Shown in pieces: positions 1-64,000 of a stretch of DNA of 64,000 nt. The translations under genes and the position numbers were made by a program. The notes beneath the pieces were generated by a model. That model made no database searches. It was given only the letters and a program-made list of their open reading frames with translations, and was not told where the DNA came from. The DNA comes from Dehalococcoidia bacterium (GTDB lineage Bacteria > Chloroflexota > Dehalococcoidia > Lucifugimonadales > UBA3495). Within the stretch, counting starts at the first letter, position 1, and each line of letters starts with the position of its first letter. The DNA is taken from contig CBDFLG010000001.1 of NCBI GenBank assembly GCA_965249065.1, positions 1,414,646 through 1,478,645 of the forward strand, read 5' to 3'.

Positions 1-254
1 TCGGCCTGCTTGGGCAGATTGGGTTCCTCTCCCCTCATGTGGGCCGCCCAGGTCACGTGCTCCGGGTAGTTGATGCCGGCGGCGTAGAAGGTGGGCGGTA
101 TGACCGGCACCTCAAGCTGCACCGCTACCAGGCCGTGGGACGCCCCGGTCTTGGCATGTTCTCCAAAGGGGCTGCCGGAAACTTCGTGAACCGTCTCGCC
201 CTCGATAATGCCGTAGCTGGTTGATCCGCCTGCGGTATATCGGCACCACTTCAT
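1..254 (-). CDS. FAH-family hydrolase/isomerase, N-terminal 84 codons only (gene runs off the left edge)
   Basis: Own minus-strand translation from ATG at 254: MKWCRYTAGGSTSYGIIEGETVHEVSGSPFGEHAK...PPTFYAAGINYPEHV. Same N-terminal layout as the FAH paralogue at 26668-27456. GGAGG lies 7 nt upstream. Absent from the ORF track because no stop lies in the window. Confidence 0.55.
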   Translation of the reverse strand, partial: MKWCRYTAGGSTSYGIIEGETVHEVSGSPFGEHAKTGASHGLVAVQLEVPVIPPTFYAAGINYPEHVTWAAHMRGEEPNLPKQA

Positions 255-363
255 AAAAGCGCCTCCTTGCGTTTCTGGTTATTCCCCTGTGTTATGCTCA
301 TTCCAACTGTTCGAGCTCCCGGTAATTGGCACTCGACCATATTCTAAATCAAGGAATGCGAAT

Positions 364-1134
364 ATGCGATTGGAAGGAAAGGCGGCGCTGATAACCGGCG
401 CCAGCCGCAACATCGGCAGGGAAGTTGCGTTGACTTTCGCCCGCGAGGGCGCAGACCTGGTGCTGAACACCCGGCAGAGCGCCAAGGAACTGGATGAGGT
501 GGCGGCGCAGTGCCGCGAGTTGGGAGCCAGAACCGTGACCGCCGTCAGCGACGTTGGCGACCCGGAGTCGGTGCGCCGCATGGTGTCGGACGGCATCGAA
601 CAGCTCGGCAAGATCGACGTGCTGGTATCGAACGTCGCCATCCGTCCCCACAAGCCGGTCACCGAAGTATCGGACGACGAATGGCTGCACGTTATGAATA
701 CCAACCTGAATTCGGCATTCTACCTGTGCAAGGCGGTACTGCCGGGTATGCTGGAACGGCGCAGCGGCAGCATCATCGCGCTGGGAGGGCAGTCGTCCAT
801 CACCGGGCGGCCCAACACCACCGCCGTAACCGCCGCCAAGACCGGGCTGCTGGGGCTGATTCGCGCCATCGCCGCCGAGGCCGCGCCCCACAGCGTGCGG
901 GCCAACATGGTCAACCCCGGCTCAACCGACACCTCCCGCGAGCACCCGGAATGGTACCCGGAGTTTCAGAGCAGCACGGCCCGCGGCTCCAACGAGCACC
1001 TGCGGGACCTGCCCATGGGCCGCCAGGCCACAGTGCAGGACGTTGCCAACGCTTGCCTGTTCTTCGCCAGCGACGAGTCGGCCTATATCACCGGCGACAG
1101 CGTGAACGTGATGGGTGGCCGCTACATCGTGTAG
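364..1134 (+). CDS. short-chain dehydrogenase/reductase (SDR) fold protein with atypical active site
   Basis: ORF 289-1134 trimmed to ATG 364. MRLEGKAALITGASRNIGRE is a Rossmann glycine motif, and the protein has FabG-like length and an MVNPG motif. The canonical catalytic Tyr position reads Val (TTAVTAAKTG instead of YxxxK). Confidence 0.85.
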   Translation: MRLEGKAALITGASRNIGREVALTFAREGADLVLNTRQSAKELDEVAAQCRELGARTVTAVSDVGDPESVRRMVSDGIEQLGKIDVLVSNVAIRPHKPVTEVSDDEWLHVMNTNLNSAFYLCKAVLPGMLERRSGSIIALGGQSSITGRPNTTAVTAAKTGLLGLIRAIAAEAAPHSVRANMVNPGSTDTSREHPEWYPEFQSSTARGSNEHLRDLPMGRQATVQDVANACLFFASDESAYITGDSVNVMGGRYIV

Positions 1135-1158
1135 GGGCGGACTGCTGCACGCCCCTAC
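1131..1158. terminator. GC-rich hairpin overlapping the SDR stop codon, between convergent genes (REP family gtaggggcg...cgcccctac)
   Basis: gtaggggcg (1131-1139) pairs with cgcccctac (1150-1158) around a 10-nt loop. It lies between the convergent SDR and ROK genes. No clear T tract. Confidence 0.4.
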
Positions 1159-1204
1159 GCTTATCCCATTTATGAAACTCTCTGCGGCCTCTGTGCGTCT
1201 GGGT

Positions 1205-2212
1205 TTAATTGTCCTCCCAGGCGGCGGCGGCGGCACCCAGCAGGCCGGAGTTGTCGCCAAGCACGGAAGGCACCAGGTCGAAAGCCTTGTGCAGTTCGCT
1301 CATCAGGCGGTCACAGATGCCCTGCCGGATACGGGGCAGCAGGTTCAGTTGGGTCAGGCCCTCGGACACGCCGCCGCCCAGGATTATCAGGTCGGGATTG
1401 AACAGGTGGACGACGTTGGAGAGGCCAACGGCCAGGCCCTCGACAGCGCGGGACATTACGGCGTTGGCAAAAGCGTCGCCCTGAACCGCGGCGGCGACCA
1501 CGGCCCGCGCCGTTATCCCCTCCGGCGAGAGGGCCGACAGGGATGACTCGCGGGCCTCGGGCGGGCGGGAAGACAAGGGCAGCGACAGGCTGGCGCGGGC
1601 GTAGTTGGCGATGGCTGTGCCGGATGATATGGCTTCGAGACAGCCTCGTTTACCGCACTGGCAGAGCGGCGCGGCTTCGGCGGTATCAACGGCTGTGTGG
1701 CCCACCTCGGCGGTGAGGCCGTTGGCCCCCAGCAGCAACGAGCCTTTATCCACTACGCCGCCTCCGATGCCGGTGCTGACCGTCACGTAGAAAAGGCTTT
1801 TCGGCGGATGTCCGGCTTGGGTCGCGTCCCGGCCAGCGCCGAAGTGGAACTCGCCCATGGCGGCAAAGTTGGCATCGTTGCCAACCACCACGGGCAGGCC
1901 GTATTGCTCCTGCCAGATTCGCTTCAGTGAAATGCCGTCTAGGGCCATCAGGTTGGGGGGTTGGTAGAGAATACCGCTTTCCGGGTCTACCGGGCCGGCC
2001 ACGGCGATTCCGACGCCGCCGGCCTGGACGCCTTCCAATCCAAAGGCTTCGGACAGCAGAGTAGCGGCCAGCGCCAAGTATTCACCGGAGGCGCCGCCCC
2101 GGGGGTTGGGACGGCGCGCCTGCCACAGAACTTCCCCGTGGCGGTCAATCAGGGCCACCCGGCACCAAGTGCCGCCCCAGTCAACGGCCAGCATCGCTAG
2201 TTGGTCAGTCAT
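1205..2212 (-). CDS. ROK-family sugar kinase (glucokinase-like)
   Basis: N-terminal AVDWGGTWCRVAL ATP-binding motif, the GNDANFAAMGE motif, and the zinc motif CQCGKRGCLEAISSG typical of ROK kinases. Confidence 0.85.
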   Translation of the reverse strand: MTDQLAMLAVDWGGTWCRVALIDRHGEVLWQARRPNPRGGASGEYLALAATLLSEAFGLEGVQAGGVGIAVAGPVDPESGILYQPPNLMALDGISLKRIWQEQYGLPVVVGNDANFAAMGEFHFGAGRDATQAGHPPKSLFYVTVSTGIGGGVVDKGSLLLGANGLTAEVGHTAVDTAEAAPLCQCGKRGCLEAISSGTAIANYARASLSLPLSSRPPEARESSLSALSPEGITARAVVAAAVQGDAFANAVMSRAVEGLAVGLSNVVHLFNPDLIILGGGVSEGLTQLNLLPRIRQGICDRLMSELHKAFDLVPSVLGDNSGLLGAAAAAWEDN

Positions 2213-2288
2213 GTCTTCCGTCCGTACTCAGGGTTGTCATATCAAACTGCGCACGACGTGCCGGGACCTGGCTCATGTTAAAACGCTT

Positions 2289-2309
2289 GCCCTGAGCGAG
2301 TCGAAGGGC
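2289..2309. repeat. small hairpin repeat gccctgagcSWgtcgaagggc (copy 1 of 2)
   Basis: 19/21 identical to 45689-45709. The stem is gccct/agggc. Intergenic, between the ROK start and the tlpA-like stop. Confidence 0.6.
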
Positions 2310-2388
2310 CAGAGGGACAAGCGCCCTCAACCTGAACCCGTTCGCTTGAACCTCTCGCGTCGAAAAAGAGCGATTTTGACGCTTCCGG

Positions 2389-3030
2389 TCAGGGCTGAGC
2401 CAGCAATGTGTCCAGGATATTGCGCAGCAGGGCAGCGTCCATTGGCCCGGAAAATTTTCGGACCTTCTTTCCGTCGCGATTGATGAAGAACTTTTCCGGT
2501 ATGCCCCTGACGCCGTAGCTGATAGCAATTTTACCCCCTTCGTCGACACCGTTGGGGTATTCATGCCCCTGCTGTTGCAGGAACAGTTCGGCGTCTCCGG
2601 CATTGTCCCAAAGGCTGATGCCGACGAACTCCACGCCGCGATCGCGGTATTCCTCGTAGACTTGGGCCAGGACCGGGGCCTCCTCGCGGCAAGGCGGACA
2701 CCACGAAGCCCAGAAGTCCAGCATCACCACCTGCCCGCGCAGCTCTGCGGTGCTGACTGCGCCGCCGCCCATTAGTTCCAGAGTGAACTCCGGCGCGGCT
2801 TCCGCAGCCACGTTTAACTCGATGATGCTGTCGTTGACTGCCAAACCGCCACGGGCGGGGCCGGAACTCGCTGAAGCCCAGGCCAGAATCGCCAGCAGCG
2901 CCAGAACGGGCAGGCCCGCGGCTACTATAATCAGCGTGCGCCTTCCGAAGGGCAGCCTGCCGCGCCCTCTTGTTTCAAGGCGGTTTTCAGCCCGGTCTTC
3001 GGAAGGATTGTCCGTTGATTGTTCCATCAT
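2389..3030 (-). CDS. TlpA/ResA/CcmG-like membrane-anchored thiol:disulfide oxidoreductase
   Basis: N-terminal TM segment followed by a thioredoxin fold with WASWCPPCREEAP. It is the last gene of the ccm-like cluster. Confidence 0.85.
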   Translation of the reverse strand: MMEQSTDNPSEDRAENRLETRGRGRLPFGRRTLIIVAAGLPVLALLAILAWASASSGPARGGLAVNDSIIELNVAAEAAPEFTLELMGGGAVSTAELRGQVVMLDFWASWCPPCREEAPVLAQVYEEYRDRGVEFVGISLWDNAGDAELFLQQQGHEYPNGVDEGGKIAISYGVRGIPEKFFINRDGKKVRKFSGPMDAALLRNILDTLLAQP

Positions 3031-3033
3031 TCT

Positions 3034-4305
3034 TCAGTTACCGGCTTCAGTTACCGGCGCCTCGCCCAGGGCGCGGGCCACCAACTCGGCTCTCTGGCTC
3101 AGGTAGTCGTCTTCGTCCAGGCCACCCTGCTGGTAGCGCTCGTCCAGGGCCGCCAGGCTGGCAACAAGCTCGGCCCGTTGCGTCAGGAGAGTGGCATCCG
3201 GGCCGTCGGCTTGCCCTGAGCTTGTTGAAACTGGGGCCGAAGGGTCAGCCCCGGTTTCGGAAGCGGCGACGGGCCGGTAGCGGCGGGCCAGACCCAGGGT
3301 CAGGAGGGCGAGCAGGGCCGCGCCCATCGCCGCAGGAATGGCAGTCGTCCAGAAGGCGCCGCCAGACAGTGTCCGGCCCATGCGAGCCAGAACGCCGGGC
3401 TGCGGCAGCCCCTCCAGGTGAAGCTGAACGCCAGGCCCTGGGGGTATGTCACGGCCCTCCCAGGCGCGGTAAACCTTCTCCCCTATACCCACCGGCGGGC
3501 GCGAAGTGAGGCCGCCGATTTCGACGCTGGCCCAGCGTTCTGGAATCAGTATCTGGAAGATGCCAGCTCCTTGGGGCAGGCTGTTGCGGTAGTCGAGGCT
3601 TCCGCCGTCGTATGGGAAGGTGTAGGCAAAGTCTACGCTGTGCTCCCCGGGCGGCACCGCAGCGGTGAGCGCGAAGCCGGAACCTACGGAGATAATCTCG
3701 CCGCCGCGCAGGTTGGACTGCACCGTGACGTCCGCCGCATCGGGCGGCAGAGCGAACCGCATGAAGCTGAACATTCCAGGCCGCGCGGTTTCCAGATTGG
3801 GCCGCAGCGTCCGGTCGGTGGGGTTGGAGAAGCGCACGAACTCCGTCGCCGTCGCCAGCCGCTGCGCCACATCTATTTCTGAGATGACCATGACCTGGCG
3901 CTGCACCGTGATAATTCCCGCGTCCTCCGTGGGCTCGTGGACGGTGATGATTACTTCGCCGTCCAGTTCGTCGGCAGACAGCGACCGGCCGTAGAACACC
4001 CCGCCGTAATCGACGCTCAAATTGTAGCCGCCGCTTGCCACTCGCGGAACGTCTGCGAGGACAAAGCTGCCGTCGCGGTCGGGCTGGGTCTGGCCGGTCC
4101 CGCTGAGCGTCCCATCCGGGCCGGTTATCAGCATCAATATCACTAGGTCGCCGGGGGTGGAGGCCCCGGCGGTGCCGTTGACCACCCTGCCCCGTATCGA
4201 AAGCGTCTCTTGGGCCGGGGCCGCGCCGTTGACCACGCTGCCTTGCGCCAGAATCAGGGCGATGATCGCCGCCCCGCACAGCGCCGCCAGCATCGCCTTC
4301 TTCAT
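3034..4305 (-). CDS. exported and membrane-anchored protein of unknown function (carboxypeptidase-regulatory-like beta domain, C-terminal TM, SHOCT-like tail)
   Basis: ORF 3034-4515 trimmed to ATG 4305, where a signal peptide MKKAMLAALCGAAIIALILAQG begins. It has an IRGRVVNGT...DGSFVLADV beta-sandwich-like segment, a late TM (AFWTTAIPAAMGAALLALLTLGL), and the tail LAALDERYQQGGLDEDDYLSQRAELV. Confidence 0.7.
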   Translation of the reverse strand: MKKAMLAALCGAAIIALILAQGSVVNGAAPAQETLSIRGRVVNGTAGASTPGDLVILMLITGPDGTLSGTGQTQPDRDGSFVLADVPRVASGGYNLSVDYGGVFYGRSLSADELDGEVIITVHEPTEDAGIITVQRQVMVISEIDVAQRLATATEFVRFSNPTDRTLRPNLETARPGMFSFMRFALPPDAADVTVQSNLRGGEIISVGSGFALTAAVPPGEHSVDFAYTFPYDGGSLDYRNSLPQGAGIFQILIPERWASVEIGGLTSRPPVGIGEKVYRAWEGRDIPPGPGVQLHLEGLPQPGVLARMGRTLSGGAFWTTAIPAAMGAALLALLTLGLARRYRPVAASETGADPSAPVSTSSGQADGPDATLLTQRAELVASLAALDERYQQGGLDEDDYLSQRAELVARALGEAPVTEAGN

Positions 4306-4367
4306 CGCCAGCGGGCGGCGGGTTAAGGAGAACCGGCTCGGGTCCTTCGGGAAGACCGGGAAGAGTG

Positions 4368-4931
4368 TCACCAGGCTTGGGCCTGTCCTGGTTTCTCTGA
4401 AACCGGGGCCGGAGGGCTGTCGGCTTCTCCGCCCATCGGCGGGCCGATGGTCAGGGAAGCCCCGCAGTTCGGGCAGGAGCATGGCGCGCCGCCCGGCGGA
4501 ACGGGGGCGCCGCATTCCGGGCAGGCGGGGTTTTCGCCAAGAAGTCGGGACGGCCTGATTTCGGACCGCGCCGCCAGCACTTCCTGCTCCAGCATCAGCT
4601 CCGGTGGCGCCCCGCCGCGCTCCAGTTGCTCCCTGACCGCCATGGCCGCTTGCAGCCGGTAACCCTGCAACTGCTGGCGGTACTGCCCTTCGGGGACGTT
4701 TCCCAACTGATAGTCCAGCTCCAGCGTATCTATGGAGTCATAGATGGCGTCCAGCCCGACGCCAATTGCGTCTGAACCTTCGTCAATGGACTGAGGAGGC
4801 GCAGTCACCTCTGCGTCAGGTTCATTGCCCCGGACGAAGGAGCGCCGCAACAGTGGATAACCGGCCAGCGCCAAGCTGAAACAGGCCAGCGCCGTGCCGG
4901 TGATGATGGCGAATATCGTTTGCCCGTCCAT
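4368..4931 (-). CDS. single-TM protein with C-terminal zinc ribbon, unknown function
   Basis: N-terminal TM (IFAIITGTALACFSLALAGYPLL), the motif LELDYQLGNVPEGQYRQQL, and a terminal CPECG...CSCPNCG. It sits between ccmF and the 3034-4305 gene on the same strand. Confidence 0.7.
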   Translation of the reverse strand: MDGQTIFAIITGTALACFSLALAGYPLLRRSFVRGNEPDAEVTAPPQSIDEGSDAIGVGLDAIYDSIDTLELDYQLGNVPEGQYRQQLQGYRLQAAMAVREQLERGGAPPELMLEQEVLAARSEIRPSRLLGENPACPECGAPVPPGGAPCSCPNCGASLTIGPPMGGEADSPPAPVSEKPGQAQAW

Positions 4932-4977
4932 GCGTCCAGTTTAGCAGGTTCAACCCGCGCTAATCATGTTTTTCGTT

Positions 4978-5043
4978 AACCACAGAGAGCGTAGAGGCCA
5001 CAGAGTTTTTTGTATCTCTGTGGCCTCCGTGGCCTCTGTGGTT
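4978..5043. repeat. long imperfect hairpin built from ccacagagg-type repeats
   Basis: The arms aaccacagagagcgtagaggccacagag (4978-5005) and ctctgtggcctccgtggcctctgtggtt (5016-5043) pair as 10 bp plus 12 bp around an internal loop, with a T-rich apical loop. It lies between the ccmF stop and the next gene start. Confidence 0.7.
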
Positions 5044-5052
5044 GATACAAGG

Positions 5053-7083
5053 CTAGGCGGGACTGGGCGCCGTCGGGGCGCGGGCGGGCAGGCGAGCCGG
5101 GACGCGGGCCGGTTCGGGCCACAGGGCGATGACGGTTCCCAATATCATCACCGGGCCAGCCACCCACATCCACCAGATTAGCGGGTTGACCAGAATCCGA
5201 AAGCCCGCGTCGCCGTCGGGCAGGCTCTCGCTGGGCACGACGTAGAAGTCCTCCACCGGCGTGGAGCGGATGGCGGCGCGGGTAGAGGCCATGTTGAAGG
5301 CGGGATAGAAAGCGCGGTTGGGGCTGATGGTATCCAGCAGTTGCCCGTCGCGGTAGACCTCCACCGACGAGATGAACTCGGTGCGGTTGCCGTAGGGAAT
5401 CTGCGCGGTGCCCAGATACTTGATTTCGTAGTTTTCGATGCTTGCGGTTTCGCCCGGCGACAGCACAACGTCCTTTTGCGTACTGAAGAACGAGGTCCCC
5501 ACGATGCCCAGCGCCACCATCAGCACCGAGAGATGCACGATGTAGCCGCCATAGCGGGGGCGGTTGGCCCAAATAAGTTGCAGGAAGGCGGCGGGATAGC
5601 TCTGCAACGCCCTCGTGATGGCCCCCACCGTGCTGGAATGGGCATGGGGCGAGAGGGCGCGCACCCGGGCTCGGGTGCCTCGATACCACTCCATCAGGAT
5701 TCCGGCTGCTACGAATGCTGCGAGGCCGAACCCGGCGACAGCGTATGACTGGCGCAGGCCCACCGCCAGCAGCACCACGACGGTCAGCGCGGCAACGCCG
5801 GCCGGCACGGTCAGGGCGCGGCGGATGCTGGCCCAGTTGGCGCGGCGCCACGGCAGCATTGGCCCCACGCCCATCAGGAACAGCAGCGCCAGCATGAGCG
5901 GCCCGTTGACTTGGTCGTAGAACGGGCGGGCCACGGTTATCTCTTCATCGCTGGCTAGGCGCGAGATGAGGGGATATACCGTGCCCCACAGGGTCACGAA
6001 GGCGATGGCCAGCAGCAGCAGGTTGTTGACCAGGAACGCGGCCTCGCGGGAAAGCATCGAGTCCAGGTTCTGAGCGCTCTTCAGCAGGGGGTAGCGCCAG
6101 AAGAATATGACGAAGGGAACAATCACGCCCACGGCCAGGAAGATCAGGAACACCCAGCCTAGGCTGGAAGCCCCGAACGAATGCACCGACGGCACCGCCC
6201 CGCCCCGGTTCATAAACATCCCGTACAGGGCCAGCCCGAAGGCCACGTTGACCAAAGCGATGTTCCACATTCGGAACATTCCCCGCCGCTTCTGCACCAT
6301 GATGGAGTGGATGAAGGCGGTAAGGGCCAGCCAGGGCATGAAGGCCGCGTTTTCCACGGGGTCCCAGAACCAGTAGCCGCCCCAGCCGAGGATGGTGTAG
6401 GCCCACCAGGAGCCCAACAACAGCCCTCCGGCCAGCAGCGCCCAGGTTATGATGCCCCAGACGCGCCCGGGATCCACCCACTCATCGCCGGTCTTCCGGG
6501 CCAGCAGCGAGCCGAGCGCGAAGGCGAAGGGGATGCTGATTCCCACCAGCCCGGCCATCAGAGCAGGCGGATGGAAGAACATACCGAAGTGGGTGAGCAG
6601 CGGGTTGATGCCCTCGCCATCAAGCGGCGTGAATGGCAGCTTCTCGAAGGGGTTGGCCATCACGGCGGTGACGGCGAGGAAGAAGGTCAGCACCAGCATC
6701 AGAACGCCGGTGGTGTAGGGCAGGGCGTCGCGCACCCGCTCCGGGGCGCGCCAGACCGCCACCGACGCCATTACCGCCAGCACCATGGCTATGTAGAGCA
6801 GCGACCCCTCGTTGCCGGCGTAGAAGGCAACCCAAGTGAAGCGGTCGGGCATGGCCAGGTCGCTGTGCCTGGCCACGTAGGCAATCTCGAAGTCGCGCCC
6901 AATGAAGGAAACCACCAGGCTGAGCGTTGATACAAAGAGAACCACCACCGTGGCATACATCGCGGCCTGAGCGCTCTCGACCAATGCCGCCGAGCCGCGC
7001 AGCTTCCCGGCCACCGAGCCGGTGGCGGAGTAGGCGGCAAGGGCCAGGGCGAGCCACAGGCTGATGGCTCCCAGATCACCCAT
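5053..7083 (-). CDS. ccmF: cytochrome c-type biogenesis protein CcmF (haem lyase component)
   Basis: 676-aa polytopic protein with the WWD signature WGGYWFWDPVENAAFMPWL. CcmF-typical length and N terminus. Confidence 0.9.
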   Translation of the reverse strand: MGDLGAISLWLALALAAYSATGSVAGKLRGSAALVESAQAAMYATVVVLFVSTLSLVVSFIGRDFEIAYVARHSDLAMPDRFTWVAFYAGNEGSLLYIAMVLAVMASVAVWRAPERVRDALPYTTGVLMLVLTFFLAVTAVMANPFEKLPFTPLDGEGINPLLTHFGMFFHPPALMAGLVGISIPFAFALGSLLARKTGDEWVDPGRVWGIITWALLAGGLLLGSWWAYTILGWGGYWFWDPVENAAFMPWLALTAFIHSIMVQKRRGMFRMWNIALVNVAFGLALYGMFMNRGGAVPSVHSFGASSLGWVFLIFLAVGVIVPFVIFFWRYPLLKSAQNLDSMLSREAAFLVNNLLLLAIAFVTLWGTVYPLISRLASDEEITVARPFYDQVNGPLMLALLFLMGVGPMLPWRRANWASIRRALTVPAGVAALTVVVLLAVGLRQSYAVAGFGLAAFVAAGILMEWYRGTRARVRALSPHAHSSTVGAITRALQSYPAAFLQLIWANRPRYGGYIVHLSVLMVALGIVGTSFFSTQKDVVLSPGETASIENYEIKYLGTAQIPYGNRTEFISSVEVYRDGQLLDTISPNRAFYPAFNMASTRAAIRSTPVEDFYVVPSESLPDGDAGFRILVNPLIWWMWVAGPVMILGTVIALWPEPARVPARLPARAPTAPSPA

Positions 7084-7140
7084 CGTTTCCTCTTTTTATT
7101 AAACGCCGAAAATACAGAGCGCCGGCTAATCGGCATCCCG

Positions 7141-7173
7141 TCGGCATCCCGAAGGAATCGGGATTTAATCTAC
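7141..7173. repeat. 33-nt direct repeat with 7-bp hairpin (copy 1), overlapping the ccmH stop codon
   Basis: tcggcatcccgaaggaatcgggatttaatctac is 32/33 identical to 8312-8344. The hairpin is atcccga-aggaa-tcgggat (7146-7164). Confidence 0.75.
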
Positions 7174-7755
7174 TCCATTGTTTTTGCCGGGTTTAGCCCG
7201 GCGGGAAGCCAGCAGCCGGTCGGCAATTTCCAGGTACGGAGCCAGGTCCGGGTCGCTTGGCGGCTGAGTCGCCTCGGCGGCAGCGGGGCCGCCTGCCGCC
7301 CCCGGCTCTGAGGATGCCCTGCCCCGCCCGGTCATGGCCCGGATTACCAAGAACACTCCGCCCAGACCGGCGGCCACGCCCACGATGGGCAGAATCCAGG
7401 CCAGCAGGTTTACTCCCGACTTGGGCGGCGCGGCCAGGATGTCGGGGCCATAGCGGTCAACGAAGTAGTCTAGGATTTCCTCGCGGGGCCTCCCTTCGGC
7501 CAGCATCTCTCTTACTACGGCGCGCATCTGAAAGGAGATTTCCACTTGAGCCTGGTCAATGGTCTCGGCGGGACAGACGGGGCACATAATCATCCGGTCG
7601 ATGGCCTGGGCTTCCTCTTCCAGCGCCTCATCTGTATCAGGGGCGGGCGGCGTCTGCGCCTGGGCTGCCGGAACCGCCGTCACGAACCCGATGGCAAGGG
7701 CGGCGAGGATACAGAGCAGACACAGGGGCCAAAGAGAATCCTTGACGGACAACAA
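7165..7755 (-). CDS. ccmH: cytochrome c-type biogenesis protein CcmH/CycL/NrfF-like
   Basis: Signal peptide, then MCPVCPAETIDQ (the CxxC of CcmH), a YFVDRYG motif and a C-terminal TM. Start set to TTG 7755 (AAGGGGG 5 nt upstream). The track start at 7866 would place a terminal inverted repeat of a repeat element inside the coding region. Confidence 0.8.
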   Translation of the reverse strand: MLSVKDSLWPLCLLCILAALAIGFVTAVPAAQAQTPPAPDTDEALEEEAQAIDRMIMCPVCPAETIDQAQVEISFQMRAVVREMLAEGRPREEILDYFVDRYGPDILAAPPKSGVNLLAWILPIVGVAAGLGGVFLVIRAMTGRGRASSEPGAAGGPAAAEATQPPSDPDLAPYLEIADRLLASRRAKPGKNNGVD

Positions 7756-7813
7756 GAACGCCCCCTTGATATTAACGCAGAGGTTGCGGATTGCGCGCAG
7801 AGGGCGCACTACT

Positions 7814-8248
7814 GTGCAGGGCCTTTTAATTCTCTCTCCATCTGAGCCGGGGTGGAGGGGATACAAGGTCTTCTTACCCCCCTAACCTTCCTAACCTTCC
7901 TATGATGCTGCCTGAGTGGCTGGATTTTTTTCGGTTTCCCGGTCAATTCCGGCCATTTCCGGTCGCTTTTGTGGGTTCCGCCGCGGGGCCGGGTTGCGGA
8001 CGGATTTAGGGCGGGTGTCACGACTTCACTAGCATTCTTCACTGGCATTATGGTAGGGAGGCGTCACAGGGCTTGGCAAGGGGGAACTGTCAGCAGTTTT
8101 AGTTTCTCAGGTTCAGGGCGGTTGCGACGGAACGGGGCTGTCCTGCTGATGGAGGGACGTCCGGCGGGTATGGCAGGAAGGCAGAAGGTTTTCCTGCTGG
8201 GGAGCATGGGGGGGACAGGGGACTGCCAACAACTAAAAGGCCCTGCAC
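7814..8248. mobile_element. MITE-like non-autonomous element (435 bp) with 15-bp perfect terminal inverted repeats and a 4-bp target duplication
   Basis: The left end gtgcagggcctttta (7814-7828) is the exact reverse complement of the right end taaaaggccctgcac (8234-8248). Both ends are flanked by tact (7810-7813 and 8249-8252). The outer flanks gggcgcac and gtgcgccc would re-form a REP-type hairpin if the element were removed. No ORF of convincing coding character lies inside. Confidence 0.5.
8050..8079 (-). promoter_or_regulatory. promoter-like module TTGCCA-18-TACCAT facing ccmH, inside the MITE-like element
   Basis: Minus strand reads cccccTTGCCAagccctgtgacgcctcccTACCATaat. A 47-nt block is 38/47 identical to 54928-54974, which faces another gene. 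Confidence 0.35.
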
Positions 8249-8311
8249 TACTGTGCGCCCCTACACGTATTTTACCGGCGTTCTTGGCGCCGCGCCCGGC
8301 GCGCCAACGCA

Positions 8312-8344
8312 TCGGCATCCCGAAGGAATCGGGATTTAGTCTAC
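8312..8344. repeat. 33-nt direct repeat with 7-bp hairpin (copy 2), just 3' of the actE-like stop
   Basis: tcggcatcccgaaggaatcgggatttagtctac, with the hairpin at 8317-8335. Confidence 0.75.
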
Positions 8345-8349
8345 ATCGG

Positions 8350-8976
8350 TTACTTGGGCAGCGAGCCGACGTACTGGACAATGGCCTCGCGCTCGTCTTC
8401 GCTGAGTAGCTTGCCGAAAGGCGGCATTATCGAGGTGGGGCCGAACGGGCGGGTGGCCGACTTCAGATAACCTGCAATAACGTTCGGCTCCAGCACCGTG
8501 AGGTTGGGCGGCCTAGGCTCAAGCGTCTCGGGATCCAATAGGCTGTACTCATACCCGTAGCCGCCTTCCGGTTGGCTCATGGTCAGCCTCTGAAGCACGG
8601 GGCCGCTGTCCTTGCCGTCTGACCCGTGGCACATCTGGCAGTTGACCTCGAACAGGTGCGCGGCGGAGTCATCGGTGGTGTTGGGTGGCGAAGGATAGAA
8701 AGCCACCGCCCCAGCTACCCCGGACAGGCGCGGGGGCTCGTGGGACTTGTACGACTGCTGGTAATGCTGCTCGTAGAAAACATCCACGGGGTAGCTGCCG
8801 GAAGTACAACCGGCTGCGGCCAGTGCGGCGAACAGCATCAGGAAGAGAGAGAAGATGAGCGGGAAACGGCGTGGGGCCGTTCTCGCGCGCTCCCGCTTCA
8901 ACCCTGTGCGCTCACTGTCCCCAGGGGAATGGGAACTTCGATTGTCCTGCAGGCGGCTCAAAATAAGGAACGTCAT
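8350..8976 (-). CDS. actE: monohaem cytochrome c lipoprotein (ACIII ActE-like)
   Basis: Lipobox AALAAAGC, a single CQMCH haem motif, and position as the last gene of the Act-like operon. Confidence 0.75.
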   Translation of the reverse strand: MTFLILSRLQDNRSSHSPGDSERTGLKRERARTAPRRFPLIFSLFLMLFAALAAAGCTSGSYPVDVFYEQHYQQSYKSHEPPRLSGVAGAVAFYPSPPNTTDDSAAHLFEVNCQMCHGSDGKDSGPVLQRLTMSQPEGGYGYEYSLLDPETLEPRPPNLTVLEPNVIAGYLKSATRPFGPTSIMPPFGKLLSEDEREAIVQYVGSLPK

Positions 8977-8992
8977 TTCAGGATACTGGCCT

Positions 8993-9502
8993 CTAATTCT
9001 CGCGTACCACGTCGATGGCGCCCGCTTGGGTGAAGAGGGTGGACACCTGGGTAAGCTGTTCCTCTTCCACGTTGGCCAGCACCCCGATATAGCCCTCGGT
9101 GATCCGGGTATCGTAGAGGCCCTGCTTGAAGCTGGGCAGCCGCGACTCGAACACGATCCCGATGATGGTGAAGATTATGGCCGTCAGCATGGTGCTTTCG
9201 TAGGTCACCACCGCCATCGGAGGCAGGGACAGGATGGGCTTGCCGGCCTGCACCAGAGGGTAGGCCATCTGAGTCATCGAGGTCAGCAGTATGCCGATGG
9301 TCAGGCCCACCAGCGCGCCGCACAAGGGGAATATGTACAGCCGATGCCCCTCGTGCCGCTCCCCGAACGCGCCCTCCGGGTACGGCGCGTCGGTCAGGAA
9401 GTCGTAGTCGCTGGGGGAAACGCCGGCCTGCTGCAGGGCGTCGCCGGCCTCCGCCGCATAGTCCGCGTCTTCAAACAGCCCCAGTATCGGTCGTTTAGCC
9501 AT
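8993..9502 (-). CDS. actD: DUF3341-like two-TM subunit (ACIII ActD-like)
   Basis: Soluble N-terminal domain (ILGLFEDADYAAEAGDALQQAG) followed by two TM helices. Its position is between the NrfD-like and cytochrome c genes. Confidence 0.65.
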   Translation of the reverse strand: MAKRPILGLFEDADYAAEAGDALQQAGVSPSDYDFLTDAPYPEGAFGERHEGHRLYIFPLCGALVGLTIGILLTSMTQMAYPLVQAGKPILSLPPMAVVTYESTMLTAIIFTIIGIVFESRLPSFKQGLYDTRITEGYIGVLANVEEEQLTQVSTLFTQAGAIDVVREN

Positions 9503-9521
9503 GCTTTGTTCCTCTTTTTAG

Positions 9522-9541
9522 ATTCCCGCTTGCGCGGGAAT
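9522..9541. repeat. hairpin repeat attcccgc-NNNN-gcgggaat (copy 1) inside the Act-like operon
   Basis: 8-bp stem, loop ttgc, followed by gacgg. Same architecture as 12560-12579. Located in the actF-like/actD spacer. Confidence 0.75.
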
Positions 9542-9550
9542 GACGGATGA

Positions 9551-9595
9551 GGGACTCCCTCACCCCGGCCCTCTCCCTGGGGGAGAGGGAGTCCC
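9551..9595. repeat. composite hairpin of the ccctctccc-N3-gggagaggg type
   Basis: gggactccctc (9551-9561) pairs with gagggagtccc (9585-9595). An alternative inner stem pairs ccctctccc with gggagaggg. Related weaker copies occur near 15897-15916, 20619-20646 and 32258-32280. Confidence 0.6.
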
Positions 9596-9608
9596 GGTTA
9601 TAGCGAGA

Positions 9609-10958
9609 CTATTCTTCGCGATAGACCGCCGGGACGGTCACCCGGCCGATTTTCACCTCGGTGCGGAGTATCTCCGCCTCCTTGACGTCGTACAGCGGTA
9701 TGAGGGGCACCACCCTGGAAATAAGCAACATTAGCATCGAGACCAAGGCGAAGGTGCCGCCGATGATCGTCCACTCCACCGCAGTCGGCGCGTACACCGC
9801 GTACCAACTGAAGGTGAAGACCTGCTTGTTCTGAAGCCCCGGCACGATAATGATGAACCGCTCCAGCCACATACCTATGTTCACCGAGATGCAGGCGGTG
9901 GACATTATCCACAGGTTGCGGCGGAACATCCGGGGCAGCCACAGGGCCATCGGCAGGAAATAGGTGGCGAAAACGAAGATCATCATCCAGATGTTCCACG
10001 GGTTCTGCATAAACTGGAGGTCGCGCACCGCCAGTTCGTCCGCCTCCCGTCCGTAGAACCCGAAGATTACTTCCATCACGAAGAAGTAGAACCAGCCTGT
10101 TGCTACTACTATTAGCAGGCGGCCCAGGGCGTCGATGTGCTCGTGGCGGATGTAGTTCTGCCAACTGTAGATGTAGCGCAGGATAATCATCACGAAGGCG
10201 ACGGCGGACACGCCGGAGTGCACCGCGCCCACCACGAAGTAGGGGGCGAAGATGGTGGAGTGCCACGACTTGACGGCCACCGCCATGCCGAAGTCCCAGG
10301 ACACTATCGAATGCACCGAGACGAACACCGGCAGGATCAGGGCCGACAGCAGCACACCGGCGATGATCTGGAGCTTCCACTGCCGGGGGTTGCCCCGCCA
10401 GCCCATCGCCAGCAGGCTGTAGATGCGGTGAGTCATGCCGGTCGTGCGGTCGCGCAGCACCGCGAAGTCGGGTATCAGCGCCACCAGCACGAACAGGATG
10501 CTCGAAGTCAGGTAGGTATAGACTGCGCTGGGGTCCCAGACCAGCGGCGAGCGTATGTTGGGCCAGATGCCCCGGGCATAATCGTAGGGCGCGAAGGGCA
10601 CGGTGTAAATCCAGTAGACCAGCCGCCAAGGGCGTCCGGTGTGAATCAGGGGCATCAGCATGGCCGTCATCAGCGAGAAGACGGTCAGGATCTCGGCAGC
10701 GCGGGTGGCCGGGCGGCGCCACTCCGCCTTGGAGAGGCGCAGGATGGCCGAGAGCATCACCCCGGCGTGGCTGATGCCGATCCAGAAGACGAAGTTGGTG
10801 ATGAAGAAGCCCCACATCACCGGGCGGTTCATGCCGGTCACGCCCAGGCCCTTGTTGACCATCAGGCCGGCAGCGCTCATCGCGCCCAGCACGATCAGGC
10901 CGAGCACCACTATCGCGATTATGAACCACCTGGGCGAGTTCAGAATCGAGACCAGCAA
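9609..10958 (-). CDS. actF: NrfD/PsrC-like polytopic membrane subunit (ACIII ActF-like)
   Basis: 449-aa protein with about 10 TM segments. The N-terminal region WGFFITNFVFWIGISHAG is typical of NrfD-family quinone-interacting subunits. It is a paralogue of 11058-12527. Confidence 0.75.
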   Translation of the reverse strand: MLVSILNSPRWFIIAIVVLGLIVLGAMSAAGLMVNKGLGVTGMNRPVMWGFFITNFVFWIGISHAGVMLSAILRLSKAEWRRPATRAAEILTVFSLMTAMLMPLIHTGRPWRLVYWIYTVPFAPYDYARGIWPNIRSPLVWDPSAVYTYLTSSILFVLVALIPDFAVLRDRTTGMTHRIYSLLAMGWRGNPRQWKLQIIAGVLLSALILPVFVSVHSIVSWDFGMAVAVKSWHSTIFAPYFVVGAVHSGVSAVAFVMIILRYIYSWQNYIRHEHIDALGRLLIVVATGWFYFFVMEVIFGFYGREADELAVRDLQFMQNPWNIWMMIFVFATYFLPMALWLPRMFRRNLWIMSTACISVNIGMWLERFIIIVPGLQNKQVFTFSWYAVYAPTAVEWTIIGGTFALVSMLMLLISRVVPLIPLYDVKEAEILRTEVKIGRVTVPAVYREE

Positions 10959-11057
10959 CTCCCGGTTTATCTGCCTTGTCGGTAGGGGCCTGCCTTCTTG
11001 TTGGTTCTCCTATGCGTCGTGTTCCCAACATTTGTTCTCTCTATAATTCCGGTGCGG

Positions 11058-12527
11058 TTATTCCGGTTTGGCCAAGACCAGGTATTCGCCGCGGATGAAG
11101 CGGGCCATGCGCTGGTAGAGGGCGCCTTCCTTGACTTCCCAGACCGACATCAGCGGCAGGACGCGGGTGGCCAGCAGGTAGACGAAGGCCGCGCCGCCGA
11201 TTCCGCCGATGACCATGAAAATGTCCCATAGGTCGGGGTAGACCGCGGCCGGCACATGGTTGAGGAAAGCGGCGTAGATGTTGCCGGAGTTGGCCCCGCC
11301 GACGAACACCCGGACGCTGAACATCAGCGCGCCCGCCGCCGCCGAGAGTCCGGCCAAGGACGGCCCCCAAGCACTGCGCCGCGCCGGGTTCCAGAGCAGT
11401 ATCAGGAACGGGATGGCGAAGCTGAGCGCCAGGTTGGCCACGAACACCCCGCCGTAAGACTGGGCGAACAGGTACTTGATGATGTTCTGCTCCACCGCCA
11501 GCCGCCCGTACCAGTAGGTGATGAAGAAGGCGAACAGGTGGTAGGCCCACAGCAGGGTCAGGCCCAGCAGAATCTTGCTGGCCGACCAGAAAACTGACTT
11601 GCCGTAATACTCCTGGAAGCCGCCCCAGCGCCGCATCAGGTACAGGACGATAAGGCAGGTTCCCAGAGCCGCCTGGAGTCCGGTCAGGCTGTAGAACACC
11701 GGGAAGATGGAGTCCTTCCAGCCCGGAATCATGCTCTGGGCGTAGTCGGAGCTGATGATGAAATGCACGAAAATCAGTATCATAAAGTAGAAAGCGCCGA
11801 GCATGGCCAGCCCGGCCTTCTGCGCGTTCCACTGCCGCCGGGTGCCGTACCAGTGTCCCGCCAGCGTGCGGTAGAGAAAGGCCCGGAAGCCGGTGGCGGT
11901 TTTGCGGGCCTCGGCCATGTCGGGCAGCGCCGAGAGCCACAGGATGAACATCGCGGTAACGGCCAGGCCGATGACGCCGGCCAGGTCCCAGGCGTGAGGA
12001 GCGCCGATTGGCCCCTCGAACCAGATGGTGCGGCGGACTTCGAGGTCGTGGCTGCCCTGCACCGAGTTGGGGTTGGCGATGGACGGCAGGATCAGCATCA
12101 TCGGTATGAAGGTGATGATGTTGAAGATGCCCACCACGGCGAACAGCTCGGAGACCCGCGAGAGCGGCCTGCGCCAGTGGCTCTTGGTGAAGCGGAAGGC
12201 CACCGCCGCCACCGGCGCGGCGCTGGTGACCATGAAGACGAAGGAGAAGGTCGCCATGTAGTAGCCCCACGGGGCGCGGTCATCGAAGCCGTCCGCCAAG
12301 GCGCGGGCCACGAACCCCACGACGCCCAGCAGCAGCAGGGCAAAGCTGACCAGCAGGGCCAGAGTAAAGGCCCCCGGCATGGAGGTTACTTTGTCCGCCA
12401 TGTCGCGGGTCATCACCCGGGGGTTGGGGAAAACCCACATTCCGGGGTAATGTCCCCCGGAGATGCCCCCGTGGCCCTCATCGTGGGCTGTGCCGTGATG
12501 GATATGTTCGCTTTCGCTGGCTGCCAT
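11058..12527 (-). CDS. actC: NrfD/PsrC-like polytopic membrane subunit (ACIII ActC-like)
   Basis: 489-aa polytopic membrane protein with an N-terminal His-rich cytoplasmic tail, directly downstream of the Fe-S subunit. Confidence 0.75.
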   Translation of the reverse strand: MAASESEHIHHGTAHDEGHGGISGGHYPGMWVFPNPRVMTRDMADKVTSMPGAFTLALLVSFALLLLGVVGFVARALADGFDDRAPWGYYMATFSFVFMVTSAAPVAAVAFRFTKSHWRRPLSRVSELFAVVGIFNIITFIPMMLILPSIANPNSVQGSHDLEVRRTIWFEGPIGAPHAWDLAGVIGLAVTAMFILWLSALPDMAEARKTATGFRAFLYRTLAGHWYGTRRQWNAQKAGLAMLGAFYFMILIFVHFIISSDYAQSMIPGWKDSIFPVFYSLTGLQAALGTCLIVLYLMRRWGGFQEYYGKSVFWSASKILLGLTLLWAYHLFAFFITYWYGRLAVEQNIIKYLFAQSYGGVFVANLALSFAIPFLILLWNPARRSAWGPSLAGLSAAAGALMFSVRVFVGGANSGNIYAAFLNHVPAAVYPDLWDIFMVIGGIGGAAFVYLLATRVLPLMSVWEVKEGALYQRMARFIRGEYLVLAKPE

Positions 12528-12559
12528 GGAATTCTTCGCTCTTCTTACTTAACACCTGG

Positions 12560-12579
12560 ATTCCCGCGAAAGCGGGAAT
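12560..12579. repeat. hairpin repeat attcccgc-NNNN-gcgggaat (copy 2) inside the Act-like operon
   Basis: 8-bp stem, loop gaaa, followed by gacggg. Located in the actB2-like/actC-like spacer. A degenerate third copy is ttcctgc-gaaa-gcgggca at 55697-55714. Confidence 0.75.
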
Positions 12580-12593
12580 GACGGGCTTTGACG

Positions 12594-13433
12594 TTAGTGG
12601 GCTTGGGACTCGCCTATGGGGAACTGGTCAACCTTCTTGAGGTAGATGACGTTGGGCTTGGTGCCCATTTCTTCTAGGAGCCGGTAGACACGGGTCTCTG
12701 ACTCGTCGACGTACTGGCCGTGATGGACCTTGTCGTACTGCTGGTTGGCCTTCTCGAAATACTGGTGGACCGGGCCGGTGGGGTCGCTCTGATCGCCGAA
12801 CATCAGGGCGTTGGTGGGGCAGGCCTGGGCGCAGGCGGGCAGGAAGTTGCCGTCCTTCATGCGCTGGTAGTTCAGGTAGCGGTCGCCGGCGGGGATGCGC
12901 TCGCCGGTGAGCGGCTCGACGCCCCGGCGCTCGACGGTGATCTCGCCGCGCCGGATTCGCTGGACGCAGAAGGAGCAGCGCTCCATGATGCCCCGGCTGC
13001 GAACGGTGACGTCGGGGTTGAGCTGGTTGCGCAGCCGCTCCGGCCACTTGGGCTCCCACCAGTTGAAGAAACGCACCTGGTAGGGGCAGTTGTTGGCGCA
13101 GTAGCGGGTGCCCACGCAACGGTTGTAGACCTGAACGTTCATGCCCTCGTCGTTGTGGTACGTGGCGAACACCGGGCAAACCGGCTCGCAGGGGGCATTC
13201 TCGCAGTGCTGGCACATGATGGGAATAAAGCGCGCCTTCACGTTGGGGAACTCGCCCTCCCAGTAGCGCTCAATGCGGATCCACTCGTAGGCCCGCCGCT
13301 GCTGGAAATAGTCCTTAGTGTTTATGGGCAGGTTGTTCTCCGCCTGGCAAGCGACAACGCAGGCCTGGCAGCCGGTACACCGGTCGAGGTCTACAACCAT
13401 GCCCCACTTGTGGTCAATTCGGTTCGTTACCAT
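12594..13433 (-). CDS. actB2: 4Fe-4S ferredoxin-type subunit (ACIII ActB2-like, PsrB/DmsB family)
   Basis: Multiple cluster motifs: CTGCQACVVAC, CQHCENAPCEPVCP, CVGTRYCANNCP and CAQACP. Confidence 0.85.
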   Translation of the reverse strand: MVTNRIDHKWGMVVDLDRCTGCQACVVACQAENNLPINTKDYFQQRRAYEWIRIERYWEGEFPNVKARFIPIMCQHCENAPCEPVCPVFATYHNDEGMNVQVYNRCVGTRYCANNCPYQVRFFNWWEPKWPERLRNQLNPDVTVRSRGIMERCSFCVQRIRRGEITVERRGVEPLTGERIPAGDRYLNYQRMKDGNFLPACAQACPTNALMFGDQSDPTGPVHQYFEKANQQYDKVHHGQYVDESETRVYRLLEEMGTKPNVIYLKKVDQFPIGESQAH

Positions 13434-13471
13434 TTATAGCGCCTGTTCTCGCGTCGATTCCTGTTCCCGGC

Positions 13472-15790
13472 CTAACCGTGGCCGGGAGCGATGGTCTTGA
13501 TGATTTCCTCTGCCGGGCTGAGGCCGATTTCCACGGCCCGGGTGCTGCCTTCCAGCTTGGAGACGTTGACGCTCTCGCCGGTGCGGGCGATGCGGACGCG
13601 GGTGCCGGCCCAAGCCAGCGTTTCGGGGCCGGCCACGCGGGTCGGCTCCAGAATCTCGGCAACGTTGGAGCTTTCGCTTCCGGGCCGGTCAGTGGCCCAA
13701 AGCGACCCGTGGCGGCGCCCGCCGCCGAACGGCACACCCACGACTTCCGGCGGGGCCGCCGGAGTCAGGAAGGCCACGGCCCGTATGGATCCCTGCGAGG
13801 ACTCGATGCGAACCACGTCGCCCTCGCGTATGCCATAACGGTTGGCAGTGAAGTCGTTAAGCTCGATCCAAGTCTGCCATGTGACCGAAGTCACCGGGTC
13901 GGGAGCGGCTTGCAGCCACGGCAAATGGGCGTGCTCGCCATCCTGCAGCGTGTTGTGCGAGAACGGCGCCAAATACAACGTGCCTTCTCCGCCGTATCCG
14001 GCGAAGGTGGGCGACGACGCGCTCTGCACGATACTTCGCAACAGGCCGGCGCGAGGCCGGGGCGGGTTCGGGCCGGTGGCGGACTCGTCCCACCATCCGC
14101 CCCGCCGCAGCAGGGCTGTCCAGAACTCTTCGGCGGTGGCCGCCTGAATGGAGCCGCGGTTTTCCTCGAACAGCGCGTCGGAACTTTCTTTCAGCATGGC
14201 TCGGTAGCTGGACCAAGGCAACTGGTCGCCCACACCCAAGCCGTCGGACACGGCCAGCAGCACGTCGGGGAAACTGCGCGGATCCAAGTCCCACAGCGGA
14301 TTGACCACCGGCTGCTGGAAACCGGCCACTTGGTAGCCGGGCGCAGGGTCGGGGATGTCGTCGCCCCAGTCCTCAAGGTACACCCGGTCGGGCAGCAGCA
14401 GGTCGGCCAAGGCGGTGGTGTCGTCAATAAAAGGAGAGAAGCTGACAACGTACAGGTCTTGAGCGCTGACGATGGCGTCTCTCAATTTCAGGGAGGCAGG
14501 CAGGCCATGCACCGGATCCACGTTGTGCAACAGCAGCATCCGGGTCTCGCCGTTGCGAATCTGCTCAACTAGACGCTCTAAGTCGTCCAGCTTGGCGGCT
14601 CCGGCCGAAGCGGGCACGCCATCCCACGGGCCCTCCGGGTTGAGGAGGACGCCGCCCCGGACGCCAACGCTGCCCACCAGCCAGTTCAGGACGGTGGCGG
14701 CCTCGACGTTGAACAGGCCGTTGCTGTGGGCCCCTGCCGAGCCGCCGGCGATAGCGATGCTGGGGCCGTGGCCGGCAAAATCGCGGGCCATCTTGCGGAC
14801 GAACTCCGCCGGGTCGCCGCCGGCAATCTCCGGGGTTATCCCTGCCAACTGGACCATTGCTTCGGGGCGGTAGTAATTCAGCAACTCCCGGCCACTCTCG
14901 CCGCCCAGCAGAGCGTCCACGTCAACTCCAGGGGCCTCGAGGTTCTCCTCTACGATGACCTGAGCGATGCTCAGGGCCAAGTGGCCCTCCCATCCGGGGC
15001 GAACCGGCACCCACTTGTCGGCGTTGGCCGCCGTCATTGAAAAGCGGGAGTCAACCTGATACAGGGTTCCGCGCTGGCTGCGGCCTTCCCCTTGGCGGAA
15101 GTCGCCGTAACCCCGGTTCCAGCGGGTGGGCGAAATCCAGGTCGAAAGGAAGTCCGCGCCGAAGGAAATGATGTTGTTTGCGTTTTCCAAGTCGAAGTCG
15201 GGCAGAACGTCCTGCTGGTATACGTTCTTGACGGCGGTGCGGTAGACGTTGTTGTCCACTGCCTCGAAATTAAGGTGTTCCGCCCCGATCGCTTCGGCGA
15301 AACGGGTGGTCAGCAGCCCGAGGTGCCCCCGGGTCGGCTTGGTCAGCATCACGGCCCGGGAGCCGCGGTCGTTCAGTTGCCGGACCAGGGTGTCCATGCC
15401 CTCCGGATCCCAACTGATGGGGTCGAACTGGCCGGAGCCTCGGTTGCCGCCGCGCCGCATCGGGCCGGCAATGCGATCAGGGTGATAAAGAGCTTGTACG
15501 CCTGCTTCGCAGCGGGCGTGGCTTTTGCCCTGATTGGTCGGGTAGAGCGGGTTGCCCTGAACCTTCTTGGCCCGCCCCTCCATCACGCGCACCAGTATGC
15601 CCTCGCAGGAAGGGCAGTTGCGGCATAGGCTGGCGTACCAGTTGTCCTTGCCCCGCACCAAGTCTTCGGGAAGGCTTACCGGACTCTGGACGCTCAATTC
15701 GCCCTCGCGGATGCCGAAGCCCTCACAGGCCACGGCGCCCACTGCGCCCAGACCGGCCCAAGCCAGGAAATGTCGCCTAGTTAGTTTCAT
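13472..15790 (-). CDS. actB1: Tat-exported molybdopterin-oxidoreductase-like subunit (ACIII ActB1-like)
   Basis: Twin-arginine signal MKLTRRHFLAWAGLGAV, 772 aa, and an N-terminal Cys cluster CRNCPSC...HARC. Separate gene from the Fe-S subunit. Confidence 0.8.
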   Translation of the reverse strand: MKLTRRHFLAWAGLGAVGAVACEGFGIREGELSVQSPVSLPEDLVRGKDNWYASLCRNCPSCEGILVRVMEGRAKKVQGNPLYPTNQGKSHARCEAGVQALYHPDRIAGPMRRGGNRGSGQFDPISWDPEGMDTLVRQLNDRGSRAVMLTKPTRGHLGLLTTRFAEAIGAEHLNFEAVDNNVYRTAVKNVYQQDVLPDFDLENANNIISFGADFLSTWISPTRWNRGYGDFRQGEGRSQRGTLYQVDSRFSMTAANADKWVPVRPGWEGHLALSIAQVIVEENLEAPGVDVDALLGGESGRELLNYYRPEAMVQLAGITPEIAGGDPAEFVRKMARDFAGHGPSIAIAGGSAGAHSNGLFNVEAATVLNWLVGSVGVRGGVLLNPEGPWDGVPASAGAAKLDDLERLVEQIRNGETRMLLLHNVDPVHGLPASLKLRDAIVSAQDLYVVSFSPFIDDTTALADLLLPDRVYLEDWGDDIPDPAPGYQVAGFQQPVVNPLWDLDPRSFPDVLLAVSDGLGVGDQLPWSSYRAMLKESSDALFEENRGSIQAATAEEFWTALLRRGGWWDESATGPNPPRPRAGLLRSIVQSASSPTFAGYGGEGTLYLAPFSHNTLQDGEHAHLPWLQAAPDPVTSVTWQTWIELNDFTANRYGIREGDVVRIESSQGSIRAVAFLTPAAPPEVVGVPFGGGRRHGSLWATDRPGSESSNVAEILEPTRVAGPETLAWAGTRVRIARTGESVNVSKLEGSTRAVEIGLSPAEEIIKTIAPGHG

Positions 15791-15927
15791 TGATGCAGAT
15801 TCTTCGCTTCGCTCAGAATTACAGCCGTCTGCCTGAAGCAGTTATTCAGCCCTGATTATTTATCTCCGGTCATTGGCGCGACAAGGAGCGCCCTTACCCT
15901 CTCTCGTGGTAGAGGGGATTCGTTTAC

Positions 15928-16569
15928 CTACTTATGGCAGACTGTGCAGTCGGTCGGCACGTTGTTCGCCCGGTGGCAGTCCAGGCAGGTTCCCATCTTG
16001 AGGGACTGCCTGGCCTTGGGCTGCACCTCCTCCATGCTGCCCACGTCGCCGTGGCAGATGGAGCAGGTCTCGGCTATGCCGTAGGGCCGGTTGACTTCAT
16101 TGCCGTTGATGTCGAACCGTTGGCCTCCCGCGGCTTCGGTGCCCATTTCTCCGGTAAAGTACCGTATGTGCGCCTCGTGGACAAAGCGGACGTGGTCGGG
16201 CAGGCGATGCACCCGTTCCCAGTCGATTGGTTCTTCGTCCTCATAATACTGTTGCACTTTGGCGATTTCGGTCTGGGCCTGATCGCTGCGTCCGCTGACG
16301 TCCTTATGGCAGAACAGGCACTGCTCCACCGCAGGCACTGTGGCGGCATCGCCCTTCGTAACGTTGCGGTGGCAGAACTCACACTGGATGTTGTTGTCGT
16401 TCACGTGGACTGAGTGAGGGAAAGCTACGGGCTGCGCGGAGGCGTTGCCCAAGCCAAAAGGCGGGTTGGAAAACCAGGAAATAAACAACACAACCAGCAC
16501 GAAACCAATGATGACGGTAAAAATCCCGCCCGCCACCATCAGCGGAATCATTTTGCCTGTGAGTTTCAT
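15928..16569 (-). CDS. actA: membrane-anchored pentahaem cytochrome c (ACIII ActA-like)
   Basis: N-terminal TM plus five CxxCH motifs: CEFCH, CLFCH, CSICH, CLDCH and CTVCH. Confidence 0.85.
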   Translation of the reverse strand: MKLTGKMIPLMVAGGIFTVIIGFVLVVLFISWFSNPPFGLGNASAQPVAFPHSVHVNDNNIQCEFCHRNVTKGDAATVPAVEQCLFCHKDVSGRSDQAQTEIAKVQQYYEDEEPIDWERVHRLPDHVRFVHEAHIRYFTGEMGTEAAGGQRFDINGNEVNRPYGIAETCSICHGDVGSMEEVQPKARQSLKMGTCLDCHRANNVPTDCTVCHK

Positions 16570-16672
16570 TGTTGTGCGGAACCATTCATGTTGAGATGCC
16601 TATTTGTGAGCTTGTTTGGCTGCCTGGCGCCGGACACTGTCTGCGGGACCGGCGTGATTGCGGCCGGCCGGC

Positions 16673-16963
16673 CTAGATTAGCAGCCGGTTCCAGAAATTT
16701 CTTACGTCAAGAGTCTGATTGATTCCGAGCACCAGGATCACGATGGCCCCAGCAACCACGAGCAGGGCAAAGGCGGTCAGGGGAATCTTCAACTTGGAGG
16801 CGCTGGGGGGCAGATGGCCGGTCATCACCGCCGACGGGATGAGAGCATGGGCGGTGAGCATAGTGACAGCAATGATGATTACCAGTGGAAAGTAAATCCA
16901 AAACCACTGCAAGAAGAGGTGGATGTTATGCCAGTCGGCGCTGCTTAATGCTTTGGGATCCAT
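16673..16963 (-). CDS. small two-TM membrane protein heading the Act-like operon
   Basis: ORF 16673-17125 trimmed to ATG 16963 because the upstream part overlaps a promoter-like site. 96 aa with two clear hydrophobic helices. No strong SD. Confidence 0.45.
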   Translation of the reverse strand: MDPKALSSADWHNIHLFLQWFWIYFPLVIIIAVTMLTAHALIPSAVMTGHLPPSASKLKIPLTAFALLVVAGAIVILVLGINQTLDVRNFWNRLLI

Positions 16964-17096
16964 GGATAACCGTTCATCTTGAGTTTGCTGAAGGGTTCCA
17001 GTCTGCCTGCCAGTCCCTGACAAAACTTGTCCCCGCTTTGGCGGGGATTGCAGGCCCGAATCCCGTTGCAAAGGACGGCGGGCCAAAACCGAGTGA

Positions 17097-17125
17097 AAAA
17101 TATCACACACTCTTGGGAGTGTCAA
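17097..17125 (-). promoter_or_regulatory. sigma70-like promoter TTGACA-17-TATTTT facing the Act-like operon
   Basis: Minus strand reads cTTGACActcccaagagtgtgtgaTATTTTtc. The -35 is at 17125-17120 and the -10 at 17102-17097. Confidence 0.5.
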
Positions 17126-17220
17126 GCAGATTCAGCTTACGATTGCCGGGAACGGGGCCGCGCGCGCCCGAACCGGCTCGCTGCTTTTGCGCCGTAGGAC
17201 GGGCCGTCCCGCCCTGCGAG

Positions 17221-17384
17221 CGCAGCCCCGTGATGCGCTGGAACGAGCCATGTTGATGACACGACGCATAGGAGCGCAGCCCCCGTGATGCGCTGGAACG
17301 CGCCATGTTGGGAACACGACGCATAGGAGCGCAGCCCCCGTGATGCGCTGGAACGCGCCATGTTGATGACACGACGCATAGGAG
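17221..17384. repeat. three tandem copies of a 54/55-bp unit
   Basis: Units at 17221-17274, 17275-17329 and 17330-17384 read cgcagcccccgtgatgcgctggaacgcgccatgttgatgacacgacgcataggag with a few substitutions. The period is not a multiple of 3, so the array is non-coding. It lies in the divergent region between the Act-like operon and the hpaB-like gene. Confidence 0.9.
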
Positions 17385-17468
17385 CTGCGGGCTATCCATT
17401 CCCGTTGTCATCGGCCACAATAGGGAGGACACACAGGTGGTGAGCTTGTTGAACCAGGAGGACTCGCC

Positions 17469-18956
17469 ATGCCGGTTAGGAACGGGCAGCAGTACATCCA
17501 GAGACTGAGAGAGAGGCCTCCGGCCCTCTATATGCGGGGCGAGCGGGTTAAGGACGCCACCAATCATCCGGGACTGAGCGGCGGGGTGAAGACGGTGGCG
17601 CGGCTTTACGACCTCCAGCACGGCGCGGTGGCGGGGCCGGAGATGACCTACGCCTCGCCCAGCAGCGGAGAGCAGGTGGGGCTGTCGTTCATCACACCGA
17701 AAAGCGCCGCAGACTTGGACGCCCGCCGCAAAATGATGCGGCGATGGGCGCAGGTCTCGTGCGGGATGATGGGACGGACGCCGGACTTCCTCAACGTCAG
17801 CCTGATGGCGATGGCCGCCGCCGGGGACTATTTCGGGGAGGACAGGCCGGAGTTCAAGCAGAACATCCGCAACTACTACGAGAAGGTGCGCGAGGAAGAC
17901 CTGGTGCTGACCCATACGCTGGTCAACCTCCAGCGCAACCGGGCGCCGGTCGTGAGCTTGCCGAACGGTTCGACAGGCTCAGGACGGACGGATTCTCTGG
18001 CGGATAACACCGACATCGCGCTGTCGGTGGTCAAGGAGACCGACGCGGGCATCGTGGTGCATGGGGCGCGGCTGCTGGCGACCCTGCCCATCTCTGACGA
18101 AATCGCAGTGTACCCGGCGCGGTCGCACCGGCTGCCTACGGGGGCGCCGGGGCGGACGTCCTTCGCCTTCGCCCTGCCCTGCGACGCGCCGGGGCTGAAG
18201 TTCCTCTGCCGGGAGAGCGTGGACCTGGGGCGCTCGCGGTTCGACCATCCGCTGGGTTCGCGGTTCGAGGAGATGGACGCCCTGGCCTTCTTCGACAATG
18301 TGTTCGTGCCGTGGGAGCGGGTGTTCCTGCTGGGCGACCCGGAACGCTGCAACAATATGTCGCGGCGGACGCATCAATACCTGCATTCGGGGCATCAGGT
18401 GGTCACCAAGAACGTGGTCAAGCTGGAGTTCATATTGGGGCTGGCCAACCTGATGCAGCAGGTGCTCGGCTCGGGGCAGCAGCCGCAGATGCTCCAGATG
18501 ACGGCGGAAATCATCGAGGGCCTAGAGACCACCAAGGCGCTGCTGCGGGCGGCGGAGGCCGACGCCGCGCCCGACGAGTGGGGCGTGCTGTGTCCGGCTG
18601 AGATGCCGCTGACCGTGGCCCGGCACCTGTTCATCAGGATGTACCCGCGCATGGGCGAGATACTGCAACTGATGGGATCCAGCAGCCTGATGGCCCTGCC
18701 GACAGAGGCCGACCTCAAGGGGCCGCTGGCCGGGGAACTGGCGAACTACCTAGACACCGACACGGCCACCGCGGAGGACCGGGTGCGGTTGTTCCGGCTG
18801 GCTTGGGATACTTGTTGCAGCGCCTTCGGCTCGCGGCAGATTCTCTACGAGCGCTTCTTCCAAGGGGACGTGAACCGCAACGTGGTGCTGCTCAACAGCC
18901 TTTACGACAAGGAACCGGCGACGGCGTTCGTGAGGGAGTTCCTGGACGGGGAGTAA
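17469..18956 (+). CDS. HpaB-family flavin-dependent monooxygenase, oxygenase component (4-hydroxyphenylacetate 3-hydroxylase-like)
   Basis: N terminus MPVRNGQQYIQRLRERPPALYMRGERVKDATNHP...ARLYDLQH matches the HpaB-family pattern. 495 aa. AGGAGG SD. Confidence 0.8.
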   Translation: MPVRNGQQYIQRLRERPPALYMRGERVKDATNHPGLSGGVKTVARLYDLQHGAVAGPEMTYASPSSGEQVGLSFITPKSAADLDARRKMMRRWAQVSCGMMGRTPDFLNVSLMAMAAAGDYFGEDRPEFKQNIRNYYEKVREEDLVLTHTLVNLQRNRAPVVSLPNGSTGSGRTDSLADNTDIALSVVKETDAGIVVHGARLLATLPISDEIAVYPARSHRLPTGAPGRTSFAFALPCDAPGLKFLCRESVDLGRSRFDHPLGSRFEEMDALAFFDNVFVPWERVFLLGDPERCNNMSRRTHQYLHSGHQVVTKNVVKLEFILGLANLMQQVLGSGQQPQMLQMTAEIIEGLETTKALLRAAEADAAPDEWGVLCPAEMPLTVARHLFIRMYPRMGEILQLMGSSSLMALPTEADLKGPLAGELANYLDTDTATAEDRVRLFRLAWDTCCSAFGSRQILYERFFQGDVNRNVVLLNSLYDKEPATAFVREFLDGE

Positions 18957-18987
18957 CCGGAGATAGAGAGCTGGTAGAGAACAGTAG

Positions 18988-19013
18988 CAGGGGCGCACAG
19001 CCGTGCGCCCCTG
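18988..19013. terminator. hairpin caggggcgcac-agcc-gtgcgcccctg between convergent genes
   Basis: 11-bp GC stem followed by cgtgtttcc on the plus strand. Same REP family as 1131-1158 and the flanks of the MITE-like element. Confidence 0.55.
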
Positions 19014-19047
19014 CGTGTTTCCAAGTTTGCGTGTTCCCAGTGGTTAA

Positions 19048-20481
19048 TCAGCCGTCGCCGTCGCCGCCTGCGGGCGCCGGGGCAGCATACGGCGGGGGCG
19101 CAACGTGGCGCGCGGGTTGCTGGCGCGCCTCGTCGGGCAGTTCGTTCTCCCAGTCAGGTATCAGCACGTTCGAGTTGCTGTCCAGCAGGGCGATTACCAG
19201 CACGCCGCCGAGGCTGAAGGCCATGGACAGGCCGAGGATGGCAGCGTAGGAGCCGGTGGCGTAAAGCACCAAGCCAGCCAGGGAGGTGGCGACGAAGTGG
19301 CCCATCAGCGCGCCGGTGGTCTGCCAGCCGTAGACTGTGCCCATCGGCCCGTCGCCGTAATACTGGCGGTTGATGATGAGATAGCCCGTCCACTCGCCGC
19401 CGAAGCCTATTCCGAAGGTGACTGCGAACAGATAGAAGACCCATACATCCTGAGCCCAGAACAGGATGAGCACGGTGAGGCCCTGGATGGTGAGGCTCAA
19501 GGCCATCATGCGGCGGGTGCCATAGATTTCGGCCAGCACGGGAGTGACAAACCGGGAGATGATGCTCACCAGGGATATGACGGCCAGGATAAACCCTGCC
19601 GAAACCAGGCTGGAGAATACTCCCCGTTCCAGGGCGAGCAGTGCGACGTATATGATGATGATGCCGTGTCCGGCGCAGCCCATGCCGTGAATCAGGGGGA
19701 GGTTCCAGAAGGGCTTGGTGCGGCGGATGTGCTGGTTGAAGACCTTGATGCGCAACTGCTCCAGCCCCTTTCCAAGGCGCGCGCTTGTCGCCTCTCCGGG
19801 CCGGGTCCCGTAGGGCTCGATGCCCAAATCGGAAGGTCGGTTGCGCATCAGCGGCACCAGGCAGAGCATGGCGATGCCGCCAGTCAGGCCGATGATGAGG
19901 AAAGTATTCTGCCAATTCAGGGTCTCGATGAGATAACCGGCAAGGGGGGCGAAGGCCGCAGTGCCGATGCCGCCCGCGGCCCACAGGATGCCGATTCCCA
20001 ACCCCAGGCGGCGGCGGAACCAGCCGCTCACCGAGGCCATCAGCGGCACCATCCCCAGCGATTGGGTCAGCGAGAGCAACACGCCAAAGAACAGGAAGAA
20101 GTGCCAGACTTCGCTGATTTGGCTCAGTAGAATCATACTGATCAGATACATCACAGCCGCCGCCGCGAGCATGATGCGCGAGCCGAAGCGGTCGCCCAGC
20201 CAGCCGGTGAAGGGGGCGTAGATTGCTCCGAATCCGTAATAGGCGGCGATGCCCAGGCCAATGAGGCTTTTATTCCACCCAAAGTCGCCTTCGGGGTCGG
20301 ACAGCGGCGGCACCATGATGCCGGCAGCCATACTGATGGAGCTGGCGAAAATCTGCACCGTTGCCAGGATGGCGATTACGATCCAGCTATAGTGAAAGGG
20401 GAGCCGCGCCGCCAAACCTCTGGCCTGGGACGCGGCATGAGGAACTTCCTCGGACGGGACTCCTGGGCGCCTTCTCAACAT
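19048..20481 (-). CDS. MFS transporter
   Basis: About 12 predicted TM helices, MFS-like loop GWLGDRFGSR. Start set to ATG 20481; the track start 20559 is also possible. Confidence 0.8.
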   Translation of the reverse strand: MLRRRPGVPSEEVPHAASQARGLAARLPFHYSWIVIAILATVQIFASSISMAAGIMVPPLSDPEGDFGWNKSLIGLGIAAYYGFGAIYAPFTGWLGDRFGSRIMLAAAAVMYLISMILLSQISEVWHFFLFFGVLLSLTQSLGMVPLMASVSGWFRRRLGLGIGILWAAGGIGTAAFAPLAGYLIETLNWQNTFLIIGLTGGIAMLCLVPLMRNRPSDLGIEPYGTRPGEATSARLGKGLEQLRIKVFNQHIRRTKPFWNLPLIHGMGCAGHGIIIIYVALLALERGVFSSLVSAGFILAVISLVSIISRFVTPVLAEIYGTRRMMALSLTIQGLTVLILFWAQDVWVFYLFAVTFGIGFGGEWTGYLIINRQYYGDGPMGTVYGWQTTGALMGHFVATSLAGLVLYATGSYAAILGLSMAFSLGGVLVIALLDSNSNVLIPDWENELPDEARQQPARHVAPPPYAAPAPAGGDGDG

Positions 20482-20774
20482 ATCTTTCCGTTCAGGGGCG
20501 GCCCCGGCAGCAACCCATGATGGGCTGAACGCCGGTTCGCAGCAGGATGGGCGCCTCATTATAACCCCAACCAGAGATTCCTGCTGACGGGACTATGCCG
20601 GCCCAAAGCAATCGCGTCCTCCCTCTCCCTCAAGGGAGGGGAGACACCCCCCTGATAGTGAAATGCCCCTGGAAAGCAACAGCAATCTTGTGTTAATCCC
20701 GGCCCAATCCCGAAAGGATGTCGTTATAGTAAGAGATTGATGGTAAATTGGCGCCACCAAGGTAGCGGGGTTTA

Positions 20775-21725
20775 ATGCAGCGATTCAGACGTGCGGAAAT
20801 GGGCCCCCTGGAAACGGAATTCGCCTTCCAGAAATCGGTTCTGTATCACGACGATTGTATTGCCTGGGTCGAGCGGCAGCCGGAATGCTCCATTCAGGCC
20901 GTAGTCACCGATCCACCCTATGGCCTTTACGAATACACGGAAGAGCAGCAAACGAAACTGCGGGCCGGTAAAGGGGGAGTCTGGCGAATCCCGCCTTCGT
21001 TCGATGGCAACGCCCGGTCTCCGCTGCCCCGGTTCACCACGCTGGACAAGCAACAACTGGTGGAAATCGGCGACTTCTTTTCTGTGTGGGCCAATGTGTT
21101 GCTGCCGGTTTTGACGCCCGGCGCTAATGTGATAGTGGCTTCCAACCCCTTGGTATCTCATATTGTCGCAACGGCTCTGGCGCAATCGGGGCTGGAGCGG
21201 CGAGGCGAAATCATCCGCTTGACCATGACCATGCGAGGCGGCGATCGGCCCAAGGGCGCGCATGAAGAGTTTAGGGAAGTAAGCGTGATGCCCAGGTCAA
21301 TGTGGGAGCCGTGGCTGGTCTTTAGGAAGCCATTGGAGGGGCGGGTTCAGGATAACTTGAGGAAGTGGGGAACTGGCGGTTTCCGGCGTCCCAAGCCGGA
21401 TAAGCCCTTCGGCGATGTAATACCTTCAGTTCCCACCCGGTCACCGGAAAGGGAGCTTGCGCCGCACCCCAGCCTAAAGCCTCAAGCTTTTCTGCGGCAG
21501 GTAGTTCGAGGGGTTCTGCCGCTTGGCGAGGGCGTGATTCTCGATCCGTTTGCCGGGTCGGGTTCAACTCTCGCCGCCGCCAACGCCGTCGGTTACAGCA
21601 GCACAGGAATTGAAAAGGACCGTAGTTACTTTCTGCTGGGAAGAGAGGCGATTCCGAAGCTGACCCGGTTCGTCGCTAATGGGGTGGGCGAAGGCGATAC
21701 ACCCAGTTTTCTCGAAGTTTTCTGA
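20775..21725 (+). CDS. type II DNA methyltransferase, beta-class amino-methyltransferase (N6-adenine or N4-cytosine)
   Basis: Motif IV VVTDPPYGL lies near the N terminus and motif I ILDPFAGSGST near the C terminus, which is the circular-permuted beta order. The local GC looks lower than in the flanks. Confidence 0.85.
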   Translation: MQRFRRAEMGPLETEFAFQKSVLYHDDCIAWVERQPECSIQAVVTDPPYGLYEYTEEQQTKLRAGKGGVWRIPPSFDGNARSPLPRFTTLDKQQLVEIGDFFSVWANVLLPVLTPGANVIVASNPLVSHIVATALAQSGLERRGEIIRLTMTMRGGDRPKGAHEEFREVSVMPRSMWEPWLVFRKPLEGRVQDNLRKWGTGGFRRPKPDKPFGDVIPSVPTRSPERELAPHPSLKPQAFLRQVVRGVLPLGEGVILDPFAGSGSTLAAANAVGYSSTGIEKDRSYFLLGREAIPKLTRFVANGVGEGDTPSFLEVF

Positions 21726-21787
21726 TTCCGTCGCGGTGCAGCGTGGCGGTTCTGGTTCCGAGCTCCCCACGCGGATTCCGGCGAAAA

Positions 21788-22255
21788 TCATCTAGCGTTA
21801 CTTGCCCCAGATAGACTTCGGTGGGCGTTGTCAACTCCATAGACAAACACGCACATCCACTGATTTCTAGCCCCGTGAGTGTCCACCGCCCCACCCCGGT
21901 TGCGCGTCGTCTTGACTTCGATTCCCTGTTCTCCCGACCTGACTGAATTATTTGGATACACTCCCTGCAATACCAAGTCGGGATGTCCATTGAAATACTG
22001 GTTCTCCACCAGCGTTCGGGAGTGCCGGGCCAAGCTGGATGTGAGCATATCCGACAGTACGCCCGACATTATTGCCGGGCGCAGCATATCGTCCAGCCGC
22101 TGGAGTCCCCTGGCCGTCAGGTGTTCGTTCACGTCGAAGAAGAAATCGTAGACGTCGGTTAACGCCAGGCTGAAATCGTCAACCCGCAACTGATAGGGGA
22201 GTTCCAATTCATAATTGAAGCCATCCGGGTTGACGGCATTCCTAACTATTGGCAT
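21788..22255 (-). CDS. candidate PD-(D/E)xK restriction endonuclease, possibly frameshifted near 21825-21830
   Basis: GHPDLVLQGV...GIEVKTT fits PD...ExK. The gene is convergent with the methyltransferase. After VFVYGVDNA a protein-like continuation (TEVYLGQVTLDDFRRNPRGELGTRTATLHRDGIRKLRENWVY) runs in the +1 frame down to 21676. Confidence 0.5.
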   Translation of the reverse strand: MPIVRNAVNPDGFNYELELPYQLRVDDFSLALTDVYDFFFDVNEHLTARGLQRLDDMLRPAIMSGVLSDMLTSSLARHSRTLVENQYFNGHPDLVLQGVYPNNSVRSGEQGIEVKTTRNRGGAVDTHGARNQWMCVFVYGVDNAHRSLSGASNAR

Positions 22256-22330
22256 GGCCCGAAGTCCAGGTTATTCAATATATGACGGCAACGCGAACGG
22301 CCCAGTGAAGTGCACCAACCCCGCCGCGCG

Positions 22331-22645
22331 CTAACTGGCGACTGCGGCGGCCTCCAGCACGTTCTCGACCACCTTGACCTCGATCTTGGCGATGTGGCTG
22401 GTGGGCTTGTCGGCTAGGGCTTTGCGCTCGTCGGAAGCGAAGTAGGCTGCTTCCTTATCCGCGATTTCCTCGGCGCTGTTGAAGTTGCGAACCCAGATGA
22501 ATTCGTTGCGGTCTGCATTGACCCAAGTGGCGGAAATGGGCATCCCGATTTTGTCGTGAATCGGCCGGATTTCCTCGTCGAACACCTTGAGCCACGAGTC
22601 CATCATGCCCCGGTTAATGGTGTAAGTCCGCAGTTGAGCAACCAT
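22331..22645 (-). CDS. NIPSNAP-like small alpha+beta protein
   Basis: ORF 22331-22951 trimmed to ATG 22645. The 104-aa sequence MVAQLRTYTINRGMMDSWLKVFDEEIRPIHDKIG...NEFIWVRNFNSAEE fits the family. The upstream part of the track ORF overlaps the enolase-family gene and is Arg/Gly/Pro-rich. Confidence 0.6.
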   Translation of the reverse strand: MVAQLRTYTINRGMMDSWLKVFDEEIRPIHDKIGMPISATWVNADRNEFIWVRNFNSAEEIADKEAAYFASDERKALADKPTSHIAKIEVKVVENVLEAAAVAS

Positions 22646-22704
22646 TTCTCGTCCTCTCAATTTGCAATTTGGAAAATCGTCTTCGTGCTTCGGGTGGCGT
22701 TTGG

Positions 22705-23805
22705 TTACGCCACCGCGTACCGCCGCAGCGCGTCCTGGTCGAAGGCCAGACCCAAGCCGGGTTTGTCGGGAACCTCCAGGCAGCCGTCTACGAAGCTGGG
22801 GGTTTCTTCCCAGAGGAGCAGCGACCAAGGCATATACTCCACCGTCAGGCCGTTGGGGATGGAGGCCATCAGTTGGATGTGTACCTCCGGCACCAAATGG
22901 CTGACTACCGGCAGGTTGAACGCCTCGGCCATCGCCGCCACCTTGCGCCAAGGGGTGATGCCGCCTACACGCAGCAAATCAATCATTACGATGTCCACCG
23001 AGCGGTTTTCAATCATCTGGCGGAAGGGATTGACGCCGTAGACGTACTCGCCCGCCGCGATGGGGGTGTAGAGCGCGTCGGCCACCTTGGCCATTCCCTG
23101 ATAGTCGTCGTGGGCCACCACGTCCTCCAGCCAGAAGAGGTGATAGTCCTCGACGCGGCGGCCCACGTCTATGGCGCGGTTGACGCTCCACAACTGATTG
23201 ATGTCGCACATCAGGTCAATGTCGTCGCCCACAGCGTCGCGCAGGGTTCGGATGCGGTTCACCTCGCGGTTGGCCGACGCCTCGGCGCCCATCTGGGTCT
23301 TCATCTGGCGGAAACCCTTCTCCACCAGCATCGGGCCGATTTCGGCCAGCCGCTCGACGTTGACCGGACGCATCAGCGCGCCGCTGGCATAGGTGGGTAC
23401 GCGCCGACGGTAGCCGCCCAGCAGCGACGCCACCGACTGCCCCAGCGCCTTGCCCTTGATGTCCCACAGCGCCATGTCCACCGCGGCCAGGGCCATTGTG
23501 ACCAGCCCGCCGGGGCCGGCGCCGGAGGTTGCCTCCTTGAGCCGCTCCACGATGCCCTCGATGTCCATCGGGTCTTCCCCGACGGTCATCTCGGCCAGCG
23601 CGTCAACCGAGGTCCGAAGCGCATTCGCCACCGGACTGGCCGTGAGCGCGGGAACGAAGGTCAGGCCGACTCCCTCAACGCCCTCGTCGGTGGTCATTTC
23701 CAGCGTGACGAAGGCCCGCTGCCGCCCGGTGTCGGGCAGGCTGTTGGCCAGAGGGTCATCGGCGGGAGTGTGCAGGAGGCGAGTCTGAAAACCGGCAATC
23801 TTCAT
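22705..23805 (-). CDS. enolase-superfamily enzyme (mandelate racemase/muconate lactonizing enzyme family)
   Basis: Start set at ATG 23805 (MKIAGFQTRLLH). Typical metal-ligand regions are present: DINQLW, FWLEDV and AAGEY. Confidence 0.85.
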   Translation of the reverse strand: MKIAGFQTRLLHTPADDPLANSLPDTGRQRAFVTLEMTTDEGVEGVGLTFVPALTASPVANALRTSVDALAEMTVGEDPMDIEGIVERLKEATSGAGPGGLVTMALAAVDMALWDIKGKALGQSVASLLGGYRRRVPTYASGALMRPVNVERLAEIGPMLVEKGFRQMKTQMGAEASANREVNRIRTLRDAVGDDIDLMCDINQLWSVNRAIDVGRRVEDYHLFWLEDVVAHDDYQGMAKVADALYTPIAAGEYVYGVNPFRQMIENRSVDIVMIDLLRVGGITPWRKVAAMAEAFNLPVVSHLVPEVHIQLMASIPNGLTVEYMPWSLLLWEETPSFVDGCLEVPDKPGLGLAFDQDALRRYAVA

Positions 23806-23901
23806 AGCGGCGCAACCCCAAATCGGCATCTAGGAATCCGGCCCCATTCTATCACAGCAGGCACTATTCCATAGGGATTGACGGGCCGTTCACCGTAGAG
23901 G

Positions 23902-23924
23902 TATACTATATTGGCTTTAGTATA
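23902..23924. promoter_or_regulatory. candidate PadR operator: inverted repeat TATACTA-N9-TAGTATA
   Basis: A perfect 7-bp inverted repeat lies 25 nt upstream of the padR-like ATG. A third half-site, TTTAGTA, is at 23929-23935. The AT-rich patch also resembles a -10 box. Confidence 0.4.
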
Positions 23925-23948
23925 TGGGGTTTAGTACGAGGAGAGGGC

Positions 23949-24326
23949 ATGAGCGGAATGGAGAGCGAGGAGTATTGGGAGAATTTGGTGAAGAGGAGCC
24001 TTTGCCGCTTCTTGCTCCTGTCCCAGCTTGCCAAGGGGCCGCTCCACGGCTACGGCGTCAACCGGGCCATCAAGGAAGCCTGCCAGGGGTGCTGCGAACC
24101 GACCGAGGCGATGGTGTACTCGACTATGAAAGAGCTCCAGGACCACGGGTACGTTGAGGGCCGGATGGAGGAACATCAGGGCCGCCGCCGCCGCGTCTGC
24201 TGGCTGACTCCGGCGGGCGAGGAAGCCTTTCAGTCCGCCGCCAGAGTGTGGGAGCGGATGCTGCCAGCGGTGCAGGACTGCGTGGCCCAAGCCCTTTCCG
24301 CCGCCCCGTCCGAGGTCAGAGGCTAG
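23949..24326 (+). CDS. PadR-family transcriptional regulator
   Basis: Winged-helix core LLLSQLAKGPLHGYGVNRAIKE...YSTMKELQDHGYVEGRMEE...CWLTPAGEEAF. Confidence 0.8.
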   Translation: MSGMESEEYWENLVKRSLCRFLLLSQLAKGPLHGYGVNRAIKEACQGCCEPTEAMVYSTMKELQDHGYVEGRMEEHQGRRRRVCWLTPAGEEAFQSAARVWERMLPAVQDCVAQALSAAPSEVRG

Positions 24327-24399
24327 AAGGGCAGTACCCTCGCGGATGAGGGGAAGGCTAATCCCAACAGAGACATTGAACAAATTAGGAGGCAAGTCA

Positions 24400-25221
24400 A
24401 TGGTCACCAATCAGAACGAAATAAAAGAACTGGTCCGGGAACGCTACGGAGCGCGGGCGCAGCGGGTTATCGAACTCAGCCCGGTCGTGGAGCATAGCGG
24501 GGAAGAACACGCCGACGGATGCGGCTGCGAGGCCACCACCGCCGGCTGCTGCGGCCCGGAGGACCTGGAACACGCCATGCGGCTGTACTCCGAGGGCCAG
24601 TTGGCCGGGCTGCCCGCCGAGTCCCTAGCCGCCTCCGCCGGCTGCGGCAACCCCACGGCCCTGGCCGGCCTCCGGCCCGGCGAGCGGGTGCTGGACCTAG
24701 GTTCCGGCGGCGGCATAGACTGCTTCCTGGCGGCGCAGCAGGTGGGCGAGAGCGGGCGCGTCACCGGCCTGGATATGACCCCGGCCATGCTGGAACTGGC
24801 CCGCAAGAACCAGGCCAGCCTCGGCCTGACCAATGTCGAGTTCGTTCAGGGCGAGATGGAGGCCATGCCTCTGCCCAGCGACTCCTACGACGTAATCATC
24901 TCCAACTGCGTCGTCTGCCTCTCCCCGGACAAGGATGCCGTGTTCAGCGAGGGCTTCCGGGTGCTGGCCCCCGGCGGGCGCATCCATCTGTCCGACGTGC
25001 TGGCCCTGACGCCCGACGGCCCGGCGGTCACCGACGCCGCCTCGTGGGTCGCCTGCGCTGCCGGCGCGGAATACCATGAGGTCTACATAGACCGCCTGCG
25101 CCGCGCCGGTTTCGAGGGCATCGAAATCAACGGCGAAGGGGTCGAGTTCTGGGACGACTCGGAACGGGCCACCTACACCAACACCGCCAGCTTCAAGGTA
25201 ACGGCGCGCAAACCCGCGTAG
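24400..25221 (+). CDS. ArsM-like SAM-dependent methyltransferase (arsenite methyltransferase family)
   Basis: Start at ATG 24400 with AGGAGG upstream. SAM motif [11 protein letters not shown], conserved Cys clusters (GCGCE, CCGPE, GCGNP), and the ISNCV motif. Confidence 0.75.
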
Positions 25222-25226
25222 TCATT

Positions 25227-25265
25227 CCCGTAAATTGGGCCCGTAAATTGGGCCCGTCAATTGGG
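25227..25265. repeat. 3 x 13-bp tandem repeat cccgtaaattggg
   Basis: Copies at 25227-25239, 25240-25252 and 25253-25265; the third carries one substitution. Located between convergent genes. Confidence 0.8.
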
Positions 25266-25286
25266 CGCGCCGCCACTGCCCTGTCG

Positions 25287-26006
25287 TCAGTAATACTTGA
25301 TCGTCTTGAATGCCTCGGCGTATTTGAGACCCACCTTGGCGGCGGTGGCGGCGCGGCCCATGGGGAAGTACTTGTCGGCGTCCTCCGGGCCCACCTGGGA
25401 CTTGTGGGCTTTTAGCGCGGCGATGGCGGTGTCCATGTGGCCGTCCACGTCCACGAAGTAGTCTGACCCCGCTAATCCGCCGACAATCCAGACCTCGCGC
25501 ACCTTGTGGGGTTCCAGACCCTCCTCCAGCAGTTCAGGGAAGGTCAGGCGGTCGCGGGCCGTGGGGAACACGGCGGCCAGGGCGGCCTCGCCGGTTGCCA
25601 GGTGGTCGGGATGGCTGCCGTAATACCGGCTGTCAATGTCGCGCGTAGGCGGCTCGGTGATGACCACATCGGGCCGGAAGCGGCGTATCTCGCGGGCCAG
25701 GTCCTTGCGCAGTTGCAGCGTCGGCTCCAGATAAGAGTCGGGGTAACCCAGAAACACCACATCTTTCAGGCCCAGCACTCGCCCGGATTCTTTCTGCTCC
25801 GCCGCGCGTATTTGCGCCAGCCTCTCGCCGGTCATCTCCGGGTCGTCGCTGCCCTTCGAGCCGTCGGTGCATAGCACAAACACCACCTCCCAGCCCTCGG
25901 CGCACAGTTTCGCCACCGTTGCGGCGCAAGTCCACTCCGCATCGTCCGGGTGGGCCATAATGACCATTGCCCGGCTGTACGGCTCTTCCTTTTCCGAGTC
26001 CGCCAT
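25287..26006 (-). CDS. PIG-L/LmbE-family deacetylase
   Basis: Signature VIMAHPDDAEW, plus HPDH and HKSQ motifs. Confidence 0.85.
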   Translation of the reverse strand: MADSEKEEPYSRAMVIMAHPDDAEWTCAATVAKLCAEGWEVVFVLCTDGSKGSDDPEMTGERLAQIRAAEQKESGRVLGLKDVVFLGYPDSYLEPTLQLRKDLAREIRRFRPDVVITEPPTRDIDSRYYGSHPDHLATGEAALAAVFPTARDRLTFPELLEEGLEPHKVREVWIVGGLAGSDYFVDVDGHMDTAIAALKAHKSQVGPEDADKYFPMGRAATAAKVGLKYAEAFKTIKYY

Positions 26007-26235
26007 GTATCCTTCCTTAACTTGTACTTGAATTGTGTATGGGAAACCACAAAACAGGTTAACCTAACCAGCGGCGGGTTGCCACCGGCAGTTGTCATCG
26101 GCGGCAGGCAGTGGTAGCTTTTGCCCGCCGGACTGGTTGCTGAAACCCAGCGCCGGACACGATGCCAAAGTCCGCCCGCCCCGCGAGGGAACGTTTGATA
26201 GGCCACGCGGTTAGTGGCCCGGACTCGGGCGTAGA

Positions 26236-26661
26236 GTGAGTAGGGAGCGTATGCCCAGGCTGTGGGCACAGACCGTTGATTTCGAGACCGTCGCCGTGGG
26301 CGACACCCTGCCCGTCCTCATCAAGTGGGAGACGGAAGAGACCATCGGCCGTTACGCTGCCTTGCAGGGCGATGATGCGGACGACGACGTGGCCCCGGAA
26401 AGCCTGCCGGAGCAGACTCTCACCGCCTACGTCGTCGAACTCTTGAGCAAAGGGTTTCCGCCCGAAAGCCTGGACGCTGAGGGCGCCAGTCTGGACGTGG
26501 AACATCTGCAACCGGTCCGCGCCAACGACACCATCAGCCTCTCCGGCCGGGTGGTGGACAAGCGATCGGCGGACGGGTTGCGTCTGGTGGAGTGCGCCGT
26601 CGGGGTGGAAAACGATCGCGGCGAACCCGTGGCCCGCGCCCGCGCCGTCGTCAGCCTGTAA
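26236..26661 (+). CDS. hotdog-fold (MaoC dehydratase-like) protein
   Basis: 141 aa. The C-terminal pattern ISLSGRVVDKR...LVECAVGVENDRGEPVARARAVV is typical of a hotdog beta-sheet. An alternative start is at 26251. Confidence 0.5.
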   Translation: MSRERMPRLWAQTVDFETVAVGDTLPVLIKWETEETIGRYAALQGDDADDDVAPESLPEQTLTAYVVELLSKGFPPESLDAEGASLDVEHLQPVRANDTISLSGRVVDKRSADGLRLVECAVGVENDRGEPVARARAVVSL

Positions 26662-26667
26662 CCGGGT

Positions 26668-27456
26668 CTATGCCTCTTCCAGTATCACCGGGTTGGACAG
26701 CACGCCGATGCCCGGTATTTCCACTTCCACCAGATCGCCGTCCTTCAGCGCGATAGTGACGCCGGTGGAGCCGGAAAAGATGAGGTCGCCGGGTTGCAGA
26801 GTGACTTGCTGACTGATATAGCTGACGATTTCAGCAAAGGTGAACAGCATTTCCTCGGTGTGCCCGTGCTGAACCTCCTCGCCGTTTAGCCGCACAATCA
26901 TTTCCAGCGCCTGCGGGTTAATGTCGGTCTCGATCCACGGGCCGACCGGAGCGAAAGTGTCCGAGCCCTTGGCCCGCCAGAAGGTCCAGTCGTCCTTCTG
27001 CCAAGCCCGCTCCGAGACGTCGTTGCCGCAGGTGTAACCGAAGATGTAGCTGCCGGCCTCCTGGGGGCTGACCCGGCGGCAGGCTTTGCCGATGACCGCC
27101 ACCGCCTCGCCTTCGTAGTGGACCTCGCCGGCGGTATCATGGGGCAGGACGATGTTCTCGCCGGTGGCGGTAAGGGAGTTGCGGGCCTTAATCCACGGTT
27201 CCGGGTGTTCCGGCAGGTGGGGGTCTTCGTCGCCCAGCACCCCGGCGGCAAACTCCAAATGGTTGGCGAAATTCAGCCCGGGCGCCCAAATCTCGGCGGG
27301 GTCGGTAGGCGCCAGCAGTTGCACGTCGGCCATCTTGCGCCGCTCGCCGTCTGCTTTGAACTCGGAAAAAATATCGCCCTCGATTTCGACGATATCATCG
27401 CCCTCAACCACCCCGTGGGCCGTATGGCCGTTTTGGCGGAACCTTGCTATTTTCAT
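26668..27456 (-). CDS. fumarylacetoacetate hydrolase (FAH) family protein
   Basis: Start at ATG 27456 (MKIARFRQNGH). Typical C-terminal region GDLIFSGSTGV...GDLVEVEIPGIG. Confidence 0.85.
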   Translation of the reverse strand: MKIARFRQNGHTAHGVVEGDDIVEIEGDIFSEFKADGERRKMADVQLLAPTDPAEIWAPGLNFANHLEFAAGVLGDEDPHLPEHPEPWIKARNSLTATGENIVLPHDTAGEVHYEGEAVAVIGKACRRVSPQEAGSYIFGYTCGNDVSERAWQKDDWTFWRAKGSDTFAPVGPWIETDINPQALEMIVRLNGEEVQHGHTEEMLFTFAEIVSYISQQVTLQPGDLIFSGSTGVTIALKDGDLVEVEIPGIGVLSNPVILEEA

Positions 27457-27487
27457 ACAGGTCTCCTCGCAACAGATTCGGCAAAGG

Positions 27488-27883
27488 TTATTCCAGCCGT
27501 TCAATACCGGGAATGGCGTCAAAGCCGGTGTCATAGCTGAGGATACGGCTAATTCCCGCCTGCCGCATCACGGCCACGTGCAGAGCGTCCCGCGCGGAAA
27601 GGCCGCCCACCGGGCGGATGAGGTCTCTGGCTATGTTGATTTCCGGCATACCGTAGGATAGAACGTCTGCAACTATTTCATCCAAACTGGCAAACGCCGC
27701 ATCTATAGCTTCGAGTCGGCGAATCGCGGAGTAGCGATGAAGTATCTCCTGATAAACCTCTACGTCAGTAACGAATTGTTCGCCATCTTGCGACAGGCGC
27801 GCTAATGATTGCAAGGCGCGGTCCCTGTTAGGGTGCGGGGAGCCGACCAAATACATCGGCACGTTGGAGTCAACGAAAATCAC
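27488..27883 (-). CDS. vapC: PIN-domain toxin (VapC-like)
   Basis: MIFVDSNVPMY N-terminal acidic motif. The GTG start overlaps the stop of the upstream antitoxin (GTGA). Confidence 0.8.
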   Translation of the reverse strand: MIFVDSNVPMYLVGSPHPNRDRALQSLARLSQDGEQFVTDVEVYQEILHRYSAIRRLEAIDAAFASLDEIVADVLSYGMPEINIARDLIRPVGGLSARDALHVAVMRQAGISRILSYDTGFDAIPGIERLE

Positions 27884-28134
27884 TGGATGCGACGCCCTGC
27901 TTCTATTTCCTGAAGCATTTGTTCGATGTCTGCTGTCGGGAAATTAAGTTGTGACGTCTCCTTGATGACTTTCTCTATACGCCTTACCCTTGCATGGTAA
28001 TCGGATCTTGCCAGGCGCACCGTTTCCTCAATCCATTGCTCAACAGTCATATTGCGCCTACCGGCAATGCGCTCGATATCCGCGAATTCATCGTCTTCCA
28101 AGGTTATCTGGCAACGCTTTGCTTCGCCGCTCAT
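27880..28134 (-). CDS. vapB: ribbon-helix-helix antitoxin (VapB/CopG-like)
   Basis: ORF trimmed to ATG 28134. 84 aa with RCQITLEDDEFADIERIAGRRNMTVEQWIEE, which is RHH-like. 4-nt overlap with the PIN gene. Confidence 0.7.
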   Translation of the reverse strand: MSGEAKRCQITLEDDEFADIERIAGRRNMTVEQWIEETVRLARSDYHARVRRIEKVIKETSQLNFPTADIEQMLQEIEAGRRIQ

Positions 28135-28325
28135 TCTTCCCCCGTTTTGGCCAAGCCTCGCAAATGGTTTGATCTTCAAAGTATTATATCCGGCGGGTAG
28201 CAGCCGGTAAACGCCGGTGCGCCTGGCGGGAGGCCATACGCAGGCCTGCATCCCCGCCCCAATCTGGTATACAATACGCCCCGATACGGCCCCCGCGTGC
28301 GGGTCGCCTTTGCTAAGGAGCGATT

Positions 28326-29336
28326 GTGAAGCTGGGATTCTTCGTAACCAACCAGTACCTCCCCGGCGAGTCTATGGCACAGAAGATTCAGGACAGCGTG
28401 GAGCAGGTGGCGGCGGCCCGCGAGGCAGGGTTCAGCCTTATAGCCACCGGCCAGCACTACCTGGCCGCGCCCTACCAGATGAGCACGGTGTTCCCGTTGC
28501 TGTCGCGGCTGGCCGCCGAGTCCGGCGATATGCAGGTAGCCGCCACCGTCCTGCTGCTGCCGCTGCATAGCCCGGTGGAGTTGGCCGAGAGTATCGCCAC
28601 CCTCGACTGTATCACCGGCGGGAGGTTCGTGTTCGGCATCGGCTTGGGGTACCGCGATGAGGAGTACACCGCCTTTGGGGTGAAGCGAGAAGAACGGGTC
28701 GGGCGGATGAACGAGTCGCTGGAAATCATCAAGCGCCTGTGGACCGAAGACGAACTGGAGTACGAGGGCAAGTTCTACACGATTCCCAAAACCCAACTCG
28801 CCACTCGCCCGGTTCAGCAACCCCATCCGCCCATCTGGGTCGCCGCCAACAATGACGTGGCCATCCGCCGCGCCGCCCGCTGGGGCTACCCCTGGCTCAT
28901 CAACCCCCATGCCACCGTGTCGATGGTGACCGACCAGTGGACGCGCTACACCGAGGCCCTGGAGTACTATGACAACCCCGTGCCCGACGACCTGCCCATG
29001 ATGCGCGAGATGTACGTGGCCGCCGACCGCGAGACTGCCTACATCGAGAGCCAGCCCTACCTTGAGGGCAAGTACGCCGCTTACGCCGCCTGGGGGCAAG
29101 ACAAGGCACTGCCAGGTGAGGAGTCGTTTACCATTCCTTATCAAGACTTGGCAAGGGACCGTTTCCTGCTGGGTTCGCCTGACGACGTGGTGGCGGAACT
29201 GAAACGGTACTCCGATGAGCTGGGCGTCAACATGATGATTTTCCGTATGCAGTGGCCTGGTATGCCCCAGGAGCAGGTGTTGCGGCAAATCGAGTTGTTG
29301 GGCCGCGAGGTCATCCCCCAAGTGGCGGATTTCTAG
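28326..29336 (+). CDS. luciferase-like (LLM class) flavin-dependent oxidoreductase
   Basis: GTG start with AAGGAG upstream. TIM-barrel LLM pattern MKLGFFVTNQY...GRFVFGIGLGYRDEE. Confidence 0.8.
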   Translation: MKLGFFVTNQYLPGESMAQKIQDSVEQVAAAREAGFSLIATGQHYLAAPYQMSTVFPLLSRLAAESGDMQVAATVLLLPLHSPVELAESIATLDCITGGRFVFGIGLGYRDEEYTAFGVKREERVGRMNESLEIIKRLWTEDELEYEGKFYTIPKTQLATRPVQQPHPPIWVAANNDVAIRRAARWGYPWLINPHATVSMVTDQWTRYTEALEYYDNPVPDDLPMMREMYVAADRETAYIESQPYLEGKYAAYAAWGQDKALPGEESFTIPYQDLARDRFLLGSPDDVVAELKRYSDELGVNMMIFRMQWPGMPQEQVLRQIELLGREVIPQVADF

Positions 29337-29407
29337 TCCCGGCGCAACAGGCAGCGCGTGTTATTATCAACCGGCAATCCGTATCCGGCCCAAGCCGGAG
29401 GCCCGCA

Positions 29408-30151
29408 ATGATAACGGCAACTATCAAAATGCTTCCCTACAACCGGGGAGCGGACATTGACTGGGGCAGTCTGGAATACGACCCGGACCAGCTCAAGACG
29501 CGCGATATGCTTCAAGATCCGGTGCTTCAGGAAATTGGCCACATACTGTCTTCCCGCTTCACCGGCTTCAGTGGACGAAGCGCCAGCTTGTTCAGCGCCG
29601 GCACAATCATCTGCTACAACCCCAACGACCTGAACGTTCGAGTGCAGCCGGACTACTACGTGGCATTCGGCGTTGACGAGGACTCAATCCGCCGCCGCCG
29701 TCTCTACCTCCCGTGGGAAGCAGGCAAGCCCCCCGACTTCGCCCTGGAAATCGCATCGGACACCACTTACAGGAACGACCTCTATCGCAAGCCGGCAATC
29801 TACACCCAAATCGGCATCACTGAGTACTGGCGGTTCGACCCCACCGGCGGCAGTTTGTACGGCAAGCCCCTGGAAGGACTCCGGCTGTCCGATGGCGTCT
29901 ACCAGCCCATTCCGTTGACTACCGAACCCGACGGCGTCCTGAAAGGGTGCAGCGCGGCGCTGGAGTTGAGCCTGTGCTGGGTTGAGGAAGACAACCGGCT
30001 GGTATTCTACGACCCGGCAACCGGCAATTACCTGAGAAATCTCCCACAAGAGCAGGCAGACCTCGAGTCGGAGCGTAGGGTAAGAGAAGCCGACCAGGCT
30101 AGAATCCGTCAGCTTGAAGAGCAGCTACGCCGCCTGCAATCAGAACACTGA
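29408..30151 (+). CDS. Uma2-family (DUF820) putative endonuclease with coiled-coil C-terminal extension
   Basis: Start at ATG 29408. The core contains QPDYYVAF, PDFALEIASDTT and GITEYWRFDP. The tail ESERRVREADQARIRQLEEQLRRLQ is coiled-coil-like. Confidence 0.7.
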   Translation: MITATIKMLPYNRGADIDWGSLEYDPDQLKTRDMLQDPVLQEIGHILSSRFTGFSGRSASLFSAGTIICYNPNDLNVRVQPDYYVAFGVDEDSIRRRRLYLPWEAGKPPDFALEIASDTTYRNDLYRKPAIYTQIGITEYWRFDPTGGSLYGKPLEGLRLSDGVYQPIPLTTEPDGVLKGCSAALELSLCWVEEDNRLVFYDPATGNYLRNLPQEQADLESERRVREADQARIRQLEEQLRRLQSEH

Positions 30152-30193
30152 TTCTCTGCGCTGCCCCACGTATCCTTGAGAAGGTGAATAGAG

Positions 30194-32224
30194 TTGGTTC
30201 CTCCTGGCGACATCGGCCCCATTCCGATTTGGGTTGGCGTTTACGTTCTTATGGCGTTGGCGGCAGCCGCCGGCGGCTACGCAATCTACCAACGGGTGTT
30301 CCGCCTGGTCTTGCAGGGTAGGGCCGAGGCCCGCTTTGACCGGCCTTTGGAGCGGCTTTCCGGCGCTATGGCAATCGTGCTGGGGCAGAAGAAGGTGCTG
30401 CAACGGGTCCCGTTCGGCGACTGGGCAGGGCTGGGCCATGCCGCTATATTCTGGGGCTTCCTGACCTTCATGCTGTCCTACGCCATCTTCATCTTTGGCG
30501 CGGCGGCGTGGAGTCATTTCCCGGAGTGGCTGCTGACCGAGACCGGCGCGATGGTGTACAGCAGCTACCTGGACATCTTGGCCGCCGTCCTGCTGGCGGT
30601 GTTGATCTGGGCTGCCGCCCGCCGGTGGCTGGTAAGGCCCCGGCGGCTCAGCTTCGACCTTACCCGCAACCCGGACGCCATCATCATCGTCGGAATGATT
30701 GCCGGGCTGATGGCCTCCACCCTGCTGACGCACAGCTTTTACGTCGCTCAGGGCGGAACCGGGCCGGAGGCCGAAGTTATCATCGGCGGCGCGCTGGGAC
30801 GGCTGTTCGTGGACTGGGGCATCAGCGAGTCCGCCGCCAACGTCTTGCAGGGCGTGTTCTGGTGGACGCACTTCGCCATCATCCTGTTCTTCACGGTATA
30901 CATCCCCTTCTCCAAGCACATGCACATGGTGGCGACGCCGCTCAACGCCTACTTCCGCTCGCTGGAACCGCGGGGCGCGCTCCCGGCCATGGACCTGGAA
31001 AACGCCGAACGGTTCGGGGCATCTCGGGTGCAGGACTTCACCTGGAAGCAGCTACTGGACGGCTATTCCTGCGCCGTCTGCGGGCGCTGCTCCGACGTAT
31101 GCCCGGCCAACATTACCGGCAAACTGCTTTCGCCGATGCACATCGTCGAGAACCTGAAAGACCACATGGTCAGCATCGGCCACCAAGGGCCGCGCGACCC
31201 GGAACACGTCGAGCCTTTGCCCATCCTGAACAACGCCATTCCCGAGGCTGCCATTTGGGACTGCCTCAACTGCGGCGCCTGTATGGAAGAATGCCCGGTC
31301 ACGGTGGAGCACGTGCCGACCATCATGGATATGCGCCGCTACCTGGTGCTGGAGGAATCCAAAGCGCCTGAAACCGCCATGAACGCCCTCATCAGCCTCG
31401 AACAGCGGGGCCACCCCTGGCGAGGCACCCAGTTCGGCCGCACCGATTGGGCGCAGGGGCTGGACGTTCCGACGCTGGCGGAAAATCCCGGCGCCGAGAT
31501 TCTTTTCTGGGTGGGCTGCACTCCGGCCTTGGAGCAGCGCAGTCAAGCCGTGGCCCGCTCAATGGTCAAGGTGCTGAAATCCGCCAAAGTCAATTTCGCC
31601 ATCCTGGGCGACGAAGAGACCTGCACCGGCGACCCAGCCCGGCGCATGGGTAACGAGTACCTGTTCCAGATAATGGCCGCTCAGAATATCGAGACCCTGA
31701 ACAGCTACAACGTCAAGAAAGTTGTCACCATTTGTCCTCACTGCTTCAACACGATCAAGAACGAATACCCGCAACTGGGCGGCGATTTTGAGGTCCTGCA
31801 CTACAGCCAATTCGTTGACGGACTGATACGTGAAGGCAGAATCAAGCCAGTGAAGATGCTGGACGTCACCGTCGCATACCATGACTCCTGCTTCCTGGGA
31901 CGGCACAACGGGGTGTATGATGAGCCTCGCAACGTGGCCCGCGCCATTCCCGGCCTGAAGCTGGTGGAAATGGGCAGCCGCTGCCGGGAGCGGGGCTTCT
32001 GCTGCGGCGCTGGCGGCGGACACATGTGGATCGAAGAAAGCCAGGGCGAGCGGGTCAATCACGTCCGCACCGAGCACTTCCTGGAAACTCAGGCCCAGAC
32101 TGTTGGCGTTTCCTGCCCCTTCTGCCTCCAGATGATGACCGAGGGCATACAGGCCAAGGGACTGGAAGGCGAGAAGGAATCCAAAGACATTCTGGAGTTG
32201 CTGTCGGAGAGCCTGGAACCCTAG
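30194..32224 (+). CDS. membrane-bound (Fe-S)-binding oxidoreductase: NarI/DsrM-like membrane domain fused to an HdrD/GlpC-like 2x[4Fe-4S] plus CCG domain
   Basis: Six N-terminal TM helices, then CAVCGRCSDVCP and CLNCGACMEECP, then CCG-type Cys motifs (VGCTPA, CPHC, HDSC, CCGAGGG). The TTG start is uncertain. Confidence 0.8.
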   Translation: MVPPGDIGPIPIWVGVYVLMALAAAAGGYAIYQRVFRLVLQGRAEARFDRPLERLSGAMAIVLGQKKVLQRVPFGDWAGLGHAAIFWGFLTFMLSYAIFIFGAAAWSHFPEWLLTETGAMVYSSYLDILAAVLLAVLIWAAARRWLVRPRRLSFDLTRNPDAIIIVGMIAGLMASTLLTHSFYVAQGGTGPEAEVIIGGALGRLFVDWGISESAANVLQGVFWWTHFAIILFFTVYIPFSKHMHMVATPLNAYFRSLEPRGALPAMDLENAERFGASRVQDFTWKQLLDGYSCAVCGRCSDVCPANITGKLLSPMHIVENLKDHMVSIGHQGPRDPEHVEPLPILNNAIPEAAIWDCLNCGACMEECPVTVEHVPTIMDMRRYLVLEESKAPETAMNALISLEQRGHPWRGTQFGRTDWAQGLDVPTLAENPGAEILFWVGCTPALEQRSQAVARSMVKVLKSAKVNFAILGDEETCTGDPARRMGNEYLFQIMAAQNIETLNSYNVKKVVTICPHCFNTIKNEYPQLGGDFEVLHYSQFVDGLIREGRIKPVKMLDVTVAYHDSCFLGRHNGVYDEPRNVARAIPGLKLVEMGSRCRERGFCCGAGGGHMWIEESQGERVNHVRTEHFLETQAQTVGVSCPFCLQMMTEGIQAKGLEGEKESKDILELLSESLEP

Positions 32225-32299
32225 CCTCCCCGCACGCTGGGTTTTCTCCTCACCCTAGCCCTTTCCCGAATGGAGAGGGGACAAAGGAGTAAAGAGACG

Positions 32300-32545
32300 A
32301 TGCCAATAGACCAAGTAAACATTGTCCGCAAGTGCAGCGTCTGCGCCACGGAAATTGAGACCGTGCAGGTCAAGAAAGACAACATGATGCTTTCGTCGAA
32401 GGAGCTGGTCTGGTGTCCCGGCTGCGAAGCAGAGCGCCCGGAGCAGCGCGACATCGCCGGGCGTCTCGATTCCATTCAGCAGGAACAGGACTCGTATCCC
32501 CCATCCCAGCTTGCGGTGCCTTTCGGCGCGCCGCCGGTGATCTGA
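32300..32545 (+). CDS. small zinc-ribbon protein, unknown function
   Basis: CSVC...CPGC. Start moved to ATG 32300 (AAGGAG 10 nt upstream), because the track start at 32270 lies inside a hairpin repeat. Confidence 0.5.
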   Translation: MPIDQVNIVRKCSVCATEIETVQVKKDNMMLSSKELVWCPGCEAERPEQRDIAGRLDSIQQEQDSYPPSQLAVPFGAPPVI

Positions 32546-32546
32546 C

Positions 32547-32987
32547 ATGGCCGCCCAATCATACGAGTCCGGCGCTAACGAGACCGAAGCCAGCCCTCCG
32601 GTGGCGCTAGTGTTGACCGGCAACCTGTTTTTCATACCCCGAATCGAGGCCGCCGCCATGCGCTCCGGTCTTGAGGCAGTCTACGGCAACTCGGCAGCCG
32701 GACTGCTGAAGTCCACCGCCGGCCGCGACGTTGCGCTGGCCCTGGTTGACCTTGAGCTGGACGAGTCGGCTTGGGTAGAAGGACTGTCCCTGCTGTCTGC
32801 CGCGCTGAAATCAGGCGAAGAAGGCGCGACTGCGTCGCCGGTCATAGCCTACGGCCCGCACGGCGATGCGGAAACGCTGCGGAAGGCGCGGGCGCTAGGG
32901 TGCGACGCCGTGCTGAGCAAGCGCGATTTTTCCCAACGGCTGCCCGAACTGCTGGGAACCAGGGGCCAAGCCGTTATCTCCCCATAG
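32547..32987 (+). CDS. receiver-like (CheY-fold) domain protein lacking the N-terminal acidic pair
   Basis: The beta-alpha pattern ALVLTGNLFF...ALVDLEL...VIAYGPHGD...GCDAVLSKRDF fits a receiver fold. The start overlaps the stop of the preceding ORF (TGAcATG). Confidence 0.5.
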   Translation: MAAQSYESGANETEASPPVALVLTGNLFFIPRIEAAAMRSGLEAVYGNSAAGLLKSTAGRDVALALVDLELDESAWVEGLSLLSAALKSGEEGATASPVIAYGPHGDAETLRKARALGCDAVLSKRDFSQRLPELLGTRGQAVISP

Positions 32988-33005
32988 GGCCACAGTAAGC
33001 AGTTT

Positions 33006-33827
33006 ATGTTATGGGCCTGGGCCGAAAAACGCTTCATTTTCTTCCCTGAACCCGAGATTGCCAATACGCCGGACCAGGCGGGTTTGCGATACGAGGACGT
33101 TTACCTTACGTCCTCGGACGGACTGATTTTGCACGGATGGTTTCTGCCCGGGCCCGCTGGCCTTGCGGGCCGGAGAACCCAGACTTGGCTGTGGTTTCAC
33201 GGCAACGGCGGGAACGTTGGCACTCGTGTGGGCCAACTGGAACGGGCGCATCACGTGTTGGGCGTTCACCAGTTCATCTTCGACTATCGAGGCTATGGGC
33301 GCAGCGAAGCCAAACCTACGGAACGCGGCACCTACCTGGACGCCCGCGCCGCTCTGAATTACCTGAAACAGCGGCCCGGAATAGACCCGGAACGCATTGT
33401 CTACTTCGGCCACTCGCTGGGCGCGGCGGTAGCCGTCGAGCTGGCCGAGTCGCATCCCCCATGCGGCATGGCCTTGATAGCCCCTTTCTCGTCAGCCCGG
33501 GATATGGCGAAGTTCACTCTGTCCATTCCTCTGGCGGGATGGCTGGTGCGCGGTCATTACAACTCGGTGAAGCGCATCCCCAAGGTTCGGACGCCCCTGC
33601 TGGTGCTTCATGGAGAGCTGGACGAAATGGTGCCTCACTCCCAGGGCATGAAGCTGTACCAAGCCGCCAACCGCCCCAAGCGGTTTGTAACCCTGCACGG
33701 CGCGTCCCACAACAATGTTCAGCATATCGCCGCAGATCAGATGGCCCGCGCCCTGGTGGAGTTCCGCGACGGGCTGGCTACCGGAGACGTGGCTCCCGGT
33801 TACACCCCGCTGATGATTTCGCTCTGA
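33006..33827 (+). CDS. alpha/beta hydrolase
   Basis: Nucleophile elbow GHSLGAAVA. The Asp and His regions are LHGELDEMV and GASHNN. Confidence 0.8.
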   Translation: MLWAWAEKRFIFFPEPEIANTPDQAGLRYEDVYLTSSDGLILHGWFLPGPAGLAGRRTQTWLWFHGNGGNVGTRVGQLERAHHVLGVHQFIFDYRGYGRSEAKPTERGTYLDARAALNYLKQRPGIDPERIVYFGHSLGAAVAVELAESHPPCGMALIAPFSSARDMAKFTLSIPLAGWLVRGHYNSVKRIPKVRTPLLVLHGELDEMVPHSQGMKLYQAANRPKRFVTLHGASHNNVQHIAADQMARALVEFRDGLATGDVAPGYTPLMISL

Positions 33828-34093
33828 ACGTCCAGCAACTCCACGTCGAGGCGCGACTCCTCGATGAAGTTGAGCACGGCGGACAGCATGGCGTCGGCGT
33901 GTCCCCGGTCGTTGCTCACGCAACAGACGCCCAGAGTGAGCCGCTGCCGCCGGTCGGCATCCTCCACCTCTGCGACTGCCACGTTAAAGCGGTTGCGGAT
34001 GCGGTCGGTCAGCGACCGGGCAATCTGCCGCTTTTCCTTCAGGCTGGACGCCTCCGGCAGATGCAGCGTCAGCTTGCAAACTCCGATATGCAA
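33800..34093 (-). CDS. DUF503 (YlxP-like) protein
   Basis: MHIGVCKLTLHLPEASSLKEKRQIARSL...NVAVAEV pattern, 97 aa. Confidence 0.6.
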   Translation of the reverse strand: MHIGVCKLTLHLPEASSLKEKRQIARSLTDRIRNRFNVAVAEVEDADRRQRLTLGVCCVSNDRGHADAMLSAVLNFIEESRLDVELLDVQSEIISGV

Positions 34094-34272
34094 TCGAGAC
34101 TCGCTTTCCGGACTGAATGGGCCTCGCCTGCGGCCGTTAGACAGGGGATAATATGGGCCTGCCTGACTCCCATATTGTTGACGGGATTGCAGTGGGCATT
34201 ATAGATTATACTTCTGGCCTACCCCCCATTGCTTCCTTAACCATGCCACTTGGCTAGGAGACTGGATACTCG

Positions 34273-34935
34273 ATGGTCGGCGACCCCTTCGCCCCCGATG
34301 TTTCCCGCGCGGAAGTGCCTGAGGTTGTCGTAAGCAGGCTGCCCCAGTATCTTCGCATCCTCAACCGCCTGATGGAAGACGGCATCATGGTGGTAAGTTC
34401 TCAGCAGTTGGGCGAAAAGCTCCAAGTGACGCCGGCCCAGATACGCAAAGACCTCAGCTATTTCGGGCGGTTTGGCAAGCAGGGCCGGGGCTACAGCGTC
34501 AACGACCTGCTGGAGCGGCTGCGCCAGATTCTCGGCGTCAACTCATACTGGAACGTCGCCGTGGTTGGCGTGGGCCGGTTGGGGAGGGCCATCGTAAACT
34601 ACCCCGGCTTCACCCCCGACGGTTTCCACCTAGTGGCGGCCTTTGACATCAACAGCGCCGTTATCGGCGAAGACGTGGGCGGGCTGCAGGTTCACTCCCT
34701 GGATGACTTGCGGAAGGTAGTCGCCGAACGAAATATAAGCATCGCCATCGTGGCGGTTCCTGTTTCGAACACCCAAGAGGTAGTTGACCAATTGGTAGCG
34801 TGCGGCATCCGCGCCATCCTCAACTACGCCCCCATAACCCCCCATGTCCGGGAAGGCGTGAAGATTCGCAACATCGACCCCGTGCTGTCTCTCCAGTCCA
34901 TGACCTACTACATCAACGGCTCCAACGACGACTGA
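34273..34935 (+). CDS. rex: redox-sensing transcriptional repressor Rex
   Basis: RLPQYLRILNRL...SSQQLGEKLQVTPAQIRKDLSYFG followed by a Rossmann segment VAVVGVGRLG. Confidence 0.9.
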   Translation: MVGDPFAPDVSRAEVPEVVVSRLPQYLRILNRLMEDGIMVVSSQQLGEKLQVTPAQIRKDLSYFGRFGKQGRGYSVNDLLERLRQILGVNSYWNVAVVGVGRLGRAIVNYPGFTPDGFHLVAAFDINSAVIGEDVGGLQVHSLDDLRKVVAERNISIAIVAVPVSNTQEVVDQLVACGIRAILNYAPITPHVREGVKIRNIDPVLSLQSMTYYINGSNDD

Positions 34936-34938
34936 CCG

Positions 34939-34981
34939 CCACAAAACACCCCCTCCCTTTACGGGAGGGGGTGTTTTGTGG
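34939..34981. terminator. bidirectional intrinsic terminator between rex and atpC
   Basis: A perfect 19-bp stem, ccacaaaacaccccctccc pairing with gggagggggtgttttgtgg, around the loop tttac. A/T runs inside the stem give U tracts on both strands. Confidence 0.75.
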
Positions 34982-35017
34982 CCCTGATTCGCAGATTCGC
35001 GGCTCGCCATGGATTCC

Positions 35018-35470
35018 TTACCCGGATGAACTGCTGACGGTCGGCGGCAACTGTCCGCCACCGGCCCTGGCGCGGCGGCGGCGCACGGTGTCGAGACGCG
35101 CCTGAGCGCGACGGAGCGACGACATAGCGCGTTCCAGTTGCACCTCAGTCGGCTGGCCGACAATGCGCTCTTGGGCGCGGCGCATCGCCTCCTGAGCCCG
35201 GGCCTCGTTGATTTCCTCGGAATGCTCGCAGGCGTCGGCCAGGATAGTGACCCGGTTGGCCAGCACTTCCATGAACCCGCCGGTAACCGCGAAATAGGTG
35301 TCCGCCCCGTTCTTGCGGATGGTCAGTTCACCGGGTTGCAGTATAGTCATCAGTGGGGCGTGGCGTGGCAGGATGCCCAACTGCCCGTCAATGCCCGGGG
35401 CAATGAGCATATCCACTTCTTCCCCATAGACCTGCCGCTCGGCAGTGGTGATTTCCAGCAGCATCGGCAT
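35018..35470 (-). CDS. atpC: F1 ATP synthase subunit epsilon
   Basis: Typical N-terminal beta sandwich (GQLGILPRHAPLMT) and position after atpD. Confidence 0.9.
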   Translation of the reverse strand: MPMLLEITTAERQVYGEEVDMLIAPGIDGQLGILPRHAPLMTILQPGELTIRKNGADTYFAVTGGFMEVLANRVTILADACEHSEEINEARAQEAMRRAQERIVGQPTEVQLERAMSSLRRAQARLDTVRRRRARAGGGQLPPTVSSSSG

Positions 35471-35476
35471 GGCGGC

Positions 35477-36901
<1,425 letters not shown>

Positions 36902-36908
36902 CTAGACG

Positions 36909-37289
36909 CTAGGCTCTCATATTCAGATACAGGGCGCGGGGGTCAATGGCAATCTCCTCATTGTCGAGGTCAAGGCTGATTTTCCACCGCTGCATCATGT
37001 CCGCCCCGATGATAAGCTCCTCAGCCAGATCATCCACAACGAAGAAGTGGTACATCAGCGGGGACCCGTCCACATCAATGTCCAGATTGATGGTTTGGTC
37101 CACGGTGAACCCTTCCCGCACGTCGGCCAGAATAAACTGCATGGGCCGGGGGGTGCCGACGATGTCCCCCAAGGGTTCCGCGATGTCCCGCCGGACGAAA
37201 GAGGCACCCGATCCGGTGTCGTACAAGACCCGCACCGTGTCGTTGCTGCGATTTCCGGTAACGGTGTACTCTTTGACAATAATTCCCAT
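36909..37289 (-). CDS. retropepsin-like (clan AA) aspartic protease domain protein
   Basis: 126 aa with VLYDTGSGASFV (the D-T-G-S catalytic motif) and ELIIGADMM. It starts 2 nt after the atpG stop, with GGAGGGG as SD. Confidence 0.7.
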   Translation of the reverse strand: MGIIVKEYTVTGNRSNDTVRVLYDTGSGASFVRRDIAEPLGDIVGTPRPMQFILADVREGFTVDQTINLDIDVDGSPLMYHFFVVDDLAEELIIGADMMQRWKISLDLDNEEIAIDPRALYLNMRA

Positions 37290-37291
37290 TT

Positions 37292-38155
37292 CTACCCCTC
37301 CAGCAGTGCCATGCCGCCCATCAGATCCAGCAGTTCGTTGGTGATGCTTTCCTGGCGCAGCTTGTTCATCACCAGGGTGAGGTCTTCGCTGAGCTGCTTG
37401 GCGTTGTCGGTGGCGTTTCGCATGGCGACCATTCGGGCCGACTGCTCGCTGGCGATGGACTCCAGCAAGGCATGGTAGACCTGCATCTCCACAAAGCGGG
37501 GCAGCAGGCTCTGAAGCACAATCAAGTTGTCTGGCTCGTAGATATAGCCTACGCGCTCGGAGCCGGTCAGTTCCGAGGGCGTTACGGGCAGCAGCCGCTC
37601 CACCACTGGCGTCTGCGACAGCGTCGAGTTGAAGCGGGTGTAGGCCACGTAGACCTCATCGGCAGTGCCTTCGGCGTAGGCGTCGATGAGGATGTGAGAA
37701 ATGGCGATTGTATCCAGCAGGTCCGGAGTCTCCCCCAAGTCGGTGAATACGGCCCGCAGATCCCGCCCGGCCCGCACCATGAAGTCCCGCCCCTTGCGTC
37801 CCACGGCGATGGCCTGCACCGGGACTTCCTGCTCTAGCATGAACTGGCCCACGCGGCGGTTGAGGTTGGCGTGCATCCCGCCGCAAAGTCCCCGGTCAGG
37901 GCTGATGACCAGCACGGCAATGCGCTCCACGGGCCGCACCTGAAGCAATGGCTGAGAGGAGGATACATCGTCGGAGGGCTGGGCCGCCAAGTGAGCGATA
38001 ACGTCCTGAATCTTCTCGGAGTAGGGCCGCCCCTGCAGAACCGAGTTCTGGGCGCGGCGCATTTTGGACGCGGCAATCAGCGACATGGCGTTGGTCACCT
38101 TGCCGGTGTTGTCCACGCTGCGGATGCGTCGTCGTATGTCTCTTACACTGGGCAT
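37292..38155 (-). CDS. atpG: F1 ATP synthase subunit gamma
   Basis: MPSVRDIRRRIRSVDNTGKVTNAMSLIAASKMRRAQ N terminus and ITNELLDLMGG C terminus. Confidence 0.95.
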   Translation of the reverse strand: MPSVRDIRRRIRSVDNTGKVTNAMSLIAASKMRRAQNSVLQGRPYSEKIQDVIAHLAAQPSDDVSSSQPLLQVRPVERIAVLVISPDRGLCGGMHANLNRRVGQFMLEQEVPVQAIAVGRKGRDFMVRAGRDLRAVFTDLGETPDLLDTIAISHILIDAYAEGTADEVYVAYTRFNSTLSQTPVVERLLPVTPSELTGSERVGYIYEPDNLIVLQSLLPRFVEMQVYHALLESIASEQSARMVAMRNATDNAKQLSEDLTLVMNKLRQESITNELLDLMGGMALLEG

Positions 38156-38215
38156 ATTCTCAAATGACCGGGCAGGATTGGATCGGCGTCTGGGCCAAGG
38201 CCGCCCAGCGCATTG

Positions 38216-39727
38216 CTACGCGCCGAAGGTGGACTTGTAGTCCGCGATGACCTGGTTCAGCTTCGCCTCGGTTTCGTCGGTGATGTCATTGGTCTCCAGG
38301 ATGCTTTCCAAGATGTCGGGATGGCTTCCGGACACGTGGCGGAGCAGGCCCTGCTCGAACTCGGCGGAGCGCTCCAGTGGCACGTCTCCCATTGACCCGG
38401 AGTTGACTGCGAATAGAATGACCACTTCCTGGTCCAGCGACAGCGGCGCGTATTGGGCTTGCTTCAGCACCTCGGTCGCCAACTGGCCCCGTGCCAGTTG
38501 CGCCCGGGTGGCGGCGTCCAGATCGGCGGTTCCGAACTGGGCAAAGGTCGCCAGCTCGCGGTACTGGGCCAGGTCCAGGCGCAACCGTCCCGCCACCTTG
38601 CGGATGGCCCGCGTCTGGGCCGCGCCGCCCACACGCGACACCGACAGGCCCACGTTTACGGCGGGGCGGATGCCGGAGTTGAACAGTTCCGGCTCTAGGT
38701 AGATTTGCCCATCGGTGATGGAAATCACGTTGGTGGGAATGTAGGCCGACACGTCACCGGCCTGCGTCTCGATGATCGGCAGGGCGGTTATGGAGCCGCC
38801 GCCGTGTTCCTCGTCCAAGCGGGCCGACCGTTCCAGCAAACGGCTGTGCAGGTAGAAGACGTCGCCAGGGTAGGCTTCGCGCCCGGCGGGGCGGCGCAGC
38901 AGGAGCGACATCTGCCGGTAAGCCCAGGCGTGCTTGGTCAGGTCGTCGTAGACGATCAGCACGTCCTTGCCTTCGTCCATGAACTGCTCGGCCATGGCGC
39001 AGCCGGCGTAGGGGGCCAGATATTGCAGCGGGGCGGAGTCGGAAGCGCCGGCGGTGACCACGATGGTGTGGCTCATAGCGTCGGCTTCTTCCAGCGAACC
39101 CACTACCTGGGCCACCTTGCCCTGCTTCTGGCCGATGGCGACGTAGATGCAGATGAGGTCGCCGCCCTTCTGGTTGATGATGGTATCCACGGCGATGGCG
39201 GTCTTGCCGGTGGAGCGGTCGCCGATTATCAGCTCCCGCTGGCCGCGCCCGATGGGAATCATGGAGTCTATGGCCTTGATGCCCGTCTGCACCGGCGTGT
39301 TCACCGACTGGCGCACCACCACGTTGGGGGCAACGGTTTCGGCGGAGCGGCTGCCGCTGGTGTTGACGGCTCCCTTGCCGTCCAGCGGACGGCCCAAGGG
39401 GTCTACAACGCGGCCGATGAGGCCCTCGCCCACCGGAACCTCGATGATTCGGCCGGTGGAGCGCACCCGGTCGCCTTCCTTCACCGCGTTGGGGTCGCCC
39501 AGAATAGCCGCGCCCACCAAGTCGGCCTCCAGGTTGAGCGCCAGCCCCAGGGTGTCGTTGCCGAAGTCCAGCAGCTCGTTGGAGCGCACCCCCTGAAGGC
39601 CCTGGATGCTGGCGATACCGTCGCCAACCTGGACCACGGTGCCAACGTCCACCAAGGTCAGGTCGCCGCCGAACTCCTCGATTTGGCGCTTAATCAGCGA
39701 AACTATGTCCTGTCCCCTGGTAGCCAT
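38216..39727 (-). CDS. atpA: F1 ATP synthase subunit alpha
   Basis: P-loop GDRSTGKT, 503 aa. Confidence 0.97.
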
Positions 39728-39873
39728 CGCGGGATCTCCTCGCCTGGTGAATTGGGGCCGGGTTGTCCGGGTTTAATCCGGGCCTGTCCGGGTTGGTGCA
39801 GGTTTGTCAGCCGTCGGGGAAAAGAAAGAACCCCTTGGGGCTTGGGGCGCTGATAGTTCCGCTGGCGCGGGGA

Positions 39874-40413
39874 TCAGCGAGAGCCGAAGCTGAGTTGCTC
39901 CCGCAGTCCGTTCAGCCTGGCTTGGGCGCTGCCGTCCAGCAGGCGGTCGCCTATCTGGATGACCAACCCGCCTAGGATTGTCTCATCTACTCGCGCCGTC
40001 ACCGCCACCTCCCGGCCAATGAGGCCGGAGACGAAAGTGGCGATCCGCTCAACCTCCGGGGGTTCCAGCGGCACGGCGGTGGTGACTTCGACCCGCTGCC
40101 GGCCCTGATGCCGGTCCAGCAGTTCGGAGTATTCCCTGCAAGCATCGGTGATGGCGTCAACCAACCCCCGCGCCACCAGCAGGTTCACCATATTCCGCAC
40201 CATGGGGCGGATGCCTGCCAGCACTGCTTCGGTGGCTTGCAGCTTGTCGGCTGCCGGAACTCCGGCGTGTTTAAGCAGCGCGTTGAAATCAGCGTCCTCG
40301 AACGCCTCGGCAACCACGGTCATGTCCTGGCCCCACTGGTCTGCCTCACCCTGTTCTTGGGCCAGTTCAAAAACCGCTTGTCCGTACCGCCTGCCTGAGA
40401 CCCTTTGAGCCAT
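39874..40413 (-). CDS. atpH: F1 ATP synthase subunit delta (OSCP)
   Basis: RRYGQAVFELA N terminus, 179 aa, operon position. Confidence 0.85.
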   Translation of the reverse strand: MAQRVSGRRYGQAVFELAQEQGEADQWGQDMTVVAEAFEDADFNALLKHAGVPAADKLQATEAVLAGIRPMVRNMVNLLVARGLVDAITDACREYSELLDRHQGRQRVEVTTAVPLEPPEVERIATFVSGLIGREVAVTARVDETILGGLVIQIGDRLLDGSAQARLNGLREQLSFGSR

Positions 40414-40420
40414 CGGTTAG

Positions 40421-40924
40421 CTAACCCCTTCGCAGGCTTTCGCCTTCTTCCAGCACCTGGGCAATCAGGTCTTCGTGGGCCTGCCGGTCCAAGGAGCGGC
40501 GGACGACCCGTTCGGCGGCGGTGATCGCCAAGTCGCCGAAGTTGGCCCGCACTTCCTCGATGGCCGCGTCCCGCTCCCGCTGAATGTCGGCCTGCGCCCG
40601 TGAGACGAAGGCTTCCGCCTCGCCCCGGGCGCGTTCCATTTCTTCGGCGCGGAATCGTTCCGCGGTTTCGCGGGCCTGATCCATTATGCGCTGCGCCTCA
40701 CGGCGAGCCTCGACCAACTGCCCCTCAACGGCCTCTTGGGAAGTGGCGGCCGCTTCGCGCGCGCGCTCCGAAGCCTCCAGGCTCTCCCTGATCCGTTCGG
40801 CCCGCTGGTCCATCAGGCGGAGAATGGGCTTGTAGGCGAAAAGGCGCAACAGCACCAGTACCAACAGGAAGTTGACGAGGTAGATTAGCAGGCTTGGGAC
40901 GTGGATTCCCAATGTCTCCAGCAT
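40421..40924 (-). CDS. atpF: Fo ATP synthase subunit b
   Basis: Single N-terminal TM followed by a long charged helix. Operon position. Confidence 0.85.
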   Translation of the reverse strand: MLETLGIHVPSLLIYLVNFLLVLVLLRLFAYKPILRLMDQRAERIRESLEASERAREAAATSQEAVEGQLVEARREAQRIMDQARETAERFRAEEMERARGEAEAFVSRAQADIQRERDAAIEEVRANFGDLAITAAERVVRRSLDRQAHEDLIAQVLEEGESLRRG

Positions 40925-40940
40925 TTTGTCCTCAGCCGTG

Positions 40941-41234
<294 letters not shown>

Positions 41235-41259
41235 TCAAGTATATGCCAAATCTGACGCT

Positions 41260-41358
41260 CTAGTCCTGTCTCGACGCGTAGATGGCGAATATCCCGCCCA
41301 GAGCGGCGGCGGAAATTCCCACTGTGGCAAGCAGTATTACGAAAATCAGGATTTCCAT
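41260..41358 (-). CDS. possible 32-codon single-TM micro-ORF between atpB and atpE
   Basis: Own translation: MEILIFVILLATVGISAAALGGIFAIYASRQD. GGGAGGGG lies 8 nt upstream. Below the ORF-track size cut-off. Confidence 0.3.
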   Translation of the reverse strand: MEILIFVILLATVGISAAALGGIFAIYASRQD

Positions 41359-41424
41359 TCTCTATGCCCCTCCCGGAAAATCCCCTCTCCATAAAGGAGA
41401 AAGTGATTACTCCGCTAAAGCTCT

Positions 41425-42498
41425 CTAATGATGTTCTTCGTGGCTCTCGTGCTCGTGGGCCGTCATTGCGATGGCGGCGAACACGAGGGTCAGGCCGGCG
41501 AAAATAAGTCCCTGAATGAACCCCACCAGCAACTCCAGCCCGTAGACTCCCACGGTAGCCACGAAAGGCACGAGGAAGGCGGACACCAAGACCAGAATCT
41601 CTCCCGCTGTCATGTTGCCAAACAGACGGAACGTGAAGCTGATGAGCCGGACGAACTCGCTGAAAGCCTCCAGCGGGCCGACGAAGAAAAAGTCCAGCAG
41701 GCCCTGGAAGGCGTCCAGCAGCTTGAAGCGGAACAAGGCGCTCAGGCCGGCCTTCAGGCTCCGCACGCGGATGAACTTGCCCAAGTAACCGATGCCCAGC
41801 ATTCGCAGTCCTAGGTACTCGACGAATACAAAGGAAATCAGAGCCAGCGCCAACGGCATATTGATGTCGGTGCCTGCCGGCCGAAGCAGATGAATTTCCA
41901 CGATCCCGTCGCTCTTGAAACCGAGCGAGGGATAGATGGGCAACAGCCCAATCCAAGCGTTGATGACTACGAACAGGAAGATGGTGGCGATGACCGGGAA
42001 GATCATCCGCGAGCGCTGCGGCCCCACCGTGCCTTCAACGAAGCGCAGCAGGCCGTCGATGACTATCTCGCAAAAGTTCTGGAAGCGGCCGGGAACCAGG
42101 CTGGCCCGCCGCGCTCCGAAGGCGAACACCGCGACCAGCACGATGCTGGCGATCCAGGAAGAGAGCAGCGTGTTGGTGATGATGAAGTTGTTGCCCTGAT
42201 AGGGGCCTTCTTCCACCACCTCATGCTCGTGCTCGTCCAGCGCACCCTCGCCGTACTTGCGCTCTTTGTGTTCAGCATGGAGGAACTCTACGTAGTGGTC
42301 GCGCGCGCCGACGGGGCCGACGACCTGGGCGGGGAGGTGAACCGCCGGTTTGTTGATGAACGGCCCTTCGGCAGTCTCGCCGGCTGCCTTTTTTTCTTCG
42401 GACTGCACCAGTCCTGCGCCAATGGCTCCGGTGATCAGCCCCGCAATGGCAAGGGCCGCAACAACCAGAAGACCGAATAACAGGACTCCGCGGTTCAC
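41425..42498 (-). CDS. atpB: Fo ATP synthase subunit a with extended N-terminal region
   Basis: The C-terminal half carries the conserved Arg region (ISFTFRLFGNMTAGE). An N-terminal TM and hydrophilic His/Glu-rich stretch of roughly 115 aa precede the core. GTG start overlaps the upstream stop. Confidence 0.9.
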   Translation of the reverse strand: MNRGVLLFGLLVVAALAIAGLITGAIGAGLVQSEEKKAAGETAEGPFINKPAVHLPAQVVGPVGARDHYVEFLHAEHKERKYGEGALDEHEHEVVEEGPYQGNNFIITNTLLSSWIASIVLVAVFAFGARRASLVPGRFQNFCEIVIDGLLRFVEGTVGPQRSRMIFPVIATIFLFVVINAWIGLLPIYPSLGFKSDGIVEIHLLRPAGTDINMPLALALISFVFVEYLGLRMLGIGYLGKFIRVRSLKAGLSALFRFKLLDAFQGLLDFFFVGPLEAFSEFVRLISFTFRLFGNMTAGEILVLVSAFLVPFVATVGVYGLELLVGFIQGLIFAGLTLVFAAIAMTAHEHESHEEHH

Positions 42499-42743
42499 TA
42501 GGAATTTTCTCCGTTAGAGCGAGGGTTGCGGGGTCCCGAGCCGCTGCTAAACAAAGGGCTCACCATCTTATAGAGTCCATAGAAGGCCAGGAATGTTCCG
42601 AAGAGCACTCCCAGCAAGGTGAAGATCGGCGTTGTTCCCGTGTACTTGTCCAAAACTAACCCGCCAACCGTTCCCACAACCACGCAGGTGGCTACGTACC
42701 AGCCCAGTCCCACGAGTCTCAGGGCAAGGAGCCGACGGTTCAT
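42498..42743 (-). CDS. AtpZ/AtpI-family small membrane protein
   Basis: 81 aa with two TM helices. First gene of the atp operon. Confidence 0.65.
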   Translation of the reverse strand: MNRRLLALRLVGLGWYVATCVVVGTVGGLVLDKYTGTTPIFTLLGVLFGTFLAFYGLYKMVSPLFSSGSGPRNPRSNGENS

Positions 42744-42784
42744 GACACCGCTCAGACCGGACGGCGCTCAAATCAAACGGCAGG

Positions 42785-42813
42785 ATATTATCACCCAACA
42801 CCCCAAAAGTCAA
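42785..42813 (-). promoter_or_regulatory. sigma70-like promoter TTGACT-17-TAATAT for the atp operon
   Basis: Minus strand reads catTTGACTtttggggtgttgggtgaTAATATcc, about 40 nt upstream of the first atp gene. Confidence 0.55.
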
Positions 42814-42888
42814 ATGGATTTTGGCCCCAGCCGCGCGTCTCCGACGGTCCTGTTCCAGCCACGGCGAGGCGCCACCCGTGTGACCTTA

Positions 42889-42917
42889 CCGGCCCCGATG
42901 GATTCCATCGGGGCCGG
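42889..42917. terminator. GC hairpin downstream of the DUF151 gene
   Basis: ccggccccgatgg pairs with ccatcggggccgg (12-13 bp). No U tract on the minus-strand RNA, so its terminator function is uncertain. Confidence 0.35.
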
Positions 42918-42966
42918 GATAGCATCTGGCCTTTTCGGTTTTCGGTCAGGCAGATTACCTGCCAGA

Positions 42967-43512
42967 TTATTTGTTGTCGAAATCTTCTAGGTCGAGAGAG
43001 TCAATGAAGTCGGTGAAGGCCGACATGCCTTCAAGCTCTTCCTCCTTGACCTCGGTGCGCGATTCCCCTGCGACAGGGCGGTCTTCGGCCTGGCCGCTGG
43101 GTTTGCCTTCCTTGTCCAACTGGATCCCGGCCTTGTCAAGGACCGACTCGTTGACGAAGATGGGCACTTGTGCCCGCACCGCCAGAGCCACGGCGTCGCT
43201 GGGGCGGCAGTCTATGTCTTCCTTCTCGCCGTTGACCTCGATGGTGATAGTGGCGTAGAAGGTGTCGTTCTGCAAGTCGTTGACCAGTATGTGCTGAATG
43301 GAGCCGCCCAGTTTGTCAATGACCTCGCGGAGCAGGTCATGGGTGAGCGGGCGGGGAACACTCAGATCCTGGAGTTTCACCGCGATGGCGTCGGCCTCGG
43401 CGGGTCCAATCCAGATGGGCAGATAGCGGTCGGAATCGTTCTCCCGGAGGATGACCACCCTCTGATAGTTCATGGGACTCATACGGATGCTGTCAACAGT
43501 CATCTGTTTCAT
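42967..43512 (-). CDS. bifunctional nuclease family protein (DUF151)
   Basis: Start at ATG 43512. The sequence VVILRENDSDRYLPIWIGPAEADAIA...RPLTHDLL fits the family, followed by an acidic tail. Confidence 0.75.
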   Translation of the reverse strand: MKQMTVDSIRMSPMNYQRVVILRENDSDRYLPIWIGPAEADAIAVKLQDLSVPRPLTHDLLREVIDKLGGSIQHILVNDLQNDTFYATITIEVNGEKEDIDCRPSDAVALAVRAQVPIFVNESVLDKAGIQLDKEGKPSGQAEDRPVAGESRTEVKEEELEGMSAFTDFIDSLDLEDFDNK

Positions 43513-43548
43513 TGTAAGCTGCCTCCGAATAAGTCCGGGTAGTGAAAA

Positions 43549-43578
43549 ATTGTATTCCTGTCTTAAATTCCTTGTCAA
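43549..43578 (-). promoter_or_regulatory. sigma70-like promoter TTGACA-18-TACAAT for the DUF151 gene
   Basis: Minus strand reads gggTTGACAaggaatttaagacaggaaTACAATttt, about 35 nt upstream of ATG 43512. Confidence 0.5.
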
Positions 43579-43834
43579 CCCGAACCGCGGCGCCTGGGAG
43601 CGCCGGGAGCCAGGTTTCAAGACGAAATCAGGGATTTCCATCAGGCCGTAAGTCTAACACGGATGTCAGGGGCGACCACAACGTGGCTGCCCCTGAATGT
43701 TTGCTTTGGGCCGTCCCGGCGGATACGGCGCTGCGGGAAACTGCCGAGCCTCAGCCGGAGGCGATAGTGATTTTGGAGGCGCCGCCCTTGGCGGATTTGC
43801 CCCGCGGCGGGTTCTTATCCGATGGGTTGGCGTG

Positions 43835-44281
43835 TTAGCGCACTGGCTCCCGCTCGTCGAAGTACTGCGAAGTCAGTGTCGCCGTAGCCGGGCCGGAAAG
43901 CACGTCGATTCCCCGGCGCACTACGGAGGTGATGCTGCTCAGTTCCTGCTCCAGGGTGCGGAGGCTGCGCAGCGCATAGGCGTCGGCGTCGGAGCGGTTG
44001 GCCGAGGACTGAGACTCCGCCTGCTCCAGCATCCGGCGGGAGCGCTCTTCGGCGTCACGCAGAATGGACACGGCCTTTTGCTCCGCCTGTAGCTGCAGCT
44101 CGTGCTTGTTGAGCCGCTCCCGGTAATCGTCTTCCGCCTGGGCTTTGGTGCGGCGGGCGTCGGTCTGGGCCAAGTTCAGGATGTGATCCTTCTGGGAAAG
44201 AACTTCCTCGGCGGCGCGGATTTCCTTGGGCACCGAGAGCCGTAGTTGGTCCACGAGCTCCATAGCCTTGGTCCGCTCCAC
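43835..44281 (-). CDS. coiled-coil protein of unknown function; the true start may lie upstream at a non-canonical codon
   Basis: A GTG-started ORF rich in heptad-like charged helices. The 33 in-frame codons upstream (44282-44380) look protein-like but contain no ATG, GTG or TTG. Confidence 0.6.
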   Translation of the reverse strand: MERTKAMELVDQLRLSVPKEIRAAEEVLSQKDHILNLAQTDARRTKAQAEDDYRERLNKHELQLQAEQKAVSILRDAEERSRRMLEQAESQSSANRSDADAYALRSLRTLEQELSSITSVVRRGIDVLSGPATATLTSQYFDEREPVR

Positions 44282-44383
44282 CAGGATGTGGCCTCCGACG
44301 CGGGCCGCCTTGCTGGTGTCGATGAGTGTCTCCAGTTTGTCGATGACATTTATAATATCGATGATAACCCCCTCTCCCGGTCA

Positions 44384-44878
44384 CTACCCTTCCAGGACCG
44401 GATCTCCGAATTTGGAATATAGCGCTTCCGCCACGTTGGGAGGGACCATCTCCCTGACATTTCCACCAAGCTTGGCAACCTCCTTTAATAGACTGGCGCT
44501 CACAAAGACATAGTCCTGTGAGGTCATGAAGCAAACCAGGTCCACTTCCGGCTCCAGTTTGCTGTTCATAAAGGCCATCTCGAATTCGTACTCGAAGTCG
44601 TAGCCGCTGCGCAGGCCCCGGACGATGACGCCGGCGCCGATTTCGCGGGCGAAGCGGACGGTCAGCCCCGAATACTGGACTACCTTGACGTTGGAAAGGT
44701 GCCCGCAGGCCTGCTTGAACAACGCCAGCCGCTCGTCGGTGGTGAACAGCAGGCTCTTGGACGGGGTGTCATAAACGGCGACAACCACCTCGTCGAACAA
44801 CTTGGCGGCGCGGGCCGTAATGTCCAAGTGTCCCACGGTCACCGGGTCAAAGCTGCCGGGATATAGCGCAATTACCAT
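44384..44878 (-). CDS. coaD: phosphopantetheine adenylyltransferase
   Basis: YPGSFDPVTVGHLD motif, 164 aa. Confidence 0.95.
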   Translation of the reverse strand: MVIALYPGSFDPVTVGHLDITARAAKLFDEVVVAVYDTPSKSLLFTTDERLALFKQACGHLSNVKVVQYSGLTVRFAREIGAGVIVRGLRSGYDFEYEFEMAFMNSKLEPEVDLVCFMTSQDYVFVSASLLKEVAKLGGNVREMVPPNVAEALYSKFGDPVLEG

Positions 44879-45480
44879 GCTTGTTCCGCCGCCCCTACGG
44901 ATTCTTCGCCGCCGCTGTCAGGCTTGCCTTCCGGCTCGTTTTGATAGAAACCCACCACGTTGTCTCCGTACTGCCGGAACATAACGCGCCGCAGTCTGCC
45001 GTAGGCGGCCCGGAGTTCCGTCTGCCTGGAATGTCCGGCGACCACCATACCGTCCGGAGTTAGCAACCCCTGCTGTCCGGCGATGGCCTCCAGCACCAAG
45101 TCGAAAGCCCCCAGTCGATAGGGAGGATCCAACAGTACCAGGCTGTAGCCGCCGGGCAGAACCGACAAGGCTCGCGTGGCGTCGGCCTGCCGCACGCCGG
45201 CTTGGTGGTCGAAGCCGGTGGCAACCAGGTTTTCGCGAATTACGGCGCACTGCTTGCGGTCCCGCTCCACGAAATCGGCCCACTCCGCGCCCCGGCTGAG
45301 TGCCTCAATGCCCAGGCTGCCTGTGCCTGCGAAGAGGTCCAGAACGCGCCGGTCCTGGTATTGTCCAGCCGCCAGGATGTTAAAAATTGCCGCTCGCACA
45401 CGCTCTGTAGTGGGGCGAACTCCCGGAATGACCGCGCCTTTCAGCCGCCTTCCCCGGGCTTCCCCGCCGCCTACACGCAT
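44872..45480 (-). CDS. rsmD: 16S rRNA (guanine966-N2)-methyltransferase RsmD
   Basis: RPTTERVRAAIFNIL, DLFAGTGSLGIEALSRGA and LLDPPY motifs. Overlaps coaD by 7 nt. Confidence 0.9.
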   Translation of the reverse strand: MRVGGGEARGRRLKGAVIPGVRPTTERVRAAIFNILAAGQYQDRRVLDLFAGTGSLGIEALSRGAEWADFVERDRKQCAVIRENLVATGFDHQAGVRQADATRALSVLPGGYSLVLLDPPYRLGAFDLVLEAIAGQQGLLTPDGMVVAGHSRQTELRAAYGRLRRVMFRQYGDNVVGFYQNEPEGKPDSGGEESVGAAEQAW

Positions 45481-45688
45481 GGTTCGGACAAGACCAAATT
45501 ATACAAGCTGCCGTCTTTCATTCCTACAAAAACCAGCCTCAAATTTTACCAATTTAAGACATTAACCAAAACATTGCCTGCTTGCCGGGTATTTTTAAGG
45601 GTATCTCGGCCCAGCTGGGCCAACGAAAAGGCCCCGTCACCCAGCCCAGGGCCTTTCATTTTCCAGATACCCGCCTTGGCCTCCGCTC

Positions 45689-45709
45689 GCCCTGAGCCTG
45701 TCGAAGGGC
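45689..45709. repeat. small hairpin repeat gccctgagcSWgtcgaagggc (copy 2 of 2)
   Basis: 19/21 identical to 2289-2309. It sits between two 24-nt direct repeats (45619-45642 and 45774-45797). Confidence 0.6.
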
Positions 45710-45809
45710 CGTCCGTTCATGGTTCGGCAAGCTCTCCACGAGACGGATTGAGACGGATTCCCCGGCAACTTCAGCCAACGAAAATGCCCCGTCGCCCTGC
45801 CGGTTTAAG

Positions 45810-45838
45810 TTGACGCTCATAGTGTGCTGTGCTAATAT
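45810..45838 (+). promoter_or_regulatory. sigma70-like promoter TTGACG-17-TAATAT upstream of ribF
   Basis: ttgacg at 45810-45815 and taatat at 45833-45838. This leaves a GC-rich leader of about 145 nt before ATG 45989. Confidence 0.55.
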
Positions 45839-45988
45839 CTGCCCCACGGCGCACCTACTCACGGCGTCGATGTTGCGCGTCGCGCCGGCAGTCCAACCGG
45901 GCGCACCGGCGGCATTTGCCAGCCCCTCCGCGCCGCCTCAGACCCCAGAAACGTTTGGATACCGGGACGATAGGGGACCACAAAACCG

Positions 45989-46912
45989 ATGAGCTTCAGC
46001 CAGCGTTTGGCCGGCTTTACTCCTGATAAGGACACAGTGCTGACCGTCGGTGTGTTCGACGGCGTTCATCTGGGCCACAAGCACCTGCTCAACCACCTGA
46101 TTGACTGGGCCGGCCCCAGTTGCATCCCGGCCGTCATCACTTTTTCCAACCGCCCGGTGACCGTCTTCCGTCCCGGCACCTTTCCCAGCTACCTTACCAC
46201 ACCGGAGCACAAAGTCGGCTTGCTGCGCGAGGCCGGTGTCGAGCTGGTCGCGTCTTTGGAGTTCTCCGAAGAATTATCGCAGGTTTCCGCCCGCCAGTTC
46301 GCCGAACTGCTCTGCGGCTCGATGCGGATGAAGGGCCTGGTGCTTGGCCCTGACTCGGCCCTGGGGCAGGGACGCGAAGGCGATTTGGCATATATGCAGG
46401 CCGAGGGCGAGAGACTGGGCTTTTGGGTGCGGCCGGTTCCGCCGCTGGAGATAAACAACCAGCCGGTGAAGAGCCGCGTAATCCGGGAAGCTCTCGTCGC
46501 AGGCGACGTTTCCAGCGGCGCCCGGCTGCTGGGCCGCAATCATTCCCTCAGCGGCAAGGTAGTGGTGGGCGACCAGCGGGGGCGCACTCTTGGTTTCCCC
46601 ACGGCCAACCTCGACGTGTATCCCGGCCTGCTCTGGCCCGGCGACGGCATATATGCCACTTGGGCCCATATTGGCGGACGGCGCCACCTTTCGGCCACCT
46701 CCATCGGCGTCCGCCCCACCTTCGGCCTGACTCAGCGGCTGGTGGAAGTCTACGTTATGGACTTCAGTGGCGACCTGTACGGCCAGCAAATGAACGTCGA
46801 GTTCGTCGAGAAGGTGCGGAATCAGGAAACTTTCGCCGACATTGACGCCCTGATAGCGCGCATCGAGCAGGATGTGGCCGACTCCCGCGCCGTTCTAACC
46901 CGCGCCGGATAA
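45989..46912 (+). CDS. ribF: bifunctional riboflavin kinase / FMN adenylyltransferase
   Basis: GVFDGVHLGHKHLL and GFPTANL motifs, 307 aa. Confidence 0.95.
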   Translation: MSFSQRLAGFTPDKDTVLTVGVFDGVHLGHKHLLNHLIDWAGPSCIPAVITFSNRPVTVFRPGTFPSYLTTPEHKVGLLREAGVELVASLEFSEELSQVSARQFAELLCGSMRMKGLVLGPDSALGQGREGDLAYMQAEGERLGFWVRPVPPLEINNQPVKSRVIREALVAGDVSSGARLLGRNHSLSGKVVVGDQRGRTLGFPTANLDVYPGLLWPGDGIYATWAHIGGRRHLSATSIGVRPTFGLTQRLVEVYVMDFSGDLYGQQMNVEFVEKVRNQETFADIDALIARIEQDVADSRAVLTRAG

Positions 46913-46938
46913 AGAGCTTATTAAAGAGAGGGTAGGCG

Positions 46939-48174
46939 TTGCTCAGCCCTGAAACGCTGGACACAATCGTTAACCGAGGCGTCAGCGACATCATATCCCG
47001 CGAAGAGTTCCTTCGCCTGCTGCAATCGGGCCGCCCCCTGCGCCTCAAGATGGGCTTCGACCCCAGCCGCCCCGACATCCACCTCGGCCATGTCGTCGGC
47101 CTCCGCAAGCTACGCCAGTTGCAGGACCTGGGACACCAGGTCATCCTCATCGTAGGCGACTGGACGGCGCAGATTGGCGACCCCAGCGGCCAGTCGGCCA
47201 CCCGTCCCATGCTGACCCACGAGCAGGTGATGGAGAACGCCCAATCCTACCTGCGGCAGTTCTTCAAGGTGGTGGATGAAGATCGCGCCCAGGTAGTAGA
47301 GCAAAGCGAGTGGTTCGGCAAATTCACATTGGCCGACGTCATAGGGCTTACCGGCCGTTTCACCGTAGCCCAGTTTCTCCAACGGGCCGACTTCGCCCAT
47401 CGCTTCGCCGAGCAGCGGCCCATCGCGCTTACCGAACTGCTTTACCCCCTGCTGCAAGCCTACGATTCCGTAGCCATCGAGTCCGACGTGGAGTTTGGCG
47501 GCACCGACCAGATGTTCAACCTCCTGGTGGGACGCGAATTGCAGGGCATGATGGGCCAGACGCCGCAGCAGTGCTTTATGATGCCCATCCTGGTCGGCAC
47601 CGATGGCGTGCAGAAGATGAGCAAGAGCCTCGACAACTACGTCGCCGTGGACGAGCGCCCGGAAGATATGTACGGCAAGATAATGTCCATTGACGACGGC
47701 CAGATTGCCCGCTACTTCGAGCTGCTGACCGACCTGCCCGCCGCCGCCCTCACCGACCTGGAGCGAGACATAGCCCAAGATTCGGTCAACCCTATGCAGC
47801 ACAAGAAGCGGCTGGCCTGGGACATCACCAACCAGTTCCACGACGCCGCCTCCGCAGACGCCGCCCAAGCCCACTTTGAGCGCGTGGTGCAGGGCCGCAG
47901 CCTGCCCGACGATATGCCGGAAGTGTCGCTGGCGGACTTGCGGGAGCGTGCCGATGCGCCCAGTGGCGCCATACGCGCCGACCGCCTGCTAGTGGCCGCC
48001 GGTCTTGCCGCCAGTAACGCAGAGGCCCGCCGTCTCCTCTCCCAAGGCGCCGTCGAACTTCTGCCTGCGTCAGGCGAGCCCAACCGTCTGGACGACGATC
48101 GCGCTGCCGTAACACCCGCCGCCAGTGACGTGCTCCGCGCCGGCCGCCGCCGCTACGTCCGAATCATCGAGTAG
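46939..48174 (+). CDS. tyrS: tyrosine--tRNA ligase
   Basis: HLGH (PDIHLGHVVG) and KMSKS motifs, and a C-terminal S4-like domain. TTG start. Confidence 0.9.
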   Translation: MLSPETLDTIVNRGVSDIISREEFLRLLQSGRPLRLKMGFDPSRPDIHLGHVVGLRKLRQLQDLGHQVILIVGDWTAQIGDPSGQSATRPMLTHEQVMENAQSYLRQFFKVVDEDRAQVVEQSEWFGKFTLADVIGLTGRFTVAQFLQRADFAHRFAEQRPIALTELLYPLLQAYDSVAIESDVEFGGTDQMFNLLVGRELQGMMGQTPQQCFMMPILVGTDGVQKMSKSLDNYVAVDERPEDMYGKIMSIDDGQIARYFELLTDLPAAALTDLERDIAQDSVNPMQHKKRLAWDITNQFHDAASADAAQAHFERVVQGRSLPDDMPEVSLADLRERADAPSGAIRADRLLVAAGLAASNAEARRLLSQGAVELLPASGEPNRLDDDRAAVTPAASDVLRAGRRRYVRIIE

Positions 48175-48201
48175 TAACCGCGCCACTCGCCTTGTCAAGG
48201 G

Positions 48202-48696
48202 TTAGTGCGAGGGGTTGCCGTTGCCGTTCTGCTGGCGGAGTCTGGCGTTCTCGGCCTGAAGGTCTTCGACGGTTTGCTGGAGGGTGCGGATGTGTTCGCG
48301 CTGGCTCTGGCCGCCGCCGCTCCCTCCGTTGTTCATGGCTGTGATTAGCGCGGCGATCATTTCCTGATGCCGCCGTTCCGAGTCCTCAATGCGGCGTTCC
48401 CTGAGCTCCGCCTCTTCCCGCCGCCGCTCTTCTTCTTGGCGGCGGTTTTCTTCTTCCTGAGCGCGCTCCTCCCGCCGTCGCTCTTCTTGCCGCTCTTCAC
48501 GGCGTCTTTCTTCCAAGAGGAGCTCCTGATGCCGCCGCTCGGTGTTGGCTTCGCTCTCCATCCGGTCCAAGCGGCGCACTTTGAGATCAAAGTAGCTGGA
48601 CAGCATATGCGGTACTCCCAAGACGGCGAGCATGATGGCGATGTATGCTCCCGCTTGCAGGTATTCCAAGGTTGTCCATTGTTCCATATCTCCCAT
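48202..48696 (-). CDS. membrane-anchored protein with an E/R-rich charged helix
   Basis: One TM (AYIAIMLAVLGVPHML), then about 70 aa made almost only of E, R and Q, then a Gly-rich linker and a short coiled coil. Confidence 0.55.
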   Translation of the reverse strand: MGDMEQWTTLEYLQAGAYIAIMLAVLGVPHMLSSYFDLKVRRLDRMESEANTERRHQELLLEERRREERQEERRREERAQEEENRRQEEERRREEAELRERRIEDSERRHQEMIAALITAMNNGGSGGGQSQREHIRTLQQTVEDLQAENARLRQQNGNGNPSH

Positions 48697-48779
48697 TGCA
48701 CTTCAAATGACGCCTGACTGATGTAGGCAGGGCAATCGTGCTTTCCCCAAGCGATAATCTACACGTGGCAGTCCCCGCG

Positions 48780-48809
48780 TTGACACCCGCCGCCGCCGCT
48801 GACTAGACT
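48780..48809 (+). promoter_or_regulatory. possible promoter TTGACA-18-TAGACT upstream of the mutase gene
   Basis: ttgaca at 48780-48785 and tagact at 48804-48809. Confidence 0.4.
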
Positions 48810-48907
48810 TGCCGGTATAGGCCATCCCTGACGGCTGCCGGTTGGCGCCGTTCAATCATCACTCTGGCCCAATGACCCAATGACTCGGATGCTACGGAGG
48901 TAGTCCA

Positions 48908-50572
48908 TTGATTTCCGACCAGGAATTGCGACAGCTAAATGAGCGCACCGCCGACTGGCAGGAGCGCCAGAACCCGGACGCACAGCGCCGCCCGGAGTTT
49001 CGCACACCCTCCCAACTGCCCGTGGAGCAGCTCTACACCGCCGCCGACACCGCCAGTGACGGCTACATGGAGTCGGTAGGCTTGCCCGGGGAGTTCCCCT
49101 ACCTGCGGGGCATCCACGATTCCGGCTACCGGGGCCGCTTGTGGACTTTTCGTATGTTCGCCGGGTTCGGCCGTCCCCAAGAGACCAACGAGCGGTTCAA
49201 GTTCCTGCTGGAGCAGGGGCAGACCGGCCTCTCGGTGGCCTTCGATATGCCCACGCTCTACGGCTACGACACCGACGACCCGCGCGCCTATGGCGAGTTC
49301 GGCACCTGCGGCGTCGCCGTATCGTCGCTGGCCGACATGGAAACGTTGTTCGACGGTATCCGGCTTGACCAGATAACCACGTCCATGACCATCAACGCCC
49401 CCGCCGCCATCATCTGGGCCATGTACCTGGCCCTGGCCGAGAAGCAGGGCGCGCCGCTGGACAAAATCGGCGGCACCATTCAGAACGACATTCTGAAAGA
49501 GTACATCGCCCAGAACGAATACATCTTCCCGCCCGAGCCGTCGATGCGGCTGGTGACCGACACCGTGGAGTTCGGCGCGCGCCATGTGCCGCGCTGGAAC
49601 CCCATCAGCATCAGCGGCTACCACATCCGCGAGGCCGGCTCCAACGCGGTTCAGGAATTGGCCTTCACCCTGGCCGACGGGTTCGAGTACGTCCGCCACG
49701 CCCAAGAGCGCGGGCTGAACGTTGACGAATTTGCCCCGCGCCTCAGCTTCTTCTTCAACGTGCATAACAACTTCTTTGAGGAAATCGGCAAGTTCCGGGC
49801 TGCCCGCCGCATCTGGGCCCAAGAAATGCGCGACACCTTCGGCGCAACCGATACCCGCTCACACCGGCTGCGGTTCCACGCCCAGACCTCAGGCCAGTCG
49901 CTGACCGCTCAGCAACCGGAGAACAATGTCGTCCGTGTCTCGCTCCAGGCCCTTGCGGCGGTCTTGGGCGGATGCCAGTCGCTGCACACCAACGGCAAGG
50001 ACGAGGCCTGGGCGCTGCCATCGGAAGAGGCGGCCCTGCAAGCCCTCCGCACCCAGCAAATCATCGCCCACGAGACCGGCGTCACCGACACCGTGGACCC
50101 GCTGGGCGGCAGCTACTTCCTGGAAGTGATGACCAATCAGCTTGAAGCAGGCAGCTACGATTACTTCAGGCGCATCGAAGACGTGGGCGGCGTGATTCCG
50201 GCGCTGGAGACCGGCTTCCTGCAACGGGAAATCGCCGACGCCTCCTATCTCTACCAGATGGAGGAAGACCGCAAGGAGCGCATCACCGTCGGCGTCAACG
50301 AATACAACACCGGCGAGGAAATGGACATCCCGCTGCTCCGCGTAGACCGGGAGGGCGAACGCCTGCAAATCGAAGGCATCAACGAAGTCCGCCGCACCCG
50401 CGACAACCGCGATGTGGCGGAAAAGCTGCGCGCCCTCGAAGCCGCCGCCCGCGGCAACGAAAACCTGATGCCCCCGCTGATTGAGGCCGCCAAGTCCTAT
50501 GCCACTCTGGGCGAGATGATGGACGTCTTCCGCGACGTTTTCGGCGAATACCAACCCACTTGGGCCTTTTAG
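48908..50572 (+). CDS. methylmalonyl-CoA mutase family, catalytic (substrate-binding barrel) subunit without B12-binding domain
   Basis: [26 protein letters not shown] and [16 protein letters not shown] signatures. TTG start with GGAGG upstream. Confidence 0.9.
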
Positions 50573-50606
50573 CCAACCCGGTATTTCAGCCCGGAAGGAG
50601 TGCGAA

Positions 50607-51167
50607 GTGGCTACACAGCAACCGAAGCTCAAGTACACCTACGACGACTATTGCGAGCTGCCTGACGACGGCAAGCGGTACGAAATAATCGACGGAGTGC
50701 TGTACATGGCCCCTTCTCCACTGACCAGGCATCAAAGGATTGTGCAGAGGCTCTTCTTCATCCTGTGGCCGTTCGTCATGGATCGGGGGCTTGGTGAAGC
50801 GTTCATTGCTCCATACGACGTCATATTTTCGGATGACGACGTCTTTCAGCCGGACATACTCTTCGTAGCAACTGCCCGGCTGCACATCATCACGGAGCGG
50901 GCCTGCGAAGGGCCGCCGGACCTGGTGGTGGAAGTGCTGTCGCCGTCCACCCGCCAGCGCGACCTGGAGTTGAAGCGCAGCCGCTACGCACATTACGGAG
51001 TCTTGGAATACTGGCTGGCCGACCCGGAAACCCGGACCATCTTGGCGCTGGCGCTCTCCGATGGCGAATACCTGGAGCGAGGGACATTCGGCATTGGCGA
51101 CGAACTGACCACCCCGCTAATTCCCGGCCTGAGCATCCCGATAGCGCAGGTGTTCGAGAGAATCTAG
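50607..51167 (+). CDS. Uma2-family (DUF820) putative endonuclease, tandem copy 1
   Basis: YEIIDGVLYMAPSP, QPDILFV, PDLVVEVLSPSTRQRD and GVLEYWLADP motifs. GTG start. Confidence 0.8.
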   Translation: MATQQPKLKYTYDDYCELPDDGKRYEIIDGVLYMAPSPLTRHQRIVQRLFFILWPFVMDRGLGEAFIAPYDVIFSDDDVFQPDILFVATARLHIITERACEGPPDLVVEVLSPSTRQRDLELKRSRYAHYGVLEYWLADPETRTILALALSDGEYLERGTFGIGDELTTPLIPGLSIPIAQVFERI

Positions 51168-51255
51168 CCTGCCATATTGCAAATCCGAGTCGGCGAGTAC
51201 CGCCCCACCTAGATGTTCCAGCCAACTTGGCTATCCAACCCGGAAGGATCTGGGA

Positions 51256-51816
51256 ATGACCACTTCGCAGCCGAAGCTCAAGTACACCTACGACGACTAT
51301 TGCGAGTTGCCCGACGACGGCAACTGCTACGAAATAATTGATGGGGTGCTGTACATGGCGCTTGCGCCGTTGACCAGGCATCAAAGGATTGTTCGGAGCC
51401 TCTTCTTCATCCTGTGGCCGTTCGTCCGGGATGGTGGTCTTGGCGAAGTGTTCGATGCTCCTTGCGACGTCATATTTTCGGATGATGACGTCTTTCAGCC
51501 AGACATACTCTTCGTAGCAACTGCCCGGCTGCACATCATCACGGAGCGGGCCTGCGAAGGCCCGCCGGACCTGGTGGTGGAAGTGCTGTCGCCGTCCACC
51601 CGCCAGCGAGACCTGGAGTTGAAGCGCAGCCGCTACGCACAATACGGGGTCTTGGAATACTGGCTGGCCGACCCGGAAACCCGGACCATCCTGGCGCTGG
51701 CGCTCTCGGATGGCGAATACGTGGAGCGGGGGACATTCGGCATTGGCGACGAACTGACCACCTCGCTCATTCCCGGCCTGAGCATCCCGGTAGCGCAGGT
51801 GTTCGAGAGAATCTAG
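51256..51816 (+). CDS. Uma2-family (DUF820) putative endonuclease, tandem copy 2
   Basis: 186 aa, collinear with 50607-51167 and highly similar at the protein and DNA level. 649-bp duplication period. Confidence 0.8.
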   Translation: MTTSQPKLKYTYDDYCELPDDGNCYEIIDGVLYMALAPLTRHQRIVRSLFFILWPFVRDGGLGEVFDAPCDVIFSDDDVFQPDILFVATARLHIITERACEGPPDLVVEVLSPSTRQRDLELKRSRYAQYGVLEYWLADPETRTILALALSDGEYVERGTFGIGDELTTSLIPGLSIPVAQVFERI

Positions 51817-51847
51817 CGCGTCCTGCTGGAAATTGCGAAGGCGTATA

Positions 51848-51883
51848 ACAAAAGGGACCCGACCTGCGTTGGGTCCCTTTTGT
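51848..51883. terminator. bidirectional intrinsic terminator
   Basis: acaaaagggaccc pairs with gggtcccttttgt around a 10-nt loop, between the convergent Uma2 and EF-G genes. Confidence 0.7.
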
Positions 51884-51909
51884 GGTTGACTGTGCCTGCG
51901 AACCGGGGA

Positions 51910-53949
51910 TTAGTCCTCTTCTTCCCGCTGGCGCTTGGCTTCCTGGATGACTTTGGGTTCTAGGTTGGTAGGCACCGGCTCATAATGGTCGTACTCCATT
52001 GAGTAGGAGCCGCGGCCTTGGGACAAGGAACGCAGGTCCTGGGCGTAGCGCAATAGTTCCGACTGCGGCACCTCAGCGTCTATGACCGTCACGCGGTTTT
52101 CCGGCGCCATTCCCAAGATGCGTCCCCTCTTGACGTTCAGGTCGCTCATCACCTCGCCGGTGTAGGCGTCAGGCACCGTTACTGTCAGCCGCATCACTGG
52201 CTCCAGCAGTATGGGGCTGGCGTCGCTCACGCCCTTCTTCAACGCCTGGACACTGGCAATTTCGAAGGACATTCCCGACGAGTCAACGTCGTGGTAGCTG
52301 CCGTCGTACAGCACGGCCTTGAGGTCGACGATAGGGAAGCCGGCCAGCGCACCCTCGTCCAGGGCCTTGACCACCCCCTTTTCCACCGACGGGATGTACT
52401 CCCTGGGAATCCGTCCGCCCACCACTTCGTTGCCGAACTGGAAGCCCTGGTCGCGGTCCATTGGCTCCAGCCGGATCAGCACGTGCCCGTACTGGCCATG
52501 CCCGCCCGACTGCTTCTTGTGCCGGTACTCGGACTGGGTGGTGCGAGTGATAGTCTCCCGGTAGGGGACGCGGGGTAGCCTGACCCGCAGGTCGGCCCCG
52601 AACTTCCGCCTTATTTTGTCCATCGCCACGTCGATTTGAGCCTCGCCCAGCCCGGTAATCAGGGTCTCGCTGGTACTGGCGTTGCGCGACATCTGGAGGC
52701 TGGGGTCTTCCTCCACGATGCGGCCCAGGGACATGGACATCTTGTCTAGGTCAGCCTTGGACGCCGGGGACACCGCTACCCGGTAATAGCCGACGGGCAT
52801 CTGTATGGCGTCGAAGGTCACCTGATTGTCGCGGGCGCAGAGGGTGTCGCCGGTAACGGTGGACGACAGCTTGCCCACCGCGCCGATGTCGCCCGCGCCG
52901 ATTTCAGCCAGGTTTTCTTGGTTCTTGCCCTTGGGCAGGTAGAGCTGGCCCACCCGCTCGGACTGGCCCTGGTTGGCGTCCCAGACTTCGGAATTGCTCT
53001 TGATGGAACCCTGATAGACTCGGAAGAGGGACAGCTTGCCGACGAAGGGGTCAGCGGTGGTCTTGAATACAAAGGCGGCCAGCGGCGCGGTGGCGTCGGC
53101 CTCGAAAGACGCTTCGTCGCTTGAGCCGGCCTTGCTCAGGCGGGGCTTGACGCCATCCACCGGCGACGGCAGGTAAGAGCGGGTCATGTCCATAAATTCG
53201 GCGACGCCGATATTCTCGGAAGCCGAAGTGGCCAGGATGGGGACCACTTCGCCGCGCACTACCGCTCCGCGCAGCGCGGCCTGGATTTCCTCGGCGGTCA
53301 GTTCTTCTCCGCTGAGATAGCGGTCGGCCAGTTCATCGTCGCTTTCGGCGGCGGCTTCGATGAGGCGCTCACGGGCCGCTTCAACTTCATCAGCCAGTTC
53401 CGGGGGGACATCGGCGTTGGGGTCCACCACGCTGACCACACCCTTGAAGCTTTCGGCCTGGCCGATGGGAATCTGGAAAGGAACGCAATGCCTCCCGAAA
53501 GTGGCCTGGATATCGGCCACGTTGCGGTTGAATTCGGCGTTCTCCCGGTCCATCTTGTTGACGATGATGAGTCGCGGCAGCTTGCTGGACTCGCACATAT
53601 TCCAAGCCCGCTCAGTTCCCACGTCAACGCCGGAGGGCGCGGCGATCAGAATGGCGGCGCCTTCGACAACCCGAAGCGCGCTTACCACTTCGCCGAGGAA
53701 GTCATCGTAGCCGGGCGTGTCCAGGAAATTGAACTTGCAGCCGTCTCCGGCAACGGCGATGAGGGTGGTCTGGATGCTGCTGCCCCGCTTGACTTCTTCC
53801 GGCTCATAGTCGGAGACGGTGTTACCGTCCTCAATGCGGCCCTGGCGGGTCACCGCCTTGGTGCTGAAGAGCGCTGCCTCGCAAAGCGATGTCTTTCCAG
53901 CGCCGGAATGTGAAAGCAGGGCCACGTTTCTTATGCTGTTAGCATCCAT
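51910..53949 (-). CDS. elongation factor G paralogue (EF-G2-like translational GTPase)
   Basis: Start at ATG 53949. G motifs SHSGAGKTS, DTPGYDDF and NKMD. Five-domain length. Confidence 0.85.
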   Translation of the reverse strand: MDANSIRNVALLSHSGAGKTSLCEAALFSTKAVTRQGRIEDGNTVSDYEPEEVKRGSSIQTTLIAVAGDGCKFNFLDTPGYDDFLGEVVSALRVVEGAAILIAAPSGVDVGTERAWNMCESSKLPRLIIVNKMDRENAEFNRNVADIQATFGRHCVPFQIPIGQAESFKGVVSVVDPNADVPPELADEVEAARERLIEAAAESDDELADRYLSGEELTAEEIQAALRGAVVRGEVVPILATSASENIGVAEFMDMTRSYLPSPVDGVKPRLSKAGSSDEASFEADATAPLAAFVFKTTADPFVGKLSLFRVYQGSIKSNSEVWDANQGQSERVGQLYLPKGKNQENLAEIGAGDIGAVGKLSSTVTGDTLCARDNQVTFDAIQMPVGYYRVAVSPASKADLDKMSMSLGRIVEEDPSLQMSRNASTSETLITGLGEAQIDVAMDKIRRKFGADLRVRLPRVPYRETITRTTQSEYRHKKQSGGHGQYGHVLIRLEPMDRDQGFQFGNEVVGGRIPREYIPSVEKGVVKALDEGALAGFPIVDLKAVLYDGSYHDVDSSGMSFEIASVQALKKGVSDASPILLEPVMRLTVTVPDAYTGEVMSDLNVKRGRILGMAPENRVTVIDAEVPQSELLRYAQDLRSLSQGRGSYSMEYDHYEPVPTNLEPKVIQEAKRQREEED

Positions 53950-54109
53950 AAAGAGCGTTGCTCCCTCTTGCAGAGTCTCTGCGCCTGACACTGCACCTGC
54001 TACGAAAAAACGGGGTGGCATACAGGCGCAAACCGCGTCAACATATCAGGCGCGGACGGATAAGCTATTGTATAAGTTGAGTCAAACTGGCGCAACAGCC
54101 GTTCTGCAT

Positions 54110-54346
54110 CAGGGCAATCGCGTTTTAATTCGTAACGGCCCAATGCTTCGCTATTTTGAAGTTTCGGCACTCTGGAAACCCTTGAATTACCATGCAGGAT
54201 GCGGCAGGATGCGAGATGTGAACGGCTTGATGGCTAAGGAGGCATCAAGAAAAGCAAGGTTTTGGCCGAAGCACACTGTCCTTTGTCGTTATTATTGGAC
54301 CATTTGATACTCATTATGGCCGAAAGGTTATAACGCGATTGCCCTG
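54110..54346. repeat. inverted pair of the CAGGGCAATCGCGTT motif enclosing about 207 nt of AT-richer DNA
   Basis: cagggcaatcgcgtt at 54110-54124 and its exact reverse complement at 54332-54346. Confidence 0.8.
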
Positions 54347-54407
54347 TCGCAGCGCAGCCTGGGGGGCAAGGTCTTTTGATTGTGGCAGAACGTCTCCCTA
54401 CATAGCG

Positions 54408-54779
54408 CTACCACGACCGGACGAAATTTGCCAGGGGGCCGTTGGGGCCGCACTGGGGATAGAGGCTTTGTATGATGCTGAGGGGGTTGGGGCAGGTGTT
54501 GGATTTTTGGCAGCGCTCTAGGTATCGGTGAAGGTCGGTAAAGGTGTTTAGGCGGAAGCCGCGGGCGACTAGCCGCTGGATGAAGGGCTGGGACACGGGC
54601 AAGGAGCCAGGGGCCGGGGCCGGGCTGCTGCTGCCGGCGTTGGCGCGTTCGACGGCCCACTGGTCGCAGAATTCTTCGGCGATGGGGTGGAGGCGCGCTA
54701 CGGCTAGGGGGATAGCGTATTTGCGGCGCAGGTAATCGATGCGGTTTCTGACCTGGATCAAGGTCTGGCTTAAGGACAT
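54408..54779 (-). CDS. hypothetical protein
   Basis: 123-aa ORF with ordinary amino-acid composition (MSLSQTLIQVRNRIDYLRRKYAIPLAV...). No motif recognised. Confidence 0.5.
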   Translation of the reverse strand: MSLSQTLIQVRNRIDYLRRKYAIPLAVARLHPIAEEFCDQWAVERANAGSSSPAPAPGSLPVSQPFIQRLVARGFRLNTFTDLHRYLERCQKSNTCPNPLSIIQSLYPQCGPNGPLANFVRSW

Positions 54780-54929
54780 GGTTTCAGCTCCGGCGCGTAT
54801 TTGGATGGGCTGGCGGGCTGGAAATTTTCACTTTCCCGGTCATTTCCGCTCATTTCCGGCCGTTTCCGCCAGTGGCTGGATTTGGGCTGGGTTTTGGTGT
54901 TGGCGGGGTTTCCGATCGGTACATAAATA

Positions 54930-54959
54930 ATGCTACGGGGGTGTGCCAGGGGTTGGCAA
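54930..54959 (-). promoter_or_regulatory. promoter-like module TTGCCA-18-TAGCAT facing the 54408-54779 gene
   Basis: Minus strand reads cccccTTGCCAacccctggcacacccccgTAGCATtat. The block is 38/47 identical to 8047-8093. Confidence 0.35.
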
Positions 54960-55074
54960 GGGGGAAGTGTCAGGAACAAGCGGTGGGGGCTTTCAACAAT
55001 AATGCTACGGGGGGGCACCACAGAGGCACAGAGGACGCAGAGGGAACATGAGGGCATCCGCAAGTCCCTTGTCC

Positions 55075-55641
55075 TTAGCAGGACGGCAAGCCACCGAGGT
55101 CGGACTCGCTGCTCAACCGGCGTAGCAGACGGTTTGGTACGCACCCGCTCAACTGGTTCGCGTGGAGGGTCAGCCCTATCAGGTTGGCGAGGCTGCCCAA
55201 CTCTGGCGGTATCTCCCCGCTCAACTGGTTAAAGCCGAGGTTCAGCACTGTCAGGTTGGCGAGGTTGCCTAGCTCCGGCGGTATCTCCCCGCTCAACTGG
55301 TTCCTGTTGAGTTCCAGGTCAATGACACGGCCGTGGTAGTTGGTGGTTACGCCGTGCCATTCGCCGAGTGGCGCGTCGCTCAGCCAGTTATCGCTGTAAC
55401 GCCAATTTGGGCCGTCAGTGGAGTCGTAGAGGGCAACCAGCGTTGCTCGGTCCGTTTCGGGCGAGGTCGTCGCAAGTTGGGGTGTGCCCCTGGGGGTGGG
55501 TGGAACCCTTTCTTCGGACTGGGTGCTTCCGGGCTGGCGCGTTGGGGCATCGCCCCCGTTGCAGGCGGCTAACAGGAGCGAGGCTGATAGAATCAGCGCA
55601 AGGATGGTGCAGAGCGGGACGAGTCGCGAGCATTGGGGCAT
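55075..55641 (-). CDS. lipoprotein with plant-type leucine-rich repeats
   Basis: Lipobox LLLAAC. Cap-like DRATLVALYDSTDGPNWRYSDNWLSDAPLGEWHGVTT. Three 24-residue repeats LxLxxNQLSGEIPPELGxLANL. Confidence 0.8.
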   Translation of the reverse strand: MPQCSRLVPLCTILALILSASLLLAACNGGDAPTRQPGSTQSEERVPPTPRGTPQLATTSPETDRATLVALYDSTDGPNWRYSDNWLSDAPLGEWHGVTTNYHGRVIDLELNRNQLSGEIPPELGNLANLTVLNLGFNQLSGEIPPELGSLANLIGLTLHANQLSGCVPNRLLRRLSSESDLGGLPSC

Positions 55642-55656
55642 TTTGTCACTCGCTCA

Positions 55657-55749
55657 AGGGCAATCGCGTTATACGGAAGTTTCCCTTTTGCGTCGTTCCT
55701 GCGAAAGCGGGCATGGCAGATGGCTGGCACTTATAATGCGATTGCCCTG
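55657..55749. repeat. inverted pair of the AGGGCAATCGCGTTATA motif enclosing about 59 nt, directly upstream of the LRR gene
   Basis: agggcaatcgcgttata at 55657-55673 pairs with tataatgcgattgccct at 55733-55749 (16/17). The interior contains a degenerate ttcctgc-gaaa-gcgggca hairpin. Confidence 0.75.
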
Positions 55750-55843
55750 AATCTGGGGGCTTCTCCCTAAACTATGCCGGATGGCAGGCCGGAAATAAAG
55801 CGGAATAGGGCTAGGATATGAGATTTCAGCCTTGAGAAGGCGT

Positions 55844-55956
55844 CAGGGCAATCGCGATGATGTCCAGCAGGTGATGCCGCTTCTCATCGATTCGGGGGGC
55901 CGGACATACGCAGGCTTGCCTGCCTCGCCAACTCTACCATTTATAACGCGATTGCC
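55844..55956. repeat. third inverted pair of the same motif, enclosing about 90 nt
   Basis: cagggcaatcgcg at 55844-55856 and ttataacgcgattgcc at 55941-55956. This is followed by gttctgcatcaggg (55961-55974), which also precedes the copy at 54110. Confidence 0.65.
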
Positions 55957-56062
55957 TTGCGTTCTGCATCAGGGTTTTGCAATTTTCTCTGCATTTAACC
56001 ATTCGCTAGAGGGCGGGAGGTTGTGCGATACCTTGACGCACTGGGAGAGGAGGGGCAGCCGC

Positions 56063-56974
56063 CTATTCCGGCCCTTCTTCCGGCGGCAGGGCGGGGCGAA
56101 TCAGGTATTCGTACACTGCCGCCCCCAGTGGCCCGCCTATCATCGGCCCGGCGATATAGGCCCAGAAGCCCCTGGACGGCCCGGGAATCGCCATCTCCCC
56201 CCAGCCGGCGAAGAAGGCCACCAAGCGTGGGCCGAAGTCGCGGGCCGGGTTCCAGCCTCCTTGGGTCAGAGGCGCCAGCATACTGATTATCAGGGCAACG
56301 GTCAGGCCAATAAACACCGGAGCGAGGTGCTTCACAGGCAGGCTGCTGTTTCGGCGGTCTACCAGAGCGAAAATCATCAGCACCAGAATGCCCGCCCCGA
56401 CGCCTTCGACGGCAGCGGCTCCGAGGGGCGACACCAGCGCTTGGGCCGCTTCTCCGGTCCCCGTCATTCCGGGGTTTGGGAAATACTCGCCGAACATCAT
56501 TGCGGATAGCTGGCTGCCCGGCTCGCCCCTGTCCAGGCCGTGCTGCTCCTCGAAGCGGCGGATGAAGGGCCCGTAGAGCAACAAGACCGTCAGCCCGGCC
56601 AGAACGGCCCCCAGCAACTGGGAGACCCAATAGGGAAGCAGAAAGCGCAGCGGGAAGTCTTTCGGGCGAAAGATGGCAAAGGCGAGGCTGACCGCCGGAT
56701 TAAGATGCGCCCCCGACACGGCTCCGGTCAGGTAGATGGCCAGCGCCACGCCGACTGCCCAAGCCACTGCAACCTGCCACAGCCCCACCTGCGCCCCGGC
56801 CAGCACCGCGGCGGCCACCACCGAGGTCCCGGCAAACACCATCAGCCAAGTGCCAACGACTTCCGCGATGCAACGCCCCGGCAGACCCTGCCAAAGCTGG
56901 CTGTTCCAAGAAATGAAACGACCCCTCCGGCGTTGAACCGTACCGGAAGGGCCAATGGCAGGCGGCTCAGCCAC
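56063..56974 (-). CDS. MIP-family channel (aquaporin/aquaglyceroporin)
   Basis: Two NPA boxes (HLNPAVSLAF and WNPARDFGPR). GTG start. Confidence 0.9.
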   Translation of the reverse strand: MAEPPAIGPSGTVQRRRGRFISWNSQLWQGLPGRCIAEVVGTWLMVFAGTSVVAAAVLAGAQVGLWQVAVAWAVGVALAIYLTGAVSGAHLNPAVSLAFAIFRPKDFPLRFLLPYWVSQLLGAVLAGLTVLLLYGPFIRRFEEQHGLDRGEPGSQLSAMMFGEYFPNPGMTGTGEAAQALVSPLGAAAVEGVGAGILVLMIFALVDRRNSSLPVKHLAPVFIGLTVALIISMLAPLTQGGWNPARDFGPRLVAFFAGWGEMAIPGPSRGFWAYIAGPMIGGPLGAAVYEYLIRPALPPEEGPE

Positions 56975-57174
56975 GATGAGCGCGGCATTCCCAAACTGCC
57001 GGAAATGGAGAATTGTCTTGCGGAAAGAGCGGATCCACCGGCTTCACAATCGTCACCGGCCAAGCGGTCTTGATGAGACCCGGCCCTGTCTTTCGCTGCA
57101 TAGTAAAATGCTATTCTGTTTCCGCACTCCAAATCAAGACCATTTCGGGGATATTCCTGCTCTGGAGAAAAACT

Positions 57175-58605
57175 TCACTGTCCAACCGGCAGGCGGATAG
57201 TGAACCGGCTGCCCTGACTCAGGACACTGTCGGCTTCGATGGTCCCGCCATGGGCCTCGATCAGCCTTCGGGCTATGGTCAGCCCCAGCCCGGTGCCGCC
57301 GGTGCCGCGCGAGCGGGAGGGGTCGGCGCGATAGAAGCGGTCGAACAGGCGCGGCAGGTCTTCGGGCGCAATACCCGGCCCGGTATCGGCGACTTCGATC
57401 GCAACCCAGCCTGGCTCCGCCCAGGCTGAAACGGAGACCTCCCCGCCCTCCGGGGTGTGGGTGATGGCGTTTTCCAGCAGGTTGCCGATTACCTGCGCGA
57501 CGCGGATTGCGTCCAAATCCGGCACTGGAAGGGACGGATCCACTTCAAGGCTCAGGGACACACCCTTGGCATCGGCGCGGGGACGCACCGCCTCCATGCT
57601 GGATTGCAACAACCCTTCCAGCGGAGCCGGGCTCAATTGCAGTTGTAGCGCCCCGGCCTCCACTTGAGCCAGCAGCCGCAGGTCTTCTACCAGCCGCGAC
57701 AGATGAAGCGCTTGCCCGTGGATGGTGTCTATGGTTTCGGGCGTGGGCTGTACCAGGCCGTCCTTGATGGCCTCCAGATAGCCCTGGATGTTGGACAGCG
57801 GCGTCCTCAGTTCGTGGGCGATGTCGGCGGTGAGGTTGCGGCGGTGGTGTTCCGCTTCCTCCAGTTCGGATGCCATTGCATTGAAACTGAGGGCCAGTTG
57901 GCGTATTTCCGTCGGCCCGCCGGTCTCGGCCCGTTCCGACAGGTCCCCCCGGCCCAGCCGCCGGGCCGTTGCGCCTAGGCTTTGCAGCGGGGTGAGCGCC
58001 CGCCGCGACAGCAGCCACACCAGCAGGATTCCCGCGAGCGCCGCGCCGATGCCGGACCAAAGCAGCGAACGGTTGACCACCTCCGAAATGCGGGATGCTT
58101 CCGGGTCGGCCAAGGCCGGAGGTTGGGACTCCGGCCCATCGGCGCGTGTGCCGTAGACAGTGAAGGCGCCTACCTGCTCCCCGTTCAGCAGTACCGGAAA
58201 TCTCGTAATTCTGTGGCCCCGCTCCGGCCGGTCATTGTGGTCCTCGCCGTTGGGCGGGGGCGGAAGGAAAGCGTGAGAATCGGCGACCAGAGCGCCTTTT
58301 TCGTCGTAGACCTTGATGCGCTGGCCGGAAACGGGGCCAGCGCGCTCCAGGATTTCTTGCAGTGCGGCCCTGCTCTCTCTCCAGTCTCGCCGCCTGTCGT
58401 AGTATTCGGAAATGAACTGCCGCACCCGGGCCACCTGCGCGGAGTCCTGGTCCCTTTCGAACTGATCGGTCTGTTGGCCGGTAACCACCCAGATGGCGAG
58501 ACTTGTCAAGGCCAGCGCTAATGCCAAGGCCAGCGTAAACCCCAATGCCAGCCGGAACTGTAAGCTGGAGAAAAGCCCGGAGCGTAAATCAGGCATCGCC
58601 CTCAC
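57175..58605 (-). CDS. sensor histidine kinase (two TM, HAMP, HisKA, HATPase_c)
   Basis: H box ADIAHELRTPL, N box NLLENAITHTP, G boxes DTGPGI and GTGLGLTIA. An alternative ATG start is at 58596. Confidence 0.9.
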   Translation of the reverse strand: MRAMPDLRSGLFSSLQFRLALGFTLALALALALTSLAIWVVTGQQTDQFERDQDSAQVARVRQFISEYYDRRRDWRESRAALQEILERAGPVSGQRIKVYDEKGALVADSHAFLPPPPNGEDHNDRPERGHRITRFPVLLNGEQVGAFTVYGTRADGPESQPPALADPEASRISEVVNRSLLWSGIGAALAGILLVWLLSRRALTPLQSLGATARRLGRGDLSERAETGGPTEIRQLALSFNAMASELEEAEHHRRNLTADIAHELRTPLSNIQGYLEAIKDGLVQPTPETIDTIHGQALHLSRLVEDLRLLAQVEAGALQLQLSPAPLEGLLQSSMEAVRPRADAKGVSLSLEVDPSLPVPDLDAIRVAQVIGNLLENAITHTPEGGEVSVSAWAEPGWVAIEVADTGPGIAPEDLPRLFDRFYRADPSRSRGTGGTGLGLTIARRLIEAHGGTIEADSVLSQGSRFTIRLPVGQ

Positions 58606-58617
58606 CTAGGCCATTTT

Positions 58618-59367
58618 TCACCCAGGCCCTTTCCCGGAAGGGGAGGGCGCTTCAAGGGCGTGATTCAGGCGGTAGCCGCTGCCGTATACCGTCTGGATGA
58701 GTTTCGCGCTGCCGCCCGGCGCGGCGGCCAGCTTGCGCCGCAGGCTGGAAACATGAGCGTCCACGGTACGGTCAAACCCGTCGAAATCGCCGCCCAGCGC
58801 CCTGTCGATGATTTCGTCGCGGGTGAACGTACGCCCTGGCTGGCCCATCAGGAGGGCCAGCAGCCGGAATTCCGTTGGTGTCAGCCGTACCTCGCTGCCG
58901 TTCACCGCGACCCGCCGGGCCCGCCGGTCCAGCTCGACTGGCCCAGCGGACAGCGCCGCGGGCTCGTCGGCGTTGTTGTCGCGGGCGGCGCGGCGCAACA
59001 CGGCCCGAACTCTCGCCGCCAGTTCGCGGGGGCTGAAAGGCTTGGTAACGTAGTCGTCGGCTCCCAGGTCCAGGCCGGCCAGCCGGTCTTCCTCTTCGAC
59101 CCTCGCCGTCAGCATGATGATGGGCACTGACGATTCCTGCCTAAGTGCCCGGCAAACGTCCAGACCGTTGAGGCGGGGCAGCATAACGTCCAGCACTACC
59201 AGGCTGGGCTGTTCTTCCCGCGCCAAGGCCAGCCCTTGGGCGCCGTCGCTGGCGGAGATCACCCGGCAGCCGTCGCGCTCCAGGTAGAGGCGCGCCAGCG
59301 CCACCACGTTGGGATCATCTTCGACGACCAGTACCGTCGGTTCGGTTTCGCGGTAGTCAATGTTCAT
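58618..59367 (-). CDS. OmpR-family response regulator
   Basis: Start at ATG 59367. Receiver domain VLVVEDDPNV...LVVLDVMLP, and a winged-helix C terminus ending VYGSGYRL. Confidence 0.9.
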   Translation of the reverse strand: MNIDYRETEPTVLVVEDDPNVVALARLYLERDGCRVISASDGAQGLALAREEQPSLVVLDVMLPRLNGLDVCRALRQESSVPIIMLTARVEEEDRLAGLDLGADDYVTKPFSPRELAARVRAVLRRAARDNNADEPAALSAGPVELDRRARRVAVNGSEVRLTPTEFRLLALLMGQPGRTFTRDEIIDRALGGDFDGFDRTVDAHVSSLRRKLAAAPGGSAKLIQTVYGSGYRLNHALEAPSPSGKGPG

Positions 59368-59473
59368 TGCGGTTCCTGCCGGAGAGCGTCCGGCGGTGAC
59401 GGATAATGAGGCGCGGGCAGGCAATTTGCCCGCCCTGCGCCCAACTGGGTAATACATGGCCCGCTAAACTGGC

Positions 59474-60283
59474 CTAGTACGAAAGGGCTTCTACGCCGCT
59501 GGACTCTGCGCCGGACTCCGTGGGAGCGAAGTCGCTGTCATGGCCCTTTGGCCCGTGGTCCCGGAATCCCTTGCCGTCGTGTCGCCCGTGGTGGCCGCCG
59601 CGCCCTTCGAATCGGCTCCAGTCGCCCGACCCGATTTTCTCCCGGATTACGGCAGCTTCTTCCTCGGTGATTTTGCCGCTGTCGATGGCTGCTTGCAGTT
59701 TGCTTTCCAGCGCCTCGGCGCGAATGTCGGCCATAGCCTGCTCGATGGCGTCGGCTACGTCATCTCCCTCGACCTCCAGGATTGAGCCGACCCGGTTGGC
59801 GAATTCTTGGGCGCCATCGCCGCCCTTGAACCCGACGCCTTTGCCGTGCCAGCCGCCGGACGCGGCCTTGTCTCGGATTTCCTGAGCTTCTTCCTCGGTG
59901 ATGTAGCCGTTGTCTATGGCAGCTTGCAGCTTGCTTTCCAGCGCCTCGCTGCGCATTTCGCCCGCTGCCTGCGTGATGGCATCGGCGGTAGCCTGCGTCT
60001 CGGTTCCCAGCGTTTCGGCGACGCGGCCGGCGAAGTCTTGCAGTATGGCTTCCTGCGCTTCATCGCGCACTTCCTGTTGGGCCTGCGCGATGGCGTTGGC
60101 GGTGGTCTGCTCGTCGGTGCCCAGGATTCCCGCAACCTTGGCTGCCACTGCCGCCTGCCGTTCCTCGCTGTTGCCGCGGCCCCAACCGTGACCGCCGCCG
60201 CCCCAGGCCAGCGCGACGCCGCCGGTGATGGCCGCGGCCAGCAACCCGACGGCCAGACCGATTAGTATCCACTTCCTCTTCAT
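59474..60283 (-). CDS. exported or membrane-anchored protein with internal helical repeats (DUF2680-like motif G-x-IT-EEEA)
   Basis: Signal/anchor MKRKWILIGLAVGLLAAAITGG. Three copies of the A-x-RV-x-x-LG...DAI-x-QA...R-x-EA pattern, two copies of ALESKLQAAIDxGxITEEEAxxIRxK, and a His/Gly-rich tail. Confidence 0.7.
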   Translation of the reverse strand: MKRKWILIGLAVGLLAAAITGGVALAWGGGGHGWGRGNSEERQAAVAAKVAGILGTDEQTTANAIAQAQQEVRDEAQEAILQDFAGRVAETLGTETQATADAITQAAGEMRSEALESKLQAAIDNGYITEEEAQEIRDKAASGGWHGKGVGFKGGDGAQEFANRVGSILEVEGDDVADAIEQAMADIRAEALESKLQAAIDSGKITEEEAAVIREKIGSGDWSRFEGRGGHHGRHDGKGFRDHGPKGHDSDFAPTESGAESSGVEALSY

Positions 60284-60446
60284 GCCCAGTTGCTCCTTGT
60301 TTCTCCAAACTCGCCGGGCCGTACCGCCCTGCTGTAGTAACCAATTTAGCGGCCGACTTTTAAGAAACTTTGAAGGAAACCCGCACTTTCCGGGTTTCCT
60401 CCAAATTCAGCAAGCAAGGCCGGCCGGCACGGGAACGGAACACGCC

Positions 60447-61898
60447 CTAGAACGCCGGGCGGTTGAGAGCCGACTGATCGATCTTGCGGAGGATGAGACG
60501 CCCGTCGTCGGGGCCGCCAATGAGTTCGCCACCGTCCACCATCACCTTGCCGCGCAGTATGACGGTGGTGGGCCAGCCCGTGACTTCCCAGCCCTCCCAC
60601 GGGCTGTAGTCGCGGACGTGCAGGTCGGAAATGGCGAGGGCCTTCTTCACCGACGGGTCAATGATGGCGAAATCAGCGTCGCTGCCCACGGCTATGACCC
60701 CCTTGCGCGGGTAGAGGCCCAGCAGCTTGGCGGCATTGGTGGAAGTCACGTCAACGTAACGCTCCAGCGACATTCCACGCTTGACCACTGCCTCGGAATA
60801 GTTCACGCCCATGCGGATTTCGATGCCCACGTTGCCGCCGCGAATGTCGCGCACGTTGGTTCCGGCTATCTTGTCCAGATAGGTAGTAAAGCTGCTGTCG
60901 GTGGCGGTGAAGGACAGGTCGCCCTTCATGATGCCGTCCCATAGGGCGGTGCGGTCTTCATCGAACTTCAGCGACGGGTAGGTGTGATACTTCATCCCGT
61001 CGGATTCTTTGTACTGCTCCGCCTCGAAGGACAAGGCCAGGGTCAGCACCTCGCCATAAACCGGCATACCGGCGGCGCGGGCCTCGGAAATCACGTCCGC
61101 CCCGTCTTTGGCGGTGACGTGGACGAAGTACATACCGACGCCGGTGCGCTGGGCCAGCCGCACCACGTGGCGAAAGGCCAGGTCTTCCACGGTCTTGGAG
61201 TGAATCAGGTGGACGTTGTACCAGTCCCACAGGCCGCGCTGCTGGGCCAGCAGGTAGTTGTACATCACCAGCTCGTCGTCCTCGCCGTGGACGGCCAGCA
61301 CGCCGCCGTGACGCCCAATCTGCTCCATCAGGTCGCCCAGCCGCCCGGTGTCAATCCTGCCGAGGGGGGTCAGGCTGGTACCCTCGGCCCCGGGCGGGCG
61401 GATATTGGTGGTGAAAATCTTGACGCTGGGGAAACCGGCTTCCACCAGTTCGTGGAAGCGGGCGATGGAGTCGGGGGTGTTGGTGTTGCGGTAGATGCAA
61501 TGCGTGGTGTAGTCGGTGTAGGCGGCGCCCTGCCAGACGTTCATAAAGTCGTGGATGCCAGCGGCCAGGTCTCCTTCGTTGGGCACCGGCGCAAAGTCAA
61601 CTATCGTGGTGGTGCCGCCCCAGATTGCGCCCAGCGAATGCACCGACGGCCCAGCGTTAGGAGTGCCCGGCACGGTCTCGCCGGCGCCGGGCTGCACGTT
61701 GGCCGCGGCGTGGGCGTGGGCCTCCACCCCGCCGGGCACGACGATTTTGCCCGAGGCGTCAATCACTGCGGCCCCGTCTTCCTGAAGGATTCCGGGCAGG
61801 GCCACCGCGACAATGCGCTCGCCTTCCACCCCCACGTCCCAATTCCCGACGCCCGACGGGGTAACGACCTGTCCGCCCTTGATTATCATATCCAGCAT
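60447..61898 (-). CDS. cyclic amidohydrolase (dihydropyrimidinase/hydantoinase-like)
   Basis: MLDMIIKGGQVV...VVPGGVEAHAHAA metal-binding start, 483 aa. AAGGAG SD. Confidence 0.8.
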   Translation of the reverse strand: MLDMIIKGGQVVTPSGVGNWDVGVEGERIVAVALPGILQEDGAAVIDASGKIVVPGGVEAHAHAAANVQPGAGETVPGTPNAGPSVHSLGAIWGGTTTIVDFAPVPNEGDLAAGIHDFMNVWQGAAYTDYTTHCIYRNTNTPDSIARFHELVEAGFPSVKIFTTNIRPPGAEGTSLTPLGRIDTGRLGDLMEQIGRHGGVLAVHGEDDELVMYNYLLAQQRGLWDWYNVHLIHSKTVEDLAFRHVVRLAQRTGVGMYFVHVTAKDGADVISEARAAGMPVYGEVLTLALSFEAEQYKESDGMKYHTYPSLKFDEDRTALWDGIMKGDLSFTATDSSFTTYLDKIAGTNVRDIRGGNVGIEIRMGVNYSEAVVKRGMSLERYVDVTSTNAAKLLGLYPRKGVIAVGSDADFAIIDPSVKKALAISDLHVRDYSPWEGWEVTGWPTTVILRGKVMVDGGELIGGPDDGRLILRKIDQSALNRPAF

Positions 61899-61922
61899 CG
61901 TTCCGGCTCCTTAACTGGTTGT

Positions 61923-62285
61923 TTAAGTGAGAGGATCCAACAATTCGAGTCCGCCAATCCAGCGAAAATCCTGGACGTTATGCGTTACCAGTGTGAGATT
62001 ATGCGCCATTGCCGTGGCCGCGATAATCGCATCTCCCAGCCCCATGCGACGCTGTTGGCGCAAGGTGACGGCCTGTTCAGCGATCGCCTGCGACAGAGGC
62101 AGGATTTCGGCAGTTTGAAAAAAATGCTCCAATAATTGTCGCTCGACCACGGTAAGCCCGTGATACCCCAAGGACTCAATGTAGCTGACAATTGACGTGG
62201 ACCTATGAATGCCGTCAATAAAATTGAGGAGTTCTGCATCATGTTGTTGCGAGACGTAGATGATTATGTTGCTGTCAACCAACAT
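61923..62285 (-). CDS. vapC: PIN-domain toxin (VapC-like)
   Basis: MLVDSNIIIY motif. Overlaps the 3' end of the upstream antitoxin gene. An alternative GTG start is at 62294. Confidence 0.8.
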   Translation of the reverse strand: MLVDSNIIIYVSQQHDAELLNFIDGIHRSTSIVSYIESLGYHGLTVVERQLLEHFFQTAEILPLSQAIAEQAVTLRQQRRMGLGDAIIAATAMAHNLTLVTHNVQDFRWIGGLELLDPLT

Positions 62286-62658
62286 CGTAGTCACGGAACG
62301 GCATTGGCCGGTCTTTGCGCTGTTCCCGTTGCCAGGCTACAGGGTCTTCAATTTCGGCAAAGGCGCCCAAGTCTGCCAAGATTTCCAGCATGGCTGTCCC
62401 TATCGCCCCCTTGTTTTCGGGATAATTCGGTTTGGCTTTGTCCAAAATTACGACGTATGTTTGCACAGGACCATCAAGTTCAGGGGCGTCGTCCAGCCAT
62501 TTCACGTGGTCATTAAGTAACACCGACCTCCTTTGGAGGTGAATCGGTTTCTCCATTTCGAGGGGGATGTATACCGGCAACGGCCCATCGGCTTCGGGGG
62601 CGCCGTCGAGCCACTCCACGCGGTCGCCGTGCAGGACTGCCTTGTATGCGCGTCTCAT
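62275..62658 (-). CDS. antitoxin with duplicated AF2212/DUF104-like N-terminal motif
   Basis: ORF trimmed to ATG 62658. AVLHGDRVEWLDGAPEADGPLPVYI and VLLNDHVKWLDDAPELDGPVQTYVVI are internal repeats. The C terminus DPVAWQREQRKDRPMPFRD is typical of PIN-partner antitoxins. Confidence 0.6.
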   Translation of the reverse strand: MRRAYKAVLHGDRVEWLDGAPEADGPLPVYIPLEMEKPIHLQRRSVLLNDHVKWLDDAPELDGPVQTYVVILDKAKPNYPENKGAIGTAMLEILADLGAFAEIEDPVAWQREQRKDRPMPFRDYDVG

Positions 62659-62725
62659 AGCGCCACCCTTTATTCGATGGGTTGATTTCGCTTTTCGGGC
62701 ATTGCCACTTGTGGTGCTTTGACTG

Positions 62726-63871
62726 TCAGGCGATGGGTTGAGCCACTTTGGCTGGGTCGAAACCGTAGAGGGCCGCCGCTGCTCCGGCGACGATGCTTGC
62801 CTGCTCGTCGACGGGGACACCGTCAAGTATATCGCTCAATACCTCGCGGGAACGGGGGAAGGTGGACTCCGAGTGGGGGTAGTCGCTGCCCCACATCAGG
62901 CGATCAACGCCGATGATGTCGCGCAGGCGGATGCCGACCGCGTCTTCCTGAAAGCTGAGATAGACGTTCTTGTGGAAAAAATCACTGGGGCGAGCATCAC
63001 CCTTGAAGCGATAAAACGCTTCTTCCTGCCGCTCGATGTAGGTGTAGTCCATGGAATCCAGCAGGTAGGGAACCCAGGAAAGCTCGAACTCCACGATGGC
63101 CAGCTTCAGCTTGGGGTATCGCTCGAACACGCCGGAGAAGATGATGTCGCATACGGAGGTTGCCGGATAGAAGACTTTGGTGGCCCGTCCGCTGGCGTCG
63201 CGCACCGAAGTTGCGCCGGCGCCCCGGCTGCGCCCCTCGCGTCTGGTGGCGGTGTGCAGGCTGACCGGCAGGTCCAGCCCCTGCGCCGCGGCCCAGAAGG
63301 GTTCGTACTCTGGGCTGTCGTAGCGGCGATGCTCCTGCGGGTATTCGGTTATCATCGCCGCCGCCATGCCCAGGCGGGCGCATCGTTCCAGCTCGGAAAT
63401 ACCCTCCGCCACGTCGTCCAGGTTAATCATCGCCACGCCCTTGAGCCGGTCGGGGTCGGCGGCGCAGAACTCCGCCAGCCAGTCGTTGTAGGCGCGGAAG
63501 ATGGCCGACATCAGGCGCGAGTCGGCGACCTTGAAATAAAACAGTCCCTGCGAAGGATAGAGCAGCTCGCCGGAAACGCCGTCGATTTTCATGTCCCGTA
63601 TGTGTTGCGCGGGGTCGTATCCGCCGGCATGGACGTCCTCGAAGCGGCCGTGAGCGGAAATCTGTTCCGGGTTCTCGAAGCGGGCGCCGGCGTTGGAGAT
63701 GAGGCCGATGCCGGCGATCATCTGGTCCTTTTCCACCACCAAATGATCCACCTCGCCCACTCGCTGCATCCGTGGGGCGCGCTCTCGGAACTCGGCGTCG
63801 ATGCGCTCAGTCCACAGGTCGGGCGGCTCGAACACATGGGAATCGGATGAGATGACGAGAAGGTCGTCCAT
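62726..63871 (-). CDS. amidohydrolase_2 family metal-dependent hydrolase/decarboxylase (ACMSD-like)
   Basis: Start at ATG 63871 (MDDLLVISSDSHVFEPPDLW). Late WGSDYPHSE motif. Confidence 0.8.
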   Translation of the reverse strand: MDDLLVISSDSHVFEPPDLWTERIDAEFRERAPRMQRVGEVDHLVVEKDQMIAGIGLISNAGARFENPEQISAHGRFEDVHAGGYDPAQHIRDMKIDGVSGELLYPSQGLFYFKVADSRLMSAIFRAYNDWLAEFCAADPDRLKGVAMINLDDVAEGISELERCARLGMAAAMITEYPQEHRRYDSPEYEPFWAAAQGLDLPVSLHTATRREGRSRGAGATSVRDASGRATKVFYPATSVCDIIFSGVFERYPKLKLAIVEFELSWVPYLLDSMDYTYIERQEEAFYRFKGDARPSDFFHKNVYLSFQEDAVGIRLRDIIGVDRLMWGSDYPHSESTFPRSREVLSDILDGVPVDEQASIVAGAAAALYGFDPAKVAQPIA

Positions 63872-64000
63872 TCTGGTCTCCTGACTTCCGGCTGCCGCAG
63901 AGAGGCTGATCACCGGAGCCTTATATTCATTGGGATGGCCTATTTTAACACCAAGCCTGCGGATCAGGCCTCCACCCGGTATAGGGGCATTACAAGGGCT

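Follow-up and report, generated by a model that had tools for sequence, protein, structure and literature searches.

A cassette-derived miniature inverted-repeat transposable element with ISAs1-family ends and a putative promoter directed towards ccmH in a Dehalococcoidia bacterium

The window analysed here, a 64,000-nt stretch of the genome of an uncultured, SAR202-like Dehalococcoidia bacterium, contains a respiratory gene cluster in which genes for ActD (PF11821) and an NrfD-type ActC (PF03916 NrfD) precede an ActE-like cytochrome c gene, which is followed by ccmH. The last two genes are separated by an anomalous 595-nt spacer, which is explained by the insertion described below.

8350-8976, minus strand: monohaem cytochrome c gene (ActE-like; PF13442 and PF00034), the last gene before the insertion
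7165-7755, minus strand: ccmH, TTG start at 7755, downstream of the putative promoter of the element (PF03918 CcmH, 95 bits)

The open reading frame track had placed the start of ccmH at 7866, whereas the initial annotation favoured the TTG at 7755. The latter start agrees with the PF03918 match of the 196-aa product and with the relatives, which start at the equivalent TTG behind a GGAG Shine-Dalgarno sequence, and the annotation is corrected here accordingly; the ccmH start then lies 62 nt beyond the left end of the inserted element.

The element at 7817-8245 is a non-autonomous miniature inverted-repeat transposable element (MITE) with ISAs1-family ends. Its boundaries and those of the target site are as follows.

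7817-8245, unstranded: MITE of subfamily A1, non-autonomous, ISAs1-type, 429 bp, with eight near-full copies in the genome and absent from the orthologous site in congeners
7817-7836, plus strand: left terminal inverted repeat CAGGGCCTTTTAATTCTCTC, from comparison with other copies
8226-8245, minus strand: right terminal inverted repeat, CAGGGCCTTTTAGTTGTTGG when read inward, 12/12 against the left end
7807-7816, unstranded: left copy of the 10-bp target-site duplication, CACTACTGTG, its length set from other copies
8246-8255, unstranded: right copy of the duplication, CACTACTGTG, from the sequence and the direct repeat
7802-7809, unstranded: left arm of the pre-insertion REP-type hairpin, GGGCGCAC, of which the last 3 bp are the first 3 bp of the duplication
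8253-8260, unstranded: right arm of the same hairpin, GTGCGCCC, from sequence and folding

All of the letters quoted in the initial annotation are present, with GGGCGCAC at 7802-7809, TACT at 7810-7813 and GTGCAGGGCCTTTTA at 7814-7828 on the left, and TAAAAGGCCCTGCAC at 8234-8248, TACT at 8249-8252 and GTGCGCCC at 8253-8260 on the right. The 15-mer terminus occurs exactly twice in the window, once per strand (0.10 occurrences expected from shuffles), and repeat searches returned a 30-nt inverted pair (7802-7831 and 8231-8260) and a 12-nt direct repeat, GCACTACTGTGC, at 7806-7817 and 8245-8256. Alignment with other genomic copies showed, however, that the mobile unit starts with CAGGG at 7817 and finishes with CCCTG at 8245, so that its length is 429 bp rather than 435 bp, the perfect inverted repeats extend over 12 bp from CAGGG rather than over 15 bp, and the target duplication is the 10-bp CACTACTGTG rather than the 4-bp TACT. 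The additional 3 bp of repeat (GTG/CAC) and the 4-bp duplication of the earlier reading arose because the target is itself palindromic. The ends of the element read CAGGGCCTTTTA...TAAAAGGCCCTG, with terminal repeats that are perfect at 12/12 positions and identical at 15/20 over the first 20 nt. The length of the duplication at the window copy was fixed by comparison, the duplications at other copies being 9-10 bp and differing from copy to copy; it reads CACTACTGTG here, with AGACAGCGGC, ATGGAGGGTC, GGCGATACCG, ACGGAAAGGG and others found elsewhere. As proposed from the sequence at the outset, no long ORF fills the interior: the longest (49-146 aa) are in unsupported frames, and the element has the small size, below approximately 600 bp, and the lack of a transposase-sized ORF that characterise a MITE.

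A BLAST search of the genome returned 70 pieces, in which the near-full copies were 86-92% identical to the window copy. Eight near-full copies, each with a different 9-10-bp duplication, were found together with dozens of related elements, and approximately 41 elements of the superfamily have perfect duplications of 9-10 bp, with a different sequence at each site. The genes on either side of the insertion were matched in 39 of 40 genomes of the genus; in all 15 congeneric loci inspected, the orthologous spacer measures just 60-190 nt and contains no element, and at several of these loci a GCGC-N7-GCGC hairpin stands intact immediately upstream of ccmH. The element is therefore both multi-copy and accompanied by empty sites, bearing out the suggestion of a MITE-like element with terminal inverted repeats and a target-site duplication. 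The initial annotation had advised searching for further copies and for empty sites, both of which were found, and had stated that the absence of other copies together with the same segment in all relatives would count against mobility, a situation contradicted by the genomic copies and the empty congener spacers.

The rebuilt empty site, GGGCGCAC-TACT-GTGCGCCC, is the same whether a 4-bp or a 10-bp duplication is removed, and folds at -11.4 kcal/mol (z = -2.3) into a hairpin whose stem has 8 bp and whose loop has 4 nt. Hairpins of the form GGCGCAC-N4-GTGCGCC number 83 in the genome and 1 in a shuffled genome, and the target site, a short GC-rich hairpin with many genomic copies, is thus a REP-type extragenic palindrome. 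Related hairpins had been pointed out at 18988-19013 and 1131-1158; an intact copy is present at 18992, whereas the sequence at 1131-1158 is a diverged relative. Likewise, the proposal that the element entered the loop of a hairpin holds insofar as a REP hairpin was hit, but the staggered cut took in the uppermost 3 bp of each stem arm as well as the loop. A DDE transposase acting in trans would have made a 10-bp staggered cut across the top of the hairpin, GGGCG^CACTACTGTG^CGCCC. This hairpin lay in the spacer of 60-190 nt that separates ccmH from the ActE-like cytochrome c gene, and CACTACTGTG was duplicated when the cut was repaired. Hairpin targeting as a trait of the family was considered and rejected, since a strong hairpin was found at only one copy, that in the window, of the approximately 41 with perfect duplications. 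REP copies are also located inside two other MITE copies.

The combination of CAGGG ends and a 10-bp duplication is the signature of the ISAs1 family, whose members have inverted repeats of 14-22 bp starting with CAGGG and 10-bp direct repeats (PMC11946415), as exemplified by ISArsp11 with 1306 bp, inverted repeat CAGGGCTGATGCAAAGTCG and a 10-bp direct repeat (PMC6305408). The elements described here agree in the CAGGG start, in an inverted repeat of 14-22 bp and in 9-10-bp duplications at approximately 41 sites, within the range of 8-10 bp, typically 10 bp, expected of the family. Loci with an exact match to the end CAGGGCCTTTTCATTCTC number more than 118 and come almost exclusively from Dehalococcoidia MAGs, in which this end delimits a recurrent element of 1273 bp that has perfect duplications of 9-10 bp. 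This IS is present in congeners (e.g. L089:4512-5784, with end CAGGGCCTTTTCATTTTC), and against the ISAs1 family transposase model NF033564 (cut-off 70) its two ORFs reach 146 and 96 bits; in all copies examined, a +1 frame change at a GTATTTTCCCCC site splits the transposase. The left end of the MITE differs from the IS end CAGGGCCTTTTCATTTTC at 2 of 18 positions and from the searched consensus CAGGGCCTTTTCATTCTC at 1 of 18, and the right end of the window copy matches the IS over the first 12 nt only.

Full-length copies of the 1273-bp IS were found in at least 5 of 40 congeners, namely G021 (at least 10 copies), G003, G046, G012 and G045. No DNA match to it was found in the assembly under study, an absence that is not absolute because the assembly is 94.9% complete. 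The search for an autonomous partner with the same termini, as the initial annotation recommended, thus succeeded in congeners but not in this assembly. Whole-genome profile searches with NF033564 (ISAs1) and PF01609 (DDE_Tnp_1) gave no hit inside the window coordinates, in agreement with the earlier remark that no transposase is present there, and no transposase was found between family-type ends in the genome as a whole. Two candidates for a resident partner were rejected: end pairs 1.6-1.8 kb apart (C1:533445-535116 and C1:1245722-1247532) enclose ordinary or lipoprotein-like ORFs, and the resident ISAs1-type genes have different ends (CAGGGCTATCGCATTTGG, CAGGGCAAACGCATTCTAA and CAGGACGATTGCAAAGTC). 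The best resident ISAs1-type transposases are only 33-38% identical, and every resident hit is partial or frame-split; no cognate transposase was found in this assembly. The missing cognate IS and the distant or broken resident transposases count against present-day mobility and make the assignment of the mobilising enzyme provisional; judged from the 86-92% identity of the copies and the lack of a cognate transposase in the assembly, the element is probably dormant in this genome.

The 429-bp form is a deletion derivative of mobile insertion cassettes of approximately 840 bp with ISAs1-type ends, in which a passenger ORF of 113 aa is accompanied by a promoter and by a leader that has 10-bp phased repeats. 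An internally deleted IS was rejected as the origin, only the ends of approximately 18-20 bp being common to the element and the cognate 1273-bp IS. The features retained in the interior, and a second cassette in the window, are listed below.

8050-8079, minus strand: sigma-70-like putative promoter, TTGCCA-18 nt-TACCAT, directed towards ccmH and belonging to the passenger ORF that this copy has lost
8024-8049, minus strand: 13-nt tandem repeat in two copies, directly downstream of the -10 (1-5 copies among family members)
7935-7965, minus strand: leader of the lost ORF, with three 10-bp phased repeats, GACCGGAAAT, GGCCGGAATT and GACCGGGAAA
7904-7905, unstranded: deletion junction, CCTATG joined to ATGCTGCC, where approximately 350 bp with the 113-aa ORF were lost relative to the ORF-bearing copy at C2:182375-183146
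7881-7898, plus strand: 9-nt tandem repeat CCTAACCTT in two copies (1-4 among family copies)
54367-55060, minus strand: subfamily-C cassette of the same superfamily, the second in the window, with one end, CAAGGTCTTTTGATTGTGGCAG, at 54367 and the other degenerate

The deletion junction is common to seven of the eight short copies: one deletion removed the passenger gene, and the form of approximately 430 bp then transposed to at least seven sites. The passenger ORF itself gave 47 tblastn hits, which fall into three subfamilies 52-58% identical to one another; none of 19 copies examined has a stop codon, and Ka/Ks is approximately 0.5. Across the genus it is present in 1-44 copies per genome, with 389 cluster representatives. 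The 113-aa protein had no match in sequence searches of Pfam, NCBIfam, PHROGs, PADLOC or PDB, its AlphaFold2 model (pLDDT 78.5) gave no meaningful Foldseek match in PDB or BFVD, and its longer homologues carried no informative fused domain. The subfamily-C cassette in the window retains an intact passenger ORF of 123 aa (54408-54779), with a putative promoter near 54925-54962. The passenger ORF is found behind at least four different end types; for example, in genome G044 the small ORF is associated with GAGAAAATTGCGAAAC ends and 6-9-bp duplications, and CAGG-type ends surrounded it at 1 of 14 loci sampled in other genomes of the genus. In fuller modules, the small ORF is preceded by a gene for a 171-173-aa HTH protein. 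The translation of the leader, 'EMTGNDRE', resembles residues 42-72 of this protein, and the leader may thus be homologous to a segment of it.

A promoter scan of 7600-8500 returned a single sigma-70-like site, located inside the element on the ccmH strand, consistent with the promoter-like module that had been noted there; its -10 (TACCAT) and -35 (TTGCCA) match the consensus at 9 of 12 positions. The genome contains 42 occurrences of the block CCCTTGCCA-N17-19-TAnnATwA, which in elements that retain the small ORF lies upstream of it. Two short parts of the element still find a match in other species of the genus, namely this block and the leader repeats (positions 111-148 of the comparison). 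Genome-wide, the next host gene is co-directional with the promoter in 36 of 42 promoter-bearing elements (p=1.4e-6; upstream-side control, 22:17), in a test based on crude gene calls (ORFs of at least 120 aa with GC3>GC1>GC2) and with a true ratio nearer 34/39, because two promoters share one tandem element and one 'host gene' is the HTH gene of the module. Sequence data of this kind suggest that promoter-out insertions upstream of genes are those that survive in this family. At the present locus, the retained promoter would fire out of the left end of the element into ccmH-ccmF, and the insertion therefore probably separates ccmHF from act-gene read-through without silencing them.

Taken as a whole, it is highly likely that the element is an ISAs1-end MITE, derived from a cassette and inserted in a REP hairpin, which has retained a putative promoter towards ccmH and is probably dormant in this genome. 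The role of that promoter admits two further readings. The element may be a neutral fossil, with ccmHF read through from the act operon or transcribed from a promoter in the remaining spacer and the promoter of the element inactive or irrelevant. We give this slightly less than an even chance: read-through is plausible because the element shows no terminator-like site on its minus strand, and the -10 and -35 match the consensus at 9/12 positions only, but few parts of the family are as well conserved as the promoter block, both across subfamilies and across the genus, and the bias of 36:6 towards the adjacent gene is absent from the upstream control. At the other extreme, the parent cassette would be a genus-specific 'promoter-out' hitchhiker that repeatedly takes ends from different ISAs1-type ISs and persists via its outward promoter, a reading that we regard as rather improbable. 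The module, comprising promoter, phased-repeat leader and a 113-aa helical protein, would be retained in front of host genes through a promoter that compensates for, or rewires, the transcription of those genes. Its protein may bind DNA and regulate the promoter through the 10-bp repeats, or may recruit a transposase in trans. If so, ccmHF would be driven by a transposon promoter and uncoupled from the alternative complex III operon.

Explanations that dispense with ISAs1-type transposition fare less well. A conserved structured spacer or non-coding RNA gene might be suspected from the intergenic position in a respiratory gene cluster and from inverted-repeat ends that could pair; however, this reading is refuted by the number of copies, which occupy unrelated loci and have separate duplications, and by the 15 congeneric spacers lacking the element, leaving it next to no probability. 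Moreover, the single Rfam hit in 7000-9000, to an lncRNA, is attributable to chance (E=0.21) and falls outside the element, and the putative transcript 8045-7817 folds no better than shuffles (z=+1.45) and so gives no sign of a structured RNA. Equally implausible is an extended REP/BIME palindrome, or a palindrome-associated element of the IS200/IS605 type, arising without DDE transposition. The site is indeed a REP hairpin and REPs are found within two other MITE copies, but the REP arms lie outside the duplicated 10-mer, no REP flanks other copies, and terminal inverted repeats with target duplication are seen at approximately 41 sites, whereas IS200/IS605-type elements have neither; membership of the IS200/IS605 type or of the REPtrons was rejected on this basis. 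Finally, mobilisation by a non-ISAs1 enzyme, either one of another resident DDE family or the 113-aa protein in the role of a recombinase or of its partner, would accommodate the lack of the cognate ISAs1 IS in this genome and the association of the small ORF with several end types, including those with GAGAAAATTGCGAAAC and 6-9-bp duplications in G044. We consider it very unlikely, since an ISAs1-family IS of sister species that encodes a transposase has identical 18-bp ends and 9-10-bp duplications, and the 113-aa protein, all-helical in the model and without nuclease or recombinase similarity, is an improbable transposase. The short form, furthermore, moved after losing the ORF, which is therefore not needed in cis.

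The ISAs1-end MITE is thus an ordinary kind of element that comes from an unusual, highly amplified cassette with a putative outward promoter and a small gene. Our results document an undescribed superfamily of ISAs1-derived MITEs and cassettes in these Dehalococcoidia, with dozens of copies in one 3.8-Mb genome, a partner IS in sister species, promoters that are clearly biased towards the adjacent gene and an amplified passenger protein recognised by no library. A literature search returned no ISAs1-derived MITE family described for Dehalococcoidia, and we know of none. An active promoter would make the locus a concrete example of how a transposon can uncouple genes for cytochrome c maturation from an upstream operon; knowledge of how MITEs work is unchanged.

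Insertion of IS elements into REPs is known in Pseudomonas and E. coli, and here too a transposable element interrupts a member of a genome-wide extragenic palindrome family, although no target preference is seen, a strong hairpin being the site of only 1 of the approximately 41 elements that have perfect duplications. With the ISAs1-family insertion sequences (ISAs1, IS1358, H-repeat/ISEc1, ISArsp11 and ISPmar4), the element has in common the CAGGG ends, terminal repeats of 14-22 bp and a 10-bp duplication (PMC11946415, PMC6305408). It differs in having no transposase, and the resemblance is confined to the ends. Members of the ISAs1 family are described as having a single ORF, whereas the transposase of the partner IS is frame-split in the copies examined.

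The parents of approximately 840 bp (e.g. C2:530352-531188) resemble mobile insertion cassettes, a class for which MIC231 of Bacillus cereus has been cited (PMC3281130), in combining IS-type ends, a duplication and a passenger ORF without a transposase. In contrast to those cassettes, the passenger here is a genus-restricted 113-aa protein with up to 44 copies per genome and at least four end types. The window copy, because it has lost the passenger, is a MITE and not a mobile insertion cassette. Bacterial MITEs often lie near gene starts and exert promoter or terminator effects on their neighbours. Like Correia/NEMIS, RUP, BOX, Nezha and the TIMEs (PMC4133298), the window element is short, non-coding and multi-copy, has terminal inverted repeats and a target-site duplication, and is of the kind mobilised in trans. 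Its interior, however, is the promoter and leader of a passenger gene rather than the deletion remnant of a parent IS.

Both sides of the insertion, which the initial annotation described as a 435-bp MITE-like element in a REP-type hairpin, read exactly as quoted there in letters and coordinates: GGGCGCAC-TACT-GTGCAGGGCCTTTTA at 7802-7828 on the left and TAAAAGGCCCTGCAC-TACT-GTGCGCCC at 8234-8260 on the right. The 15-mer inverted repeat occurs twice in the 64-kb window, in opposite orientation (0.10 occurrences expected from shuffles), a repeat search returned a 12-nt direct repeat, GCACTACTGTGC, at 7806-7817 and 8245-8256, and Rfam gave no family match in the element region. To fix the ends of the element, we aligned its copies together with their flanks; similarity begins at CAGGGCCTTTT and stops at AAAAGGCCCTG in every case, and every copy has its own direct repeat of 9-10 bp (AGACAGCGGC, ATGGAGGGTC, GGCGATACCG, ACGGAAAGGG, CGTGACGAGC, GGACGCTCT and others). 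Terminal repeats and a duplication are therefore both present, but their division into a 15-bp repeat plus a 4-bp tact was wrong, the duplication being longer and the element 429 bp. The features are as follows.

7817-8245: MITE, 429 bp, ends set from the aligned family copies
7807-7816 and 8246-8255: target-site duplication CACTACTGTG, its length taken from the other copies
7881-7898: variable-number tandem repeat of a 9-mer (CCTAACCTT), 1-4 copies among elements, near the left end
8024-8049: variable-number tandem repeat of a 13-mer (GCCAAGAAGTTAT or GCCAGTGAAGAAT), 1-5 copies among elements, directly after the -10

The apparent 15-bp repeat and 4-bp tact arise because the target itself is palindromic, the outer GTG/CAC of the duplication mimicking additional inverted repeat. 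By either reading of the boundaries, excision of the element with one copy of the duplication restores, as proposed, a hairpin at the same empty site, GGGCGCACTACTGTGCGCCC, which folds into an 8-bp stem with a 4-nt loop (-11.4 kcal/mol). This hairpin is one of a REP-like family of GGCGCAC-N4-GTGCGCC repeats, of which the genome has 83 copies versus 1 in the shuffle, and the intact member reported elsewhere in the window was located at 18992. Hairpin targeting as a trait of the MITE family was rejected, since a strong hairpin was present at only one of ~41 elements with perfect duplications, namely the window copy. At C1:~839616 and C2:~1341183, REP hairpins (GGGGCGCACAGCCGTGCGCCC, with AATAAATGTAG before it) were found inserted just after the -10 in two MITE copies, so REP units too have been mobile.

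Among the checks named in the initial annotation were a search for further genomic copies, for empty sites in relatives and for an autonomous partner with the same termini. Copies were plentiful: BLAST with a 463-nt query against the genome of origin (3.83 Mb, two contigs, C1 and C2, with the window at C1:1414646-1478645) returned 70 pieces, eight of them near-full, with 86-92% identity to the window copy and one lying only ~10 kb before the window. When the two flanks were joined and searched against the genus (40 genomes), the ccmH-like and cytochrome c flanks matched in 39 of the 40, adjoining wherever both matched. In the 15 congeneric loci read, the spacer is 60-190 nt and the element is absent from all 15, several of them having an uninterrupted small hairpin, such as CCGCGCCCACTGTGCGC, ~15 nt before ccmH begins. 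With multiple copies, an individual duplication at each site and empty sites in relatives, the interpretation as a MITE was essentially correct.

Longer family members, of 505-850 bp, carry ~350 bp more between element positions 80 and 91, an added segment with a 113-aa ORF that runs opposite to the "+" strand of the window. The ORF gave 47 tblastn matches in the genome of origin, comprising three protein subfamilies with 52-58% mutual identity; no stop codon interrupts it in the 19 copies examined, Ka/Ks is ~0.5, and it appears to be a real gene. The protein had no match in Pfam, NCBIfam, PHROGs, PADLOC or PDB, and its all-helical AlphaFold2 model (pLDDT 78.5) had no fold match in PDB or BFVD, whilst a profile search found 389 relatives among 1.84 billion cluster representatives. 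The family is present in 30 of the 40 genus genomes, with 1-44 copies each; among 301 sampled genomes of the class, the genome of origin included, just one further genome outside the genus had it.

With this passenger ORF, the long forms are mobile insertion cassettes, and the 429-bp MITE is their deletion derivative. At the deletion junction, CCTAYG/ATGCTGCC (7904/7905), sequence is lost from ~21 nt before the start codon through the last sense codon. Seven of the eight short copies have this junction in common, so the short form had a single origin and then transposed. Fuller modules contain two genes, the first for an HTH protein of 171-173 aa and the second the small ORF (C2:650601-651972, and positions 3437-4348 of L086, a locus from another genome). 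The HTH protein has weak, sub-threshold similarity to the HTH domains of transposases and terminase small subunits, and its residues 42-72 ("EMSGNGGE") resemble the translation of the 10-bp phased repeats of the MITE family; in the MITE leader, these repeats seem to be what is left of this early part of the HTH gene. A second member of the superfamily is present in the window.

54367-55060: subfamily-C cassette with a conserved promoter and an intact ORF at 54408-54779, minus strand, 123 aa

One end of this cassette is CAAGGTCTTTTGATTGTGGCAG and the other is degenerate. An LRR lipoprotein gene (55075-55641, minus strand) precedes it, as at two or three other genomic loci. It is abutted by a 238-bp segment (54110-54347) with ends of a third ISAs1-like type, CAGGGCAATCGCG...CGCGATTGCCCTG, and no recognisable duplication; the composite of the two recurs at C2:~1203134 and C2:~1405900. 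In another congeneric species (G044, loci L206-L211), ~40 copies of the small ORF are present in ~950-bp units with ends GAGAAAATTGCGAAAC...GTTTCGCAATTTTCTC and 6-9-bp duplications; with these different ends, the passenger has thus been joined to several end types.

The interior retained by the window copy consists of the lost ORF's putative promoter and its leader. A single sigma-70-like site was found in 7600-8500, TTGCCA-18-TACCAT (minus strand, 8079-8050). The genome has 42 occurrences of the block CCCTTGCCA-N17-19-TAnnATwA, which precedes the small ORF in every element that carries this ORF and is one of two short stretches of the element that still match in other congeneric species. The putative promoter of the window copy is directed at ccmH, which starts 62 nt beyond the left end of the element, and no terminator-like site was found on the promoter strand of the element. 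For the 42 promoter-bearing elements of the genome of origin, taking the first GC3-supported gene as the host gene, the first downstream host gene ran in the direction of the promoter in 36 cases and against it in 6 (binomial p=1.4e-6), versus 22:17 in the upstream-side control. A single tandem element accounts for two of the 42 matches, and in one case the "host gene" is the HTH gene of the module itself; without these cases the bias is still ~34/39.

Genomic context of promoter-bearing elements
Divergent region: 18 elements
Tandem region, promoter co-directional: 16 elements
Tandem region, promoter anti-directional: 4 elements
Convergent region: 1 element

As the simplest reading, we infer that an element inserted between a gene and the promoter of that gene is retained only if it supplies outward transcription. 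This family-wide bias lends indirect support to the earlier idea that the element rewired ccmH expression.

The start of ccmH is TTG 7755, as the initial annotation preferred, since the ccmH genes of relatives have a TTG start behind GGAG and N-termini that line up with that of the window protein when translated from this codon, the product of which scores 95 bits on PF03918 CcmH. A start at 7866 was rejected as an accidental run of open frame into the element: the frame is open for 37 codons upstream of the TTG (7756-7866, minus strand), through the left end of the MITE, which accounts for the 233-aa product in the ORF track. Genes for a monohaem cytochrome c, ActD and an NrfD-type ActC lie upstream of ccmH and that for CcmF after it, all on the minus strand, and the element thus lies within a co-directional string, actC-actD-cytochrome c-[MITE]-ccmH-ccmF.

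In the literature, the ISAs1 family is recognised by ends starting with CAGGG together with a 10-bp duplication (IR of 14-22 bp starting CAGGG, DR of 10 bp; PMC11946415), and ISArsp11 has 1306 bp, the IR CAGGGCTGATGCAAAGTCG and a DR of 10 bp (PMC6305408). ISAs1-type transposase genes (NF033564) are present in the genome of origin, with ends unlike those of the window element (CAGGGCTATCGCATTTGG, CAGGGCAAACGCATTCTAA and CAGGACGATTGCAAAGTC). Ends of the CAGGACGATTGCAAAGTC type match a second and more abundant MITE family, B, which has 26 copies with perfect duplications and shares an internal core with the window element at ~70% identity. A further MITE family of ~173 bp, at many loci of the genome (e.g. 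C1:684850-685022 and C1:744868-745040), has ends CAGGGCTATCGCATTTGGATTT / CAGGGCTATCGCATTAGAAAA matching those of the resident group-1 ISAs1-type transposase genes (C2:2086130, C2:2158522 and C1:607306).

The end CAGGGCCTTTTCATTCTC was found at at least 118 loci in species-representative genomes, nearly all of the matches listed being in Dehalococcoidia MAGs, and pairing of ends among these listed matches revealed many MITEs of 154-184 bp and an element of 1273 bp, found repeatedly, that is flanked by perfect 9-10-bp duplications. The latter encodes an ISAs1-family transposase, its ORF1 and ORF2 scoring 146 and 96 bits over model positions 1-184 and 198-313, respectively (cut-off 70). It is full-length in at least five of the 40 congeners (G021, with at least 10 copies, G003, G046, G012 and G045) and shares only its ~18-20-bp ends with the window MITE. 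This cognate IS of sister species has no DNA match in the genome of origin. In every copy examined, from several genomes, the transposase frame breaks at GTA TTT TCC CCC, where a +1 change divides it into the two ORFs (L089:4512-5784 and ~20 others in congeners, in L091, L096, L105, L112, L120 and other loci), reflecting either a programmed +1 frameshift, unusual for the ISAs1 family, or a homopolymer error that recurs systematically in long-read assemblies.

Within this MITE/cassette superfamily, the passenger protein and the promoter-out bias merit further study. New here are the corrected ends and duplication, the ISAs1 assignment, together with a cognate IS identified in sister species, and the derivation of the interior from a cassette; the element class and mechanism of the window MITE are ordinary and already known.

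Follow-up and report, generated by a model that had tools for sequence, protein, structure and literature searches.

A retropepsin-fold gene resident between atpG and atpD in the F1Fo ATP synthase operon of a Dehalococcoidia clade

In bacteria only a few retropepsin-like proteases are known, and these are poorly understood; there is no report of one inside an F1Fo operon, and our search of the literature likewise found no protease in an atp operon. The genome of the Dehalococcoidia bacterium considered here, from which a single stretch of 64,000 nucleotides was analysed (the window), places a small open reading frame with the hallmarks of such a protease, here called X, between the genes for the gamma and beta subunits of F1. 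This raises the question of whether the protease serves the ATP synthase or is merely housed by its operon, a choice that the original prediction, made from the window alone, had left between an ATP-synthase-associated factor and a passenger gene. The reading that we favour, with middling confidence, is that X is an active protease, working as a dimer, that relies on the operon for its expression and whose target is probably not the ATP synthase.

The locus and its product

The genes and signals around X are listed below in the order of transcription.

37292..38155, minus strand: atpG (F1 gamma), the 5' coupling partner of X; open reading frame, its homologue in related loci matching Pfam ATP-synt
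37295..37301, minus strand: GGAGGGG, a Shine-Dalgarno (SD)-like sequence for X within the final atpG codons (L-E-G); from the sequence
37290..37294, minus strand: atpG TAG stop and the 2-nt spacer (AA) to the X ATG; from the sequence
36909..37289, minus strand: X, a 126-aa single-lobe retropepsin-fold (clan AA) gene; open reading frame, Pfam, AlphaFold (AF2), Foldseek and dN/dS
36875..36908, minus strand: X-atpD spacer of 34 nt, with atpD's own SD (caGGAGAg); from the sequence
35477..36874, minus strand: atpD (F1 beta), the 3' neighbour; open reading frame, 87-97% identity across 31 related loci

The operon reads as originally described: AtpZ/I-like, atpB, a 32-codon ORF, atpE, atpF, atpH, atpA, atpG, X, atpD, atpC, with X starting 2 nt past the atpG stop, GGAGGGG among the final codons of atpG and 34 nt between X and atpD. 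The atpG TAG occupies 37294-37292, the X ATG lies at 37289 and its stop at 36909, and the atpD ATG follows at 36874; measured from the GGAGG core, the SD of X stands 7 nt from the ATG. The AtpZ/I-like product matches Pfam ATPase_gene1, and in subunit a the Pfam ATP-synt_A domain covers residues 112-341 of 357, leaving an unusual N-terminal extension of ~110 residues.

The predicted absence of promoter- or terminator-like sites around X was borne out by a consensus scan of 36800-37400, which was empty; X, with neither signal of its own, would therefore be transcribed within the atp mRNA. Equivalents of its SD (GGAGG or GGAAGG) stand directly 5' of X in related loci, and the atpG stop and X start are 2-6 nt apart in 24 of the 29 related loci that could be scored. 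An SD in the last atpG codons with an ATG 2-6 nt beyond the stop points to translational coupling of X to gamma, and the conserved spacing thus supports the co-transcription and coupling that had been proposed. Related loci also conserve 'tcaggaga' 5' of atpD, with an X-atpD spacer of typically 33-42 nt; having its own SD, atpD should be translated independently of X. A gamma-X fusion made by frameshift or readthrough was ruled out because the atpG-X spacing is 2, 3, 4 or 6 nt, so that the reading-frame relation is not conserved.

The lower GC content of X, first judged by eye, is real by calculation, at 56.7% against 62.2% for the window and 62.5-65.4% for the neighbouring genes. It arises at codon positions 1 and 2 (GC2 is 0.346), whereas GC3, at 0.756, falls inside the atp-gene range of 0.74-0.86. 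This native GC3, together with the clade-wide residence described below, rules out a recent horizontal acquisition.

Four parts of the protein carry its assignment and its likely mode of action.

37206..37229, minus strand: catalytic motif V-L-Y-D24-T-G-S-G, residues 21-28; alignment A1, in which D24 and G26 never vary
37032..37178, minus strand: variable central region, residues 38-86, predicted to form the flap beta-hairpin and cleft strands; column entropy and AF2
36993..37019, minus strand: second clan AA signature E-L-I-I-G95-A-D-M-M, residues 91-99, with a single helix after it; alignment A2 and AF2
36912..36947, minus strand: conserved C-terminal I-D-P-R-A-L-Y-L-(NM)-R-A, residues 115-126, the presumed dimer-interface terminus; alignment A1

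Read directly from the open reading frame, the two motifs on which the assignment was first based are present, VLYDTGSGASFV at residues 21-32 and ELIIGADMM at residues 91-99, and profile, fold and motif tests all agree that X is a single-lobe retropepsin-type protein of clan AA. Among Pfam models, X clears the curated cutoff of Peptidase_A2B (PF12384) alone (33.8 bits vs 21.2, E 3.2e-8, X residues 15-103); TIGR03698 clan_AA_DTGF gave 16.8 bits (E 0.0064), below its cutoff of 57.35, and an exact-sequence look-up of the protein returned no identical record. The AF2 model, calculated from a 116-sequence alignment, has a pLDDT of 91.5 and a pTM of 0.83 (an alignment of 25 close homologs gave a pLDDT of 47.5 and was discarded), with strands at 44-53, 60-73 and 76-85, a helix at 96-101 and lower pLDDT at the hairpin tip. 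Foldseek with this model returned 117 PDB matches at E<=1e-3, of which the best 50 are all Ddi1 RVP domains or retroviral proteases; the best match is Ddi1 RVP (TMq 0.71), and Ddi1 and the XMRV, HIV and EIAV proteases are matched at probability 1.00. By sequence, a PDB search found the Ty3 protease best (7.8e-6), with Ddi1 at E 4e-4. Inspection found no signal peptide or TM segment.

Conservation is concentrated where a working retropepsin would need it. All of the 120 homolog clusters listed of 188 retain the Asp, and 114 of them have D-[TS]-G; G95 is the only invariant column in the deep 116-sequence alignment A2, and D116, P117, R118, L120, Y121 and R125 are invariant in alignment A1. Across 119 family members, mean column entropy is 1.45 bits for residues 38-86 vs 0.72 for 1-37 and 0.53 for 87-126. 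Conservation of the N- and C-terminal segments fits a dimer interface of the customary terminal-strand type, in which, by analogy with retropepsin architecture, residues 115-126 may take part. X would then be a cytosolic single-lobe aspartic protease, made from the atp mRNA with its translation coupled to gamma. Judged by fold and motif conservation, two chains probably pair through these terminal segments, Asp24 in the D-T-G loop of each would contribute to a shared catalytic dyad, and the variable flap hairpin and cleft strands (38-86) would set the choice of substrate.

Residence and turnover at the atpG-atpD junction

X has 188 homologs at E<=1e-3, the 120 listed being 64-82% identical, and its dN/dS is 0.03-0.14 in 12 pairs, similar to atpG and atpC and tighter than atpH, with dS saturated in several pairs; so many homologs under such constraint place the open reading frame far beyond chance. 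A synteny survey of atpG-atpD junctions found the order atpG-X-atpD in 31 of the 31 GTDB species loci with a homolog, and relatives at 40-50% identity are likewise located between atpG and atpD. Every copy found in a genome scan with two peptide patterns, which could miss diverged copies at other sites, sits at this junction, duplicates included. X is thus a genuine selected gene, long-resident at atpG-atpD in one Dehalococcoidia (Chloroflexota) soil clade. The passenger as first envisaged, a recent insertion absent from relatives, does not hold up, since X is an ancient, vertically inherited resident, is held by strong purifying selection and has a native composition; what survives of that option is that a passenger fits the data better than an ATP-synthase factor does.

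The junction-only location and a constraint as tight as that of atpG also fit a dedicated role in the ATP synthase, in which X, as a protease or a chaperone-like protein produced together with gamma, would process, assemble, regulate or control the quality of an F1Fo subunit. The fixed position between gamma and beta, extending to more distant relatives, the conserved tight coupling, purifying selection equal to that on atpG and the retention of duplicates at the junction all favour such a role, and the N-terminal extension of subunit a could be a substrate; in yeast, Atp23 processes Atp6. A precedent exists in RimB of Pseudomonas, a cytosolic protease of the retropepsin kind that is encoded in the rimABK operon and targets proteins encoded with it (PMC11957791). 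If X did act on the ATP synthase, it would be an F1Fo maturation or regulatory factor of a class new to bacteria. We nevertheless regard this role as doubtful. A fixed position is expected in any case of a gene without mobility of its own, and three further lines of evidence, from operons that lack X, from the divergence of its alleles and from a second occupant of the same slot, count against a dedicated partner.

An unbiased AtpG-anchored scan found atpG abutting atpD (43-101 nt) in L039-L046. In a Kimura-distance neighbour-joining tree of AtpG and AtpD, two proteins only because AtpA is missing in three taxa, the X-less operons L039-41, L042, L044 and L045/46 are nested among X-bearing clades with bootstrap values of 98, 92 and 99; these operons were recovered as metagenome fragments, and the genomes concerned could carry X at another place. 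Subunit lengths are equal in the nested X-less and X-bearing operons. A co-variation screen limited to the five F1 subunits detected no column or indel that follows X in beta, gamma, delta or epsilon; alpha gave a single trivial L->I/V. The proposal of an ATP-synthase-associated factor therefore gained nothing from this comparison, as X-less operons are closely nested and the F1 residues and indels do not track X. The Arg-rich C-terminal tail of epsilon was also considered as an X-specific substrate and rejected, because the tail is of a like kind in sister operons without X.

The alleles of X turn over independently of the genes on either side. In three pairs of operons, AtpG and AtpD together are 99.3%, 98.9% and 97.8% identical where X is 55.6%, 59.7% and 50.8% identical, and overall the identity of X is decoupled from that of its flanks (Spearman 0.36); in the pair L009/L010 the dS of X is 0.83 against 0.06-0.29 in the flanking genes. 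Alleles that differ by 40-50% where gamma and beta are 97-99% identical are hard to reconcile with a conserved partner surface. In another clade the same atpG-atpD junction is filled by an unrelated, winged-helix-like gene of ~90 aa, here called Y.

Tandem paralogs of X occur in 6 of the 31 genomes and belong to old lineages, so that heterodimers would be possible. One locus holds a broken copy (L031), and two hold stop-loss copies that read into atpD (L024 and L029). The paralogs and allele swaps, like the degenerate sub-lineage and the other lodgers of the operon described below, are features that a reader of the window alone could not see.

X thus behaves as a long-resident, swappable and dispensable lodger and not as a part of the enzyme. 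On this comparative evidence X would be an accessory cassette that exploits the operon for steady expression, and would have no co-evolved part in the ATP synthase, whether as subunit, maturation factor or assembly factor; loss, duplication, exchange between near-identical operons and catalytic decay all appear to leave F1 visibly unchanged. Its substrate is more likely something other than the ATP synthase. Strong selection can evidently preserve such a lodger over a very long period even though it stays dispensable and exchangeable.

Other lodgers, phage links and alternative roles

X is not the only guest of this operon. Besides Y, 3 of the 31 loci have defence systems in the interval from atpD to atpC, and an essential operon of textbook conservation can therefore harbour a protease cassette, a winged-helix-like gene and defence systems as long-term lodgers. 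Relatives of X outside atp operons are numerous: the X profile recovers 954 representatives of stand-alone prokaryotic clan AA proteins of ~125 aa at E<=1e-3, and the nearest of the non-atp relatives are located in unrelated neighbourhoods. One relative is a phage prohead protease in a Mu-like head module, which extends this family of small stand-alone prokaryotic retropepsins to phage head-maturation proteases, and Foldseek with the X model returns viral proteases as well. X itself has no match in PHROGs, and tblastn of X and of its long-form relative P0209 against GenBank phages gave none, which lends no support to a direct phage origin.

These links raise the prospect, quite unlikely in our view, that X is a constitutive single-gene counter-measure against phages or mobile elements, parked in a core operon of high expression, its alleles moving from species to species by homologous recombination through the conserved flanks. 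The fast-changing flap and cleft would then track the proteins of invaders, and in one version X would cleave the retropepsin-type head-maturation proteases of Mu-like phages, or heterodimerise with and poison them. Cassette-like allele turnover is compatible with such a role, as are a variable substrate region on a conserved core, defence systems one junction further on, the Mu-like prohead-protease relative and a weak similarity to the PADLOC model PDC-M08B. In X that similarity amounts to 22.3 bits (E 2.4e-5), with atp genes and not component A next to it; the scores of out-group members range over 15-24 bits, none of the genes beside them matches PADLOC, and nothing on PDC-M08 was found in the literature. 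Were X defence-related, core operons would act as harbours for defence genes.

A further view, which we consider very unlikely, makes X chiefly a pseudo-protease or adaptor, a module that binds peptides without catalysis, whose cleft clamps an extended peptide and whose DTG is kept for structural reasons. It draws on a degenerate sub-lineage with the motif YD[AP][DEH][SA]RDS, in which T and G are lost and the C-terminal tail is changed with the open reading frame intact. This form is the sole gene at the junction in two loci (L029 and L118), a hint that binding and not cleavage may be what is selected, and the first of two in a third (L036). At 0.32, its dN/dS remains under 1, and DAG, DPG and DTR variants occur in 6 of the 120 homolog clusters listed of 188. 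Against this stand the near-universal catalytic motif in those clusters, a constraint on the degenerate lineage that is 3-10 times weaker than on canonical X, resembling relaxation after loss, or a shift, of function, and the pairing of the degenerate copy in L036 with an intact DTG copy. The last and barely credible option is a selfish or neutral passenger of no benefit to the host, retained because clean removal from an essential operon is difficult: several losses of X without visible consequence, the broken and stop-loss copies and the other foreign genes in the operon would suit it, but the dN/dS of X and catalytic and terminal motifs that stay invariant past dS saturation demand selection on the protein, atpD does not depend on X for its translation, and clean X-less junctions exist, which makes deletion feasible.

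Comparison with known systems

The closest structural likeness is to the RVP domain of eukaryotic Ddi1 (PDB 5yq8, 5ys4, 3s8i and 4z2z), which shares with X a single-lobe fold of ~125 aa, a D-[ST]-G-A/S loop and a second motif, I-I-G-x-D-M-(L/M), followed by a helix. X differs in being bacterial, operon-embedded and stand-alone, with no UBL or UBA domains, and the sequence identity is 16-23%. The proteases of Ty3 and other LTR retrotransposons and of retroviruses (Peptidase_A2B, RVP and RVP_2; MEROPS family A2) are likewise single lobes of the homodimer type. X, in contrast, is free-standing, belongs to no polyprotein and has no gag, RT or integrase context; its Peptidase_A2B match reflects homology at the level of the clan, and X is not a retroelement.

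Other genes that encode no subunit are co-transcribed with those of F1Fo, as X is expected to be, among them atpI/atpZ and the urf6/atpX of alpha-proteobacteria. The known accessory atp genes encode small membrane proteins and are placed first in the operon, 5' of the rest, or among its Fo genes; none is known to be a protease or to be sited between gamma and beta.

Among bacterial proteases RimB is a functional precedent, being small and encoded within the operon of a housekeeping machine (PMC11957791). X has no RimB-family Pfam match at E<=10 and no rimK (ATP-grasp) neighbour, and no substrate link between X and its co-encoded proteins could be shown. APRc of Rickettsia (PMC4140852) and RloA-C of Pseudomonas (PMC12239564) resemble X as single-lobe clan AA proteases with DTG or DSG motifs; they are reported to be membrane-embedded or secreted, in contrast to X, in which inspection found neither kind of targeting segment, and their genomic contexts are unrelated. 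The stand-alone clan AA proteins of ~125 aa (TIGR03698, PDC-M08B) lie outside atp operons and are otherwise much like X, sharing its length, its motifs and a start of the form 'MG.I.K...G..G' at ~40% identity.

The X gene and its product

The earlier reading of a 126-aa open reading frame, X, between atpG and atpD is borne out exactly, and the operon order AtpZ/I-like, atpB, a 32-codon ORF, atpE, atpF, atpH, atpA, atpG, X, atpD, atpC is correct, with the first gene matching Pfam ATPase_gene1. The features at the junction are:

36909..37289, minus strand: X, 126 aa, read from the sequence
37292..38155, minus strand: atpG, 3' end CTG GAG GGG TAG
37301-37295, minus strand: GGAGGGG, within the last atpG codons

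The atpG TAG stop and the X ATG at 37289 are separated by two bases, and 34 nt, which include atpD's own AGGAGA, lie between the X stop at 36909 and the atpD ATG at 36874; the 2-nt gap, the GGAGGGG inside the terminal atpG codons and the 34-nt spacer had all been noted earlier. Scanning for consensus sites gave no promoter-like or terminator-like hit in the vicinity of X, in agreement with the original observation. On this sequence evidence X is predicted to be co-transcribed with the atp genes and is placed for translational coupling to the gamma subunit gene. The coupling arrangement is conserved among related loci, with a spacing of 2-6 nt between the atpG stop and the X start in 24 of 29 scorable loci and an X-atpD spacer of typically 33-42 nt. 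The low GC content suspected by eye is real (56.7%, against 62.5-65.4% in the neighbours and 62.2% in the window), and the deficit falls on codon positions 1 and 2. As GC3 of X (0.756) falls within the range of the atp genes (0.74-0.86), composition shows no sign of recent import.

The two motifs from which a retropepsin-type, single-lobe clan AA protein had been predicted are present at residues 21-32 (VLYDTGSGASFV, with the DTG) and 91-99 (ELIIGADMM). The profile search proposed at that time places X above the curated cutoff of Pfam Peptidase_A2B (33.8 against 21.2 bits), with four further clan AA families matching below their cutoffs and NCBIfam clan_AA_DTGF scoring far under its own. The top sequence matches among solved structures are Ty3 protease (7.8e-6) and Ddi1-like RVP domains (4e-4). 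AlphaFold on 25 close homologs gave an unusable model (pLDDT 47.5); a second run on a 116-sequence alignment, with identity down to ~25%, gave a pLDDT of 91.5 and a pTM of 0.83. The top 50 Foldseek matches of this model in the PDB are all either RVP domains of Ddi1 or proteases of retroviruses (TMq up to 0.71, probability 1.00); in a viral library the matches were aspartic proteases of caulimoviruses, retroviruses and phages. D24 and G26 do not vary in the X family alignment. The Asp is present in 120/120 homolog clusters and D-[TS]-G in 114/120, and G95 of the IIGAD motif is the sole invariant column of the deep alignment (116 sequences). Profile, structure and motifs together therefore identify X as a clan AA protein of single-lobe retropepsin fold whose catalytic signature is intact, as predicted. 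Conservation is high in the catalytic core and at both termini (mean entropy 0.72 bits for residues 1-37 and 0.53 for residues 87-126), and residues 38-86, at 1.45 bits, vary about twice as much. From retropepsin architecture we take this variable region to be the flap hairpin and the substrate-contacting strands of the cleft.

By fold and motif, X most resembles the RVP domains of Ddi1 and the proteases of LTR retroelements and retroviruses, without the domain context of the former or the polyprotein context of the latter. The known accessory genes of atp operons (atpI/atpZ type) encode small membrane proteins. Among bacterial enzymes the nearest functional analogue is RimB, a cytosolic, operon-embedded retropepsin-like protease (PMC11957791), although X falls outside the RimB family; APRc (PMC4140852) and RloA-C (PMC12239564) are reported to be membrane-bound or secreted. 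Within the prokaryotic retropepsin-like proteins X represents a subfamily that is new and as yet unnamed. The literature searched contains no description of an atp operon with a protease gene, and the clade-wide residence of X between atpG and atpD, with cassette-like dynamics, is unreported.

Distribution of X and operons without it

A word-indexed search with X gave 188 homologs; among the 120 matches listed, lengths are 122-134 aa (nearly all 122-126) and identities 64-82%. Scanning one genome per GTDB species with two peptide patterns as query returned 31 X loci, every one titled as a Dehalococcoidia MAG, in which AtpA and AtpD are 83-97% identical to those of the window and AtpH down to 49%. 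The order atpG-X-atpD holds in all 31, loci that were themselves found by searching with X. Further out, four representative proteins with 40-50% identity (P0122, P0123, P0125, P0128) also lie at the atpG-atpD junction, and four with about 40% (P0126, P0127, P0129, P0130) lie in unrelated neighbourhoods, each different. An exhaustive profile search reveals a broad family of stand-alone proteins of ~125 aa, with 954 representatives at E<=1e-3.

X is under strong purifying selection, with its retropepsin fold and catalytic loop intact. Across 12 pairs (Nei-Gojobori, dS being saturated in several) its dN/dS is 0.03-0.14, about the level of atpG (0.03-0.10) and atpC; atpH is less constrained (0.07-0.22). 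The clade-wide site, the coupling and the low dN/dS together indicate a functional gene that has been a long-term resident of the atpG-atpD site throughout the radiation of a clade.

Because the 31/31 figure is biased by its query, a metagenome scan was anchored on AtpG instead, giving 80 loci with AtpG 56-88% identical. X is present in just one, L038, the closest to the window. In eight others (L039-L046, all contig fragments; AtpG 66-77% identical, AtpD about 85-90% where complete) X is absent and atpG abuts atpD with a gap of 43-101 nt. In a distance-based, neighbour-joining tree of AtpG+AtpD the X-less operons interleave among X-bearing ones: X-less L039-41 are sister to the main X-bearing clade (bootstrap 98/100), a second X-bearing clade lies outside that pair (92/100), and X-less L044 is sister to X-bearing L014/L016 (99/100). 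This topology calls for three or more losses of X, or else three or more gains. A screen limited to the F1 subunits, made column by column, compared 33 X-bearing with 5-7 X-less operons and found no residue or indel tracking X in gamma, beta, epsilon or delta, and one trivial L->I/V in alpha. The nested X-less operons and the lack of X-linked differences suggest that close relatives run, without X, an F1 that is indistinguishable at sequence level.

The X slot as a variable site

Six of the 31 genomes carry a tandem X pair at the junction (L003, L005, L008, L009, L010, L022). The X tree contains old paralog lineages inside the main clade, and two-copy genomes hold one X from each of two lineages, in an order that varies by genome. 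The two copies in L003 are separated by the decayed remnant of a second atpD start (4376-4452, atagccgtaggcagaatcgtacaagtaa), so the duplicated unit took in the X-atpD spacer and the 5' end of atpD. Divergence of X and of its flanks is largely uncoupled (Spearman only 0.36, 496 pairs), and between L009 and L010 dS is 0.83 in X against 0.06-0.29 in the flanking genes.

Identity of flanking proteins and of X in four pairs of loci
L009/L036: AtpG+AtpD 99.3%, best X 55.6%
L023/L025: AtpG+AtpD 98.9%, best X 59.7%
L022/L029: AtpG+AtpD 97.8%, best X 50.8%
L017/L022: AtpG+AtpD 97.2%, best X 93.5%

This reflects either the sorting of several ancient paralogs or allele exchange via conserved flanks; in both cases the slot is variable and the surrounding operon is not. 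One conserved sub-lineage reads YD[AP][DEH][SA]RDS at the motif, with T and G lost, and has an altered C-terminal tail. Its dN/dS of 0.32 is relaxed, yet below 1. Such a copy is the sole junction gene in L029 and L118, and in L036 it is the first of two, the second retaining DTG. In L031 (4001-4356) X is interrupted by a stop after 52 codons and homology resumes in a different frame; either this copy is a pseudogene or the break is an error of long-read assembly. In L024 (4001-4450, 149 aa) and L029 (4001-4414, 137 aa) the usual stop is lost, and X ends at or overlaps the atpD start.

We hold at about even confidence, from these sequence comparisons, that X is an accessory cassette rather than a co-evolved component of the enzyme, with a substrate that probably lies outside F1. 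A factor dedicated to processing, assembling or regulating ATP synthase would fit the fixed site, the coupling to atpG and the RimB precedent (PMC11957791), but the nested X-less operons, the lack of any X-tracking F1 residue or indel, and a slot that varies in paralogs, divergent alleles and degenerate copies within an operon that does not, make it unlikely. A defence-type role is improbable. The similarity of X to the defence-candidate component PDC-M08B is weak (22 bits), is found likewise for out-group proteins, and is no more than clan-level resemblance. That X is mainly a non-catalytic binding protein, as the degenerate sub-lineage might suggest, is quite improbable, and a selfish or neutral passenger, contradicted by the dN/dS of X, is scarcely credible. 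As an accessory cassette, X would use the operon for steady expression, a role consistent with the comparative data. It would dimerise via its conserved termini, the two Asp24 residues would form the catalytic dyad, and the variable flap and cleft would determine substrate choice; heterodimers may arise where paralogs lie in tandem.

Other genes in the operon and in the wider family

Another clade, whose AtpG is about 60% identical to that of the window, has an atpG-atpD gap of ~310 nt in 17-19 loci, filled by a conserved ORF unrelated to X, with the motif MPISS.DF.KSDR...LDEL...LEYGGK..SK.IDGV.YYRY. The ORF has no match in Pfam, PHROG or PADLOC, and its product looks winged-helix-like; its family comprises 15 clusters, and one source calls a member an ArsR-family regulator. 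Genes at the two junctions include:

L059:3877-4152; L075:3875-4150; L062:3876-4139: 86-93 aa junction ORF (about 14 more loci)
L072:3824-4144 and 4148-4423: two copies of the same ORF
L002:5858-7416; L012:5863-7391: PRTase and DprA/SLOG pair, atpD-atpC junction (PADLOC PsyrT/PsyrA, ShosT/ShosA matches)
L003:6301-7989: NsnB/AriA-like AAA_15/AAA_21 ATPase and a 154-aa protein, atpD-atpC junction

From this ORF and the atpD-atpC inserts it follows that the atp operon of these bacteria tolerates foreign genes at intergenic junctions. The inserts in L002, L012 and L003 are recognisable anti-phage defence systems.

In the long-form relatives P0180 and P0209 the retropepsin-like domain is fused to a C-terminus of head-maturation-protease/scaffold type (phrog_328). 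P0209 (L122:5001-6242) lies between Mu F and the gpT capsid gene of a Mu-like head module (Portal_Mu, Mu_F, P0209, ..., gpT), a position that points to an aspartic, retropepsin-type prohead protease; the wider X family would thus include phage prohead proteases. Sequenced GenBank phages gave no match to X or P0209. P0189 is likewise a long-form relative, with a Mu-like protease/scaffold C-terminus.

Further features of the window operon are:

41260-41358, minus strand: 32-codon ORF between atpB and atpE, MEILIFVILLATVGISAAALGGIFAIYASRQD, one predicted TM helix
41425-42498, minus strand: subunit a (AtpB), 357 aa, Pfam ATP-synt_A over residues 112-341 only
35018-35470, minus strand: epsilon

Six related loci extend far enough on their left side to include 10 or more residues of the 32-codon ORF (L002, L004, L006, L020, L024, L025), and in these it is 89-100% conserved; it probably encodes a genuine micro-protein belonging to Fo. 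Since the ATP-synt_A match begins at residue 112, subunit a has an N-terminal extension of ~110 residues, which begins with hydrophobic residues and includes a charged stretch rich in His and Glu. An Arg-rich epsilon tail, considered as an X-specific feature, was rejected, as it occurs in X-bearing and X-less operons alike; epsilon throughout the super-clade has an RRRR motif followed by a Gly/Pro/Ser-rich tail, with ...GQLPPSVSSSG common to the main clade. Downstream synteny (window 33800-34935) is kept in the related contigs L036 and L118, with a Rex-like redox regulator (Put_DNA-bind_N + CoA_binding), DUF503 and an alpha/beta hydrolase.
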